Source: a virus
Virus record (IMG/VR): IMGVR_UViG_3300042691_012617
Span: 32,001 to 96,000 of that record
Strand: one strand, 5' to 3'
DNA length: 64,000 nt
The notes beneath the pieces are model-generated. The model worked only from the letters and a program-made list of their open reading frames with translations. It was not told the DNA's origin and did no database searches. The translations under genes were made by a program, and so were the position numbers. Of this stretch, positions 1-64,000 are shown in pieces; position 1 is the stretch's first letter, and each line of letters starts with the position of its first letter.

Positions 1-26
1 ATGATTGGGATTGCACTATAAGCCAT
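1..26 (-). CDS. 5' end of a gene running off the window (MAIVQSPI...)
   Basis: ATG at 26 preceded by AGGA and a CTAAATA motif at 63-69; only 8 codons visible. Confidence 0.35.
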
Positions 27-78
27 TCGTGGAGTTCCTACCTTTGAGAGTCAGACTGCCACTATTTAGCGGCAATCC

Positions 79-1317
79 TTACCCCTGATCACCCTCGTTC
101 AGAATGGCATCGCTAGCGAACTTGAGATTGGCTTCGATGCGCTCCTTCTGATCGGGCGGGAACTTGCCCTGTTGCAGCAACTGGATGCTTGCAATACGCG
201 ATTCACGGTAGTGTCCCGTCCAAAACGCCGCGATTGCAAACTCATCCAAGAGTGCCCATTCATAGATTCCCTGACCGACGAAGAGGGCACCTTCGGGATA
301 TCGAATCTTTAGACCCTGCTTGGCGAAGCGATAGCCCTGATCGAACCGCGAGAATGCGCGGCAGAGACGAGCAGCAGCCCATAGGCTTTCGCCTCTCCAA
401 GGAGCAACCTGATATGCCTTGAAGTACAACTGAATGATGTTGTCAACGGGCTTCTCCAAGATCTCCATGATCCGACCCGCCTGATAGAGGCTGTAGAACA
501 CTTCCTCGTTCCAACCACCGAGATCAGCCCGCTTGAGGTACGCCTGAAGAGCGGGTTCCCATTGCTGCGAGTCGCGGTACGACTGAGCGAGGTAGAAGTG
601 GTAGCGATTGAAATCCTTCTCATCGACCTTGCCCGAAGCAAGTGCCGCTTCGAACTTCTCTGCGTCCTTCTTGTACTTCTCGGGGTCGGACGAACGGGCA
701 CCATCCTGAATCGGAGTGTTCATGAACCCACGGGCGAAGTCACGGGTGCCGATTGGATCATGGCAGTCCACATACTCATGGAGAACCCCACGGTAGTAGA
801 ACCGCTTCTTGTTGCTCGTCATCTGTGGACGGTGATATCGCGTCTGTCCGAAGTGGGCGAAGATGTTGTAGAGATCGGCGTTCAGCGTCTCCTTGAACTT
901 CATCGGATCGAAACCAGGCTCGTAAACAAGGATCTCGTCTGCATCGATCATGTATGCATAATCGGTATCCGTCTTCTGACAGAGTTCAAGAGCCTCGCTA
1001 CGGTTGTGACCGAAATCAACCCACGGACGCTCATGGAGTTCGCCCTTGATGCCATTACGATCAAAGAAGTCCTTGATCTTCTGCTGAGTGCCATCCGTCG
1101 AGCCTGTGTCAACAATCACCCAATGGTCGATGATTGGAAGGACCGAGGACAGGCACCGCTCAATGACATGAGCCTCGTTCTTGACAATCATGCAAAGGCT
1201 GATCGTCTTGTGCTTGTTTGGTGTGGGATTCGCCGTTGTTACTGCGGCGGTGGGGGTTGTCGAAACAACCGAAGTCGGTGCATCAATTGTCATGCTCTCG
1301 CTCATTGCAATCTCCAT
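79..1317 (-). CDS. Glycosyltransferase family 2 with C-terminal TPR-like repeats (start may be ATG 1305)
   Basis: ISLCMIVKNEAHVIERCL, IVDTGSTDGT, DFGHNRSEAL, DADE (DxD), YRGVLHE motifs; helical FYLAQSYRD/YSLYQAG repeats; GGAG before 1305; late promoter at 1339-1345. Confidence 0.9.
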   Translation of the reverse strand: MEIAMSESMTIDAPTSVVSTTPTAAVTTANPTPNKHKTISLCMIVKNEAHVIERCLSSVLPIIDHWVIVDTGSTDGTQQKIKDFFDRNGIKGELHERPWVDFGHNRSEALELCQKTDTDYAYMIDADEILVYEPGFDPMKFKETLNADLYNIFAHFGQTRYHRPQMTSNKKRFYYRGVLHEYVDCHDPIGTRDFARGFMNTPIQDGARSSDPEKYKKDAEKFEAALASGKVDEKDFNRYHFYLAQSYRDSQQWEPALQAYLKRADLGGWNEEVFYSLYQAGRIMEILEKPVDNIIQLYFKAYQVAPWRGESLWAAARLCRAFSRFDQGYRFAKQGLKIRYPEGALFVGQGIYEWALLDEFAIAAFWTGHYRESRIASIQLLQQGKFPPDQKERIEANLKFASDAILNEGDQG

Positions 1318-1338
1318 AATGAAGGTGGGTGTGTCAGG

Positions 1339-1345
1339 TATTTAG
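1339..1345 (-). promoter_or_regulatory. Late promoter CTAAATA for the glycosyltransferase
   Basis: Matches the recurring intergenic motif. Confidence 0.7.
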
Positions 1346-1373
1346 TCGCGGCTGGTTTGAACTATTAGTTGCG

Positions 1374-1715
1374 TCACGGAATTTTCGTAATTTCGGGATA
1401 AACATTTATCATGCCCTGCACAACTCTTTGGACATTTGTGCTTCCACTTGAGTGCAATTCGACATCATAAAACCACACACCCGCCTTCACCGCAGCGGAT
1501 GCAGTTGCCCCCAAAGAGACATTGATGTTGCCTGTAGACCCTGTAATTGATGTTGTCAGACTTACTGCACTTGACGATGTATAGAACTTCCTCATCTGAG
1601 CATATGCCGTGTATCCACTAGCAATGTTCATAGGAAGACCGTCCGTCCCTTTCACCACATAGGAGAAAGAGAAGTTTGATCCCTGATCCATGTCTCTGTT
1701 GATCGTCTGCGCCAT
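1374..1715 (-). CDS. Small virion structural/adaptor protein of T4-like phages
   Basis: DQGSNF...GYTAYAQMRK...GVWFYDVEL...RVVQGMINVYPEIT pattern; ATAAATA 6 nt before ATG. Confidence 0.65.
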   Translation of the reverse strand: MAQTINRDMDQGSNFSFSYVVKGTDGLPMNIASGYTAYAQMRKFYTSSSAVSLTTSITGSTGNINVSLGATASAAVKAGVWFYDVELHSSGSTNVQRVVQGMINVYPEITKIP

Positions 1716-1731
1716 TGGTGGTATTTATTCG

Positions 1732-2511
1732 TTAGGGTTCCTCAAACCACATCACGCCATACGGGTAGTGATTACAGGTGTCGCAATTATTTCCCCGCTT
1801 AACCGAGACAATTTGGTTGAATGAGTTAGGGATTACCTTTTCATCAACGGGGAAGTAATGAAGATCGACAAATCCATCATCGCCACAGCGAACACCTTCT
1901 GTTGATACACTTGGGGTAAGAAGCCAAGGACATTCCCAATTCGATGCCCCACCCATTCGAAGATTTGTAATAGTAAAATTGGGAATAGACTGCCATGTCC
2001 AAATGCTCGTATTTTCGTTTACATAATCAGAATTTGATCTTCTTGCAAGTATCGTTCCGATTCCATCAAATGTGCTTGGTCTCTGTCCTAGGAAGATTCC
2101 ATCACAAACATCGTCGTAGATGCCTGACCAACGGCAGTAGACTATTTTCCACCCACTAGGAACATACCAATCGTTCGGAATATTTATCTGCCCGATAGAT
2201 GTTGCCGCACCTTGACTGAACCCCGCACCGCCAAAGGAAAGTCTGACTCTTTTCTTATAGATCGTCCTTGTCAATTCGGGCGCAGTAGTTTGCCATGACC
2301 CATTTTGCATGACTTTGACTGACTCTACTTCTCTCCATTGACCGCCACTTTGAACATATGCGGTCTGAGGAGACTGCCATGACTGTGAAGAAATAACATC
2401 CAATCCTGAGTAGTTTTCAACGATTGATCGCTGAGATACCAATACGGCTAGGTTCGTGCCGCTTTGCGCAACACTTGTCCCCACGGGGATGTCTGCAATC
2501 GATGTTGGCAC
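1732..2511 (-). CDS. Hypothetical protein, probable fibre tip/accessory
   Basis: Follows the fibre gene; AYVQSGGQWREVESVKVMQNGSWQ hairpin-type module seen in fibre proteins; Cys-rich C-terminus. Confidence 0.45.
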   Translation of the reverse strand: MPTSIADIPVGTSVAQSGTNLAVLVSQRSIVENYSGLDVISSQSWQSPQTAYVQSGGQWREVESVKVMQNGSWQTTAPELTRTIYKKRVRLSFGGAGFSQGAATSIGQINIPNDWYVPSGWKIVYCRWSGIYDDVCDGIFLGQRPSTFDGIGTILARRSNSDYVNENTSIWTWQSIPNFTITNLRMGGASNWECPWLLTPSVSTEGVRCGDDGFVDLHYFPVDEKVIPNSFNQIVSVKRGNNCDTCNHYPYGVMWFEEP

Positions 2512-2513
2512 GA

Positions 2514-5500
2514 TTAGATCCTACCGATAGCAGTCCAACTAATTCTTCCTTCAGCAGGCCATCCACCTGAATCAGACGCTCGTTGGGCTATTACCTTTGC
2601 TCCAGTATTAGTAAGATTGGTGTATTGACCCGAAAAATCTCTGCTTTGCCAAGATGCATAGTTTCCGTTCCAACGAATTGTGACATTCATATTAAACGCC
2701 TGGACAAATGCGCGAGGGAAGGTGATGTTTGAATAGATGTTTTGATTACCACCATCGACATCTTCAGTCAAGTCTGTGGTACCCCATTGCATCAGGATGC
2801 CACCTGGTAGTTCGACCCAACCATCTTCGGCTGCAAGTGCATTTCCTTGGACTGCGGGAGTTCCTGTCTGATACCAAACAAAGCCTTCGGGATATCCAAC
2901 TGTTGTGCTTGGGCCTGTCGTGCTAACATTGAACATCGGTCGGCATGAAACTTCGCCTGTCTTGTAATCAACGACAACATTACGGCTATCAGCATCTTTC
3001 TGATTCTGATCATACAACTTGGTTGTGCCCGTGAGACCATAGTTGAGAGCAGGATACATCCGCACATTCGATGTGCTACTGCCTGTGATCATCAGCGAGT
3101 TGCTGCCCGAAAGACTGATACGGGCAGACTCATTGATAAACAAACGGTTTCCAACATAGTAATCAGCACTCACGCCACCCGCGACAATTGCATCAACGCT
3201 ATCTGCACCACCCAATCCTTGAATATTGATTGTGCCCGTAACAGTCAATGCACCGTGGAATGTATCATCCGCATCATTGCGGAGAACCTTTGCATTCGTT
3301 CGGAACTGTGCGCGATCAGCGTTCGTCAGGGTACGAGCAGCACCACCCGCAGTCGTATGATTGATGTCATAGCGGATGTAATAGTTGTCATGGTTGTGAC
3401 CCGTCAGAATCGTGGCTTGCAAACCCTTCTTCGAACGGATGATCCAATGCATACCTACATTTGGGGGAACAATATCGAATGGTGTTGGATCAACGCCTGT
3501 CCCCTGCAATCCACCTGTTTCGTTTGTTGTGCTGCCGTAGGATGTGCTGAATGCATCAGTCTGAACAACCGAGTTGAGGCTGTGAGTATGAGGTGGAATG
3601 TTGTTCTCAAGCAGAGTGACTTCTGCCTCGCCATTTACAGTTCCCAAACCAATTGCGGGGGTGATGTTTCCGCTTCCTGCCAATCCAGTTGCATTTGATA
3701 CGCCAAACACAGTCCGTCTGCGTAGATCGGGAAGGAAGAAAACGGAACGACCTGTGGTTGAACCAACTGAGCGTCCGTATACTTTTACTTCCGTATCTTC
3801 AGGAACATCGGTGAATGGGCTAGAGGTTAGTGTGACCGTGCGCTGAGATTCATTGGTGGACGCGACAATAACTGATGCGCTGCCCGTAGTCCACACAAGT
3901 CTGAGAGCATCGCCTGCTGTCAGTCCGCGTGTATCGCCATCAATCGTAACTTCGTCTGCATTTGAAACTGTCGAAATTGCATAGTGGTTGTGTCCGATTG
4001 CCGAGTAGAGATCATTCCATTCGTTCTGCGACTTAATAGAGCCATCACAGAGCAACCACCCATCAGGAATCTGATTGATTTCTCCTGCAAACGGCTGAAC
4101 CGCTCCGATGGGAGCAACCGAGCGCAGATAGACAAGATCACTTGGGGTATCGCCAACGATCACGCCCGTATAGTTGATCACATATCCCGAGTTGTATCCC
4201 GTGGCTAGGAAGACTGCCTTGCGTACTTCTCCTGCCTGAACTTCATATGCACCGCCATCGGGATCGCTGATAAGCCGACCGCCGACATCGGGGTGTAGAT
4301 AGTATGCCTGCCCTGTAGCAAGAGGATAAAGACCAGTTAGACCGCCACCATTTGTCAGACCCCTGATGAAGCCCTTGGTGACGATACTGAAGCAGTTACC
4401 ATCAACGCTTTCGACCATGCCGATGGCTTCTGCATTCGGAACTGTATTTGCCTGAGCAAATGTCAGAGAACCATCAAGATCAAAGCGAAGGACATGTCCT
4501 ACCGAGAAAGCATGCCCTGTTTGGCAGAATTGCTTTCTGATCGCATCGGTGCGAATCCAATCTTCGTGGAGTTTACCATCACCCAAAGCAACAGGAATCG
4601 ACCATGCGGTTGATGTTGTGAGTGCGTGGGCACCGTCAAGTTGATCCGCGTTGAACCACTTGACCCAATTCGTGACAGGAACATTTGGGTAAACTGCGGG
4701 GCCTGTGCTTCCTGAGTAAACCACGCCAAATGTGATTCCTGCGGCACCCGTTGCGCTGTGCCACATGCTGAGTTGTTCGCCAACCTGATACTTGGTGAAC
4801 GAGTCGCCGCTGCCGTAGTAGGTAAAGGTATCGTCTGTGCCCACTCCATATCCATATGAAGCAAACTTGGAAGAAACAATGTAGTTGCTTGAGCCAGTTA
4901 CGCCGAGATTGGTATTGCTGAAGAATCCGTTCCAATCTACTGAGCCTTCGGGAGCCGACTTCCACCAAACAAAATACTTGTCACCTGATGCACCCTTGAT
5001 GTCAAGTCCTGCGGGTTGAAGTAGGATGTCGCTATAAAAGTCTGTACCACTTGTAACGCCACCCGTTACAACGAGTGCGCTTGTGTGGGATGCGCCTGTG
5101 ACGATCATGAAACCACCCACCATGATGTCATCCACACCACCCTCACTAAAGGCACCAATACGCACGGTTCCTGTTGTTCCTGAAGGAGCAACAGACCAGT
5201 TTGCAAGAGTGCCGATTGTGGTTGCGCTTCCTGCTGTCGGATTTGCCACCGTATCGCTATAGAAGAAAGTCAGACCCGAGGCAAAAGATGTTCCTGTGAG
5301 GCTTGTTCCTGCAACCGTGAACTGGCTGAACCGAGTGTATGCCAACTCAATCAGTTTGTCTTCGATACGAAGATCATTAGAATCGACATATGAAATATCA
5401 TCGTTAACAGTTAGATTGCCGTTGACTAGAATATTTCCGTTGATTGTAAGTGTGCCATCACCATTATTGCCAAAATCAACCTCATTCGGCAACATTCGCC

Positions 5501-5918
5501 TTGCAGTTGTTCTTTTGGGTGTACCCGCTACGCCTTGTCTAGTGTCGCTGATGTCGCTGATGATGACATAATCATCTGTCTCAGGATTTGCGGTTGCTCC
5601 GTTGTTTCCAACGCCCCCTAGATCCTCAAGACGAACTGCATCAATCACTACTTTGTTATTGTTGTTGGTGAACTGAGGAACGCCGATTCCAATACCTGCA
5701 CCTGGGTGAACAGAGAGTGTAACAACACCGTTATAATAGCCACCCGAACAACCAGTTTCCTTGATTAAACCACCGCTAGTTGCTCCAACATCAACCTCAT
5801 AGACATTGATCGCATTTGTGGATGCGATCATCTCGTTCGTTCTGTCGAACCATGTGTTGAAGGTATCCGACAGGACGAGTGGCTGAATGTTGATCAGGTC
5901 TGCTGCTGTACAAGACAT
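2514..5918 (-). CDS. Tail fibre protein with phage tail collar domain
   Basis: N-terminal SDTFNTWFDRTNEM anchor; collar motif PIGAVQPFAG..PDGWLLCDG..LYSAIG..FFLPDLR; C-terminal GWVELPGGILMQWG..ITFPRAF tip domain. Confidence 0.8.
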   Translation of the reverse strand: MSCTAADLINIQPLVLSDTFNTWFDRTNEMIASTNAINVYEVDVGATSGGLIKETGCSGGYYNGVVTLSVHPGAGIGIGVPQFTNNNNKVVIDAVRLEDLGGVGNNGATANPETDDYVIISDISDTRQGVAGTPKRTTARRMLPNEVDFGNNGDGTLTINGNILVNGNLTVNDDISYVDSNDLRIEDKLIELAYTRFSQFTVAGTSLTGTSFASGLTFFYSDTVANPTAGSATTIGTLANWSVAPSGTTGTVRIGAFSEGGVDDIMVGGFMIVTGASHTSALVVTGGVTSGTDFYSDILLQPAGLDIKGASGDKYFVWWKSAPEGSVDWNGFFSNTNLGVTGSSNYIVSSKFASYGYGVGTDDTFTYYGSGDSFTKYQVGEQLSMWHSATGAAGITFGVVYSGSTGPAVYPNVPVTNWVKWFNADQLDGAHALTTSTAWSIPVALGDGKLHEDWIRTDAIRKQFCQTGHAFSVGHVLRFDLDGSLTFAQANTVPNAEAIGMVESVDGNCFSIVTKGFIRGLTNGGGLTGLYPLATGQAYYLHPDVGGRLISDPDGGAYEVQAGEVRKAVFLATGYNSGYVINYTGVIVGDTPSDLVYLRSVAPIGAVQPFAGEINQIPDGWLLCDGSIKSQNEWNDLYSAIGHNHYAISTVSNADEVTIDGDTRGLTAGDALRLVWTTGSASVIVASTNESQRTVTLTSSPFTDVPEDTEVKVYGRSVGSTTGRSVFFLPDLRRRTVFGVSNATGLAGSGNITPAIGLGTVNGEAEVTLLENNIPPHTHSLNSVVQTDAFSTSYGSTTNETGGLQGTGVDPTPFDIVPPNVGMHWIIRSKKGLQATILTGHNHDNYYIRYDINHTTAGGAARTLTNADRAQFRTNAKVLRNDADDTFHGALTVTGTINIQGLGGADSVDAIVAGGVSADYYVGNRLFINESARISLSGSNSLMITGSSTSNVRMYPALNYGLTGTTKLYDQNQKDADSRNVVVDYKTGEVSCRPMFNVSTTGPSTTVGYPEGFVWYQTGTPAVQGNALAAEDGWVELPGGILMQWGTTDLTEDVDGGNQNIYSNITFPRAFVQAFNMNVTIRWNGNYASWQSRDFSGQYTNLTNTGAKVIAQRASDSGGWPAEGRISWTAIGRI

Positions 5919-5925
5919 TGGCTAT

Positions 5926-6132
5926 TCACCGTTCCTCAATGAGTTTGGAGATGATTCCCTTGAGTTCGGACAACTCATGCTCCAACCTATTTATCCGATC
6001 CTTTTGTGCTTGGGCTTCCCGTCTGCGCCGTTCATATGCCTTGACAGAGTCCCTATCAGTAGACAGGAGGGCACCCGACCGAGTGTCCCTCACCATCTTC
6101 TCGTTCTGAACAGGAATCTTGTCTTGGCTCAT
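5926..6132 (-). CDS. Small conserved coiled-coil virion-associated protein
   Basis: VRDTRSGALL motif followed by coiled coil; typical neighbour of the VrlC-like gene. Confidence 0.6.
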   Translation of the reverse strand: MSQDKIPVQNEKMVRDTRSGALLSTDRDSVKAYERRRREAQAQKDRINRLEHELSELKGIISKLIEER

Positions 6133-9100
6133 GTTGCGATCATCCTCAGATTGCGGACACGCGGAATGGCAGCACCATTTGGCATACCAAACATGACTAC
6201 CTTGATTGAGAAGGTCTTGAACTTGGGCAGCGTTGTGTTTCCAATGTTTGTAAAGGTCACCTCACGGAAGTCATCATCTGATGTAGACACTCCCGTATCC
6301 GTGGTGGTCAACTCAATGTAATCAACATTCTCGTAGTCATCTTCGCTTACAGGCACAGGGCGCACAAACACCTTGATAGTGGCAGCGGAGGAATTCCCCT
6401 TCTTTGGATTGCAAAGGGACATCGAAACTGTGATGTTTTCTGCTTCCATTCCACTTTCTAGGGTCACACGCTTGCTGATGTATCGGGCCTTGGTTTGGTA
6501 GTTCGGATCAATCCCGTCATTCGTTGGCTCAAGTTCACCGTTGTATCCAACACTATTAGGATCGACATCGTTTGCATTGTTGATAAGGTTGCTTACCGTC
6601 AACATGCTAGACTTCTGAGCATCAAAGACGGGGGAAGCATAACCATCGCTGTTTGCTGCCATTCTCACCCTGAGTTCTGTGAGGATACCGCCCTGAGAAG
6701 TAGAGGTCGAGAAGTTCAAATAGCCACCATCGGGAATGATGTTCTTGTTCGGAATCATCGGATCGTATGTGGTTGCAGATGAATTAAAGATCGTCTTGTA
6801 TGTCAGAGTCGAACCTTCGGGGGCGAAATCGACAGCATTCAGACGGAGTTCATTGATATCGACTGAGAGTGTCCCGCTTGCCAAAGCAGTATTCGTAAAT
6901 GTTGACTCACCGCTTCCGCTGAACTTACATACATTCAAACGGATCGCCATGGTCTCGTTGTCTGACTTGATCAACTTGCCTGTGTTCTGTGGCTTGAACA
7001 GCGATCTCATGAGTGGCTGTTTGCTGACCAAGATCTTCGGGTCTTCTTCGGAAGCACGGAGAATCGTGTTTCCGATTGTTCCTGTAAAGAGGCTGAAGTT
7101 AGAAGAGTTGGAAGACACACAGATTGCGTATTCTTTCCCTGGCAACAAGTAGACAGGCGACGAGAATGCAAAATTCGTTTCGCCTTCGTTTCCTGCGGTA
7201 ATTAGATCCGCAACATCGATGTCGGCTGAATACTTGACTGCTGTTGCGAAAGGAAGAACCTTCGACGGATGTGGGTAGCCCGAGAGAGTTGGGCGAACTT
7301 GTACTGTGACAGGAATTGTTCCAAGCGTATCCTTCGTGTTGAAGTAGAGATCGACTGACTTCAGGAAGATGCCACTTGGATACTTCGTAGGATCGACATA
7401 GAAAGTCTGAGAGATTGGATCTGAATAGCCACGAATTTCCCCCGCCTTCGTCATGACTTCCGTCAGATTTGATACCACCTTCTCCGACTTGACTGACTTT
7501 CTACGAGTCTCAAGTACGCGAGTGGAGAGTTGATTCTCCTCACCGACCGAGTCATAAGCACCTTCTACTGCGTAGGTTGCCTCAGCCGCCATCGTTGAAT
7601 TCGAAACAGAGTCAATGTTCGACACATCGGTGATTCGAATGTTGTGGCGACCAACAAGGAAGTTCTGCTCGTATTGTCCCGAAGTCTGATTGATGGAGTT
7701 AAAGAGGAGGTTTGTCGATACCTCTCCATACTCGTTGGTAACTTGGCTACCACCTGTGCAGTATGCCGTCACATTGATATCGTCACAGAACACATAGAAG
7801 GTCGTGCTTGGCTTCAATCCCTTTGCATTCAGCGAAATCGTCTGCTCACGGGCAATTGGAAGAACATCACGGGCAACAGTCTTGTTGGCAATAATCTTCT
7901 TCATGCTTTCGGGTGCGATAGAAGAATTGATCGCGTTGACCGATAGACCCTCAGACTTGGCAGAAAGCAACTTGTTTCTGCTCAGGTTCGGACGGCTGTT
8001 CTTGTTGTTGAGGTTCTGCTTGCCAAACCAAATCGACTCCCAATCGTTGAATCGGGTGCCGAATCCATAGTTGGCGTTCTGCTCCCAATTGTCGTTCTCG
8101 CCCTCAACATTGACACGCACCTTCGGCTGCTTGGTATCGTCGTACCAAGTGTCCGATGATGGGCTGAGTGAGAGGGTGCCCATGTAATTGATCACATTGA
8201 ACGGATTGATGATCGTGGACTCACTTGCCAAGAGATGAGAAATCTCAGCCGACTGTGTGTAGTTCAGCGTGTAGATACCATCCTGAGTGTTTCCTGTCAG
8301 GTTTCCGCTGTGCGAAGTCAACCCATATGCGCGAGTGAAGAACGGCGGTCTGAGTTCATTGTTCTCGTAGTCAACGCTTGCAGCAAACATCGGATCAGCA
8401 TTGTCGGCAACTGCGTGTCCCTTGAACTGATCGACCAAGATGCCGCGCTTTGGCATTTCATCGCCGTTTTCGTCACGGACGCTCTTTGCCTTGGCTTCTT
8501 GCTCCAAAAGGCTAAGAGTCGTATAGTATTCAACCGCTTCGATGCGCTTCTCAAGATCTCCGATATCGCGCATTGTGTAACGCTTGTTCTCGACATAACG
8601 AACAGATGCATCGTCGCTGCTGAATGTGTATGGATTGACCTGTACGGTGTACAAAGTCATCGCATTCGGATCATCCGATGGGATCTCTGCGTTCAAAGAA
8701 GGCACACCCGAAATCACCGTGAAGTTACGGTCACGGGTGATTGCAATCTTGTCTGTGCGCGGGAGATAGTGAATGTACGAGAATGTGTTGTCGTTCGCAG
8801 ACGAGTTTGAGGGAATCCAAGGTGTACCCTTAGTATCACCGCTCAGGCTGCGATCAGGGCGGAAGTCGATGCAGTCGCGCAACTTGTACTGCACACCATT
8901 AGCCTTGCTCGTATATGTCGGAATCGACTCGTAGTCGCTGTAAGAATCAACCGTGTATGCCCCATAAGTGCCGCTGTGGCTGTAATACCTGACTGTAGCC
9001 GAGAATGGCCCTGTGACTCCCGTTGTTCCTGCAACCATGTACAGGCGCGACCAATCGTAGAACGAATCGCGCTGCCCGTTGTCAAAATTGAAATAGGGAA

Positions 9101-11066
9101 GCAGATTGACTCCGCTGCTTGCTCCCTTGGTTCCTGTGAGAGATAGGACTTCGATGACATCTGTGTATCCGTTTAGATACAAGGTGTCTGAAGTGGATCC
9201 ACGGCCGTCACCCGTCAAAGTCGATCCCCATGCCCCCGTGAGCGTGAGATTTTGTGTCGTAAGCGTCTTGTCTCTTTTGAATGTTGTCATTGATGTGAGG
9301 TCATTGATCGGTTCTTGAACCGAATATGAATACACATTCAATCCTGCAATCGCATTAGTAACTGTTACCGAGAGTTTTTCTCTGTTTGGTGCTACGGCAG
9401 CGGCGGTTCCTGACAGCACACGACCGTTTCCATCAAACACGACAATGTCATCATCAGGAAGAGTTACAGTATCGTTCAGCGGGAAACGCATTCCGCTATA
9501 AGCATTGAACTCATATGTGAAGGACGCTGAAGGAGCGACTGCTTCCTTGTGATATCCAACGATTGCGTAATCACCTTGTGTGAAGGCGGTAACGCCCGAT
9601 CCTTCGGGTACTTGATAAAGAAGACTTGCCTGACCTTCATTCTCCAATCCACTTGTTCCCGTGAGGGTAAACATGTGGGCTGTAATTCCCTTGATGTGAA
9701 TTCGCGTAGTGTCTTCAAACGATCCTGTTCCCGAAAGATAGATGTCGTAGAGCGACAAATTGAATACATTGGTAGCGTAAGGATCCAATGAACGGATTCT
9801 TGCCGTTCCGAGTTGGTCAATCGCCGCTCCGCTTGCGCCGCGAGAGAGAATCACCTGTGGGTGTGCCGCAAGATCGGTGATGCTGTTGAAGGATCCTGTG
9901 ATCCCTGAAAGCACTACCTTTGTGTAAGGCCCGATGCTTCTTGTAAAGTCACGATTCACCTCGCGGGTCGTGCGGGCGCACGGGATGTTCAACTTGGTCT
10001 TACCCTGAGTCTCAAACTCATAACCGAAGACATATGCCTTGCCTTGGCTCAGTTCTGCCTTGAGAACCTGTGTTGCCCCGCTTGCTGTTGGGCCTTTGAG
10101 CGTGAGTTCGAACGGAGTGACTGTATAGTTACCCGACTCATCATATGTACGACGAGCAAGAGTGTCTTCTAGGACAGCATAGTCAGGGTACTTTTCAACC
10201 TTGACGATGTCACCTTCAACCACGCGCATGAATTCGACAAATCCAACACGCGAGAAGTTTTCGACAGCGTCAGTATCCGTTGCCGTAAATCCGTGCTGTG
10301 TGATGTCAAGTTCAATTGCAAAGCGATCCGACCCAGGTGCTGCGTAGTTGTAGAAACCGAATGCAGGGTCGTTCAGGCTTGTATCGTCTGTGGCTGTCAC
10401 AAAAGACTTGTTGACGCTGAATCCGATTCGGGTTGTTGGATTGGAGTAATCGCGGATCTTGTTTCCCGCAGAACCCGTCAGTTGATATGCGCCAATCGAC
10501 TGTGCATCATTCAGGACGAAATAGCCTTCAATGAAACGAACACCGCGATCTACAGACGCAACCAACGCATCACCCAAGTAGCAACAGGACGGGCCTGTAA
10601 TCGATGCTGTAATTCCCACTCCGTTTGCTGCGGTTGCCGAAATCAAATCGTTCGCAGCAAACTGAGTTCCGCCTTCCATATACTCAAAGAACAGAACGCT
10701 TGTGTTGTTTTCTACTGCGCTGCCTGATAGTCCGCTTTCTGCATGTACAACACGCGCCCGTGCCTTTCCTGCTGCGCTGATGACCGACCCAACAAAGTCA
10801 TCGGGACTCTCCAAACCACCCAATGCAACCTTTGCATACTTGACTCGATTTTCGCTGATCTGACCATCAAGTACGATGCTTCCTTCTTCAAACACATGGG
10901 AGCCAAAACGCTCAATTTGGTTCTGAAGGAGGCTTTGAATTTGCGTGAGTTCTCTTGCCTGAACACCATACCCAGGACGGAACATCAAACGAAGGAACTT
11001 CTTGTCCTCCGAGAAGTCATCATAATAGGGGTCTACATTGAACAGGCTAGGGTCGTATGACGGCAT
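6129..11066 (-). CDS. Large virion structural protein (VrlC/DUF4815-like)
   Basis: PYYDDFSEDKKFLRLMFRPGYGVQARELTQIQS, APGSDR, LARRTYDESGNY, RYTMRDIGDLEKRI..EYYTTLSLLE motifs; follows gp8. Confidence 0.85.
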   Translation of the reverse strand: MPSYDPSLFNVDPYYDDFSEDKKFLRLMFRPGYGVQARELTQIQSLLQNQIERFGSHVFEEGSIVLDGQISENRVKYAKVALGGLESPDDFVGSVISAAGKARARVVHAESGLSGSAVENNTSVLFFEYMEGGTQFAANDLISATAANGVGITASITGPSCCYLGDALVASVDRGVRFIEGYFVLNDAQSIGAYQLTGSAGNKIRDYSNPTTRIGFSVNKSFVTATDDTSLNDPAFGFYNYAAPGSDRFAIELDITQHGFTATDTDAVENFSRVGFVEFMRVVEGDIVKVEKYPDYAVLEDTLARRTYDESGNYTVTPFELTLKGPTASGATQVLKAELSQGKAYVFGYEFETQGKTKLNIPCARTTREVNRDFTRSIGPYTKVVLSGITGSFNSITDLAAHPQVILSRGASGAAIDQLGTARIRSLDPYATNVFNLSLYDIYLSGTGSFEDTTRIHIKGITAHMFTLTGTSGLENEGQASLLYQVPEGSGVTAFTQGDYAIVGYHKEAVAPSASFTYEFNAYSGMRFPLNDTVTLPDDDIVVFDGNGRVLSGTAAAVAPNREKLSVTVTNAIAGLNVYSYSVQEPINDLTSMTTFKRDKTLTTQNLTLTGAWGSTLTGDGRGSTSDTLYLNGYTDVIEVLSLTGTKGASSGVNLLPYFNFDNGQRDSFYDWSRLYMVAGTTGVTGPFSATVRYYSHSGTYGAYTVDSYSDYESIPTYTSKANGVQYKLRDCIDFRPDRSLSGDTKGTPWIPSNSSANDNTFSYIHYLPRTDKIAITRDRNFTVISGVPSLNAEIPSDDPNAMTLYTVQVNPYTFSSDDASVRYVENKRYTMRDIGDLEKRIEAVEYYTTLSLLEQEAKAKSVRDENGDEMPKRGILVDQFKGHAVADNADPMFAASVDYENNELRPPFFTRAYGLTSHSGNLTGNTQDGIYTLNYTQSAEISHLLASESTIINPFNVINYMGTLSLSPSSDTWYDDTKQPKVRVNVEGENDNWEQNANYGFGTRFNDWESIWFGKQNLNNKNSRPNLSRNKLLSAKSEGLSVNAINSSIAPESMKKIIANKTVARDVLPIAREQTISLNAKGLKPSTTFYVFCDDINVTAYCTGGSQVTNEYGEVSTNLLFNSINQTSGQYEQNFLVGRHNIRITDVSNIDSVSNSTMAAEATYAVEGAYDSVGEENQLSTRVLETRRKSVKSEKVVSNLTEVMTKAGEIRGYSDPISQTFYVDPTKYPSGIFLKSVDLYFNTKDTLGTIPVTVQVRPTLSGYPHPSKVLPFATAVKYSADIDVADLITAGNEGETNFAFSSPVYLLPGKEYAICVSSNSSNFSLFTGTIGNTILRASEEDPKILVSKQPLMRSLFKPQNTGKLIKSDNETMAIRLNVCKFSGSGESTFTNTALASGTLSVDINELRLNAVDFAPEGSTLTYKTIFNSSATTYDPMIPNKNIIPDGGYLNFSTSTSQGGILTELRVRMAANSDGYASPVFDAQKSSMLTVSNLINNANDVDPNSVGYNGELEPTNDGIDPNYQTKARYISKRVTLESGMEAENITVSMSLCNPKKGNSSAATIKVFVRPVPVSEDDYENVDYIELTTTDTGVSTSDDDFREVTFTNIGNTTLPKFKTFSIKVVMFGMPNGAAIPRVRNLRMIAT

Positions 11067-11078
11067 TTGCTTTCCTCA

Positions 11079-13478
11079 TCAGAAGTCGATAACGATCTTG
11101 ATCTCTTCCTTTTGCTCAAAACCGCGTTGAATCGGCTTCATATTCTGTATGTATAGGGTCTCTCCCGAGCGATACTGGAGTTCGCCCGTATGGACAATTT
11201 GTTGGACTTGGGCAGATGCCGTGGTCGAACTATCGACATAATACGGCGTTGTCATCCCAACATAGAACTTGCCCTGTGTTCCCGTGACACGCAGAATGCC
11301 TGTGGTGCCCGAAGACCCCGCAGACCAATCCATGACATATCCGTTTGCAGATCCCGTGCTGCCATATGCAAACAGAGTGTAATCATCCTCTGCAAACGAG
11401 ACAGAATCGAATTTATTGTTTCCGTCATACTGCATGACGAGCGATGTTGTTTGGTCATAAACGCTGCCACCGTCTGTCGATGTTGGAACGCCGCTTCGGC
11501 AGCACTCTGAATGAGCCGTCAGGGAACGAATAACGCTATCGATTGCTGTAATTTCTGCAACGCCGCTGAGTCCTGTGCCCACAAATCCACCGTAGAGCGG
11601 TGTTACTTGAGTAAGTCGTTCTCCTTGCTTGAAGGTGCCTTGTGGTTCCTCCAAATACAGGTACCCCGACTTGTTCGAACCCAAGGAAGGCTCCCATGCA
11701 TAGACTTCTCCCGAAGCACGGGAGGGGGACATTGATGTCTCGTAGTCGCCAACTCCGATTGCGATATAACCTTCGGTGAAATCAACTCCACTTCCCGAGA
11801 ATGCAGTATTAGTTGGTGCTACCCGCAAGCGAAGCAAACGGCGACCTTCTGTTCCCGCGACTGTCTTCTCCCGAACATTCATAATTGTCAAGCCATTGAC
11901 ATTTCCACCAAACTTGAAGTCGCCATTTCTGATGTTCGTAAGTACTAGTTCGCTTGTTCCGCTCTGACCTGATGCACCGCTGCGCCAAGAAACAACCTTG
12001 CCATAAGCACCGCTGTATCCTGCCCCTGTTGCCTGTTGTGCTGTTGCACCCGCCACAAACGATCCTGACACCCCGCTGCCATAGAAGTTGAGCCGAACAT
12101 GCTTCTCCTCTAGAAGTGGATTCAGAAGCAATCCAAACTGACGATATTCATTCTCGGTACTGACCTTGTCGTTCTCGCTGCGGAAGTAGTCCTTGACGAT
12201 CATGATGGATGATGCGCCCAACTCCTTGACAGGGTTTGATCCATGACCATTTGGGGGAGACATGACAGGCTCTGCCAAGTCATCCAAATTGACCTTACCT
12301 GTAGGAACATCAAGACCCTTCACGAACTCAAACGAGGCAAATGTATAGTTTTTGCCCCCATCGACAAGTTCGATGGAATCGATCAGTCGAATGGACTCAA
12401 AGAATTCCGTGCAAGAAGTGACCCCATTTGTAGCCAAAACATCGGATCCCGCAGTCAGCCCGAAACGAACTGAAACTTCCGCGCTTGTTGCATATGGGTT
12501 TGATGAGTTGTTGTTTGCCTCGCCATCGCCCACGACCTTGATGTAAGGGACGATGGAGAATGTGCTTGGACTGCCACCACCCGATACGCTAGCCGAGAAT
12601 GGATCCGCAACCGTGACGAATGCTGAACTTCCGTCCGTGGGCGTGAACGATGTGATCACTCGTCGCTGACCCAAGCCCTGTCCATTATCAATCGACAGAA
12701 CCATGTCTTCATAGTATCCCTCTTGTAGGAAGAGGAACTTGGAAGCCAAAGTAATGCCTGTTGTTCCTTCACCAACATCGGCAACAACTGTATTGCTAGC
12801 AGAAGGAAATACGCAGTTTGTCGATACCACGAATGGCTGAACATCCGTATTCATCTTGACATATGCAATTTCACCATCAACTGCGTCCTCTTGAACGCGC
12901 CATTGAAGGATTCGTTCGTCATTTGTCCGAAGGTATTCCACAAATTCAACTGGCATGTAGCCAATTGTGTCGCCCTGAGTCCGCGTCAGGAACTTGCGCT
13001 TTGATTCGGGGATCTGATACAGGAACTTCCAACGGTAACCATCAGAGAGCCGTCGAATGCGCGAGTCCGTGTGCAGGGGTGCAACCAAGGATGGGGAGCC
13101 GCTTGCATTGTCGATGCACTTGTACACTCGCTCTTCGTCAACCAATGCATAGAATGGAGCAGGATTCAGATCGTCAAAGAGATCGATGTTGTCCCGATAC
13201 GCAGTATAGACGGCACCAGGTGTCCAATCGTACCGACGAACTACAAGAGACACATCCGTTCTGTCGATTCGCTTATGTGCGAAGATCCCTCGCCAAAAGT
13301 CCGTGTCATCTTTTACGCTATCAACGCTGCGGGGCGGGTTCTCGTCATCTGTCCAAGAAACAACCTTGCCGATTGAAAGAAACAGATTGTTCTCATCAAC
13401 ATCTCCATAGATGTCGAGCAGAGACTCAGCGGCGATGCGCTTGTGGTTTTGACGAAATGGGTCGCAGGATCCTGCCAT
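11079..13478 (-). CDS. gp8: Baseplate wedge subunit gp8 (start moved to ATG 13478)
   Basis: VRRYDWTPG, RVYKCIDN, DGYRWKFLY, GHGSNPVKELG, YRQFGLLLNP, QKEEIKIVIDF; the promoter at 13486-13492 lies inside the longer tracked ORF. Confidence 0.85.
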   Translation of the reverse strand: MAGSCDPFRQNHKRIAAESLLDIYGDVDENNLFLSIGKVVSWTDDENPPRSVDSVKDDTDFWRGIFAHKRIDRTDVSLVVRRYDWTPGAVYTAYRDNIDLFDDLNPAPFYALVDEERVYKCIDNASGSPSLVAPLHTDSRIRRLSDGYRWKFLYQIPESKRKFLTRTQGDTIGYMPVEFVEYLRTNDERILQWRVQEDAVDGEIAYVKMNTDVQPFVVSTNCVFPSASNTVVADVGEGTTGITLASKFLFLQEGYYEDMVLSIDNGQGLGQRRVITSFTPTDGSSAFVTVADPFSASVSGGGSPSTFSIVPYIKVVGDGEANNNSSNPYATSAEVSVRFGLTAGSDVLATNGVTSCTEFFESIRLIDSIELVDGGKNYTFASFEFVKGLDVPTGKVNLDDLAEPVMSPPNGHGSNPVKELGASSIMIVKDYFRSENDKVSTENEYRQFGLLLNPLLEEKHVRLNFYGSGVSGSFVAGATAQQATGAGYSGAYGKVVSWRSGASGQSGTSELVLTNIRNGDFKFGGNVNGLTIMNVREKTVAGTEGRRLLRLRVAPTNTAFSGSGVDFTEGYIAIGVGDYETSMSPSRASGEVYAWEPSLGSNKSGYLYLEEPQGTFKQGERLTQVTPLYGGFVGTGLSGVAEITAIDSVIRSLTAHSECCRSGVPTSTDGGSVYDQTTSLVMQYDGNNKFDSVSFAEDDYTLFAYGSTGSANGYVMDWSAGSSGTTGILRVTGTQGKFYVGMTTPYYVDSSTTASAQVQQIVHTGELQYRSGETLYIQNMKPIQRGFEQKEEIKIVIDF

Positions 13479-13485
13479 TGCTTTG

Positions 13486-13492
13486 TATTTAG
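13486..13492 (-). promoter_or_regulatory. Late promoter CTAAATA for gp8, overlapping the gp7 stop
   Basis: Motif 7 nt before ATG 13478. Confidence 0.72.
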
Positions 13493-15714
13493 AGTGCTTC
13501 TTCGGCACTCGTTACCGTTGGTTTCTTTGGTGGTACGAACTCGTAAGCGAATAAATGAATCTTTCTTGTTCCTGGTATCAGTCTTCCCTGTTCATCTAGT
13601 ATGTCCATCCGAAGCGTGTGTCTGCCATTCTTCATCGCCTTAAGAACAGTCCGTCTGCTGTTGATTGAAAGGGTTGACCTCAACTTGTTATCAAGATAGA
13701 CCTTGATTTCCTTCGCCTTATAATAGGAAAGGTTTCCTTCATTTGCTATCGTAAAATTGACCGTCAGGGTCTTGAAGAAGTTGTAGTCAGATTCTTGAGT
13801 GCCAACAGGTACGGATGGATTGTTTGCAATCAGCCCCTCGGCGGGAGTCGTGATTGCAATCTTTGGCACAGCCACATCTGCGAAGTTTTCGTTCTTGCAG
13901 TCAAACTCTTGTCCCTGTGGCATGTTGAAAAAAGCCCGTGCTGTGATCTTTCGGAACGCGCTATTTTCGTCGTATTCAAGAAGAGCGTATTTGAAATCTT
14001 CTTCCTCGGTGTAGTAGAGACCGTTAGGACACGGTGTCACATTCCCGTTGCAGGGTTCGCTTACATTCACCGTGATGTTGAGAGGATCGTTAGTATCCTG
14101 CAAATACTTTTCCCATGTCACGATGTCATCAGAGCGACCTTCTTTGCGATACGACCATTCCTGCCAGCCGCCGTCCTGTGATAGGAAATCATTGATTTGA
14201 GTGTTCCAAATCTTGGCAATGTGGTATCCACGCGAGACCATTTTGTTTGGGTGTGGGTAGACAATCCAAAACGGATCTGCGTTTGGGAAATCCGTTTCGT
14301 ACAAGATGCCGCTACTGGCACCTGTTGCCGCAATGAAGCCTACGCTGTTCGTGATCGGATTGCCTTTTATGGCTAAACCATTTCCAACAGCCTGAATGTA
14401 TTTGTCGTGCAGATCGGGAGAATATCCCGCTGCCGTGAGACCACCACCTGTAATTCCCGTTAGGAACCACAGAGACAGATCATCGAATGTTTGGAATGTA
14501 TATGGCACATAATGACCAATGATCGGAACATGATATGACATCAGAGCAGATGCATTCTGCAAGTCTGCTTCGGCGCATCTCTTGATCAACACCGAACCAA
14601 ACATTGCGGTTCCAATTGGGTGTACCAATCTGCGAATGACTTCTCTGTATCTGTCAATTACAACTTCGGTCTTCAGGACATACGACCAGTTCTGATAGAA
14701 GTGATTGTCCTGTAGCACCTTGTTTGTGCTGAGTCTTCCGTCATTGTTCGCGTAGTATCCCGCAGATTGACACAATGCACCTACGGTCACGGTGCCGCTG
14801 AATCCCGATCCTCGGATCGTGTCGATGACAATGCTCGGTGCAACCTTGTAGTTGATACCAAAGTCATTAATGTCGATCTTTCGAATAGATCCCGATCCGT
14901 CAACCTCGACTACCGTTCCTGCCGCTTGCTGACCGCTGTCTCCACTTGCAGCAACAAATCGAACCCGATCACCGATCTCATAGTCGCTGCCTCCATTTGA
15001 AATGCTGAGTGAAGATACAACGCTGTATACAGAGACTTCATGGAAAGACTCCTCCCCATCGGTGAAATCAAGTCCCAAGTTTCCTGCTGTAAATGTACCG
15101 TTTCTTCCCGAAATCAAGAGTTCCGCTACGGGGAAGTTGTCAATCTGATAGACATTTACATCCACGACACGGGCTGTCGCTAGGATCGAACCACTTGCGC
15201 TCTTTTGCACGATGTTGTTTCCTGCGGCACGATAAATTGTGTCGCCAAGAGCGTTGGAGATTCGTAGGTAGTTGTTCTGTGTCCATCTGCCCGAAGACAA
15301 ACGCATAATGTCTGTCTTGGGATAATAGAACTCCACCGATGTGTCGTAGAGAATACGAAACAGGAACTCATATGACTTCTCGGTGCCTTTTGCAAGATAG
15401 AACTGCTTGATGTTTTTCATGAGCCGCCGCGCATCGACAGGCTCATTCGTTGTCTTATTTACGGCAAGACTCTCGGGGAAGTTAAGCAGATACTGCTTGC
15501 GAAAGTCCTCCACGAACTGATCAAGTGTTGTATCGATATCGGGGATGTCGTGCATTGCCATGGGCGAAAGCACTTTTCCTTCATTTCTCTCCAATCCCAA
15601 CCACTCGTAATACGCAGACAGAAAGGCAACGAGCGTAGGATGATCCACCCGAACAAACTCGGGGAGTCTATCGGGAACCAAACGGGAAAGATTGCGATCA
15701 CCATCAATGCTCAT
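13489..15714 (-). CDS. gp7: Baseplate wedge protein, gp7-like
   Basis: LPEFVRVDHPTLVAFLSAYYEW, FYLAKGTEKSYEFLFRILY, LQDNHFYQNWSYVLK, LVHPIG; lies between gp6 and gp8. Confidence 0.75.
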   Translation of the reverse strand: MSIDGDRNLSRLVPDRLPEFVRVDHPTLVAFLSAYYEWLGLERNEGKVLSPMAMHDIPDIDTTLDQFVEDFRKQYLLNFPESLAVNKTTNEPVDARRLMKNIKQFYLAKGTEKSYEFLFRILYDTSVEFYYPKTDIMRLSSGRWTQNNYLRISNALGDTIYRAAGNNIVQKSASGSILATARVVDVNVYQIDNFPVAELLISGRNGTFTAGNLGLDFTDGEESFHEVSVYSVVSSLSISNGGSDYEIGDRVRFVAASGDSGQQAAGTVVEVDGSGSIRKIDINDFGINYKVAPSIVIDTIRGSGFSGTVTVGALCQSAGYYANNDGRLSTNKVLQDNHFYQNWSYVLKTEVVIDRYREVIRRLVHPIGTAMFGSVLIKRCAEADLQNASALMSYHVPIIGHYVPYTFQTFDDLSLWFLTGITGGGLTAAGYSPDLHDKYIQAVGNGLAIKGNPITNSVGFIAATGASSGILYETDFPNADPFWIVYPHPNKMVSRGYHIAKIWNTQINDFLSQDGGWQEWSYRKEGRSDDIVTWEKYLQDTNDPLNITVNVSEPCNGNVTPCPNGLYYTEEEDFKYALLEYDENSAFRKITARAFFNMPQGQEFDCKNENFADVAVPKIAITTPAEGLIANNPSVPVGTQESDYNFFKTLTVNFTIANEGNLSYYKAKEIKVYLDNKLRSTLSINSRRTVLKAMKNGRHTLRMDILDEQGRLIPGTRKIHLFAYEFVPPKKPTVTSAEEAL

Positions 15715-15720
15715 GTTCGA

Positions 15721-17649
15721 TTACCGCGTGAAAGGGGAATCACTTGCACTTCTATCTATTGTGGTCTTTTCGGGGATTGCGCTGACCGAAGTTCCCAAGT
15801 CATCGATGATGATGATTTGATTCCTGCGGGCAAAGATGTCTTTCTTCTCGGGAGTCACCGTGACTTTCAAGGATGTCTGACCATCGTCCAAATACTCGGG
15901 CGTGAAGTTGCGAAGCGAGATCGTTCCTGTTACATAATCGATGCTGCCGACATTCTTCAGTACAACAACCTTGGACGAACCGACTTGCTTATAGATACGG
16001 ACATTTCCATATCCATCGTCATCCAAGAAGCAGTCAACAATAGGTTTTACGATTGCCGTAGATGTTGCATCTCGGTAGCCAAACAGAGTGCTTGAGAGGA
16101 TTGGTGTGTACCCATTAACAGGGTGCAGAAGTGGATTGTCAAAGCGAATTGTGTAAGGAGCAGCCCGATTCAGGTTTGGCTCAAACTGCTTGGACAGAGT
16201 AATTTCTGTCGAGTTCGAATTGATTGCGGGTGCTGCGCCGTCGATGATGGAGGAGAACTTTGACAGTCTGAAGTTGCGTTGGAACAGACCAAGATAATTC
16301 GTGTTGAACACCTTGATGAGCGAGGAGATTCGGGTTTCGACTCCCGCCTTGTTCAGGGTTGTCTTCGACTCGTCGTAATACACCGTGACGGAGGGATTAA
16401 TGTAAAGGATATCGGGATCAACAACCTCGGGTGTGATTGTGACAAGGTTGCGCTGACCCAAAATTGTCCGTTCGATTGCTTGCTTCTCGGTATTGGACAG
16501 TCGTGTACCAACCTTTGGCTTAATGCTGATATAGACCTTGCCGTACTGAGGTGGATCGTTTTCCTCGCCACCCCAAATGAAGAATGAATCTGCGCGGCTT
16601 GCATACTCGCGTCCTAGCAAAGCCTTGTAGTCATCTGCGGTGACTGCACGATCCTGCGCCTGATAGTTGCGCGGGGCGTAGTAACGAATAGACTCAATGT
16701 CTTCGCTGTCTTCACCGCCGAAAGACACCTGAACCTTGTCGTTCTCGTCGGTCTTGATTCGGACTTCGCTTACTCGGCTATCCGTGGCACAGGTGATTGC
16801 TCTCTTTGTGCTGCTCTCGTCGTAGCCGATCCCGTTTCCTGCGGAACCGTTCGTGACCAAATATCGAAGAGTAATCACATTACCGTTTTCGATTGCCTTT
16901 CCAACCACACCATCACCGAAGTAGACTTCCCAAAATCCGTCTCTGCTCTCCTGAATGAAGAACACATTCGATGACGAATTCAATTTGTTGATGTCGGTCG
17001 CCTTCTTCCACAGTTGTGCTGACCCCGTGGTGTCAGTTTGAGACCGCTGTACAAGAACGACTAGGGTATCGATATCCACATTCAGATCGGGGATTGTGAA
17101 CTTCGCCTCGCTGCCTCCCTGTGTATTGGCAACATAGGCAACTTGTTTCAGATACCCCTGATACAGAGTGACATCTTGAACAAGGTTTTCACCGCCACGC
17201 CGTACTGCTTTGTACGATTCCAATGTGACGAAGTTGACGGATTTGCCATCAACATCCTTACCACGGAAGACCTGTCCCTGTTCAATAAATTCACGCCCCT
17301 GAATGACACGCTGCGTAAAACTACTCGCTACAGATTCATCTCCCAACGAAACATCAACAACCAGTTTTGCTGCTTTCTTCGAACGCGGCGTGTAATTCAA
17401 GTGCTTGGCAAGAGAGACTACGGACGGGCGCATGACTGCCGAATCGATGAATGATTCGTTTGCCGCCATGTTTGCATAGAATGCCTGATAGTGGGTGTTA
17501 TATGCCAACAGATCTAGCACAATCGACAGCGCAGAGCCTTCGAAGTTGTAGTCCTTGAACTGCTCCTGACCCTGAAGATATGCCTTCAGGTTGTTCTTAA
17601 TCTCATCGAATTCAAGCGACTGAATGGGTGTGTTGGAACTGTTATTCAT
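15721..17649 (-). CDS. gp6: Baseplate wedge subunit gp6
   Basis: LEFDEIKNNLK, FKDYNFEGSALSIVLDLLAYNTHY, QDRAVTADDY, WGGEENDPPQYGKVYISIKP. Confidence 0.95.
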   Translation of the reverse strand: MNNSSNTPIQSLEFDEIKNNLKAYLQGQEQFKDYNFEGSALSIVLDLLAYNTHYQAFYANMAANESFIDSAVMRPSVVSLAKHLNYTPRSKKAAKLVVDVSLGDESVASSFTQRVIQGREFIEQGQVFRGKDVDGKSVNFVTLESYKAVRRGGENLVQDVTLYQGYLKQVAYVANTQGGSEAKFTIPDLNVDIDTLVVLVQRSQTDTTGSAQLWKKATDINKLNSSSNVFFIQESRDGFWEVYFGDGVVGKAIENGNVITLRYLVTNGSAGNGIGYDESSTKRAITCATDSRVSEVRIKTDENDKVQVSFGGEDSEDIESIRYYAPRNYQAQDRAVTADDYKALLGREYASRADSFFIWGGEENDPPQYGKVYISIKPKVGTRLSNTEKQAIERTILGQRNLVTITPEVVDPDILYINPSVTVYYDESKTTLNKAGVETRISSLIKVFNTNYLGLFQRNFRLSKFSSIIDGAAPAINSNSTEITLSKQFEPNLNRAAPYTIRFDNPLLHPVNGYTPILSSTLFGYRDATSTAIVKPIVDCFLDDDGYGNVRIYKQVGSSKVVVLKNVGSIDYVTGTISLRNFTPEYLDDGQTSLKVTVTPEKKDIFARRNQIIIIDDLGTSVSAIPEKTTIDRSASDSPFTR

Positions 17650-18038
17650 CGTAGCCTCTGTAGAGCGACTGTTGTCGAGAAGACTTTCTGCACATTCTTA
17701 ATCGTAAAGTGGATTGTGATGCGAATCTCATTTCTATCTATTACATCAACCACATCTATGATTGCGTTGCTGACTCGGGGTTCGTATCGCTGAATCGCGT
17801 CACCGATCCTGCGCTTTAGTTCAATCAGCATGACGGGGTCTACCAGTTCGAACAAAAGATCTTGAATACCCGAACTGATCTCGGGGTGAAATGGCTTTTC
17901 TCCACGACGATAAAGCAGAAGGTTGCGAAGCGATCTCTTGATGGCTTCCTCGTCCTTACGCAGCGAAACATCTCCCGACAGCGGATTGCGGTCGAAGTTG
18001 ATGTCCAAGTCGATGGAGGTGTTCTGTGTCTTTGCCAT
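17646..18038 (-). CDS. gp25: Baseplate wedge subunit gp25
   Basis: AIKRSLRNLL..GEKPFHPE..LLFE..IQRYEPRV; overlaps the gp6 start. Confidence 0.92.
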   Translation of the reverse strand: MAKTQNTSIDLDINFDRNPLSGDVSLRKDEEAIKRSLRNLLLYRRGEKPFHPEISSGIQDLLFELVDPVMLIELKRRIGDAIQRYEPRVSNAIIDVVDVIDRNEIRITIHFTIKNVQKVFSTTVALQRLR

Positions 18039-18041
18039 TCT

Positions 18042-18686
18042 TTACCTTAGAGCCAGTTCAAGTTCGATGTAGTCTCGGGATTGTTCAAACACAGCCTTGA
18101 GGTTCTTGGCTTGCTCGGGGGTAGGCAACTTTTCCGATTCGAACCACTCAAGTTCCACGAACCCGATATACAGGTCTTCCTTCATGATCGGCAGAATCGC
18201 ATATGCAACAATTCCATTTGACTTGTTGTATGAACGGAAGTAGCCATCCCGCATCGCTTCGGTCATATGCAACCTTGGATTGTTCTCGCGCATCGTTTCG
18301 ACCAAGTCCCAAAACATGGTCACCAAGATGTTCTGAAGATTTGCCCCATCATAAGGAACGCCGCGCTCACATGATTCGTGAGTGATGGAGAATTTCTTCA
18401 TCGGAGTGCCATCCAAGAATTTGCCTCCATTGTGGAAATGTGCGATTCTTGCGCGACATGCGTTTGCCTTTACACGAACTCCCGTGAGAGTTTCATGGAT
18501 GATCGTATGCTTTGCTTGGAAATTGGAATTCTTACTTCCTCCGATTGAGGCTTCTTCCATCTCCTTGCGCTTCTCAACAACAATCTTTCGCTTGGCATAA
18601 AAAGCCCCTGCGATTAGACCGCCGATGATGCCTGATGCTGCAATGCCGACCTCAAACCAAGTCTGTAGTGATGTAAACATCTCCAT
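18042..18686 (-). CDS. Single-TM protein with probable GAF-like domain (possible T-type holin)
   Basis: N-terminal hydrophobic helix; FHNGG motif and AILPI..IGFVELEW GAF-like strands; 214 aa. Confidence 0.45.
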   Translation of the reverse strand: MEMFTSLQTWFEVGIAASGIIGGLIAGAFYAKRKIVVEKRKEMEEASIGGSKNSNFQAKHTIIHETLTGVRVKANACRARIAHFHNGGKFLDGTPMKKFSITHESCERGVPYDGANLQNILVTMFWDLVETMRENNPRLHMTEAMRDGYFRSYNKSNGIVAYAILPIMKEDLYIGFVELEWFESEKLPTPEQAKNLKAVFEQSRDYIELELALR

Positions 18687-18689
18687 CTC

Positions 18690-18977
18690 TTAACCCCCGC
18701 AGTAGACATTTCTGCTTCCCCGCGCACATGCGGAGCCGCAATGGACAGGATCAGCAACCCTTGCTGCGGGTTTACTGTTGATGAATACGGAAGATGAGCC
18801 TTCCGCTGTTTTGCTTTGATGGCACGAATCGCCGCAGCAATGGGTCGCCCAGCCGTCACCTTTGCGATGCCAACCAAGGCTGTTAACGAACACATTCTTT
18901 GAACCCTCAATATTGCGGCGAGGGGGGAAGCATCCGTGTCCTGAGCAGATATCTGTGTGTCGGTGAGCGGCGGGCAT
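18690..18977 (-). CDS. gp5.4: PAAR spike-tip protein (gp5.4-like)
   Basis: PAAHR..CSGHGCFPP..VFVN..PAARVADPVHCGS..GSRNVYCG; AGGAG before ATG 18977. Confidence 0.92.
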   Translation of the reverse strand: MPAAHRHTDICSGHGCFPPRRNIEGSKNVFVNSLGWHRKGDGWATHCCGDSCHQSKTAEGSSSVFINSKPAARVADPVHCGSACARGSRNVYCGG

Positions 18978-18986
18978 CAAGTCTCC

Positions 18987-19769
18987 TTAGCAATTTGGAA
19001 AGTACCCACGCTCCTTCATGGTGGCGAGATACTGTTTGTTCGTCACGGGTTTGCCATCAATGAACATCTGATTCCTGATATTTAGGATGAACTCATCCCT
19101 GTCCGAAGACCAATTATTGCTTGTGTCGATCAGGAACTCGCCGTCGATGTATCTGCTAGTTAGAGAGGGATCAAACGCCCGTGCGATGAAGATGATTCCT
19201 TTCGGTATCGGGAATCCCGCTTTATACAAAGATGCCGATCCTCGCACAGCATAATTGTCTTCGGTGAACTTGCGCGGAGACTGTTCTCCAAAATCGAAGT
19301 TGAACAACTCTGCTGCCTGTGTGTCTCTCGGCTCTTCGGGAATGCCCTGTGGATTCGTAAGTCCAAATTCCACGGGAAAGATGTCATCCAAGTCATCAAT
19401 CTTGCCGAAGAGATATCCTGTGTCGATGTCTAGGGTGAGACTTGGCGGAAACACGCCGCTAACGATTGCAAACTTTAGATCACCGCCTGTGGTGGGCGGT
19501 GCGCCCACATAGGACACATATGCTGCCCTGAGTTGAATGGTAGTCCTGCAACTGACATCGGGATCCTGCGGTCGAATGACCTTTTGCTGTTCGAAGATCG
19601 GGCGCGAGGGCGAAGTCTCGTTGTATGACTTGTTCAATATGGCGGGACTCAGCCATTGAATGTCGCCCGTTACCGATGACAGAGACTCATCCTGCTCAAC
19701 GATGTTCAGTTCACCGAATCCTGCGGGATAGTAGTATTCGATAGGCTGTGCGCCCGTCATACTAGCCAT
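18987..19769 (-). CDS. Hypothetical protein with putative Ig-like module
   Basis: FAIVSGVFPPSLTLDIDTGYLFG resembles He_PIG-type Ig repeats; in the baseplate operon. Confidence 0.4.
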   Translation of the reverse strand: MASMTGAQPIEYYYPAGFGELNIVEQDESLSSVTGDIQWLSPAILNKSYNETSPSRPIFEQQKVIRPQDPDVSCRTTIQLRAAYVSYVGAPPTTGGDLKFAIVSGVFPPSLTLDIDTGYLFGKIDDLDDIFPVEFGLTNPQGIPEEPRDTQAAELFNFDFGEQSPRKFTEDNYAVRGSASLYKAGFPIPKGIIFIARAFDPSLTSRYIDGEFLIDTSNNWSSDRDEFILNIRNQMFIDGKPVTNKQYLATMKERGYFPNC

Positions 19770-20488
19770 CAGAATTCTCCTAGGTCGATTTCATCATCCA
19801 AACTCTTCACCGTAACATCGGGCGAGTCAATCACGATGTTGGGGTTCGTGCCATACGGAACTGGTTCTGCGATAAATGCATCGATTGGTTCCTCTGTTGG
19901 CGGCGACAACGCCTCACCCATCTTTGGTTCGGATGGCGGTGTTGGAACAGCCTCGGGCTTACCGCATGAGATTGTCGGGATGTTGCCCTGAATCGCGGCT
20001 CCAATATCTGAGATCGTATCGTTGATCTTGCCAACTACACCAACAATTGCTTCTGATGCAATCTGTAGGGTTGGAAGAGTGATGCCATTGATTCCTGCCA
20101 TGATGTCGTTGAGCGATGGCAATCCACCTATGCTTGAATTGGTGATGTTCAAATCCAAAGACGGTACCTTGCCTAAGAATCCACAGATGTCGATGTCGGG
20201 AACCTGTGAGATGTCTCCACGCTCCGTGGTCAATTCATTGATGCTTTTCTTTGACTCCTTGAAGTCTGTTGCAACAGGAACATTGACCATGCCGCGAATG
20301 CTGACTGCCTCACTTGTCTTGACCGATGACTTCTGTGCTGCGTCCAAGGCAGCATATGTCTTCAGTTGATTCTGCTGATCGAATTGGTATGTTTCAATCT
20401 CGTCTGTGGAATAGACAGATCCTTGCGTACTCTTAGAAGGAGTACCACTCGCAATTGGCACGGACATGTTCGGTCTTGCAAAAGACAT
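19769..20488 (-). CDS. Hypothetical protein downstream of gp5
   Basis: Stop/start overlaps with both neighbours; acidic Pro-rich C-terminus. Confidence 0.5.
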   Translation of the reverse strand: MSFARPNMSVPIASGTPSKSTQGSVYSTDEIETYQFDQQNQLKTYAALDAAQKSSVKTSEAVSIRGMVNVPVATDFKESKKSINELTTERGDISQVPDIDICGFLGKVPSLDLNITNSSIGGLPSLNDIMAGINGITLPTLQIASEAIVGVVGKINDTISDIGAAIQGNIPTISCGKPEAVPTPPSEPKMGEALSPPTEEPIDAFIAEPVPYGTNPNIVIDSPDVTVKSLDDEIDLGEF

Positions 20489-21723
20489 TAGTCCTTGTTC
20501 CTCACTTGCAGATCCGTTGGGCTAAGTTTGTCGATCAATCCATTCACCAAACCACGCAACTTATCCATCAAAGTCTGTACATTTGATGAGTTCTCTCCCT
20601 CGGGATTCAAGTCAATACGGGGTGCCATGATTACCATGTTGCCTTCGCTCGACAGCGTGTATGTGCCCTTGACCTTCTGTAGGAAGTTGCCACCCACATC
20701 GACAGTCATGTTGCCCTTGGCATACATCTTTGTGTCGCCTTGCACCTCAATCTCCAAATCCTTGCCCATGAGAATCTTCATGGTCTTGTCTGTGTTGAAC
20801 GAGCAGTTGCCCTTCACCAAGATCATCTTGTCGTTGAGCGTGATATCCCATGCGTTACCAACGACCTTGTGTACTTCGCTGCCCCTTGGGTGAATCTCTG
20901 TGAATGTGCCTGAGCAATGGTACCAATGCATTCTCTCTGCACCAGGGGTATCGTCATATTCAACGACATGTCCTGCCTGAGATTCATAGACATTGTTGAA
21001 GGGATACTGCGCGGCATAGGGGGTCTCGGGTTCTGCCCAAAAGCCATACAGCGCAGACACACAGAACTCTAGGCTGTCCTTCTTTTTCTTGACAATCGTG
21101 TTCTCAATCTGTTCGTTTCTTGCTAGACGATTCGTGTCTGCCTCGCCCATGCGCGAGATCAGCGGATACATGCCCTGTGGATCTGCAAATCCGCGGTTGG
21201 TGTCGATTGTTGGATTCTTAGGCAACTGATATGACTTCAAACCGACATCGTTTTTTGCCTCATCCAACGAACTGATGATCTGTGCCTTCCTGCTCTCAAT
21301 CTCGTTGATGTAGATCTGCTTCACATCCTCAGGATCGATCAGGGGAATGTTTGGCAAGTTTGCAAGTTCGTTCGGAACAGGAATGTTGACGGTGTTGATA
21401 CCACCAATGGTTCCAAAGACCACGGGTTCCTGTGCATTCATACCATCTCGGAAGAAGCCAACAACCCATGCGCCCTGTAGCAATCCCGTGGGAGACCATC
21501 CCTTGCCCGATACACTCGCACTCGTAACAGGCATTATCACATGCGCCCAAGGAAGATCCGTTGTGGGAATCTGTGCCTTGTCATCGGTGTGCCAACCAAG
21601 TACGCGCACACGGACGCGACCCAACTTGAGCGGGTCATAGATGTCCTCCACGACACCTTGCCACCACACAAAGCCGTTCTTGCCCATGTAGTCCGCTCTC
21701 AATGGTTCTTGATTGCTGCTCAT
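20488..21723 (-). CDS. gp5: Baseplate hub/central spike gp5 without lysozyme domain
   Basis: FVWWQGVVEDIYDPLKLGRVRVRVLGWH, LPWA, WVVGFFRDG..QEPVVFG (OB fold); YPFNNVYESQAGHVVEYDDTPGAER; beta-helix repeats. Confidence 0.92.
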   Translation of the reverse strand: MSSNQEPLRADYMGKNGFVWWQGVVEDIYDPLKLGRVRVRVLGWHTDDKAQIPTTDLPWAHVIMPVTSASVSGKGWSPTGLLQGAWVVGFFRDGMNAQEPVVFGTIGGINTVNIPVPNELANLPNIPLIDPEDVKQIYINEIESRKAQIISSLDEAKNDVGLKSYQLPKNPTIDTNRGFADPQGMYPLISRMGEADTNRLARNEQIENTIVKKKKDSLEFCVSALYGFWAEPETPYAAQYPFNNVYESQAGHVVEYDDTPGAERMHWYHCSGTFTEIHPRGSEVHKVVGNAWDITLNDKMILVKGNCSFNTDKTMKILMGKDLEIEVQGDTKMYAKGNMTVDVGGNFLQKVKGTYTLSSEGNMVIMAPRIDLNPEGENSSNVQTLMDKLRGLVNGLIDKLSPTDLQVRNKD

Positions 21724-23198
21724 GATGGCTCCAAGTTCAACTCTGCCTTCTTGTAGTCGGCAATTGGTTCTGCGAAAGAATCGCGTGATAGTGTCATAGT
21801 CATAGTATGTTCACGATCTGTAACTAGGTGCTTGACGGTGGTGACCAAGTAACGACCCTTGAGATAATCGTCCTCGTAATTGTCCTGCTTTTTGGTGGCT
21901 TCCTTTGCAATTGTTCTGAAGTTGATCACCTGACCAACCTTGACATTCGTATCTCCATAGCATGACACGATCAGGTTGATGGAATTCATTTGATTGAGTA
22001 GCGACTGCCTAAGCAACACGGTCTCCTCAGGATCATGCACCTGAGCGATTCCCGCCATCGAATATGATGACTTCGGATAGAAGCGAGTGTGAGACTCGAC
22101 AGAATCCGTGTAATCAATCTTCTGCATCGGAATCAGCGGATTCTTCTCAAGGTGCGCTGCATCGTTCATGAAGGATTTGTCATACTTGAACTGCGATGTA
22201 GACCAAGTCTTCGTGGTCATATCGTGTGTCATGATGGCAGACGCAAGCATTCCCAAGTTCTGCTGCTTGATCTTGTCGGTCATGTCCTCTACGACCAACG
22301 AGTGAATGTTTCGTAGTTCGGATTCAAGCATTCTTGATCCATCTTCGCTGCGAAACCCATCAGGATAGTTTGTGTAGGTGAATGCGACATCCGCTGTCTT
22401 CAGACCCGATAGCGGCACAAAATGGTGACCGTCTGAGTTCTGAAAAAGCACATAATCGCACATCGATGTGTCTGCCTTGGCTCTAGCCCTGTGAGCAAGC
22501 CAATTGATTGCATACAGAGGTGACCAATAAGGAATCACATACGACCGTGTGTCGAAAGTCTCCGTAACTGTCTTCAGGTGGATTTTGTCATCATCCAATG
22601 CCTCTCGCACAAGCCCCACCGCGCCGCCTACGATAGCCCCTGCTACGCCCCCTGCGATTGGCAGGGGAATCATGCTGCCGATCAGCCCCCCTGCTGCCGC
22701 GCCTCCTGCTGCCGCTGAAATGAGACCGTTGTTCTCGCCGTTATCGACGGCCAAGTACTCGTCAAAGATGTTAGTGACCATCTTCGAAACTGGCATGTTT
22801 CGATAGGATTTCGAAACTTTTGATTGCATGCTTTTGATTGCTTGAGTTGCGACAAACTCAATGCGAACCATCTGCGCCGACTCTTGTGCCGTTTCTGTAA
22901 GCACGGAAATCTTGTAGGTTCGGAACACCAACTTGACAGGCTGTCCACCGCCCATCGGGGTTCTGTAGATGATCGTCAGCGTCTCGGCACCGATGATCGG
23001 AAAGTTCTTTACGATGTTCATTGAGTCGATCAGCGTGATGCTTCCCGACATGCAGTTGCTGAAGATGTCCTCATACACAATGAAGTTCTGAAAGATGCCC
23101 TTCAGGCTCATCGTAAAGCCAGTATATGACTTGAGGGTGATCTCATCGATCACCACATCTCCTGGTTTCACCATCGTGTCGCTACTGACATCTGTCAC
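21720..23198 (-). CDS. Baseplate hub protein, gp27-like
   Basis: YEDIFSNCMSGSITLIDS..FPIIGAE; GDTNVKVGQVI; LKGRYLVTTVKH; lies between gp53 and gp5. Confidence 0.7.
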   Translation of the reverse strand: MTDVSSDTMVKPGDVVIDEITLKSYTGFTMSLKGIFQNFIVYEDIFSNCMSGSITLIDSMNIVKNFPIIGAETLTIIYRTPMGGGQPVKLVFRTYKISVLTETAQESAQMVRIEFVATQAIKSMQSKVSKSYRNMPVSKMVTNIFDEYLAVDNGENNGLISAAAGGAAAGGLIGSMIPLPIAGGVAGAIVGGAVGLVREALDDDKIHLKTVTETFDTRSYVIPYWSPLYAINWLAHRARAKADTSMCDYVLFQNSDGHHFVPLSGLKTADVAFTYTNYPDGFRSEDGSRMLESELRNIHSLVVEDMTDKIKQQNLGMLASAIMTHDMTTKTWSTSQFKYDKSFMNDAAHLEKNPLIPMQKIDYTDSVESHTRFYPKSSYSMAGIAQVHDPEETVLLRQSLLNQMNSINLIVSCYGDTNVKVGQVINFRTIAKEATKKQDNYEDDYLKGRYLVTTVKHLVTDREHTMTMTLSRDSFAEPIADYKKAELNLEPS

Positions 23199-23206
23199 GA
23201 TTCACC

Positions 23207-24175
23207 TCATGTGTTGATTTGGAACAGCCGCCTGAAGTCTCTCAGTACGGGGTCGATGTATTCAGGACGCATGACCTTGATAGTTCGCTTGCTATCATTC
23301 ACTTTCGACTCATGCGCGATGTTCACGACTGATGTTGCATAACCGACATCGTCATTGTTGTCATCAATACCTAACGGAATTAACTCGGTGTTGCCAACAA
23401 CGAATCTGTCAATCAATGTAGATGGACTTTCGGATCTCTTGTTGTCCACCAAAGTGACGGGTCTGTATAGCGGAGAAACGATCTCTCCGCTGCTTGTCTC
23501 AAAGTGATGGAGTGCATAACGATTGTCGCCCACCACCCTGAACACCTGTGCCGCGACCTCTCTTCCTGTTCTAGTAGTTGAAAACAGGTCATGCCGAATG
23601 TCCTTGGGTCGAGCGATTGCCTGACCGCCCAACTGAACCAAGGTGTCTTGAATCTTGAAGGTGCCTGTGATGTCTTCGACTTCGATCTTGTATAGATTCG
23701 GATCCCAAGACTTCACCTTTCCACTAGCGATTTGATTGCCAAATCTATCCTTCTGTATGACAGTATCGCCAACCTCATAGTGAGGTAGCCGCCGATCAAA
23801 AGCAACGATCTCACCATCTTCCTGTTTTCCACTCTTATGATCCCACAGTAGCGGAGGGTATACAAACAGGCTTTTGCCCGTGTATGTCTTCTCCATCTGC
23901 GTTTCCAATTCGTTGACGCTCAGAGGCCAACTGAAGTATGGATCAAGGATCTCATTAAACATGAGAATGATCCAATGGTAGTCAGACCGACCATAGATGC
24001 GGTGAGCAATTGTCTCGGGACGCTCCTCGTCCTTGATCGTGTAATCCAAGGCGGTTCCCTGTGCTTCCTTGACGATGTCTAGGATCTTTGCCCGTGTGAG
24101 AATGTTCTTCACAAGGACTAGATTGCCCGAATCATCCCGATAGCCGACATTAGGTAGATAGTTGAAATAGCCCAT
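23207..24175 (-). CDS. gp53: Baseplate wedge protein gp53 (LysM-like)
   Basis: YFNYLPNVGY, YTIKDEERPETIAHRIYG..HWIILMFNEILDPYFSWP, NDSKRTIKV. Confidence 0.9.
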   Translation of the reverse strand: MGYFNYLPNVGYRDDSGNLVLVKNILTRAKILDIVKEAQGTALDYTIKDEERPETIAHRIYGRSDYHWIILMFNEILDPYFSWPLSVNELETQMEKTYTGKSLFVYPPLLWDHKSGKQEDGEIVAFDRRLPHYEVGDTVIQKDRFGNQIASGKVKSWDPNLYKIEVEDITGTFKIQDTLVQLGGQAIARPKDIRHDLFSTTRTGREVAAQVFRVVGDNRYALHHFETSSGEIVSPLYRPVTLVDNKRSESPSTLIDRFVVGNTELIPLGIDDNNDDVGYATSVVNIAHESKVNDSKRTIKVMRPEYIDPVLRDFRRLFQINT

Positions 24176-24183
24176 GGATTATC

Positions 24184-25380
24184 TCAGGGTGAGGGGATGT
24201 TCCCCAACTCCCAACCAAAACGGTCGCGGGTGAGGATTTCAAGTTCGCTGAACGACAGTTCCATGGTGATCTTGGTGGGTGCGGAGCCGTACCCATCGTT
24301 TTGGAAGGTGGTGAATGTTGTCTCCTCGCCGTACTTCACCTTGACACCCTTGAGGGCGCACTTGTGAATGTATGGAAGATAGCCGTTCTCCCTGCCGTCC
24401 GCAGTCAGGAACTTGATTTGAAACTCTGCGGGGTAGTCCAAGAAGCGACCCGAACCCTCCGACCGCTTGGGGTGGGAGAAGAACTTGAGAAGACCGATGA
24501 TCTCATGACATGTCTCAACCTCTTCCCTGTTGCGCGGAAGAAATGTATAAGAGAAGTTGAACTCTCTGCGCTTGACTTCTTTGAACAGGTGAAGCGACAT
24601 TGGGTTCACGACTTGCCGCTGCTGTGCGGAAGCGAACTTGGCAAAGGTTCCTGCTTCAGCACCGACAAGTTCGCCCAACGAGTCAAGCACCTTGAGATTT
24701 GCCAATCCAATCTTCTTGCCGATGTCCCTTGCTGCTGCGGGATCACCGCCTGCGATTGCCTTGGGAAGTTTTAGCGCATCCAATCCTGCCATGCTTGCAT
24801 CTTCGTACTCCATCGCATATCCGACTTCCAATCCCGTAGGCATGTACAGATAGATGCGAGAAAGAATCGGTGCAGTTCCTCCTGCAAGACCCGTCTGTTC
24901 TTCTGTATAAGAATCCCGTCCCAATCCCTGACCCTTGAGGTTGCCGTCAGCAAATACCTGTTTCGCGGTATCTAAGATAACGCCGCCACCCGAAACTACC
25001 GCGCTGAGGGTGTTTGCAACCATCCCCACGATGTCTGTTTTCTGTTCGGCGGTTGCATCTGCCTCGGCGGCATTCTGTGCGGTTCGCATCTTGTCGATCA
25101 GGCTTTCGCCAAATCTAGCAAACGCCTCGCGCTTGGTTGCCAAGTATTGGGGATTGTTATCCCATATCTCAATGCACATGATGCTTTGGTGGGATGGATC
25201 TGTCAGAAGATCGTAGGGATACTTGTAGTACCCCGCAGCCCTCGTTGCATCCGCTTTGTTGATGAAACCGCCGCGACCATCATTGAACAACTTATCTTCG
25301 AATGCAGTTGATCTGCGCCGAAGAATGCCGTCGATGGCTCGGATCTCTCCGTAGGTTTTGCTGCTGCTGAACTCTGCCAT
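24184..25380 (-). CDS. gp48: Baseplate tail-tube cap gp48 (start moved to ATG 25380)
   Basis: YKYPYDL, IYLYMP, VNP..LFKEVKRREFNFSYTFLPRNREE, YPAEFQIKF, LSFSELEILTR; CTAAATA 7 nt upstream of 25380. Confidence 0.85.
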   Translation of the reverse strand: MAEFSSSKTYGEIRAIDGILRRRSTAFEDKLFNDGRGGFINKADATRAAGYYKYPYDLLTDPSHQSIMCIEIWDNNPQYLATKREAFARFGESLIDKMRTAQNAAEADATAEQKTDIVGMVANTLSAVVSGGGVILDTAKQVFADGNLKGQGLGRDSYTEEQTGLAGGTAPILSRIYLYMPTGLEVGYAMEYEDASMAGLDALKLPKAIAGGDPAAARDIGKKIGLANLKVLDSLGELVGAEAGTFAKFASAQQRQVVNPMSLHLFKEVKRREFNFSYTFLPRNREEVETCHEIIGLLKFFSHPKRSEGSGRFLDYPAEFQIKFLTADGRENGYLPYIHKCALKGVKVKYGEETTFTTFQNDGYGSAPTKITMELSFSELEILTRDRFGWELGNIPSP

Positions 25381-25387
25381 ATGGGTG

Positions 25388-25411
25388 TATTTAGATGGGA
25401 TCTCATAAATA
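25388..25411. promoter_or_regulatory. Back-to-back gp55-type late promoters for the two divergent structural operons
   Basis: CTAAATA on minus (25388-25394) and ATAAATA on plus (25405-25411). Confidence 0.8.
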
Positions 25412-25432
25412 GCAGATACGGGAGACACGATC

Positions 25433-25897
25433 ATCGCAACTGGAAACTCGTACAAGGGAAAGTACACACCAAAGCGTCCACAAAAGTACAAGGGCGATCC
25501 CAACATGTGCTTCTACCGATCATCGTGGGAACGCCGATTTATGACATTCTGCGACGAGAACGATGCGGTGGTTGAGTGGTCTTCCGAAGAGGTTGTGATT
25601 CCCTACATCTCGCCAATCGATGGACGGCGGCACCGATACTTCGTTGACTTTTGGGTGCGACTGCGGAAGCCTGATGGGTCAATTGAGGAATGCCTGATAG
25701 AAGTAAAGCCGAAAAAGCAGACAATGAAGCCCGAACAGCCAAAGTCAAAACGGATCTCCAAGTCCAAATTGTTTGAGATCCGCAACTGGATGATCAATTC
25801 GGCAAAATGGGCGGCTGCTGAAGACTATTGCGGGGATCGGGGTTGGAAGTTCAGACTCCTAACTGAAGAAAACATCTTCGGAAAGACTGCCAAATGA
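25433..25897 (+). CDS. gp4: Head completion nuclease gp4 (extended to a non-AUG ATC start)
   Basis: SYKGKYTPKRPQKYKGDP in frame upstream of ATG 25505; YRSSWERRFM, WSSEEVVIPY, HRYFVDF, IEVKP, NSAKWAAA. Confidence 0.88.
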   Translation: MATGNSYKGKYTPKRPQKYKGDPNMCFYRSSWERRFMTFCDENDAVVEWSSEEVVIPYISPIDGRRHRYFVDFWVRLRKPDGSIEECLIEVKPKKQTMKPEQPKSKRISKSKLFEIRNWMINSAKWAAAEDYCGDRGWKFRLLTEENIFGKTAK

Positions 25898-26487
25898 CGA
25901 AGCAACAGGTAACAAAGGTTGTAAACCAGTTCGCACGAACCACCAATCTGAATTTGGGCGATGATCGGGCTACCCGTTGGTTGGCAACCAACCTGTCTAG
26001 AATTAAAACAACCATGCGACAGGATAACTACATCGACAGCAGCAAGACACTAATTCGAAAGCAATTGACGCCAGGGAACATGGTGTTTTTTGGATACGCG
26101 CCCAAGACCAAGGATGAACTCCAATTTTGGGATGAGTTTCCTGTGACGATCATCCTTCACCCACAGAAGGGTGGATTCCTCGGATTGAACCTTCACTATC
26201 TACCACCCTCGGCTCGGGCAGACTTCCTTAATAAACTCCTGAAGTATGTCTCCGATCCGAATTGGGTCAAGCACAACAACACATCAGTTGAGTTTCGCGT
26301 CACCTACGGTCTACTCAAGAACAGCGCGAAAATGAAAGCGTTCAAGCCCTGCATCAAGCGATATTACTACAGTCATATCGTCACAAAGGTAGCGTACATC
26401 GAACCTATGAGATGGAAGATGGTACCCTTCTTTCCATTGGACAAGTTCAAGGGTGCAACTCGCGCAGATGTTTGGGCTTTGGCATAA
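25894..26487 (+). CDS. gp2: DNA end protector protein gp2
   Basis: GNMVFFGYAPKTKDELQFWDEFP, GFLGLNLHYLPP, KPCIKRY. Confidence 0.9.
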   Translation: MTKQQVTKVVNQFARTTNLNLGDDRATRWLATNLSRIKTTMRQDNYIDSSKTLIRKQLTPGNMVFFGYAPKTKDELQFWDEFPVTIILHPQKGGFLGLNLHYLPPSARADFLNKLLKYVSDPNWVKHNNTSVEFRVTYGLLKNSAKMKAFKPCIKRYYYSHIVTKVAYIEPMRWKMVPFFPLDKFKGATRADVWALA

Positions 26488-26505
26488 TAGATACCTTATA
26501 GAACC

Positions 26506-27552
26506 ATGGATATCCTCGGAAACCTACAAGCAACACGGGCAAGAGCCGCATACCAATCGTATGTCGGAAATCCCGACCCATCGTTTCAAGATTCTGTCTA
26601 CGGGCGGGCGCGTGAAACGGGATGGGCGGCGGGTAATCGTTGGTTGGTTATGGTGTTCCCAAACCAAGCGGTGAGAGACGGCATCGGCATGAATTTTGTT
26701 CCTGATGTCGCCCGATTGGCTACCACATGCAAGTCGATCAACCTCAATGAACAGACTTGGTATAGCACCGAGCAGAACTATATCAACGCAGGCCCGAACC
26801 GTGTGTTTCCTTACAAGAGAAACACCAACAATGCTTCGGGCATCAAGGTGCAGTTCAATGTCGGAACAGACATGTTTGAAAAGGAATTCTTTGAGGGGTG
26901 GTTGCGGTACATTCAAAATCCATACACGCGGCAATGGAAGTTCTACGATGACTACGCCAAGGACAGTTTCATCTATCTGCTCCTCCTGCCGAACCATGTG
27001 CAGAACTTCGCCATGGCAATGGAAGCCATGTATCAGGGCAAGGTTGTCGGCTACAAGTTTACCGAAGTCTATCCGTTCTCCATGAACATGAACGGTGGAA
27101 ACCTGAACTACAACAATGTACAGGAGCCGTTGTTCTCTGACATCGGATTCATGTACCATGACATGATCCCGCTTCAGGAAGAAACGATTAAGTACGACAA
27201 CATCATTCCAACAGTCACCGATACGGGTTACCCCGTGATTGAGCGGGATCGCTACAAGGACATCCTCACGGCAAGCCAAGCGGGTATCGACAAGGCTGTC
27301 AATGGATTTGCCCTCGGTACGATTGCAGAACGGGCGGCGTTCAACAACATTCGTCAACAGCAACGCAGCGTCCTACAGGCTTATGTCAAGCAACTAGAGG
27401 AATACAAGGTGGATGATCTGCCGCGTGGCGTGGATGGAAGAGTGGTCTATTCCACACCGCGTCAAGGTGGACTCGACTTGGGTCTGACTCTCCTGTCACA
27501 GACTCAAGGCTTTTTCGGTGCAGGATTCTTTGGAAACGGATTTTTACCCTAA
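26506..27552 (+). CDS. gp54: Baseplate tail-tube initiator gp54-like (tube fold)
   Basis: NRWLV..CKSINL..FPY..EKEFFEGW..FYDDYA..YKFTEVYP; lies between gp2 and gp26. Confidence 0.7.
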   Translation: MDILGNLQATRARAAYQSYVGNPDPSFQDSVYGRARETGWAAGNRWLVMVFPNQAVRDGIGMNFVPDVARLATTCKSINLNEQTWYSTEQNYINAGPNRVFPYKRNTNNASGIKVQFNVGTDMFEKEFFEGWLRYIQNPYTRQWKFYDDYAKDSFIYLLLLPNHVQNFAMAMEAMYQGKVVGYKFTEVYPFSMNMNGGNLNYNNVQEPLFSDIGFMYHDMIPLQEETIKYDNIIPTVTDTGYPVIERDRYKDILTASQAGIDKAVNGFALGTIAERAAFNNIRQQQRSVLQAYVKQLEEYKVDDLPRGVDGRVVYSTPRQGGLDLGLTLLSQTQGFFGAGFFGNGFLP

Positions 27553-27574
27553 CTTTTCGTCATAGGAGATCGTT

Positions 27575-28282
27575 ATGTCACTCGCAGGAATTATCGCTTC
27601 AACGCCAAAACACCAAACAACTCTTCCCGTCAGCGGAAAGAAGATCGAATACCGACCCTTCATCGTCAAGGAAGAGAAGATCCTTCTCATGGCGGCTGAG
27701 AGCAAGGACGAGAAGACAATCAACACAGCCATCCGCGATGTGATCTCCGCATGCACAGGCGGGGCTGTGGATGTCTTCAAGTTGCCATTGGTAGACATGG
27801 AGTATTTGTTCCTGCAACTCCGCAGCCAATCCGTTGGTGAGACTGCCAAGCCAAATGTCAAGTGTTCAAAGTGTGAACTCCCGACTGAGGTTGAGATCAA
27901 CCTGAAGGAGATTCAACCGATCACCGATCCAAACCATAAGAAGATCATCCCTGTTGTCGGGGATATCAGCGTGGTCATGAAGTATCCCACAGTCGATGAC
28001 CTGAAGGATATTGACTCGCAGAGTGACATTGAAAAGGCACTCACCCTGTTGGTCAAGTCAATCGACAAGGTCTATCAGGGTGAGAAGATCTTCAATGCCT
28101 CGGAAATGGATCCCAAGGAAGTTCGTGGATTCATCGAAGAGATGACGCAGGAACAGTTCAAGAAACTCTTCTCCTTCGTGGAAACGATGCCCAAGTTGGA
28201 GAAGCAAGTTCAATTCAAGTGCAAGCATTGTGGTCATGAGAACAACTCGACTCTGAGGGGGATCACAAGTTTTTTCTCCTAG
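27575..28282 (+). CDS. gp26: Baseplate hub assembly protein gp26
   Basis: LPVSGKKIEYRPFIVKEEKILLMA, DMEYLFLQLRSQSVGE, CxxC pairs, MKYPT, MPKL, terminal GITSFF. Confidence 0.92.
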   Translation: MSLAGIIASTPKHQTTLPVSGKKIEYRPFIVKEEKILLMAAESKDEKTINTAIRDVISACTGGAVDVFKLPLVDMEYLFLQLRSQSVGETAKPNVKCSKCELPTEVEINLKEIQPITDPNHKKIIPVVGDISVVMKYPTVDDLKDIDSQSDIEKALTLLVKSIDKVYQGEKIFNASEMDPKEVRGFIEEMTQEQFKKLFSFVETMPKLEKQVQFKCKHCGHENNSTLRGITSFFS

Positions 28283-28308
28283 CCTCCACCCATGACAACT
28301 TGTTCAAC

Positions 28309-28470
28309 ATGCTCTCTGTGAACTTTGCGATGATGCAAAACTTCAACTACACGCTAGTTGATCTAGAGAGCATGATGCCATGGGAGCGGAGGGTTTATAT
28401 CGATTTGCTGATGCAACACTTGAAGGAAGAGAAGGAGCGAATGGAGTCTTTGAAGAGCCAAAGACAGTAA
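28309..28470 (+). CDS. gp51: Baseplate hub assembly catalyst gp51 (not in ORF track; likely also made as a gp26 -1 frameshift fusion)
   Basis: Manual translation MLSVNFAMMQNFNYTLVDLESMMPWERRVYIDLLMQHLKEEKERMESLKSQRQ; NF..MQ..Y....E.MMPWER signature. Confidence 0.85.
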   Translation: MLSVNFAMMQNFNYTLVDLESMMPWERRVYIDLLMQHLKEEKERMESLKSQRQ

Positions 28471-28482
28471 AGGGACAGATAG

Positions 28483-31176
28483 ATGGCTGAACCAACACAA
28501 GGCAATCCCACACCACCGAACAACCAAGACGGTATTACACCACCTATGTCGAATGATGTTGCAACCAAAGCATTCGATAAGTTTTTCGCTGAGATGGAAG
28601 ACTTGAAGAAGACCATCGAAGGCTCCAAGAAAATCCTTGAGACACAAAAGAAACTTCAGGCGGATCTGAACAAAGCATCCCTCATTGAGCAGAAAGCGCG
28701 AAACGCTGTCACAGAGGGAATGAAGAAACTGGACAAGGAAAACGAAAAGTATAGAGACAAACAAGGAAATTGGCTAGCAGAGACAGAAGCGATGCAAGCC
28801 AAGTATGCCGCCGACATGGAAGAACTCCACAAGGCGCACCTAGAGACCGAAGATAGTTTCTTCAAGGCATCTGATGCGTTGATGGAAAACACAAAAGCCA
28901 TGGGGCAGATGAAGGACGCGACACAGTCTGCGCTGTTTGGTTTGCGCGATCTTCGTGACATGGTGCGTGAGTTTGATCCCGAAGTGGCGGCAGGATTGAG
29001 CAAGGCATATGGCGAAGCCGCCAATCTTGTGGTTAAATCTAACAAGGATTTTGATGCCGCCAATTCTGAAATTGCAAGGACATCGGGCGAAGAACTTGAA
29101 AAGGCGTTGGGCGAAATGGCAGATGGTCTGCGTAAAGCAAACAACGCAGAGATGCACGAAGAAGCAATCAAGGCTCAAGAGAAGATATTTGATGCTCAAA
29201 AAGAATTTGCAGAACAAACCAAGAAACTCGCTGATGAGATGTCAACTACCGAAATTGCCCAAGAACTTGGTGCAGGCGGTGGCGTTGTCGGGTTGAGAGA
29301 TATCAAAGCAGAGGTAGATGACCTTAGTGGTCTCACCGACAAAGCAGTCGCTCTCTACAAGGCAAAGAACAAAGAGGCGACTGACAGCGATGTCAAGAAG
29401 TATAAGGAAGAGTTCATCTATCAGCAGAAGTCTTTGATTCAGCAGAGACTTGAGCAAAAGTTCAACAAGGAAATTGATGAGCAGAGAAACAAGCGAATCC
29501 TGAAGATCATGGAGGAGAAAAAAGTCTCCAAGGATGTCGCGGCAAAGATCGACAGCGGAAGCAAAGAAGGCAAGCAGGCCGATGCTGACATGATCAAGCG
29601 GCACGAAGACACAATGAAGGGCTTCGAAAGCCTCAATGCCACTCAACTTGCGATGCTAGAGAATGCCAAGGACAGCGACATGAAGTTGGCTGAAAGGGAA
29701 GCAGAAGCAGCCAATGACTATCCGCCTTGGGCACAACCACTCATAGATGGAATTGCTAGTCTAAAGGACACAATGGGTGGCATGTTCAAGAAAGAGGACG
29801 GGTGGTTTAAGACCATCCTCCTAATTTTGTCCGTGACTATAGGGGCAGTTCTAGGATACATCTTCTACAAAGTGATGTTCATCTTTAACATCGTCAAGGG
29901 TATCTTTGGCTTGCTCACGCACCTTCCATTTGGAATTGGCAAAGCAATTGGGGGAATATTTGCAAAACTCGGCGGTGTTGGTGGCGGTATTGCAAAAATG
30001 TTTAGCGGCGTTGGAAGTAAGTTGGGTCTTTTCGGAGAAGGGATTGCCAAGGTTTTTCCATTCATTGGACGATTGGGAACCGCTTTCAAATTTGGCTTCC
30101 AAATCCTAGGAAAGGCATTCTTCTACATCCAACTTGTAGTAGATGCCATCTTTGGTGCATACAAGGGTTTCCAACAGTTGGGCAATATCAAAGGTTTGAT
30201 CATGGGTGCAATCGCTCAGATCATCAGCGGGCTTACATTTGGACTGCTCGACTTCCAAAGCATCTTCGATTTCTTCAACACAACCATGAGCGGTGTATTC
30301 GATGGAATCGCGGGTGTGTTTGAACCAATCGTTGAGTTTTTCGGAAAGGCATATGACAACTTGACGAATGCCTTCTCGCGTGTGATGGCAGTTTTTCAAG
30401 GAGAGGGGTCTATCTTCACCAAGATATTCAAAGTCATTCAGATCGGCATCACAACAACAGTCAAGAACCTCGTCGCGTTCATAGGAGCGGCAATAAAGAC
30501 TGTTTTCAATGCTGTTGTTGTATTGCCTTTCAAGATTGGTGAGTTTATCGGTGAGATGCTTGTCAAGTTGGCAGAATTGACATATGACGCTTTTGTATCT
30601 CTGTGGGATTGGATCTCTAGTGGTCGAATCTTGGCAGATGTCGCAAACTTTGGTACTTGGCTTTATGACGAACTAATCGGATTCTTCGCAGGAATCATCA
30701 ATGCAATCGCTGACGGCTTGGGTGAAATCCCAATCGTTGGTGGCTACATCAAGGAAGCATTGGGCGGCGGTGCGGGTGGAGATGGTCTACAGACTGCGGT
30801 TGAGAAGAGTGCTGAAGTTGTAAAAGAGGCACAGCAAAGCGCAGACACTATGGCGACAAACGCTACCACACCAACTCAAAGTAGTGCCGTGCAGTTTGTA
30901 AACACTCCTATAACGCCGATTGCAACTCCAAGCGGTAAAGTACAATTTGCTGCTCCCTCTTATAATGCTAATACTGTCAATACGGCAACGATGAACACAG
31001 CAACAGCAAGAATGGAAGCCACAAACCAAGGTGGCACCGCTGTCATCAACACCCCGACTACAAACAATGTCATGAGTGGCGGTGGTGGCGAGAGCAATGT
31101 GCTGATGCCGACAAACAACAGAAACACGGAACCGACATTCCGCGCCCTGCTGTTTCAGGATTGTCCTGCCCTATAA
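28483..31176 (+). CDS. Tape measure protein (gp29-like)
   Basis: 897 aa; long helical N-half, amphipathic G/F/I-rich central region, TPTTNNV C-terminal motif; follows gp26/gp51. Confidence 0.7.
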   Translation: MAEPTQGNPTPPNNQDGITPPMSNDVATKAFDKFFAEMEDLKKTIEGSKKILETQKKLQADLNKASLIEQKARNAVTEGMKKLDKENEKYRDKQGNWLAETEAMQAKYAADMEELHKAHLETEDSFFKASDALMENTKAMGQMKDATQSALFGLRDLRDMVREFDPEVAAGLSKAYGEAANLVVKSNKDFDAANSEIARTSGEELEKALGEMADGLRKANNAEMHEEAIKAQEKIFDAQKEFAEQTKKLADEMSTTEIAQELGAGGGVVGLRDIKAEVDDLSGLTDKAVALYKAKNKEATDSDVKKYKEEFIYQQKSLIQQRLEQKFNKEIDEQRNKRILKIMEEKKVSKDVAAKIDSGSKEGKQADADMIKRHEDTMKGFESLNATQLAMLENAKDSDMKLAEREAEAANDYPPWAQPLIDGIASLKDTMGGMFKKEDGWFKTILLILSVTIGAVLGYIFYKVMFIFNIVKGIFGLLTHLPFGIGKAIGGIFAKLGGVGGGIAKMFSGVGSKLGLFGEGIAKVFPFIGRLGTAFKFGFQILGKAFFYIQLVVDAIFGAYKGFQQLGNIKGLIMGAIAQIISGLTFGLLDFQSIFDFFNTTMSGVFDGIAGVFEPIVEFFGKAYDNLTNAFSRVMAVFQGEGSIFTKIFKVIQIGITTTVKNLVAFIGAAIKTVFNAVVVLPFKIGEFIGEMLVKLAELTYDAFVSLWDWISSGRILADVANFGTWLYDELIGFFAGIINAIADGLGEIPIVGGYIKEALGGGAGGDGLQTAVEKSAEVVKEAQQSADTMATNATTPTQSSAVQFVNTPITPIATPSGKVQFAAPSYNANTVNTATMNTATARMEATNQGGTAVINTPTTNNVMSGGGGESNVLMPTNNRNTEPTFRALLFQDCPAL

Positions 31177-31181
31177 CACAA

Positions 31182-31205
31182 CAGCCGCCCATTTCTGAGC
31201 GGCAG
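31182..31205 (-). terminator. Intrinsic terminator between convergent gp32 and tape measure
   Basis: Minus strand GCCGCTCA-GAAA-TGGGCGGC followed by TGTTGTGTT. Confidence 0.7.
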
Positions 31206-31238
31206 TCGTGCGCCTCCACGGCATGGGTTGATTAAGAC

Positions 31239-32162
31239 TCACTCATCGTCATCTGCCAACTTCTTAAAGTAGGCAAACGCATCCTCGTCCTCATCCTCAG
31301 TCTTTGCTGCCTTCGCAGGAGCCTTCTTGGGAGCCTTCTCCTCGGAGACGGGAGCCGCGGCCTTCATCTTGCTACGGAAATCCTCAGGCTCTGCCTCCTC
31401 GGCACGGGCAGCGGAACCCTCGCTCGTACCGCCCTTGAGAACCTGATCCATGCGACCCTTCAGTTCCTCGTAGGACTTGAACTGATCGGCACCGACGAAC
31501 GCCTGTAGCGGATACTGCATCTTCCACAGGGTTTCCAGTTGCTTGTCGTTGCCATCGAAGAGTTCCGATGCGGGTTGGAACGCGCTCTTCTCGTAGGACA
31601 CATAACCGTCCACCATAGCCGCCTTCAACTTGAAGTTAGCACCCTGCCAAAAGTCAAAGGGATTGATCTTCGGCTCGTCATCGGTTGGGTTCATGGCATC
31701 CTGCAACTTGTCGAAGATCTTCTTACCGAACTTGAACAGGAAGACCTTGCCTTCGTTGTCGCGGTTGGTTGGATCGTTGACAACAAGAATGTTGGCGATG
31801 TACGACAACTTGCGCTTCCGATCACGGGCGATGCCCTTGTTCGACTCAAGTCCGCTGTTCCAAAGTTCGTTGTTCGCCTCGCAGATCGGGCACTTCTTCC
31901 CAATCGTGGTTGGGCAGTTGTCGATGAGCCAACCACCCTTGCCTTGGAAGCCGTGGCTAAAGAGCCGCACCCAAGGAATGTCCTCGCCTTCGACGGGCGG
32001 TAGGAAGCGGATCACCGCGTAGCCGTTACCCGCCTTGTCGCGCTCAAGCGTCCAAAAGCGATCATCGTCGTAGTTCTTCTTCTCGCTGACCTTGCTCATC
32101 TCCTTAGACAATTTGTCGATAGCAGACTGAGCGTTCTTCTTCATGCTTGCGAATCCTGACAT
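31239..32162 (-). CDS. gp32: Single-stranded DNA-binding protein gp32
   Basis: DDRFW..DKAGNGYAVIRFLP, HGFQG, NCPTTIGKKCPIC, RKRKLSYIANILVV, FKFGKKIFDK, acidic tail AYFKKLADDE. Confidence 0.97.
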   Translation of the reverse strand: MSGFASMKKNAQSAIDKLSKEMSKVSEKKNYDDDRFWTLERDKAGNGYAVIRFLPPVEGEDIPWVRLFSHGFQGKGGWLIDNCPTTIGKKCPICEANNELWNSGLESNKGIARDRKRKLSYIANILVVNDPTNRDNEGKVFLFKFGKKIFDKLQDAMNPTDDEPKINPFDFWQGANFKLKAAMVDGYVSYEKSAFQPASELFDGNDKQLETLWKMQYPLQAFVGADQFKSYEELKGRMDQVLKGGTSEGSAARAEEAEPEDFRSKMKAAAPVSEEKAPKKAPAKAAKTEDEDEDAFAYFKKLADDDE

Positions 32163-32210
32163 GTGTGTATCTCCTGTGTGTTTGTGTGCTGTGTGTGAAA
32201 CGATCTGACA

Positions 32211-32238
32211 AGTATAGCGTGATGTGTGTCTCAGTCAA
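32211..32238 (-). promoter_or_regulatory. Sigma70-type promoter for gp32
   Basis: TTGACT-16 nt-TATACT. Confidence 0.65.
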
Positions 32239-32470
32239 GGGGCAACTTAGATGTTTTCTTTGTTCCTCTCAACATGTTTCGATCCTCAAACTCTGCCTTC
32301 AACTTCTCCCGAATCGGTTTCGTAACCAACTTGGCTACTGACTCAGGTTCGATTCCATGCTTATCACAGAGTTCAAGAATCGCGTCGATGTACTTTCCCT
32401 CCTTGCGGTTCTTGCATAGTTCTTCGATCTCTTTGCTGAATGTCTCTTCGATATTAATGATCGATCCCAT
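32231..32470 (-). CDS. gp33: Late transcription co-activator gp33
   Basis: FSKEIEEL..YIDAILELC...IEPESVAKLVTKPIREKLKAE...SKLPL. Confidence 0.88.
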   Translation of the reverse strand: MGSIINIEETFSKEIEELCKNRKEGKYIDAILELCDKHGIEPESVAKLVTKPIREKLKAEFEDRNMLRGTKKTSKLPLD

Positions 32471-32712
32471 TACGGAATCCTTTCGTCTTCTGTAGGGTTC
32501 GCCATTTCAATCGGCATTTCCTCAATAGTATCAACCCAACGGCGAATACCCGTTTCGAATTCGTCGCTTGTCAGTAGGATACCGATCTGCTCTCCCTTGT
32601 CTGTCATGAAACGAATGCAATGGTACTTCTCCTGCTCGGGAGCAACTACCATTTCATCGGTGCGGGTGAGAGACCACCCGAAATACTCAAGCAGCCTTTT
32701 GAGCCAGTTCAT
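32470..32712 (-). CDS. Hypothetical protein (start at ATG 32712)
   Basis: 80 codons filling the gap between the exonuclease and gp33; stop overlaps the gp33 start. Confidence 0.55.
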   Translation of the reverse strand: MNWLKRLLEYFGWSLTRTDEMVVAPEQEKYHCIRFMTDKGEQIGILLTSDEFETGIRRWVDTIEEMPIEMANPTEDERIP

Positions 32713-33373
32713 TGGCGATTTCCTGCACTTTCTTGAAATTGTTCTTTGCCCAATAGGAACGGATGACCTTTGCCAATCCTTCCCTGAAGTCGTTGCGATG
32801 CTCAACAAACTCCTGAGCCGTGCCCTCGTCGGTGGCAATCAGCACGACAAGCCGTTCGATGCGCTTGCCCGTTCGCTCTTCCCACATGTACGAGTATGCA
32901 GCCGCTTGGTGGAAGTAGTTCGTGATCCACGAACGCTTCTTCTCCTTGGATGCAGTCTTGAAATCGATGATGGCGGGTTCGCCACAGTATTCACCGATGC
33001 AGTCTGTCCGTCCTGCAAGCATGAGAGTATCCGACCATAGACCGTTTTCAATTGCATAGATCTCACCGATGTTCTGCAACAGCGGAAGAATCGGATCGAA
33101 ATGCCAACGATCACCGATCTCCGCAGGAACGGAGCGATTGGTCAGATACTCCTCAACCAAGGAGTGTAACTTGTTTCCGCGATTGATCGCCATCTGCGAC
33201 TTCTTCGCGTTCTCGGGATCCTCTCGCCACTTCTTCCACTTGTCGGCATCTTCATGGTTCACCACGGTGGTAACCGATGGATACCACTTGCCGTTTGTTG
33301 GCGATTGATAGTAGCGTCCCATCCCTTCCGCTTCCACGGAAACGAGTCTTGTTTCGTTTGTATTCATATTCAA
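32687..33373 (-). CDS. PD-(D/E)XK exonuclease (Cas4-like fold) of T4-like phages
   Basis: YPSVTTV, RGNKLH, LAGRTDCIGE, IIDFKTA, YFHQAAAY. Confidence 0.88.
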   Translation of the reverse strand: MNMNTNETRLVSVEAEGMGRYYQSPTNGKWYPSVTTVVNHEDADKWKKWREDPENAKKSQMAINRGNKLHSLVEEYLTNRSVPAEIGDRWHFDPILPLLQNIGEIYAIENGLWSDTLMLAGRTDCIGEYCGEPAIIDFKTASKEKKRSWITNYFHQAAAYSYMWEERTGKRIERLVVLIATDEGTAQEFVEHRNDFREGLAKVIRSYWAKNNFKKVQEIANELAQKAA

Positions 33374-33624
33374 TAGTCTCTCATTCCGTGACGGGGGTGC
33401 GCCGACTTGATCTTGGAAATGACTTCCTTGAAACCGCTGTCGGGTTTACGAATGCCCAAGCGAACAGGATCGATCACGGGCGGGGCAGATGCGATGTACT
33501 GCTCAACCTGTTTCTTGCCACACTTTGGGCATGGCTTCTTGCATGGCTTCGCCCGATCCTTGATCATGAAGAACTCTTCGAATCGGTGGTCACATGCACG
33601 GCATAGATAATCGTAATTTGGCAT
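33370..33624 (-). CDS. FmdB-family zinc-ribbon protein
   Basis: MPNYDYLCRACDHRFE...CPKCG. Confidence 0.85.
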   Translation of the reverse strand: MPNYDYLCRACDHRFEEFFMIKDRAKPCKKPCPKCGKKQVEQYIASAPPVIDPVRLGIRKPDSGFKEVISKIKSAHPRHGMRDY

Positions 33625-33638
33625 AGCGAGTCTTCTAT

Positions 33639-34178
33639 TTATACGGCTTCGCTAGCAAACCACGATGGGACGGGGGTCTTCGCCCACTTGGCGAAACGCT
33701 TCTTTTCACCGATGTAGTACTTACGATAAGCCGTGACGGCATCTTCGCAGCGGTACTGTTCGGGCATTGCTTGAGCAAACGGAGTGAGTGGTCCATCCTT
33801 GATGTTGTTAGGACACCCTGCGAGGATGCCCATCAGATCATGCATGGAGTGCTTCTTGCCATATCGCTTGGTGTACTCAAACATCAGACCCCATGCATGG
33901 TGCCAAAGCCAATCGTAGTTGGACGAAGTCTCCATTGCCCATCGTGTGCATGGGTGATTGACCATTGTCGCAAGACAAAGGACATCATCGTACTCGGAGT
34001 GAATCCAATGCTTGATCTTGCGACCGTTTTTGGATAGACGGATAGTAGGTTCGCCGTCAAGCACACGGTGTGCCGTAGAAAGCATCTGTGCGCTTTCAAC
34101 GATCATCTTTACGACATGCTTGTCACAAAGATCCCGCGCCGCTTCATGCGGTGAGGATTGCACTACGAAGATGTTCAT
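33639..34178 (-). CDS. Pyrimidine-dimer DNA glycosylase-related protein
   Basis: MNIF..CDKHVVKMIVESAQMLSTAH, NHPCTRW, EYTKRYGKKH, QAMPEQY, AYRKYY. Confidence 0.75.
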   Translation of the reverse strand: MNIFVVQSSPHEAARDLCDKHVVKMIVESAQMLSTAHRVLDGEPTIRLSKNGRKIKHWIHSEYDDVLCLATMVNHPCTRWAMETSSNYDWLWHHAWGLMFEYTKRYGKKHSMHDLMGILAGCPNNIKDGPLTPFAQAMPEQYRCEDAVTAYRKYYIGEKKRFAKWAKTPVPSWFASEAV

Positions 34179-34181
34179 GTA

Positions 34182-34442
34182 TCAGTCCTTGAAGGAGCCA
34201 TCGTTCCAAAGATGCCACAGACGGTGTGTGAGGATTGCCCAACCAAGTCCAAGCCAAGACTCAGCGTGGTACACGCCTGCTTCACATTCCATGATATAGG
34301 ACGGTGCAATCTTGATCTTGTCGTACATGCTAATGTCGATGGGCTTGGCATCGGGTGACAATTCTGCCTCGCGCACGGGCGCGGGTGCGGGTGCGACCTT
34401 TTTGACGGTCTTGATTTCACGCTTCTTAGTTGACTTAGCCAT
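34182..34442 (-). CDS. Hypothetical protein
   Basis: GGGAG before ATG 34442; packs into the operon. Confidence 0.55.
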   Translation of the reverse strand: MAKSTKKREIKTVKKVAPAPAPVREAELSPDAKPIDISMYDKIKIAPSYIMECEAGVYHAESWLGLGWAILTHRLWHLWNDGSFKD

Positions 34443-34647
34443 TGCGGTGCGCTCCCATCGGCTCGACATTCTCTTCCTTAACCCAATAGGTCTCGGAACC
34501 CCACTCGTTGCTGTGGGTGGTGACTAGGTACTGCTTGCCCCAATTGGGGTGCATCTCTACCCGCCGAACAACGGCGGTCTTCTGCTCGTCCCGCAGCCAA
34601 ACCTTCTGCTGCGGTGCCTTCTTCTGTACTGTTTCGTTGCTTTCCAT
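34435..34647 (-). CDS. Hypothetical small beta-rich (SH3-like?) protein
   Basis: First gene after the promoter at 34688-34716. Confidence 0.55.
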   Translation of the reverse strand: MESNETVQKKAPQQKVWLRDEQKTAVVRRVEMHPNWGKQYLVTTHSNEWGSETYWVKEENVEPMGAHRNG

Positions 34648-34687
34648 GTGTTTGAACCCTTTTTGATTTAAGGTTGCGATTGGGATA

Positions 34688-34716
34688 AGTATAGACCATG
34701 ATTGGGTCGGTGTCAA
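34688..34716 (-). promoter_or_regulatory. Sigma70-type early promoter
   Basis: TTGACA-17 nt-TATACT; GATTGGG repeated at 34678-34684 and 34700-34706 around the -10. Confidence 0.8.
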
Positions 34717-34751
34717 GTCCCGACTGCTAAATAAGGGTGAGGTACATCATC

Positions 34752-35189
34752 ATGCCAACTACCCTGACCATTCCTGAAGTTCTGAAGAAAATCTCGCAAA
34801 CCGCAAAGAGCCGCGAGGACACCATCCGTCTTCTCCGTGAGAACGGAAGCCACACGCTGAAGCAGTTGCTTCACTACGCCTTCTTTGATAGCGCAAAGTG
34901 GTACCGCAACGATCTCCCCGAATACACGCCTGACCAAGCCCCCGAAGGCTTGACCATGTCGAGTCTCTTTCAGGAGAGCAAGCGGCTGTACATCTTCAAG
35001 GAGTCCTATAACCTTCCGAAGAATCGCAAGGACATCCTGATGATTCAGATCCTTGAGTCTGTTCACCCCGACGAGGCAAAACTGCTGAAGGAACTTATCA
35101 GCGGTACCTTCGGATACGGTTACGGATTGTCCAAGCCGATTGTTCAAGAGGCGTTTCCCGACATTGCTAATGTTGTGGTTGCTTCCTGA
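34752..35189 (+). CDS. Conserved hypothetical protein of T4-like phages (DUF6433-like)
   Basis: IPEVL..LFQESKRLYIF..IQILESVHPDEAKLL..VQEAFP; CTAAATA at 34727-34733. Confidence 0.7.
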   Translation: MPTTLTIPEVLKKISQTAKSREDTIRLLRENGSHTLKQLLHYAFFDSAKWYRNDLPEYTPDQAPEGLTMSSLFQESKRLYIFKESYNLPKNRKDILMIQILESVHPDEAKLLKELISGTFGYGYGLSKPIVQEAFPDIANVVVAS

Positions 35190-35715
35190 GAGCATATCGC
35201 GCAAGGAAGTAGGAGTCAACTATATCTGAGACAGGACTTCCACAGTCCTTGCTCTCTTTCTCCATGGACTTCATGAGATCGATCCCCGTCTGATCCTTGA
35301 ATGCAGCATGCATGACGCATTTGTCTGCGTTTCCCTTCCCTGCCGCAAATTTCTTGAGTGCGGTGGGGGCAACGGTTTCGAATCGAATGCCGTCCTTCCA
35401 CAACTTATGCTTCAACAGACCGCAGTTCTCACCGATATGAAAGACCTTGCCCTTGGCACCCATCGCGTAGTCCTCTATGACGAGCGCATCGGGATTGACT
35501 CTGCACTTGGATACCGCCCAATTCGAAATCAAATCGTATCTTTCCTCGGGCGAAAGGAAGTCGGGGTAGGTGTCACCGATACAGGTGAGGAATCCAAAAG
35601 TATGAGTTACTTGGTTTCGCTTGACCGATGTGAGAAACCAACAAGTGGCTCTGTCCCCGTCGATCAGCGTGACGGCGGGTGATGTCATAGAGTAGTCAAT
35701 GCCAAGGACTTTCAC
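35167..35715 (-). CDS. RuvC-like Holliday junction resolvase (GTG start 35715)
   Basis: VLGIDYSMTSP, IEDYA, IGENCGLLK, PTALKKFAAGKGNADK, DIVDSY. Confidence 0.8.
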   Translation of the reverse strand: MKVLGIDYSMTSPAVTLIDGDRATCWFLTSVKRNQVTHTFGFLTCIGDTYPDFLSPEERYDLISNWAVSKCRVNPDALVIEDYAMGAKGKVFHIGENCGLLKHKLWKDGIRFETVAPTALKKFAAGKGNADKCVMHAAFKDQTGIDLMKSMEKESKDCGSPVSDIVDSYFLARYALRKQPQH

Positions 35716-35726
35716 GCAAGTATGTA

Positions 35727-35754
35727 TTGCATCCCTTGAAACCTGTGCTAGAAT
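35727..35754 (+). promoter_or_regulatory. Sigma70-type promoter for uvsY (probably leaderless mRNA)
   Basis: TTGCAT-16 nt-TAGAAT with extended TG; ATG 7 nt downstream, no SD. Confidence 0.55.
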
Positions 35755-35761
35755 CTGACAA

Positions 35762-36199
35762 ATGAACATCGAACGAATCAAGGAAATGGTCGAAGCCGAC
35801 CTCAAGATCGACGGAACCGAATTAGGTGACGAGTCGATCCGCATTCCACAACTGCACGGCAAGTACCTTAACATCTATCACGATGAGTGCCTGATCCTTC
35901 GCAAGTTGGATGCAGATTTCAGCATCCTCCGCAAGAAGAAGTGGGAGTACTACAACGGCAAGATGTCCCAACAGGAACTTGCCCAACTTGGGTGGGAGCC
36001 TTTCGGACATCGCATCCTGCGCCAAGACATGGATACCTACATGAGCGCAGACGAAGATCTTGTTCGTCTCGGCTCAAAGATCGATCTACAGAAGGCGAAG
36101 GTTGAGTATCTTGACAGCGTGATCAAGGGAATCAACAACCGCCAATGGGTGATCCGCAATGCCATCGAATGGCGCAAGTTCATGAGCGGGGTGACCTAA
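35762..36199 (+). CDS. uvsY: Recombination mediator UvsY
   Basis: DLKID..ESIRIPQLHGKYL, KWEYYNGK, YMSADED, RQWVIRNAIEWRKF. Confidence 0.92.
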   Translation: MNIERIKEMVEADLKIDGTELGDESIRIPQLHGKYLNIYHDECLILRKLDADFSILRKKKWEYYNGKMSQQELAQLGWEPFGHRILRQDMDTYMSADEDLVRLGSKIDLQKAKVEYLDSVIKGINNRQWVIRNAIEWRKFMSGVT

Positions 36200-36202
36200 A
36201 TA
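36196..36202 (+). promoter_or_regulatory. Late promoter CTAAATA for uvsW, overlapping the uvsY stop
   Basis: Motif 6 nt before ATG 36209. Confidence 0.7.
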
Positions 36203-36208
36203 CCTTGA

Positions 36209-37750
36209 ATGAGCGTGATTGAAGTTCGTAGCATGAATACCGCTTATCTTCGTGTCATCGCGGAGAATGGCGTTTCATACGAACTTCAAGACTACTTCAC
36301 ATTCGAAGTCCCTGGTGCGAAGTACACCCCCGCGTACAAGCGGCGTGTGTGGGATGGGAAGATACGACTCTTCAATGCATACTCGGGGCTGTTGCCCTCG
36401 GGTCTTATGGACTACCTTGCGACATTCGCAAAGGATCGAAACTATGAGTTGCGAGTCGATTCGTCGGTAGCCCAACCTGAGATCAAGTTCGACTGTGAAA
36501 AAGTCAGAGGTTTCATCAAGTCACTAAACCCGACTGCCGATGGCAAGCCTTTGGATCCCCACGACCACCAAGTCGATGCGGTGTGTCATGCCCTGAACCA
36601 ATCACGATGTGTACTCCTGTCGCCAACTGCTAGCGGCAAGAGCCTCGCCATCTATTCGATGGTCAGGTACTACCAAAACGCAATTGCTCCAAACAGAAAG
36701 ATACTGATCATCGTACCGACCATCTCGTTGGTCGCGCAGTTGTATTCCGACTTCAAGGATTACTCGGGCACGACGAACTGGAACGCTGACAAGAACTGCC
36801 ACCGCATCGTGGGCGGCGAAGCCAAGTTGACCGACAAGCAGATTGTCATTTCGACATGGCAGAGCATCTACAAGTTGCCTCGGGCATGGTTCGATAACTT
36901 CGAAGTGGTTATCGGAGACGAAGCACATCTGTTCAAGGCACAAAGCCTGAACACGATCATGAACAAGTTGATCGACTGTCCCTATCGCATCGCGCTGACA
37001 GGTACGCTTGATGGAAGCAAGATTCACAAGTTGGCTATCGAAGGATTGTTCGGTCCAGTTCACCGCGTGATCACCACGAAGGAACTGATGGAGCGGAACC
37101 TTCTGACCAACCTGAGAATCGAATGCATCATGCTTCGTTATCCACCTGAGATACGCAAGGGCGTGTGTGGATTGGATTATCACAGCGAGATCGATTGGTT
37201 GGTCAACTGCGAGAAGCGAAACGAGTTCATCGCGTTCTTGGCATCTGCGACCCGTGGCAATACCCTTGTCTTGTTCAACTATGTCGAGAAGCATGGAAAG
37301 CCTCTGTACGAATTGATCAAGAAGACTGCCATGACAGTCATCGAAGGGCGCAAGGTGTTCTTCGTCGCGGGAGAAACAGAACTTGAACAGCGCGAGGGAA
37401 TTCGATCCATCGTGGAGAAAGAAGAGAATGCAATTATCGTTGCGTCCTACGGTACATTCTCCACGGGCATCAACATTCGCAGTCTGAAGAATGTCATCTT
37501 TGCTAGCCCCTCAAAGAGTCGTATTCGAATCCTTCAGAGCATCGGTCGCCAACTACGCAAATGCGAAGGAAAGCATATTGCAAAGTTATACGACATCGCT
37601 GATGATCTCCACCATGGCGACAATCTGAACTACACGCTACAGCACTTCCTGAAGCGAGTGAAGATCTACGAGTCCGAACAGTTCCGCTACAAGTTGGTCA
37701 AGTTGCCAATCGACATGCGGATACAAAGACCAAAGGGAGACGGCAAATGA
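36209..37750 (+). CDS. uvsW: SF2 helicase UvsW
   Basis: WDGKIRLF, SPTASGKS, DEAH, TGTL, SYGTFSTGINI, LQSIGR. Confidence 0.96.
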   Translation: MSVIEVRSMNTAYLRVIAENGVSYELQDYFTFEVPGAKYTPAYKRRVWDGKIRLFNAYSGLLPSGLMDYLATFAKDRNYELRVDSSVAQPEIKFDCEKVRGFIKSLNPTADGKPLDPHDHQVDAVCHALNQSRCVLLSPTASGKSLAIYSMVRYYQNAIAPNRKILIIVPTISLVAQLYSDFKDYSGTTNWNADKNCHRIVGGEAKLTDKQIVISTWQSIYKLPRAWFDNFEVVIGDEAHLFKAQSLNTIMNKLIDCPYRIALTGTLDGSKIHKLAIEGLFGPVHRVITTKELMERNLLTNLRIECIMLRYPPEIRKGVCGLDYHSEIDWLVNCEKRNEFIAFLASATRGNTLVLFNYVEKHGKPLYELIKKTAMTVIEGRKVFFVAGETELEQREGIRSIVEKEENAIIVASYGTFSTGINIRSLKNVIFASPSKSRIRILQSIGRQLRKCEGKHIAKLYDIADDLHHGDNLNYTLQHFLKRVKIYESEQFRYKLVKLPIDMRIQRPKGDGK

Positions 37751-38199
37751 CGCAGTACTACCCAATCAAACTAGTGCGAATGATGACAGGTGAAATGATC
37801 GTCACGGGAATCTCCAATGGTGGAAAGGAATCGTACATCTTCGAAAAACCCATGGTTCTTGTTGCGGTGGCATTGCCCAATCAAAAGCCTAATGTGCCGC
37901 AAGAAGTCTCCGTCATGCTTCGTGATTGGATGGAGTTCAGCGACGATGAATACTACATCATCCCGAAGAAGGCTGTCATGTGCATCATGAAACCCAATAG
38001 AGACATCGTTGCCGATTACTCTCAGGCGAAGATCCAATCAGACATCATGAGCGACATGATTGAGAATGGAATGGTAAACGGCACCAAGACCGTGGAAGAC
38101 CTAGAGAAAGAGATTGAAGACAATGAGGATGATGATGCCGAATACGAAGAGGGGCACGACGAGTTCCCTGGTTGGGGCGGCGATCCTCGGCTCGGCTAG
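37747..38199 (+). CDS. Conserved hypothetical (Sm-like fold) protein between uvsW and gp55
   Basis: IKLVRMMTGEMIV motif, acidic tail, conserved position. Confidence 0.65.
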   Translation: MTQYYPIKLVRMMTGEMIVTGISNGGKESYIFEKPMVLVAVALPNQKPNVPQEVSVMLRDWMEFSDDEYYIIPKKAVMCIMKPNRDIVADYSQAKIQSDIMSDMIENGMVNGTKTVEDLEKEIEDNEDDDAEYEEGHDEFPGWGGDPRLG

Positions 38200-38303
38200 G
38201 TACTAAAGGGTACTAGTAGTACTCTATGTACTCTCTAAAGAGGTTACTTAAGTAGTACTCTATAGGTACTAGTTCCCTCTTGAACCTCAAGAGTATCTAG
38301 TAG
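38197..38303. repeat. GTACT-rich palindromic/direct repeat tract (candidate origin)
   Basis: Six GTACT, 13-bp direct repeat AGTAGTACTCTAT (38215, 38251), several palindromes. Confidence 0.75.
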
Positions 38304-38364
38304 CGGCAAGAAGTAAATTGCCTTTGATTCAACCAAGTCTGTAAAGATTCTGCTGACAATCTTC

Positions 38365-38393
38365 TTTACTCCAACACAAGTCGGTGTTATAGT
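38365..38393 (+). promoter_or_regulatory. Sigma70-type promoter for gp55-gp47
   Basis: TTTACT-17 nt-TATAGT with extended TG. Confidence 0.6.
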
Positions 38394-38416
38394 TCCCTCA
38401 ACAACACGGAGAGATA

Positions 38417-38995
38417 ATGGCTAAGAAAAGAGCAGGAAACCACTACATCGACAACGAACGGTTCCTAGAGGAACTGGTAACACACAAGAAGGCTGTAGCC
38501 AAGGCGAAGAAGGAAGGCATCAAGCCACCTGGTGTGACAAACTACATCGGTCAATGCTTTCTCGACATCGCTAACAACTTGGCGAAGAAGCCCAACTTCG
38601 CAAACTACACCTACAAGGACGAGATGGTATCGGACTCGGTGGAGAACTGCATCATGTATGCGACCAACTTCGATCCGAAGAAGTCCCGCAATCCATTTGC
38701 ATTCTTCACGCAGATCATCTACTACGCATTCCTCAGGCGCATTCAGAAGGAAAAGAAGCAACTCTACATCAAGATGAAGTGCTTTGAGGAGAACGATCCC
38801 ACGGGTCGTTTTCGAAACTGGATGGAGGAACAGCACAGCAAGTACGAGGACGGCAATCAAAGTCCATATGTGGAATTCATTTCGGATACCACCCTCACAT
38901 CGGAATCACTCAAGCCCAAGAAAAAGAAGAAGCGCAAGAAGAAGACTACCAACGATTCAAAGCATACCTTGGATGATGTGATGGAAGATCTATGA
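38417..38995 (+). CDS. gp55: Late-transcription sigma factor gp55
   Basis: HYIDNERFL, YIGQCFLDIA, PNFANYTYKDEMVSD, NFDP..NPFAFFTQIIYYAFLRRIQKEKKQ. Confidence 0.96.
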   Translation: MAKKRAGNHYIDNERFLEELVTHKKAVAKAKKEGIKPPGVTNYIGQCFLDIANNLAKKPNFANYTYKDEMVSDSVENCIMYATNFDPKKSRNPFAFFTQIIYYAFLRRIQKEKKQLYIKMKCFEENDPTGRFRNWMEEQHSKYEDGNQSPYVEFISDTTLTSESLKPKKKKKRKKKTTNDSKHTLDDVMEDL

Positions 38996-40035
38996 TTGCA
39001 ATTATCAACGACACGCACTTTGGTGCCCGTAACGACAGCCCGATCTTCCTTGAACACTTCATGGAGTTTTGGGAGAAGGTGTTCTTTCCCACACTAGAAG
39101 ATCGTGGCATCAAGAGGATCATTCACTTGGGCGACTTCCTAGATCGCCGCAAGTATGTGAACTTCTACACCCTACAACAGGTTCGGACACGGTTCTTGGA
39201 GCCGCTGAAGAACATGGGTGTTGAGATGGACATCACTCTCGGAAACCATGATGTCTTCTTCAAGAACACGAACCGACTCAACTCGGTCATCGAACTGTTC
39301 CGCAACTACCCCAACATTAGAATCCACGAACAGCCGACCGTGATTGACTTGGGAGAAACAAAGGTAGGATTGGTGCCTTGGATCACCAAGGACAATTCGG
39401 AGGAGTGCCTGAAGTTCATCGCGTCCGCGCCCGTGCGCGTACTCATGGGACACTTTGAGGTAAGCGGCTACGAGGTGCTTCGCGGTGTCGAACACCACGA
39501 TGGTATGGATCCCGCCCTCTTCAAGAGTTATGAGGCAGTCTACAGCGGTCACTTCCATTGCCGCCACAGCAGGGCAAACATCCACTACTTGGGCACTCAG
39601 TATCAGATGACATTCGCTGACCTGAACGAGCGGAAGGGATTCAGCATCTTCCACCCACGCACGGGCGAGATGGAGTTCGTTGAGAACCCGATTCAGATCT
39701 TTCATCAGATCGAATACGATGACACTAAGGAAGACTACAACATCCTGAACTGCAAGCAGTACAGGAATACATTCGTTCGGCTCTTGGTCAAGAACAAGAC
39801 TCGCCCGATCATGTTTGACAACCTGTTGGATCGCCTGAACGATGCCCCTGCACATTCCGTGAGTGTGACCGATCAGACCGAAAAGGAAATAAACAGCAAC
39901 ACGGATGTCGTGGACATGTCCAAGGATACCCTCACCCTGATCTGCGACGAGATCGATACCCTACAGGGGGTGCAGGATCCAGTACGCCTCAAGACCCTGA
40001 TTCGGGAGATTTACAGCGAGTCGCTGCAAGGCTAA
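38992..40035 (+). CDS. gp47: Recombination nuclease subunit gp47 (Mre11/SbcD-like)
   Basis: DTHFGAR, HLGDFLDRR, GNHD, GHFE, SGHFH. Confidence 0.95.
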   Translation: MIAIINDTHFGARNDSPIFLEHFMEFWEKVFFPTLEDRGIKRIIHLGDFLDRRKYVNFYTLQQVRTRFLEPLKNMGVEMDITLGNHDVFFKNTNRLNSVIELFRNYPNIRIHEQPTVIDLGETKVGLVPWITKDNSEECLKFIASAPVRVLMGHFEVSGYEVLRGVEHHDGMDPALFKSYEAVYSGHFHCRHSRANIHYLGTQYQMTFADLNERKGFSIFHPRTGEMEFVENPIQIFHQIEYDDTKEDYNILNCKQYRNTFVRLLVKNKTRPIMFDNLLDRLNDAPAHSVSVTDQTEKEINSNTDVVDMSKDTLTLICDEIDTLQGVQDPVRLKTLIREIYSESLQG

Positions 40036-40038
40036 ATA
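40032..40038 (+). promoter_or_regulatory. Late promoter CTAAATA overlapping the gp47 stop
   Basis: Motif 7 nt before ATG 40046. Confidence 0.7.
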
Positions 40039-40045
40039 TGATGAA

Positions 40046-40264
40046 ATGCCTAAGCACTACGACACGCTGATTCGGGATATCAAGGAGTGGAGTACCGTTC
40101 CTACAAGTGGTAGCGGAGATGCCACCACACGGATATCCCTTAGGACAGGCAAGGCTGACAAGGCAAAGAAGCCGTCTGTAATCCAACTGAAGAACAAGTC
40201 TCCTTCGCGGGTAGAGATCGGTAAACTAAAGAACGCAAACTGGAGTTCGGGGGGTATCACATGA
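40046..40264 (+). CDS. Small basic hypothetical protein
   Basis: CTAAATA 7 nt upstream; ATGA overlap with the next gene. Confidence 0.55.
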   Translation: MPKHYDTLIRDIKEWSTVPTSGSGDATTRISLRTGKADKAKKPSVIQLKNKSPSRVEIGKLKNANWSSGGIT

Positions 40265-41988
40265 TCTTCGGATATGACTGCAAGGCAACTGTCATTGCGG
40301 CGGGGAACATGTTTGGATACGACATCTTTACGGGTGAAGACTTCGTGAAGCCGTTCGTTGAGGGTGAGACTCTACAGTTACTCTACCCGCCAGACCACGG
40401 AAACAGCGGTTCCAACTTTGAGTTCGACTCTCATCTTGGATCGACCGTTCTTGGCATCTTCGCGCAAGAGCGAGGAAGATCAACTGTCTATCATCCCGAA
40501 ACTGCGGGGCTGATCATCAATCCCGACTCTGTGTATCCATATCAGAGCGAGATCGATATCACCACTCTTCCGACATTCAATTCGGGGCTGAGACCGATTT
40601 CGGATAGAGATGTTACAGCCGACAATGGAATTGATTCATTCCTTCTGAAAGGATCGGTGATTGTTGGTTCTGTCAGCGGTGCTAAGAGATTCTATGCAGG
40701 CCCGTTCAAAGGATTCACCAAGGAAATAGAGTGTGTCTGTGAGGGGGCAACCGCAGTAAACGAGTTGGACGGAATGGATTGCAAGGGCAATCTCAAGGGT
40801 TCTTACTACGAGGATGGGTTCTCTCCTGTTCTGTGCAACCTTTTCAACTACTCAGACCAACCACGAACAATCATCGATGTAGCAACACCGTTCAATCCCC
40901 TGTTCATGAGCAATACACCATACAGCGAGTTGGATTACACATGGATCAATACACGAAATCGCTTCAAGAGACCCGTTCCATACAGTATGGAAAGCGACAG
41001 CGGCAAGGGAGTCTCTGCTGTACTGATCAGCAGCAGACATGCAATTGTGTCGGCATCCACAGACATCGACAATTTGAACCTTCGCTTCTATTCGGCGGTT
41101 AGCGGATTCATAACTCCTACCGTTTCATCCTCTGTCAATACATTCAAGCAGATGTGGGATGTGATTGGCTTTGTCGATGAAAACAGCAGCGCAGAGGTCT
41201 TAGCAAAGTACAATGAGATGGCTGCTTACTTCGATGATATCAAGGTCATCACATTCACAGGGAATCTTCCGAGCGACATCCAACCCATTCAATTGATCGA
41301 CGCTTACGGAAGCAGCCCCGTCTTCTATGGATTGGCAATCGGTCAAGAAGCAAGAGGACATCATGGAACATTCTGCCCACCATTCACAGGAAGTTCATTC
41401 AATCCCTCTGTTCTCCCGACCTTGCTATTCAAGGGATCTGATGCATGTGTAAACATACCATCATCTGAATTGCATGAGATGGGAAATACTGTAAGAACCA
41501 CCGCCGTTGTGCGTGGTGACAATGGCTCTCCCGTTATTACCTATTATCGTGGGAAGCCCGTGTTCCTTGGATTGGTAACAGGAGCAGGGTACACCTATTA
41601 TTCAGACCCGAAAAAGTTGGTTGCGTTTGCATCGCTTCATGGAACGGGAATTGGGTCAAGCAAGCCAATCACATTCCCTTGGGGCACGACATGGACACCT
41701 ATTTCATTCCTCAATCAGTATCTTTCTCTTTCGGGTGTATCCGCAAAGAGCGTGGTGCTGACTAGAGAGACTGTGGATACAAATCAGACATACCCATATC
41801 CTTCAGTTGCCTTTGGAACTGTTGCGCCTACATCAAAATCAAGACGGGCGCAATTGAGAAACACCGATCCTAGCGTGGGCGTGAAGATCAGCGAAGGTGG
41901 ACTTGATAAGTTTGTAAACAAACCATATCTACAGCCCGAATCAAACGGTGAAATCGGAACCACCGTCACAATCGACTTCACGGCATAA
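40261..41988 (+). CDS. Hypothetical protein with degenerate trypsin-like protease domain
   Basis: SAVLISSRHAIVSAS, DDIKVITF, RGDNGSPV..FLG motifs. Confidence 0.5.
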   Translation: MIFGYDCKATVIAAGNMFGYDIFTGEDFVKPFVEGETLQLLYPPDHGNSGSNFEFDSHLGSTVLGIFAQERGRSTVYHPETAGLIINPDSVYPYQSEIDITTLPTFNSGLRPISDRDVTADNGIDSFLLKGSVIVGSVSGAKRFYAGPFKGFTKEIECVCEGATAVNELDGMDCKGNLKGSYYEDGFSPVLCNLFNYSDQPRTIIDVATPFNPLFMSNTPYSELDYTWINTRNRFKRPVPYSMESDSGKGVSAVLISSRHAIVSASTDIDNLNLRFYSAVSGFITPTVSSSVNTFKQMWDVIGFVDENSSAEVLAKYNEMAAYFDDIKVITFTGNLPSDIQPIQLIDAYGSSPVFYGLAIGQEARGHHGTFCPPFTGSSFNPSVLPTLLFKGSDACVNIPSSELHEMGNTVRTTAVVRGDNGSPVITYYRGKPVFLGLVTGAGYTYYSDPKKLVAFASLHGTGIGSSKPITFPWGTTWTPISFLNQYLSLSGVSAKSVVLTRETVDTNQTYPYPSVAFGTVAPTSKSRRAQLRNTDPSVGVKISEGGLDKFVNKPYLQPESNGEIGTTVTIDFTA

Positions 41989-42021
41989 CGCCTACATACT
42001 GAACCAAAGGAGAGATACATT

Positions 42022-42342
42022 ATGAGTACTGTGAAACTGTTTAGATTGAATTCGGGCGAAGAAGTGATCAGCAAGGTGTTGGACAATTCCCACACCCATG
42101 CGGGATCTTGGCTACTCAAGTCCCCTGCCATCATCCTCCCTGTCGGCAACGGCAAGTTGGGCATGGCACCTTGGCTCCCATACTGCGAAACCGACAGCAT
42201 GGAACTGCCCGAGAAGGCGGTAGCATTCGTCGCTACTCCAAAGACTCAGTTGGTAAACGACTACAACGAGAACTTCGGTTCAGGTCTCGTCGTTCCTGAC
42301 AAGAGTGTTGAAGCACCGCCTCTGCGTCTGATTACAGAGTGA
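42022..42342 (+). CDS. Conserved Sm-like small protein of T4-like phages
   Basis: VKLFRLNSGEEVI..MAPWLPY..YNENFGSGLVVP; AAGGAG SD. Confidence 0.7.
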   Translation: MSTVKLFRLNSGEEVISKVLDNSHTHAGSWLLKSPAIILPVGNGKLGMAPWLPYCETDSMELPEKAVAFVATPKTQLVNDYNENFGSGLVVPDKSVEAPPLRLITE

Positions 42343-44040
42343 TCAGAACGCTCTGCTGAAGTTCCCACGCTTGGCGAACTGAATGCAGCGGTCGAACTTG
42401 TCCTGCAATACTTCCTTAGGCTTATGGCTAATCACGAAGGTATTCGTACCCGCCTTCGTATTAGCCATAATGTCTAAGAAGGCTTCGATTGCAGAATCGT
42501 CCAAACTACCGTCCAAGATCTCGTCTAGGATCAACAGGTTTGTGGTGATGGAGTTCTTCATCGACGCGATAGCCCTCCATGCAAAGAGAAGGGCTAGATC
42601 GATCTTCTTTTTCTCACCCTCGCTGAACGATGCATATGTGAACACATCACGGTGGCGAGACTTGATGGTCTCGTTGAACTCTTCGTCCAAGTGGAAGTTT
42701 ACAAAGAAAGTCATCTGAGTCAGATACTTGTTGATTGTGTCGTTGATCACGGGAATGTAGTTCTTGATGATGCGGCTCTTGATTCCCGAATCCTTCAGCA
42801 GCGTTCCTGCTAGCGAAAGATAATGTTGCTCTTCGATGAGTTCACGCTTGTTATCAATCGCATCTTCTTCCGATGACAAAGCAGCGGATAGATCGTCCAA
42901 GACATTTCCGACCTTCACCGACTTCTTGGAAGTGATGGTCTTGATGTGCTTTTCCGTGGCTTCGATCTGATTCGTCTTCTTCATGATGATGGAATTCAGG
43001 TCGCTGATCTCAAGCATCACGACTTCGATTGCCTCAATCCGCTTCTCTGCGATCTCGCTCTCCTTGACGATGTCCTTGATCGCCTTCTCCATCTCCGCAG
43101 TCTTTCCCCTGCCCTTGTCAATAGCATCGCGCTTGAAGTCATCCGCGATCTTCTGAGAGCATGTAGGACAGGAATCGTTCTTCTCGTAGAAGGCGATCTC
43201 CTTGTTCAGGGTCTGCATCTTCTTTTGAATCTGTGACCGCAGTTCGGTGTACTTGTCGAAGTTTTTCTTCACCTTGCTGCCATCCACTATCGTTGCCGAA
43301 ATGGCTTCGATCCTCTCCAACGAAGACTTGACTGCGGCACGGGCTTCTTCGATGGTTGCGTTTGCTGCCGCCACCTGTTCAGTCTCCCAAGCCTCGTCCA
43401 TCTCGCTGCGCTTCTTCTCGTCCTCGCACATGCGCTTGAGTACGCTCACGCGCTCCCGCGCGACCGCGAGGGCAGATTCGGCATGCTGCAACTCCTCCTT
43501 GTTCGCGCTGACTCGCTCTTTGAGGTATGCATTCATGGACGAGAATACGCCGATGTCAAGAATGGTCTCCACGACAGCCCTGCGCTCCGCTGCGGTAAGG
43601 CGCATGAATGGGATGTAGTTTGCCGACCCAAGGATGACCACTTGGCAGAACGACTTGTAGTTCATGCCGAGGATGATTTCCTCAAGCATCTTTTGCCCGT
43701 CCCGAGTCTTGGAGTCTTGGTCAAGTTGCTTGCCATCCTTCCAAATCTCAAAGACTTTGGGAGCCTGACCGCGCACGATCTTGTACTCAGACTTGGTGTC
43801 TGAGAACTCAATCTCCACCACACAGTCCTTCTCGTTTACCGAGGAGACAAGTTGCGGAAGATTGATGCTCCGATAAGGCTTGTTGAAAAGGACAAAGGTA
43901 AGAGCATCTAGAAGAGTACTCTTACCCGCCCCGTTTTCACCCAAGATTAGGGTCGTGTCAGTTTTGTCAAACTGGATCTCCGTGAAGTTGTTTCCCGTGC
44001 TGAGAAAGTTCTTCCAACGGATCTTCTTGAACTTGATCAT
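42343..44040 (-). CDS. gp46: Recombination ATPase gp46 (Rad50/SbcC-like)
   Basis: WKNFLSTGN, GENGAGKST, CPTC zinc hook, FSEGEK, LILDE, VISH. Confidence 0.96.
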   Translation of the reverse strand: MIKFKKIRWKNFLSTGNNFTEIQFDKTDTTLILGENGAGKSTLLDALTFVLFNKPYRSINLPQLVSSVNEKDCVVEIEFSDTKSEYKIVRGQAPKVFEIWKDGKQLDQDSKTRDGQKMLEEIILGMNYKSFCQVVILGSANYIPFMRLTAAERRAVVETILDIGVFSSMNAYLKERVSANKEELQHAESALAVARERVSVLKRMCEDEKKRSEMDEAWETEQVAAANATIEEARAAVKSSLERIEAISATIVDGSKVKKNFDKYTELRSQIQKKMQTLNKEIAFYEKNDSCPTCSQKIADDFKRDAIDKGRGKTAEMEKAIKDIVKESEIAEKRIEAIEVVMLEISDLNSIIMKKTNQIEATEKHIKTITSKKSVKVGNVLDDLSAALSSEEDAIDNKRELIEEQHYLSLAGTLLKDSGIKSRIIKNYIPVINDTINKYLTQMTFFVNFHLDEEFNETIKSRHRDVFTYASFSEGEKKKIDLALLFAWRAIASMKNSITTNLLILDEILDGSLDDSAIEAFLDIMANTKAGTNTFVISHKPKEVLQDKFDRCIQFAKRGNFSRAF

Positions 44041-44072
44041 CGTGGTGTAGTCACTCCAAGTAGCATTCCGAA

Positions 44073-44101
44073 ATTATACACCACAAAAAGGGTGATGTCA
44101 A
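44073..44101 (-). promoter_or_regulatory. Consensus sigma70 promoter for gp46
   Basis: Perfect TTGACA-17 nt-TATAAT. Confidence 0.85.
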
Positions 44102-44102
44102 G

Positions 44103-44216
44103 TCACTTGTTCCACGGCATCTTGGTAGATAGCCACTTCCAAAGCGGTGCGCCGATGAGGGCACCCGCTACGAACATGAGGACGCTCCACCATGCTGTTC
44201 CTAGAATGTGTTCCAT
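44103..44216 (-). CDS. 37-aa single-TM membrane peptide (not in ORF track)
   Basis: MEHILGTAWWSVLMFVAGALIGAPLWKWLSTKMPWNK; AAGGAG SD; CTAAATA at 44238-44244. Confidence 0.7.
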   Translation of the reverse strand: MEHILGTAWWSVLMFVAGALIGAPLWKWLSTKMPWNK

Positions 44217-44240
44217 TTGTGTTCTCCTTTCTACCTGTAT

Positions 44241-46478
44241 TTAGGTCGTGAAGTACTGATTGGGCAGATGCCGCAGCACTTCCTTATTTGATTGTGTTCG
44301 CAGAGCAGCGGCAGAGACTGTTGGTTTAAGAATCGTATCTCCTGCTTGAATAAATGCAGAGTACCGCGACCGCATCAGTATGCCCTCGTATATGGCACTC
44401 CAATTTGAATACTTTTCGCCGCTGTCTCTGACAAGTAAGAAGGTTCTTGTATCAAATGACGATCTCTTGTAGGTTCTCATGTCCAGTATGAGAGCGTAAT
44501 CGATCTCTTTCCAAGTGCTTTCAGCACCTTCAGTAACTGTAAACTGAAAACCGCCACATGGTTGTGTAACGGTAAACTCGTTGGTGTGGGCACAGATACA
44601 AGCAAGACCTGTCGATGTGCCTTCGTTAAGTCCACCAGGTGGATTGAATAGAGTGACACAATTACAACCATTGATAACATTAACTTGTCTCTTACAAGTA
44701 CTTCCTGCACAGTCATTGTTGACTATGCTTGTCACATCTATTTGATATGGTGTGCATGGACAAGTTGGGGGTGCTGAGTCGTTGCAGGCAGGGCTATTTA
44801 CTGGCGTTGATGTGATCCTGATGTTTGGGCATTCGCAGTTGTTATCAATACCCCCTTGGTCAGTTTCAACCTGAATGCAACAACATCCCAATGCCCCACC
44901 TTGCGTCGAATATGGATTGTTGGTTCCATCGCATGGGCCGCCACCGCCGCAATCACAATCCACACCGCCCAATACCTTCTGAGTCCAATACTGCTCACCA
45001 TATGTCAAATCGCTAGATGATCTGTTTGTTGTATCTGTGATGTCGTATGTTGTGCTAGTTTGAATTGGTTTTGTTGCACCCCGTATCCATCCATTACCAT
45101 TTCCTTGGTCGGGATTTCCATAACCCGCTAGGTTAACGCTTTCGCGGATGTCGTCTAAGTATCCAACGGTCCTCTTTGAAGTGAACCGAAGCAGTTCTAC
45201 CTTCACGCAGGGATCTGCGTATCCGCTTCCTGATGGCACATATCCATCCTCGTATGTTCCTCCGTACATCATCGAAGAGAACATATTTCGTGCGCGGATC
45301 TGTGCATCGTAGCCAGTTGCACCCACGCTAATATCTCCCGTGCATGCGATTTCAACTACTGATGGCATCGGGTCAAAGAAGATGAACCCATCAGAGTTTC
45401 CGTCGATTGCTGCCTGAAGCATGTCGTATCGATATGTCAATGAAGAGTAGTAACCCTCAGATGCATTTGCAGTTACTCCCTCATACGAAGACCCATCGAT
45501 GTCAATGTACTCATTTCCTGCGACTTGCTCGGTAACCGTGTATTGGGATTCGGGATCGTCATACCGAGTCAACGGTCGGGAAGGATACATCGTTGACAGC
45601 AACGGATAATTCCGCACCAACAGACTTCGTGCTTTTGCAGATGACAGTTCACACAGTTTCTTGTTTCTGTTGTAGTTCGAATCGGAATCGTTTCCATACT
45701 CGTAGAAAGGCAGCGAGTCTGTATAGGGGACACGAATATCGGGGCACAGCCAATCAACCGCGCAGTTGTCGAATACCATCTCCTGAATTCCATCGGTGAC
45801 AACCTTTTGATAGAACTCGCGCAATTCTTGTGGAGCATTCATCCAACTGTAGAAATCCGCCGCGCTGCTTCCTGTCGGATGCTCAGGATCCCACCATGCG
45901 GGTGCGGTGTACCCTCCGCTGTTCGTCAGCGAGGCATCCCACACAGGCGACTGTCCAACAGGCGGGGCATATGCCATGACATATGGAATATGGGGAAGAC
46001 CCGCGATAGCCCAATCGATGTTCGGATATTGATTCTTTAGGACTCCAAAGACTGCTTTGATTCCGTTCACATACTGAGTCGCGTTTGCTCCCGCCACCGA
46101 TCCCGTGGAACCGCGAGTCGGGCCAACGATTCCATCTCCAACAATCTTTGTCCAATCAGGGGAGCCTCTGAGGTCGATTAGACCGAGTCCTGTCGTGGAG
46201 GCAGTCACGGGGAAGCGACCCTGTACATAGCCCGTAATCGCCGCTGTAGCCCCGAGGGAGTGAGTATAGAAGGTCAGCCCCTTGTCCGAGACAAACCACA
46301 CAGCGAGGCTCCCTGTGGCTCCTGCGTTGCGGCTAATCGTGTTGAAGAAGGCATCGACATGCTGACCGTAGATGCCGTAGTCGTTCTGTGGTAGGGAGTA
46401 GGTGAGACCGCCCGAGTTCACCGTACTGGACGAGAACGAATAGGCATGATTGTAGATCTGATAATAGTCGTTTGCCAT
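44241..46478 (-). CDS. Hypothetical 745-aa protein with Cys-rich segment, probably virion-associated
   Basis: Late promoter at 46506-46512; GxT motifs; 18 Cys in about 140 aa. Confidence 0.6.
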   Translation of the reverse strand: MANDYYQIYNHAYSFSSSTVNSGGLTYSLPQNDYGIYGQHVDAFFNTISRNAGATGSLAVWFVSDKGLTFYTHSLGATAAITGYVQGRFPVTASTTGLGLIDLRGSPDWTKIVGDGIVGPTRGSTGSVAGANATQYVNGIKAVFGVLKNQYPNIDWAIAGLPHIPYVMAYAPPVGQSPVWDASLTNSGGYTAPAWWDPEHPTGSSAADFYSWMNAPQELREFYQKVVTDGIQEMVFDNCAVDWLCPDIRVPYTDSLPFYEYGNDSDSNYNRNKKLCELSSAKARSLLVRNYPLLSTMYPSRPLTRYDDPESQYTVTEQVAGNEYIDIDGSSYEGVTANASEGYYSSLTYRYDMLQAAIDGNSDGFIFFDPMPSVVEIACTGDISVGATGYDAQIRARNMFSSMMYGGTYEDGYVPSGSGYADPCVKVELLRFTSKRTVGYLDDIRESVNLAGYGNPDQGNGNGWIRGATKPIQTSTTYDITDTTNRSSSDLTYGEQYWTQKVLGGVDCDCGGGGPCDGTNNPYSTQGGALGCCCIQVETDQGGIDNNCECPNIRITSTPVNSPACNDSAPPTCPCTPYQIDVTSIVNNDCAGSTCKRQVNVINGCNCVTLFNPPGGLNEGTSTGLACICAHTNEFTVTQPCGGFQFTVTEGAESTWKEIDYALILDMRTYKRSSFDTRTFLLVRDSGEKYSNWSAIYEGILMRSRYSAFIQAGDTILKPTVSAAALRTQSNKEVLRHLPNQYFTT

Positions 46479-46527
46479 GGTACAGGTTCTTGGAAAGGTT
46501 ACCTGTATTTAGCCCAACGGATATCGA

Positions 46528-47001
46528 TCACTTTTTCTTCGGGGGGATTCGCTTTTTCATATCCTCAACCAAGAGCCGACCGAAGTTGGTGACGCTTTCC
46601 ACCGTCTTGCCGACACATTGGCTGTTGTAGATTACTTCAGCGAGTTCGCGTTCTTTAGCCTGTTCATTTCTGAATCGAATGATTTCTTTCTTCGGGACAG
46701 GCTTCTCATCATGCTTGAAGGTGATGTTCTTGAGGCTGACCAAATCCTCCAAGTCATCGACATCCTCCAAGTCCTTATTTACGAACTCTTCGTAGTCAAG
46801 GATGGGCAGGGTGAATGCCTCTGCCATCATCGACCAACATTGGAGGATTTCTGTGGCGTTCTCGCCAAACGGCTCGACGGGTCTTTCGGTGATTCCGTTC
46901 GGTTCGCCCTTTTGGTTGTAGTAAGTTTCGTGGATCCCGTAGGTGACATAGTCGTTCAACCCTACGCGCTGCACACGCTTTACGAGGCGGTAATTCCACA
47001 T
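46528..47001 (-). CDS. Conserved phage hypothetical protein (MWNYR..YGIHETYY family)
   Basis: AGGAGG SD before ATG 47001; CTAAATA at 47069-47075. Confidence 0.65.
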   Translation of the reverse strand: MWNYRLVKRVQRVGLNDYVTYGIHETYYNQKGEPNGITERPVEPFGENATEILQCWSMMAEAFTLPILDYEEFVNKDLEDVDDLEDLVSLKNITFKHDEKPVPKKEIIRFRNEQAKERELAEVIYNSQCVGKTVESVTNFGRLLVEDMKKRIPPKKK

Positions 47002-47082
47002 GGCACACCTCCTGTGAACATCGGATTTGATGCACGGAAGCATCACAGAAACGAACCGATGTCGAAGGTATTTAGACTTGGG

Positions 47083-47685
47083 TTACACGCACTTCTTAAA
47101 GATATCTTCCACCTTTTTCGGTAGGGTGGAATGGCTCTGCTGTCTGAAAGATGAGGGCATTTTGCGGATGTAATAGGGAACCATGGGATCCTTCTTGAAA
47201 TTGTCCAGTTCCTTTCGATGGATCTCCATAAGATGGTGAATATAGACATAGCAGTTTGCTTCCTGCTTGTATCTTTCGATGTCTATATTCAATTGATACT
47301 CTTTCATGACTTCGACTGCGATCATCTCACACTCACGCTCCATGGCACGAACGGCATCAAACGCCTTGTGTACGCGCCGCGTCTCATACTTCTTGCCACG
47401 AAGCCAATCCTCTTGAATGGTTGCGTAGTCGCCCATCGGTCCAAAGCAGAGAGAGTACAGTCTGCTGCCCGACAGCCATTGAATGAAGTGAGAGTATTCG
47501 TGCGCGAGGACTTCAATCCAACGCGGGTTTCCCTTCGCCACGCGGATCTGCTTTTCATCAAAGAACCCAAAGCACTTCACACCATCCACTCGCACAAACT
47601 TACCACGACTGAATACGAGTTTCATTCCGTATTCATTCAGGTCATGTCTTACCGCCTTGACAAAATCTCTCTCGGCGGTAGTCAC
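47083..47685 (-). CDS. Putative HExxH metallopeptidase-like protein
   Basis: VLAHEYSHFIQW plus downstream ERECE. Confidence 0.55.
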   Translation of the reverse strand: MTTAERDFVKAVRHDLNEYGMKLVFSRGKFVRVDGVKCFGFFDEKQIRVAKGNPRWIEVLAHEYSHFIQWLSGSRLYSLCFGPMGDYATIQEDWLRGKKYETRRVHKAFDAVRAMERECEMIAVEVMKEYQLNIDIERYKQEANCYVYIHHLMEIHRKELDNFKKDPMVPYYIRKMPSSFRQQSHSTLPKKVEDIFKKCV

Positions 47686-47687
47686 GG

Positions 47688-47981
47688 TTAGAACCTCACA
47701 ATTTCTGTTCCATTTTCTTTGACGATGACTGTCTTGTTATCGAACATAACCTTGGAGTTTGAAAGGACTTCTCCCGTCATTCCCGACAAGGATCTACATG
47801 CAGACATGATATTGTTGAGAGCGGCTTTGCCCTTCTTACATTGACATGCGTTTGGATTTGTATAGACTGCCATCAGCGCATAGAAATTGCCCATCACGCC
47901 ATGGGCAGCGGAATTGGCCCCACCCCGCGAGTGAATGTGGTTGAATAATGATTGCATGCTATCGAATGTAATTTCACTCAT
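47688..47981 (-). CDS. Hypothetical protein (CxC motif)
   Basis: Tightly packed in the operon. Confidence 0.5.
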   Translation of the reverse strand: MSEITFDSMQSLFNHIHSRGGANSAAHGVMGNFYALMAVYTNPNACQCKKGKAALNNIMSACRSLSGMTGEVLSNSKVMFDNKTVIVKENGTEIVRF

Positions 47982-48345
47982 CGGAGTTTTCTCCCACCTT
48001 GAAAAGAACCTTCTCTATTGCGCGGAATCCCGAGTATCCCAATTGAGACACAAAGTAGATAGGTGCGCCATATTGAAGTCCACAGAACCATGATGCCGCC
48101 AAAGCCAACCAAAATCCGAGGCAGTATCTGCATAGGAGGAGATCCAACAGGAACCCTCCATGATTGAGTTGCATGAACAAAGAGTACGAGAGCGACCAGT
48201 TGTCTTTCCGTTCGCGCTCGTACTCTAAGATGTGCGTGATGAAGTTCAGGAAAGGAAGTCTGCTCAGGTATGAGTACACCACACTTGTCTCGTAGACCAA
48301 GTAGAGAGCCAATGCGACCCAAAGTGATGCAAGAAGGACTTCCAT
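47974..48345 (-). CDS. Membrane protein, DUF1360-like
   Basis: Hydrophobic helices; LLLCRYCLGFW motif. Confidence 0.55.
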   Translation of the reverse strand: MEVLLASLWVALALYLVYETSVVYSYLSRLPFLNFITHILEYERERKDNWSLSYSLFMQLNHGGFLLDLLLCRYCLGFWLALAASWFCGLQYGAPIYFVSQLGYSGFRAIEKVLFKVGENSDE

Positions 48346-48361
48346 GACGAACTCATTGTAT

Positions 48362-50326
48362 TTAGCCTGTCCGAGTCAGGTCAACTACCTCACACTTGTC
48401 GCCCGAGCAAGCAAATGTTTGGTTTCCGACCGTGTTATCTTCCTTTTCATAATTGGAAAGCAGACTCCAATTTGCATCCTTTGGCATCTTGGCAAGGAGG
48501 GCTTCGTATTCTTCCTTTGTGCAGTCCTGATAAGGTGCCTGACGGTACGAGTGATCGGCAAAGGGAAGGAACGAGATTCCCGACACCTCATCGAAATGCT
48601 TGTACACCCATGCCCCGACATCCATCCATTCGTTCTCCTTGACGGTGACCGTGATGGACGGCTTGTGTTCACACCAATTGCGTTGATAGACGAGCCACAG
48701 GTTCAAGTGTTCAATTGCAGTCATGTCCTTGCGGAATACCGAACCGTCAGGAGACTTCATCGGAAACGAGAAGACCGTGGTGTGTTCAGGCTTCATGACA
48801 TCGGCTTCGTTCGGGAAGCCCATCTCCTTCATCATCTGACACAGCGGATCCTTGTTGTCTGCACGGACGGTGCGGATGTAATAGGGCGCGTGGCGGGCGT
48901 GGATGCCCGAGGCAGCGTCCGTCAACTGAGACACGGTTCCCGATGGCTTGACACAGGTGATCGCTGCCGATTGACTGATACCAATCCGATCTGCCCACTC
49001 CGAGTTGGTGATGACAGCCAACTGACGGAGATTGGAAAGAAGCAGAGACAGACCAAGTTCATCGTGGACCCCACTTCCCGATTGTCCATTCGTCAACTTG
49101 CAATCAAGGATTCCCGTAAGCGATACGCCGAGAAGTGCTTCCTCGCGGCAGTTCTTCGCCCACTCTGAAGAGATGTATTGGAAGTTCGTCAGCGAGGCTT
49201 GCATCGTGCCGAGAATGGTGGCAAGGCGAACCTTGCGCTTCAGGCTCTCTTCCGTATCGTTTTCACGAACAACTACTTCCGTCAGATTGCAGAACTCGCG
49301 GTCACGCAGGATGATCTCGCTGCACGGATTGGTTCCGAATGCATGTGTTGGATCGCGGCGGTCTCCCAACTTCGCTACCGTCTTCTGCGCTGCGGCACGA
49401 TTGAAGATACCGCGCTCACCACTCTTAGACTTGTAGAGAGAGACCCACTCCTCCATGAAGGTACCGATCTCAGGCTTTTCCTTGTAGGCAACGCTGTTGT
49501 TTGCGAGTGCCCGTTGTGCATTGGCTTCCCACCACGCACCACTCTTGGCATCGCGCATGCGCTCGTCCGTGAGATTGGACAGGCTGATGAGTGCCGAGCG
49601 ACGAACACCACCAACCACGACGATCTCAGCGATCTTGCAGACGATGTCGTGGCATTCGATGGAGGTCAACTTGCGACCCGCTGCCCTCTTGAATGTGTCC
49701 ACCGTAAATTGGAAGAGATCATTCAGCGGACGCGGACCACTTGCCCGACCACCGAACACCTTGAGTCGCGCACCCGCAGGACGAACCTTGGAGGTGTCCC
49801 ACTTCGGTACTTGACCAACGATCAGGAGTGAAACGAGTTCGCGGTACGCCTTTGCCCACCCCTGCTTGGAGTCAGCAACGATGATCGTGGTGTCGGTGTC
49901 GGAGAACTCTTCTGCGATGGTTGGCAACTTGTCAACGAACTCGCGTTCAACAGAGAAGCCCACGCCTGTGCCGCACATGAGGACATACAGGATCTCATCG
50001 AATGCGCGGACACGATTGACATGTGCATACGAGCAGTTGTATCCCGCGATGTTGTCACGCTCAAGTGCCTCTCCCGCCGTCATCAAGCAGCGCATGGACG
50101 GAAGCACTTCAAGGTTGAGGACTGCCGTGCGAAGTTCCTCTCGGACTTCCTTGGGCAACTTGAAGTTCTGATTGTCCTTCAGGTGCTTGTCGAAGAAGTT
50201 GAAGTAGCGGTCAACCGTCTCCGTCCAAGTCTCACGCCGACCCATGTCAGGTAGCCACCGACTGTATCTGCTAAGGTGAATGAACTGCTGATACGCTGTC
50301 GGAAGGCTATGTGGATCGTTGCTCAT
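48362..50326 (-). CDS. nrdJ: Class II (adenosylcobalamin-dependent) ribonucleotide reductase, RTPR-type
   Basis: GYNCS, LMCGTGVGFSV, VVVGGVRRSALISL, GTNPCSEI..FCNLTE, TCVKPSGTVSQL, EHKPSIT, C-terminal ACSGDKC. Confidence 0.92.
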   Translation of the reverse strand: MSNDPHSLPTAYQQFIHLSRYSRWLPDMGRRETWTETVDRYFNFFDKHLKDNQNFKLPKEVREELRTAVLNLEVLPSMRCLMTAGEALERDNIAGYNCSYAHVNRVRAFDEILYVLMCGTGVGFSVEREFVDKLPTIAEEFSDTDTTIIVADSKQGWAKAYRELVSLLIVGQVPKWDTSKVRPAGARLKVFGGRASGPRPLNDLFQFTVDTFKRAAGRKLTSIECHDIVCKIAEIVVVGGVRRSALISLSNLTDERMRDAKSGAWWEANAQRALANNSVAYKEKPEIGTFMEEWVSLYKSKSGERGIFNRAAAQKTVAKLGDRRDPTHAFGTNPCSEIILRDREFCNLTEVVVRENDTEESLKRKVRLATILGTMQASLTNFQYISSEWAKNCREEALLGVSLTGILDCKLTNGQSGSGVHDELGLSLLLSNLRQLAVITNSEWADRIGISQSAAITCVKPSGTVSQLTDAASGIHARHAPYYIRTVRADNKDPLCQMMKEMGFPNEADVMKPEHTTVFSFPMKSPDGSVFRKDMTAIEHLNLWLVYQRNWCEHKPSITVTVKENEWMDVGAWVYKHFDEVSGISFLPFADHSYRQAPYQDCTKEEYEALLAKMPKDANWSLLSNYEKEDNTVGNQTFACSGDKCEVVDLTRTG

Positions 50327-50356
50327 TGTGTACTCCTGAAAGTTAAGATGCGAGGA

Positions 50357-50363
50357 TATTTAG
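50357..50363 (-). promoter_or_regulatory. Late promoter CTAAATA upstream of nrdJ
   Basis: Motif in the intergenic region before the AGGAG SD. Confidence 0.6.
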
Positions 50364-50365
50364 AG

Positions 50366-50394
50366 GAACACCCGCTTGTTCGCAGCGGGTGTTC
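50366..50394. terminator. Strong hairpin between the fibre cluster and nrdJ
   Basis: GAACACCCGC(T)TG-TTCG-CAGCGGGTGTTC inverted repeat. Confidence 0.55.
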
Positions 50395-50464
50395 TTGTCA
50401 GTCGAACAGATTTGTTCTGTGAACTACACAGGATGTTTTGATCTAAGTCAAGACACTCAGCCGA

Positions 50465-51991
50465 TTATCCATTTAATGGATTATATGGGCATAGGGGTCT
50501 ATAACCGCGATATTCACATTCCATCTGCTGCACATTTACATTACCGCCCTGCCCCTCATTCTGACAATCCGAGCAGTAAATTGGTTGTGGGACACCCTTG
50601 GAATTTGTGGGCACACAATCCATGGTGTTCATTTCGGTATACGCAACGGATCCTGCGTTACCGCCATTATCTGGATCACATCCAAACCATTGAATCAATC
50701 TAGCATTTCCCGTGCTTCCATATTCGGGGTCGTGTGATACCTCATCAAGGTGAACTACATGACCGAATTTCACGATTGGATCACTTGGATCAGATTGATT
50801 GTTTGTGCATTGAGTGTCGAAAAGCACATTTGCATTTCCGATCACATAAATGTGCTTCCACTTGTCGGGATTGTTTCCTGCCGCTTGGAATGCATCCTTA
50901 TCCCACATGAACACATTCGGATAAATGAATGTGTACCCAACTGCTCCCAAGTTGGTTGCTAGGTTTTCAAGATAGTACCTGACATTTTGTTTACCGCTAG
51001 GAGACTGCACACCACTCGGATCGGCAGAAAACAAAGATGTGATTGCAGTTTTCAGATCAGGATAATTTGAATCAGCATCGGGTTCGTTTCCACCATGAAC
51101 TTGGTACCATATTGCATGAACCAAAGACCAAACCGAGCATGTCGGGACGGGAATAAAACCGCTACTAGGGTTTACATACGACTGTGGATTGAAGCATTGG
51201 AACGAGTAGTAACCACTTCCATTCCCTGGGTTTCCTACAGGTGTAGAGTAGTGACCTATTCCCGAATTGCTGCGAACCGTAAAGCACGATTGATCTTGGC
51301 AAGCACCATATGAGCATGGATTTGTGCTAGGCGAATTCAACGATGTGTCTGCACCGAAAAGAGGAAGATTCAACACGCTGTTTGCCGAAGGCCATGCTCG
51401 ACCTGAAATTGACAATTCGTTTTGTTTGATTCCACTTCCACCCGCCGAATCCCAAAATGTGGGTATTGTTCCATTGCATGATGGATCAGCACCCCAACCG
51501 AAATACTTGTACCTATTTCTTCCGCTAATCACCATGGCACGATCAGGCACGGAAAGTGCGTTGTATTTGAAGCAGATTGAACCACCTGTGATTTGCGTTG
51601 GTTCTGTTGACGGGCTATTTGGAGTTCTATAATAATAGTTGTGTTTTCTTCCCGTTCTCTCTTCAAAATCACAGATTCCGCTATACACAACAGGCGTTGA
51701 ATCGTTTGTTGTATAGCAGTAAAGGGGAGAATTAATTCTGTATTCAACAGGTTTGCCTGGATTTGTGATCTCGCCGCCAATCAAAATTGGCTGACCACCG
51801 CATGGCGGGCCACCGATCACAATATCCTCGCAGTCAAAAACTACACATGGATTTATTCCACCATCGGGATCGGGTGGACACACACCCACGCATATCGAAG
51901 AAACATCATCGGCTTCATTACAAATCGGAGGTGGGGGACATTCTGCTGTTCCGACCTTGCGAGGAAGAAGTTTATGCCATGCGAATCCCAT
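50465..51991 (-). CDS. Cys/Pro-rich hypothetical protein, probably virion-associated
   Basis: Last gene of the fibre cluster; many Cys; AGAGGA SD. Confidence 0.55.
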   Translation of the reverse strand: MGFAWHKLLPRKVGTAECPPPPICNEADDVSSICVGVCPPDPDGGINPCVVFDCEDIVIGGPPCGGQPILIGGEITNPGKPVEYRINSPLYCYTTNDSTPVVYSGICDFEERTGRKHNYYYRTPNSPSTEPTQITGGSICFKYNALSVPDRAMVISGRNRYKYFGWGADPSCNGTIPTFWDSAGGSGIKQNELSISGRAWPSANSVLNLPLFGADTSLNSPSTNPCSYGACQDQSCFTVRSNSGIGHYSTPVGNPGNGSGYYSFQCFNPQSYVNPSSGFIPVPTCSVWSLVHAIWYQVHGGNEPDADSNYPDLKTAITSLFSADPSGVQSPSGKQNVRYYLENLATNLGAVGYTFIYPNVFMWDKDAFQAAGNNPDKWKHIYVIGNANVLFDTQCTNNQSDPSDPIVKFGHVVHLDEVSHDPEYGSTGNARLIQWFGCDPDNGGNAGSVAYTEMNTMDCVPTNSKGVPQPIYCSDCQNEGQGGNVNVQQMECEYRGYRPLCPYNPLNG

Positions 51992-52006
51992 TACAATTCC
52001 TCTTTC

Positions 52007-53593
52007 TCAACTGATTGAAATACCCGCGCCTGTAATTCCTGATGCGATCACGAATCCCATTGTCAATCCTTCACCGACCGAGTTTTTGTTGACTCGCATG
52101 AGGGTCAGCATTGCAACAGATCCCGTCACCGCACCATTTGTGATTGTATCGGGAGAGAAGAAAATAGGTCGAGTCAATCCATCTGTCAAGATGCTTGGAT
52201 CAAACTGTCCCGTGTATCCATTAACGCTGTTTTGCTTGATGATTACAGCAATAGTTTCTACTGCTGTGTTCAAGGCATGCCAATTTGACCCTGCCTTGAT
52301 CGTCACCGTGCCGTTTGGTGTGATGTTATAACGCTGAATACTTCCCGACATGCCGTTGATGACAACTTCATTTGTACCCGAGTTTAGCGTATAGACCGTG
52401 GCTGCTTCAGTTGGATTTCGATAGATGCCGCCTGTGATATTTGTGTTTGCACCAAATGCCATGTTCGAACCAGTAATCGTGAATTTACTTCCCGATGCAG
52501 TTCCAAATGTAAGCGATGTGCCGTCGAAGACAAAGTTGTTGCTGGCCGTCATTCCGCCGACAGAACGGTATAGATTGCTGATGAAGGCGATTCCATGTTG
52601 TCCACCCGTGACAGCAACTGCGCCTGTTGCTCCGTTGAAAGAAGTTACACCAACATTGATAATGGTCTTTCCTGCACCAAGGACGATTGCTGATCCTGCC
52701 TGTACTGTGTCACCTGTGACTTGATATGCACCCGTCAGTACTAGGTGACCAGTAGAACCGATACCAAAGAATCGCGGGTCGAAAGACGCAGAACCTGTGG
52801 CAGCATAAGTGCCAAACGGAATTCTGAATACAACTGGCCCCGTCAATCCATTGAAGGAGGTGACACCGATGTTGTAGATCGTGTCAGTTCTGCCCGTTGT
52901 TGCAATACCAATACCCGACCCTGCAACGGTGATTACGGTGTCGCCTGTGACTTGATACGCAGAGGCTAGGTTGACTTCACCAGTTGCAGAGATAGTGAAG
53001 TGGGTCGAGTCGAAGAAAGCCATACCAATCTTAGAATTGGTGGCAGTCAGACCTTCGATTTGATAGTTGCCTTTCGATACCTTTGTAAAGGCTACTCCTG
53101 TTGCACCTTCGATGCTAATAGTGCTACCAAAAGTATAATCTTCGCCACCCTTGGTTTGATCAGTAAGAGAAAGCATTCTTCCTGTGATCTTTGCATGTCC
53201 TGTTGTGGTCACGCTAAAGTACACGGGGTCGAATGATGCAATTCCTGTAAGAGATGTCGTTGCAAACTTGTGACTGACAATACCCCCCGCGACATCAAAG
53301 CGGTCGTTGAAACCCGCAACGCCCGTCACAGCAACAGCACTCAAACGAACCGTGCCAAAACCATCTAGAACGCGGAAAGCACCACCGTCTCCTGTGGCTC
53401 CTGCTCCAGTTGGTCCCGTGTTTCCAGTTGCGCCTGCGGGGCCTGCGTCTCCCTGATCCCCCTTCGGTCCTTGGGAACCGACAACGCTACCGTCAACGAT
53501 GTTCCAAACACCACTAGCGGCATCGTATTCCCACACGATGTTACCGTATTTGTACTCTGCGCCGTTTGTTACGCCTATAGGAGGATTAAACAT
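52007..53593 (-). CDS. Tail fibre-like protein with collagen-like segment and shared repeat modules
   Basis: GPKGDQGDAGPAGATGNTGPTG; TGxASF and NIGVTSFNGLTG modules. Confidence 0.7.
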   Translation of the reverse strand: MFNPPIGVTNGAEYKYGNIVWEYDAASGVWNIVDGSVVGSQGPKGDQGDAGPAGATGNTGPTGAGATGDGGAFRVLDGFGTVRLSAVAVTGVAGFNDRFDVAGGIVSHKFATTSLTGIASFDPVYFSVTTTGHAKITGRMLSLTDQTKGGEDYTFGSTISIEGATGVAFTKVSKGNYQIEGLTATNSKIGMAFFDSTHFTISATGEVNLASAYQVTGDTVITVAGSGIGIATTGRTDTIYNIGVTSFNGLTGPVVFRIPFGTYAATGSASFDPRFFGIGSTGHLVLTGAYQVTGDTVQAGSAIVLGAGKTIINVGVTSFNGATGAVAVTGGQHGIAFISNLYRSVGGMTASNNFVFDGTSLTFGTASGSKFTITGSNMAFGANTNITGGIYRNPTEAATVYTLNSGTNEVVINGMSGSIQRYNITPNGTVTIKAGSNWHALNTAVETIAVIIKQNSVNGYTGQFDPSILTDGLTRPIFFSPDTITNGAVTGSVAMLTLMRVNKNSVGEGLTMGFVIASGITGAGISIS

Positions 53594-53621
53594 GTCAGTC
53601 GGTTCCTTTGCTTTCCGCTAT

Positions 53622-54017
53622 TTATGAGAAGGTTCCACCGTCGATCTTGCCGCTGCGAAGCAGGGGCTTCCAACCATTTGTCGAGTCGTATTGGTAAAAT
53701 GATTCGGTTCTTTTGTCATAGACGATTCCGAATGAGGTCTCGCCGTTTCCAACGCTTTTGTGTATCTCCCAATCCAATCCGTTGTACCGCACAATGTCAT
53801 TATTGTTTAGGTTTGGAATAGAGATGGGAGAGGAACTTGCATTTCTGATGATGTACTTGACATTCGCAACTGCGGAGATTGTCTCGCTAGAGTTCTCCAG
53901 TATCTTGTCAACAGAAAAATCAATATCAGAACTGTTCATCAGATGATAGAACGCCGAAGTCAGAACAGAGTTTTCTCTGTTGTTTTGAACAATGATGTCA
54001 GCAAATTTAATCGGCAT
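53622..54017 (-). CDS. Small fibre-associated protein, paralog of the next gene's N-terminus
   Basis: MPIKFADII..NRE..YHLM.S..IDF.VD shared with 54024-56876; ends IDGGTF. Confidence 0.6.
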   Translation of the reverse strand: MPIKFADIIVQNNRENSVLTSAFYHLMNSSDIDFSVDKILENSSETISAVANVKYIIRNASSSPISIPNLNNNDIVRYNGLDWEIHKSVGNGETSFGIVYDKRTESFYQYDSTNGWKPLLRSGKIDGGTFS

Positions 54018-54023
54018 AGTTCA

Positions 54024-56876
54024 TCACAACTGTCCTGAGTTCTCTCCAGTATCGACTTTGATGACTCCGAGGTTTGGGTTATTTGTTCTGTAGATGTAGT
54101 AATCCTCAGCAAATCCATTCAAGTTTGCGTAAGAGTGAGAACTTGATCCTGGAATTCCTGCAAACCCTTGTGGGTCGAAACCACCGATGGGGGCATCATC
54201 GATGGAGAAGAAGACCGCCGCACCCAACCTCTTTGGATATGCGAAGTATCCAAAGAGATCTCCATCAGAGGTGTTTGCAGTCAAAGAAAGATTGAATGTT
54301 TGATCAAGGCTGTTGGTCAATGTGCGAACGAATCCAACTCCCGTAAGCGCAGAACCGCTAGCCAACGAAGATGCATTTGTAACGCCCCATACGAGGTGGT
54401 TATAGAAGTTGTAGGTCGGACCTACGATTGAAGAAGCCGCATTTCCTGTCCCGCGCAAACGAAGTGTCACGGAACCACCAATACCCGATGTTAGGGATAC
54501 TCCTGATGGTACAGTTCCCGACAAAGTTTGCTTATCTGCTGTTGTGCTGAAGGTAATTGGGAATCCCACTCCTTCGTTTGCGGCTTCCACATAAATGTGT
54601 GCCGTAAGTGCAGGGCCCGAGATAAGTGTTGATGTATAGGAAACTCCTGCGATTGAGTAGTTTGAGTTTCCCTTCAACACATTCTTCGATTGAGCCGAAC
54701 TTACACTATCAAACACGAATGTTGAGAAGGAGAAAGTAAAGTCTGTTGGCTTGAATACATCGTAGTTTCGAATGAAGTCGAAGGTAAGACTGCCATCATC
54801 CATCAAGAATGCAACCTTACGGGCCTGACCAAGATCCGTTCCTAGGGTGTTGTTCGAAGCGTGACTTATGCCCGAGTTGGTTTCGAACAGAGTTGCACCG
54901 ATGTCAAGGCTACCCTCATCGCCCTTCGGGATGAAGTTGACAGATATTTGAGTGTTTGATGCAAACGCCGAAGCACCTGTCATTCCTACAAGCAAAGTGC
55001 CGACAAATTCAATATGGTTTGTGAAATCATGTGCAGTTCCAACTCGGAAGATAACACTTCCCGTGGATCCTGCCTCATTCACAGCCCGAACAATAATTGT
55101 TCCCTTTACCGTCGATGTGCTGTCATCCCAAGTCGCAAGATATCCCTGTTGACCATATCCAAATCTATCTGTTTTGCTAATTATGAATCCAGTTCCGCTC
55201 GGAACAATTCCGAGAAGACCATTAACAGTTCCCCACGGCTGACCCGAAGGATTGCTTGACAGCCAGTTGTATTGGAGTCCTGCTGCCTGACCAGTTGATC
55301 CTTTGATGCCAGTTGCACCAGTTGGACCTCTGACATAACCGATGTCTAGAAGATCAGATTGAGAACCATCGGCAAGTTGATACCTACCCTGCAACCAACC
55401 ACTTGCGTTTACAGCAAGAGCCGTAAGACCGCTACCTGTGGCACCCGTGTTGCCTGTTCCACCGACAGCCCCTGTCGGACCTGTGCTGCCTGTTGGACCT
55501 AGAACAACGCCAACAATGAATTCGGATGTGGTTCCATCAGAGAAGATGTACTGCGCTACAAGTTCTCTGCCACCTGAAATTCCAAGACCCGTGATACCTT
55601 GACCAGTTGCACCTGTGGCACCTGTACTGCCTCTGACATAACCGATGTCAAAGAGAGCAGACTGAGATCCATCTGCAAGTTGATATCTTCCTTGCAACCA
55701 ACCATTTGCTGCTACAGCAAGAGCCGTAAGACCACCACCCGTGTTGCCTGTATTACCTCTGACATAACCGATGTCAAAGAGTGCAGACTCAGAACCATCA
55801 GCAAGTTGATACTTGCCTTGCAACCAACCGCTTGTGTTTACAGCAAGGGCTGTAAGACCGCTACCCGTTGAACCCGTGCTGCCTGTCGTTCCTGCGGCAC
55901 CCGTATTACCCGTATTACCTCTGACATATCCAATGTCAAAATATCCCGAGGTAGTGCCGTTGGCAAATAGCCATTGACCTCTCAGGATGCCTGTGATGTC
56001 ATCTACGCTAAGTGATGTAAGTCCAGTACCCGTGGCACCCGTGGAACCCGTGTTACCAGTTGTGCCTACTGCGCCAGTTGGGCCTGTGTTGCCTGTTGCA
56101 CCCATCGGGCCAGCAGGGCCTTGACCAACGCCTGCCACACCCGTCTGAACCCATGCGTTTCCGAAACGGACATAGTTACGGAAAGGGTCGCTAGACGGTC
56201 CTGTAGCAATGATCAGTCTATCGCCTGTAAAGCCTGCGCCTGAGAGACCATAAGGAAATTGAAATCCAGTTGTTCCTGTCAGTCCAAAAAAGTTGCGAGG
56301 CGTGGAAACTGTCGCGCCGTCAGCAAACTTTATTGCTGTGTCTGTTCCAAGTACAAGTTGCTTGGTCGTATTGTTGAACAGGAGCAACGCAGAACCCGAA
56401 AGCGACCCGTCTGCTTGCTTGAACTGAACCGACCACTCTTCGCCCGCGCCGCCTGTAAGAGAACCCGATCCAATAGCAACCCACTCTGTGCCGTTGTAAT
56501 AATAGATCTTACTGTCGTACTTGTTGAATACGACGATACCAGTATTTGTTTTTGCGTTCGTTACATCGGTGTAGAGTTCATACGCAGTTGTTCCGCGCAT
56601 GAAGATATCGTTGTTTGCCGCACCACTAGGAGTCGCATTTGCCCCCGATCCACCGCCCCATGACACCCAAGTAGCCGTACTTGTAACGACATACTTGGTT
56701 CCATATGAGGTTGATGGACTTCCGCCGCTGTTGTAGCGGGTTATGTCTGTTCCAACAATTCCATCGACAGTAAAGTCGATGTTTGCCGAGTGCATCAGAT
56801 GGAAGTAACCTACCGAAGAAGAAACATTCTCCTCACGATTAAGTTGCTCAATGATGTCTGAGAATTGAATAGGCAT
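54024..56876 (-). CDS. Collagen-like repeat fibre protein
   Basis: G-x-T triplet runs alternating with GLTALAV..GWLQG.YQLADGS.S.LFDIGYVRG modules. Confidence 0.72.
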   Translation of the reverse strand: MPIQFSDIIEQLNREENVSSSVGYFHLMHSANIDFTVDGIVGTDITRYNSGGSPSTSYGTKYVVTSTATWVSWGGGSGANATPSGAANNDIFMRGTTAYELYTDVTNAKTNTGIVVFNKYDSKIYYYNGTEWVAIGSGSLTGGAGEEWSVQFKQADGSLSGSALLLFNNTTKQLVLGTDTAIKFADGATVSTPRNFFGLTGTTGFQFPYGLSGAGFTGDRLIIATGPSSDPFRNYVRFGNAWVQTGVAGVGQGPAGPMGATGNTGPTGAVGTTGNTGSTGATGTGLTSLSVDDITGILRGQWLFANGTTSGYFDIGYVRGNTGNTGAAGTTGSTGSTGSGLTALAVNTSGWLQGKYQLADGSESALFDIGYVRGNTGNTGGGLTALAVAANGWLQGRYQLADGSQSALFDIGYVRGSTGATGATGQGITGLGISGGRELVAQYIFSDGTTSEFIVGVVLGPTGSTGPTGAVGGTGNTGATGSGLTALAVNASGWLQGRYQLADGSQSDLLDIGYVRGPTGATGIKGSTGQAAGLQYNWLSSNPSGQPWGTVNGLLGIVPSGTGFIISKTDRFGYGQQGYLATWDDSTSTVKGTIIVRAVNEAGSTGSVIFRVGTAHDFTNHIEFVGTLLVGMTGASAFASNTQISVNFIPKGDEGSLDIGATLFETNSGISHASNNTLGTDLGQARKVAFLMDDGSLTFDFIRNYDVFKPTDFTFSFSTFVFDSVSSAQSKNVLKGNSNYSIAGVSYTSTLISGPALTAHIYVEAANEGVGFPITFSTTADKQTLSGTVPSGVSLTSGIGGSVTLRLRGTGNAASSIVGPTYNFYNHLVWGVTNASSLASGSALTGVGFVRTLTNSLDQTFNLSLTANTSDGDLFGYFAYPKRLGAAVFFSIDDAPIGGFDPQGFAGIPGSSSHSYANLNGFAEDYYIYRTNNPNLGVIKVDTGENSGQL

Positions 56877-56896
56877 GGATGCTCCAGTTTTCTACC

Positions 56897-57871
56897 TTAT
56901 GTTGCGACCGTTCTTACCTCAATCAACGACCCAAAGTTTGGATTTCGGCTCCTCGTCACATAGAAAGGTTCCGTGAAGCCCAAAGAGTTGGAACTTGTCA
57001 CAGACGCATCACCTGGGATGTCGAACTGACCCTGTAAATACATCCCGCCATATGGACTGTTATTTATGCTCTGTTTTATGCTGCCCAATCTTGTGGGGAA
57101 TGCATAGTACATGTACTCTTCGTATTCTGTAGTTATGTTTACTGTATGTGGAAATGCGGTCGAAACCTCAGTTGTTAAGAGCGCATTCGTCAGGATAGAC
57201 TGTATTTGAGTTCCGTTCAGATTGCTCTGTGTACTCTTTCCCCACCGCACTTCGTTTCCAATCCCTACGGTGAATTCATGACTGTCTCCTGCACCCCCGT
57301 TACCTGTCACCACCAACTTGAGAGTCACGGAATCACCAACCCCCGCTGTGATGGTTTCTGATGTGAATGTTATCGAATCCATCGCAGAAGTTGGAAAATA
57401 GACAGGAAACCCAGTTCCCTGCGTTGGGTCTGTTAAGTAGATCGCTCCTGTAACAGGAACAACCCCACCCGCATAGGTGACCGAAATGCTCTCTCCTGCC
57501 AAACTGTGATTCGTGTTGCCCTTCATCACGATGTCATCTATCGTCGTGGTGAAAGTATCGATGAGAAGAAGTGTGGTCCCCGCCGCACCTGTCGGACCTG
57601 TCGGACCTTGAGGACCGAGACCACTTGGTGTGAACAGAACCCAATCAGAGTCCGATGTTCCGCCGACCAATGCATAGTATGAATCGACATTCTGAACATA
57701 CACCATCATGCCTTCTTCGCGGCGTTCTTGCGCGATGGCATTTCTTTGTGCAGTCGTACCGACAGAGCGAAGACCGCCCAATCCATACTGTGGATCAGTT
57801 ACTGCATAGGTAGCCAACTCCGATGTCGGAGCGATGATACCCGTGATTGGAACTGTTCCCGTGATTGGCAT
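56897..57871 (-). CDS. Fibre/decoration protein
   Basis: RNAIAQERREEGMMVYV module, short collagen linker, shared C-terminal domain. Confidence 0.62.
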   Translation of the reverse strand: MPITGTVPITGIIAPTSELATYAVTDPQYGLGGLRSVGTTAQRNAIAQERREEGMMVYVQNVDSYYALVGGTSDSDWVLFTPSGLGPQGPTGPTGAAGTTLLLIDTFTTTIDDIVMKGNTNHSLAGESISVTYAGGVVPVTGAIYLTDPTQGTGFPVYFPTSAMDSITFTSETITAGVGDSVTLKLVVTGNGGAGDSHEFTVGIGNEVRWGKSTQSNLNGTQIQSILTNALLTTEVSTAFPHTVNITTEYEEYMYYAFPTRLGSIKQSINNSPYGGMYLQGQFDIPGDASVTSSNSLGFTEPFYVTRSRNPNFGSLIEVRTVAT

Positions 57872-57879
57872 GATCTATA

Positions 57880-64000: not shown

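What the first reader, a model, noticed from the sequence alone, without database searches (positions are those of the whole stretch)
28262..28470. Probable programmed -1 frameshift fusing gp26 to gp51 immediately upstream of the tape measure gene
Seen: gp26 ends AGT TTT TTC TCC TAG, which contains the correctly phased slippery heptamer T TTT TTC (28270-28276). The -1 frame is open from there (LLASTHDNLFN-MLSVNFAMMQ...MMPWERR) to TAA 28470. ATG 28309 has no obvious SD, and the HDNLFN residues that I recall as gp51-like lie upstream of it. The next gene is the tape measure. Known: lambda G/GT-type tail assembly chaperones use a -1 frameshift just upstream of the tape measure gene, while T4 gp26 and gp51 are treated as separate genes. 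Inference: gp26 and gp26-51 are the T4-like equivalent of the G/GT pair.
Basis: partly seen in the sequence, partly recalled or inferred. Interest (0 to 1): 0.82.

Follow-up and report, generated by a model that had tools for sequence, protein, structure and literature searches.

The report
Frameshift joins gp26 to gp51-like tail
One tail-assembly gene of this uncultured T4-like phage very probably makes a short (235 aa) and a long (298 aa) protein by slipping back one base on a conserved run of six T's, but this layout was already described for T4-like phages in 2022, so this is a clear new example and not a discovery.

Summary
The gp26 homologue (27575-28282) ends AGT TTT TTC TCC TAG, with an in-phase T TTT TTC at 28270-28276. 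The -1 frame runs from there to TAA 28470, and the tape-measure-like gene starts at 28483.

- About 50 distinct relatives (98% to 30% gp26 identity), plus cultured Kyanoviridae, Straboviridae, Pootjesviridae and others, keep an in-phase T run. All have the gp51-like piece in the -1 frame, with protein conservation starting at the T run.
- That piece usually has no start codon for about 20 codons and no ribosome-binding site.
- T4 gp51 is a gp26 paralogue with exactly this C-terminal extension. The conceptual fusion aligns with it straight across the junction.
- The phage's own genome holds only one copy of each part.
- The gp26 N-domain resembles solved tail assembly chaperones at modest Z scores.

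I favour ribosomal -1 frameshifting over RNA-polymerase slippage, because Ackermannviridae keep only an in-phase T_TTC. No experiment was possible.

[quoted passage not shown] I could see only its title and two citing summaries. This scan has also reported the same thing many times on other DNA.

Verdict: real, a new member of a known kind, modest interest.

The parts
27564..27569 (+). Shine-Dalgarno sequence (AGGAGA) of the gp26 gene
   Evidence: Sequence. Duplex energy with the anti-SD is -7.3 kcal/mol.
27575..28282 (+). gp26 homologue, 235 aa: the short (0-frame) form of the tail assembly / hub assembly chaperone. It has a TAC-like N-domain (about residues 1-98) followed by a body with two Cys pairs.
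   Evidence: PF12322 at E 7.5e-60 and 202.8 bits against a cut-off of 24.5. phrog_150 positions 11-232 of 282. AlphaFold model with pLDDT 87. VIA-align top hits are 3fgx, 2ob9 (HK97 TAC) and 3klu (YqbN), Z 6.4-7.5, on residues 1-98.
28270..28276 (+). Slippery heptamer T TTT TTC in X XXY YYZ phase: the proposed -1 shift site
   Evidence: for the sequence. The in-phase T run of 6-8 is conserved in all 51 distinct junctions. The codons run against the local codon bias. T6Y runs are about 8-fold depleted in the window. H_HH.U_UU.Y is among the most efficient -1 motifs in E. coli (PMC4066793).
28280..28282 (+). 0-frame stop codon TAG of gp26, one codon after the heptamer
   Evidence: In nearly all relatives the stop lies 0-1 codons after the T run. 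T4 gp26 also ends 2-3 residues after its FF motif.
28276..28470 (+). -1 frame extension: 64 codons plus TAA, the gp51-like C-terminal domain. Joined to gp26 residues 1-234 it gives a 298-aa long form.
   Evidence: phrog_634 at E 9.4e-20 and phrog_150 positions 231-282 of 282. Conserved from residue 1 in 40 distinct sequences. hhalign against T4 gp51 residues 199-243, E 5.6e-5. Model is four helices, pLDDT 78. It is the only copy in the 168-kb genome.
28483..31176 (+). 897-aa tape-measure-like gene (gp29 position), immediately downstream
   Evidence: phrog_1272 'tail length tape measure protein', E 6.7e-6. The synteny gp4-gp2-gp54-like-gp26-extension-long gene is the same as in Mosig, Melnitz and S-BM3. 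The identity is inferred, because neither Pfam nor NCBIfam gives a hit.
26506..27552 (+). gp54-like tail tube initiator, upstream neighbour (context)
   Evidence: Weak tail-tube PHROG hits. The syntenic gene in Mosig is annotated as baseplate tail tube initiator.

Best explanation
The gp26 gene encodes two proteins. Most ribosomes stop at TAG 28280 and make the 235-aa short form. A minority slip back one base while tRNA-Phe occupies the TTT and TTC codons of T TTT TTC (28270-28276). They then read CTC CTA GCC... in the -1 frame to TAA 28470, giving a 298-aa long form with the junction ...GITSFF|LLASTHD.... The long form is the counterpart of T4 gp51 and the short form the counterpart of T4 gp26. 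Together they are the T4-lineage version of the lambda G/GT tail assembly chaperone pair, and they are encoded directly upstream of the tape-measure gene that they presumably serve. Shown here: the site, its phasing, its conservation, the homology across the junction, and the lack of an independent start. Inferred: that the slip is ribosomal, the ratio of the two forms, and the chaperone function towards the tape-measure protein.
For: (1): in all 51 distinct junctions from 78 IMG/VR loci and 3 cultured phages (98% to 30% gp26 identity), a run of 6-8 T starts at codon position 3 and the gp51-like homology is in the -1 frame, starting at the run. In about 10 lineages a -1 frame stop sits immediately 5' of the run, so the shift can only occur there. 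(2): the same layout occurs in Vibrio EniLVp02, phi-Grn1 and V07, Ralstonia RSP15, Aeromonas AS-sw, Stenotrophomonas YB07, Rhizobium AF3 and RHph_I1_18, and Paraglaciecola GD1. (3): residues 1-20 of the extension are conserved, although the first ATG is mostly at codon 21. SD energy is -0.4 kcal/mol at that ATG, against -5.6 for gp26 starts, -4.7 for the next gene and -1.9 at random positions. (4): T4 gp51 consists of PF12322 (residues 1-201, E 4e-55) plus this extension. A profile of the conceptual fusions aligns with gp51 without a break across the junction, whereas T4 gp26 ends 2-3 residues after FF. (5): there is one PF12322 copy and one extension copy in the 168-kb, 93%-complete genome, so a long form can only come from recoding. 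(6): the T run goes against codon bias in a genome depleted of T6Y. (7) For ribosomal as opposed to transcriptional slippage, one search shows that Kuttervirus, Agtrevirus and Vibrio D532 keep only an in-phase T_TTC (four T's) with the extension still in -1. U_UU.[U,C] tetramers and H_HH.U_UU.Y heptamers are among the most shift-prone motifs in E. coli (PMC4066793). (8): the three best structural matches of the N-domain include the HK97 tail assembly chaperone (2ob9, Z 6.8) and YqbN (3klu, Z 6.4).
Against: No conserved downstream hairpin or pseudoknot and no upstream hairpin was found, so the only candidate stimulator is the nearby 0-frame stop. The x-F-F protein motif is itself conserved (T4 gp26 has it as TTC TTT), so the constant phase of the T run does not exclude polymerase slippage. 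[quoted passage not shown] The structural matches have Z below 8, a range in which unrelated folds also appear. The tape-measure identity of the downstream gene rests on a weak match plus position.
Confidence: 0.62

Rival explanations
1. The same two proteins are made, but by transcriptional slippage. RNA polymerase stutters on the T6 run and inserts one extra U into a fraction of the late transcripts, which ordinary translation then reads through into the extension.
For: The conserved element is a pure homopolymer of 6-8 T. No RNA structure of the kind that usually accompanies efficient -1 frameshifting was found. U7 and A7 runs are avoided in E. coli genes in all frames, possibly because of slippage (PMC4066793). 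[quoted passage not shown] Only a few percent of long form may be needed, since lambda G:GT is about 30:1 (PMC5009743).
Against: Most lineages keep the minimum of six T's and not the 8-9 or more typical of bacterial polymerase slippage (my own knowledge of the dnaX, mxiE and IS cases). Ackermannviridae and Vibrio D532 keep only four T's, in phase, with the extension still in -1. There is no upstream hairpin of the terminator-like kind that boosts slippage on short runs. The run never extends 5' out of phase.
Confidence: 0.22
2. No fusion is made. The downstream ORF is translated on its own, from ATG 28309, from the Met pair at 28330-28335, or by termination-reinitiation, into a separate peptide of 45-55 aa that acts together with gp26.
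For: Annotators call it this way (Melnitz, Mosig, EniLVp02, AF3, GD1). A Met at extension position 21 or 22 is nearly invariant. Several distant phages have an ATG overlapping the gp26 stop (TGATG or TAATG). In the protein census nearly all database entries are stand-alone small ORFs.
Against: Conservation starts at the T run, 13-21 codons upstream of the first ATG. The SD at those ATGs is weaker than at random positions. The start codons differ between clades while the T run and its frame do not. The homologous part of T4 gp51 is covalently joined to a gp26-like body. The small-ORF database entries simply reflect what gene callers can do.
Confidence: 0.08
3. The layout is a broken gene or a homopolymer sequencing error in what is really a single long gp51-like gene.
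For: Homopolymers are prone to indels. Four in-frame fused proteins exist in the database (P0017, P0029, P0081, P0092).
Against: The identical frame offset is found in more than 50 independent assemblies and more than 15 cultured phages. The fused entries are all singletons from one contig each, and two of them are garbled. The short form ends where T4 gp26 ends.
Confidence: 0.02

Closest known systems
[quoted passage not shown]
   Same: As summarised by two citing papers, TAC-N genes of T4-like phages carry poly-T -1 slippery sequences (PMC12846349). Some T4-like phages instead carry one short gene and one long gene that is the fusion (PMC10885494). That is exactly the picture found here: gp26 with the T run and -1 extension in this phage, against separate genes 26 and 51 in T4.
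   Different: I could not read the paper itself, because it is not held. This uncultured phage is at most 41% identical in gp26 to any cultured phage, so it is a further instance.
Phage lambda gpG / gpGT and the conserved -1 frameshift of tail assembly genes (Levin 1993; Xu, Hendrix, Duda 2004, 2013, 2014; reviewed in PMC5009743)
   Same: There are two overlapping ORFs just upstream of the tape-measure gene. The second is in the -1 frame without its own start, and a slippery heptamer lies near the end of the first. The result is a short and a long form sharing the N-terminal part. The N-domain fold resembles solved TACs.
   Different: There is no detectable sequence similarity. gp26 is larger (235 aa) and carries an extra Cys-rich body. 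The extension is only 64 aa. The heptamer is T TTT TTC and not G GGA AAG, and the stop follows within one codon. The 2016 review still listed T4 as the exception.
Phage T4 gp26 (208 aa) and gp51 (249 aa), 'hub assembly chaperones' (Leiman et al. 2010, PMC3004832)
   Same: Both belong to PF12322. Window gp26 corresponds to T4 gp26, and window gp26 plus the extension corresponds to T4 gp51. gp51 is needed for assembly but is absent from the particle, as expected of a chaperone.
   Different: In T4 and Merlin the two forms are separate, divergently transcribed paralogues only 20% identical to each other. Their FF motif is encoded TTC TTT, which is not slippery. Here there is one gene and a recoding site.
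U-run -1 frameshift sites: HIV-1 gag-pol U UUU UUA, IS elements with U_UU.U_UU.C, T7 gene 10 G GUU UUC
   Same: The same class of heptamer. U_UU.U_UU.Y is in the high-efficiency class in E. coli and is used by IS elements (PMC4066793). One relative (L093) has the HIV-type T TTT TTA.
   Different: Those sites usually have a 3' stem-loop or pseudoknot. None is detectable here.

Membership tests
G/GT-type tail assembly chaperone recoding pair | Two overlapping ORFs located immediately upstream of the tape-measure gene | tested here: met
   gp26 is at 27575-28282, the extension runs to 28470 and the 897-aa gene starts at 28483. The tape-measure identity is weak but consistent (phrog_1272, E 6.7e-6).
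G/GT-type tail assembly chaperone recoding pair | Second ORF in the -1 frame, conserved as protein from the shift site, without its own start signal | tested here: met
G/GT-type tail assembly chaperone recoding pair | [quoted passage not shown] | tested here: met
   T TTT TTY/A/G in all 51 distinct junctions and in 9 distant cultured phages. Four further phages keep an in-phase T_TTC.
G/GT-type tail assembly chaperone recoding pair | Tail assembly chaperone fold | tested here: inconclusive
   VIA-align top hits are 3fgx Z 7.5, 2ob9 (HK97 TAC) Z 6.8 and 3klu (YqbN) Z 6.4, each with 86-88 residues aligned on model residues 1-98 and standing above the next rows. However, Z is below 8. Foldseek gave nothing significant (2ob9 at rank 4, E 1.1).
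G/GT-type tail assembly chaperone recoding pair | Two products made in a fixed ratio, both absent from the virion, binding the tape-measure and tube proteins | not testable with these tools
   This needs proteomics or reporters.
T4 gp26/gp51 family (PF12322, phrog_150, phrog_634) | PF12322 match above the curated cut-off | tested here: met
   202.8 bits against a cut-off of 24.5.
T4 gp26/gp51 family (PF12322, phrog_150, phrog_634) | gp51-type C-terminal extension continuous with the gp26-like body | tested here: met
   Continuity holds only through the -1 shift. phrog_150 covers 11-232 for gp26 and 231-282 for the extension. The fusion profile aligns T4 gp51 across the junction. hhalign gives E 5.6e-5.
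T4 gp26/gp51 family (PF12322, phrog_150, phrog_634) | Two separate paralogous genes, as in T4 | tested here: not met
   There is a single PF12322 locus and a single extension locus in the 168-kb genome.
Programmed transcriptional slippage sites | Homopolymer long enough for polymerase realignment (usually 7-9 or more in bacteria) or a 5' hairpin helper | tested here: inconclusive
   The window has six T's, relatives have 6-8 and some only 4. There is no 5' hairpin. The length threshold is from my own knowledge.
Programmed transcriptional slippage sites | Transcripts with an inserted base at the run | not testable with these tools

The most novel reading that the evidence does not exclude
The long form is made without any RNA-structure stimulator. 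One possibility is a minimal ribosomal slip whose only conserved cis elements are an in-phase U run (which can shrink to U_UUC) and a 0-frame stop 0-1 codons downstream. The other is slippage of the phage-modified late-transcribing RNA polymerase on as few as six T's. Either would be an unusually bare recoding signal maintained across several phage families.
Probability: 0.25. Interest if true: 0.5.

Novelty: new member of a known kind. Interest (0 to 1): 0.3.

Why it matters
It removes the apparent T4 exception to the near-universal tail-chaperone frameshift of long-tailed phages. [quoted passage not shown] That point is already in the literature (2022). What this window adds is practical. 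Most T4-like genomes, this one included, are annotated with a bogus stand-alone 45-60 aa 'baseplate hub assembly catalyst' ORF, or with nothing at all. They should instead carry a joined CDS. The comparative data gathered here (a tetramer-only site in Ackermannviridae, codons against bias, no RNA structure) sharpen the still untested question of whether the ribosome or the polymerase slips.

Tried and rejected
- blastn of the locus against cultured phages found nothing. Protein-level searches were needed.
This was the one available test of transcriptional slippage.
A viral-contig scan with P0081 returned only a 26% relative with the standard layout and T TTT TTA.
- The search for homologous proteins with the extension and 'longer' lengths found nothing.
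- The downstream fold (z -1.07) and the consensus fold of 7 relatives (-1.36 kcal/mol, no covariation) showed no 3' stimulator. The upstream fold (z +0.36) showed none either, and no terminator-like site lies on the + strand.
- Foldseek against the PDB, a profile search of PDB sequences and NCBIfam gave nothing significant.
- Complex prediction with the whole 897-aa protein and gp26 residues 1-100 returned no verdict (score 0.00, controls not run). This is neither for nor against binding.
- The full text of Vladimirov et al. 2022 is not held. Literature searches with gp26, gp51 and frameshift found nothing relevant. The paper surfaced only through a citing article.
- Independent initiation and pseudogene or sequencing error were considered and rejected; see the rival explanations.
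- The second in-phase T TTT TTC in the window (13927-13933, minus strand) was rejected as a recoding site, because its -1 frame closes after 9 codons.

Full report
**What is there**

The window is part of a 168-kb, 93%-complete IMG/VR virus record of a T4-like myovirus. Around the finding lies a baseplate and tail module:
- On the minus strand: gp6, gp5, gp53 and gp48 homologues.
- On the plus strand: gp4 (head closure), gp2 (DNA end protector), a gp54-like tube initiator, gp26, a small gp51-like ORF and an 897-aa tape-measure-like gene.
- gp32 follows on the minus strand.

The closest cultured phages (S-BM3, Melnitz, Mosig; Kyanoviridae) share only 37-41% gp26 identity.

**Checking the observation**

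- One search shows ...ATC ACA AGT TTT TTC TCC TAG, with the TAG at 28280-28282. T TTT TTC therefore occupies 28270-28276 in X XXY YYZ phase.
- The -1 frame is open from 10 codons before the run to TAA 28468-28470 and holds the ORF listed at 28300..28470.
- A simultaneous -1 slip would give gp26 residues 1-234 followed by LLASTHDNLFNM..., 298 aa in all.
- The ORF 27575-28282 is a clear gp26 homologue (PF12322, E 7.5e-60).
- The -1 peptide matches phrog_634 'baseplate hub assembly catalyst' from its fourth residue (E 9.4e-20), so the homology does lie upstream of ATG 28309.
- That ATG and the next two have no Shine-Dalgarno sequence (+0.4 to +0.7 kcal/mol). gp26 (-7.3) and the 897-aa gene (-5.0) do have one.

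**Is it more than chance?**

- TTTTTTY occurs three times in 64 kb on both strands, against 24.3 +/- 5.8 in shuffles. The genome therefore avoids such runs.
- Outside the slip site, this gp26 gene writes Phe as TTC 9 of 9 times and Ser as AGT 1 of 15 times. AGT TTT TTC is held against the gene's own bias.
- The same is true of the 62-65% identical relatives L023, L026 and L028.

**Comparative test**

A viral-contig scan gave 78 loci spanning 98% to 30% gp26 identity.
- In every locus with an intact junction, the gp51-like homology is in the -1 frame and the tblastn alignment starts at the first residue after the shift point.
- Among 51 distinct junctions, the T run (6 T in 41, 7 in 8, 8 in 2) always starts at codon position 3.
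- The preceding codon varies (Ser AGT or TCT, Asp GAT, Asn AAT) but always ends in T, and the first Phe codon is always TTT.
- The 0-frame stop follows 0-1 codons later in almost all junctions.
- In about ten lineages a -1 frame stop lies immediately 5' of the run (tga/tag/taa-TTTTTT), which confines the shift to the run itself.
- The 40 distinct extensions align from residue 1 with the consensus FF-r-i-a-l-s-H..L..y...NF.lMQ...Y.L.....M.PWER..Y..LL.
- The first ATG is usually at codon 21. Its SD energy averages -0.4 kcal/mol, against -5.6 for gp26 starts, -4.7 for the next gene and -1.9 at random positions.

More distant cultured T4-like phages have the same arrangement: Vibrio EniLVp02, phi-Grn1 and V07, Ralstonia RSP15, Aeromonas AS-sw, Stenotrophomonas YB07, Rhizobium AF3 (T TTT TTG) and RHph_I1_18, and Paraglaciecola GD1.

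**The link to T4**

- In T4 and Citrobacter phage Merlin, genes 26 and 51 are separate and divergent.
- T4 gp51 (249 aa) matches PF12322 over residues 1-201 (E 4.3e-55) and phrog_634 over 147-246. It is therefore a gp26 paralogue (20% identity to gp26) with a C-terminal extension.
- On phrog_150 (282 positions), window gp26 covers 11-232 and the window's -1 peptide covers 231-282.
- A profile built from the 51 conceptual fusions aligns T4 gp51 without interruption across the junction, as far as ...MIPAERGFVLKLIE. T4 gp26 ends 2-3 residues after its FF, just like the window's short form.
- hhalign of the extension profile against gp51 gives residues 199-243, E 5.6e-5.
- In T4 and Merlin the FF motif is TTC TTT, which is not slippery. 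This is a natural control.
- The window's own genome has one PF12322 locus and one extension locus, so a gp51-type protein can arise there only by recoding.

**Chaperone identity**

- The gp26 model (pLDDT 87) has an N-terminal domain (about residues 1-98).
- Its three best matches among 48,161 PDB representatives are 3fgx (Z 7.5), the HK97 tail assembly chaperone 2ob9 (Z 6.8) and YqbN 3klu (Z 6.4). To my knowledge YqbN belongs to the XkdN-type TAC family.
- Each match aligns 86-88 residues. Foldseek alone was not significant.
- The Z values are in a range where chance matches occur, so I count this as suggestive.
- The extension models as four helices (pLDDT 78).
- T4 gp51 is required for hub assembly but absent from the particle, and gp26 and gp51 are tabulated as hub assembly chaperones (PMC3004832).

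**Mechanism**

Both a ribosomal -1 slip and insertion of one U by RNA polymerase give the same protein.

I favour the ribosome for these reasons:
- U_UU.U_UU.Y belongs to the most efficient class of -1 heptamers in E. coli, and U_UU.[U,C] to the most shift-prone tetramers (PMC4066793).
- Kuttervirus SP1 and 4HA11, Agtrevirus CECAV_050 and Vibrio D532 have only ATT TTC or CTT TTC. That is an in-phase T_TTC with four T's, yet the extension is still in the -1 frame and there is no nearby start.
- Four T's are implausibly short for polymerase slippage.
- Most lineages keep exactly the six T's a heptamer needs, not a longer run.

Points against the ribosomal reading:
- No 3' structure is detectable and no 5' hairpin either.
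- The phase is also fixed by the conserved x-F-F residues.
- The 2022 title mentions a non-translational mechanism.

My odds are: ribosomal 0.62, transcriptional 0.22, separate peptide 0.08, artefact 0.02.

**Prior art**

- A 2016 review still stated that G-T frameshifting is conserved among long-tailed phages 'except T4' (PMC5009743).
[quoted passage not shown] The text is not held.
- One citing paper says poly-T sequences are known -1 signals in the TAC-N genes of T4-like phages (PMC12846349).
- Another says some T4-like phages carry one short gene and one long fusion gene instead of frameshifting (PMC10885494).
- This scan has also reported the same gp26/gp51 frameshift repeatedly on other genomes. 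Two of those notes said no paper reports it, which is contradicted here.

**Census**

- A profile of the extension finds 2055 cluster representatives at E of 0.001 or better in 1.84 billion proteins. The top 150 are almost all 46-99 aa stand-alone ORFs whose called starts vary, which is how gene callers treat the locus.
- Four in-frame fusions (P0017, P0029, P0081, P0092) carry PF12322 plus the extension. Each is a singleton from one contig, and two are garbled. They look like homopolymer indels or rare variants, but I could not inspect their DNA.

**Verdict**

The feature is a new member of a kind described in 2022. Interest is modest. The open questions are experimental: whether both products are made, and which machine slips.

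Noticed in passing
window 13927-13933, minus strand (inside ORF 13489..15714): This is the only other coding-strand TTTTTTC in the window, and it is also in X XXY YYZ phase (GC T TTT TTC), inside a baseplate wedge gene (phrog_17744). The -1 frame closes after 9 codons, so it looks like a chance site that would only truncate the protein.
   Followed up: partly
whole window: TTTTTTY runs are about 8-fold depleted: 3 observed on both strands against 24.3 +/- 5.8 in dinucleotide shuffles. This suggests general selection against slippery T runs in this phage.
   Followed up: partly
L089:2200-2300, L096:1300-1400, L097:1300-1400, L098:1230-1330: Ackermannviridae (Kuttervirus, Agtrevirus) and Vibrio phage D532 have the gp51-like extension in the -1 frame but only an in-phase T_TTC tetramer (ATT TTC or CTT TTC) before the stop. 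This is a reduced slip site that argues for ribosomal and against transcriptional slippage. In SP1 and 4HA11 the extension is not annotated at all.
   Followed up: partly
P0081, P0017, P0029, P0092 (database proteins): These are rare in-frame gp26-extension fusions, each a singleton from one ENA contig. P0081 has exactly the predicted trans-frame junction (...NFFLLILSHESL...). They could be homopolymer indels, population variants or real long-form genes.
   Followed up: partly
L093:2258-3150: This relative has the HIV-1-type heptamer T TTT TTA (0-frame D-F-L-S-stop). The second slip codon is therefore Leu and not Phe, while the -1 frame still reads FF.
   Followed up: no
L003:2190-2235 (Pelagibacter phage Mosig), L099 (Rhizobium RHph_I1_18): In these phages the gp26 0-frame continues 8-10 codons beyond the T run before its stop. 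The close stop is therefore usual but not obligatory.
   Followed up: no
window 27860-27880 and 28220-28235 (gp26 residues ~97-100 and ~216-219): gp26 carries two Cys-x-x-Cys pairs (KCSKCE and KCKHCG) that the model brings together in the beta-rich body, which looks like a zinc ribbon. T4 gp51 gives weak Zn-ribbon Pfam hits. Lambda-type TACs lack this module.
   Followed up: no
L001:2205-2391 (Synechococcus phage S-BM3), L085:2226-2394 (Aeromonas phage AS-sw): The gp51-like extension is present in the -1 frame but is left unannotated in these GenBank records. Other records annotate it as a stand-alone 45-60 aa 'baseplate hub assembly catalyst' with differing start codons.
   Followed up: partly
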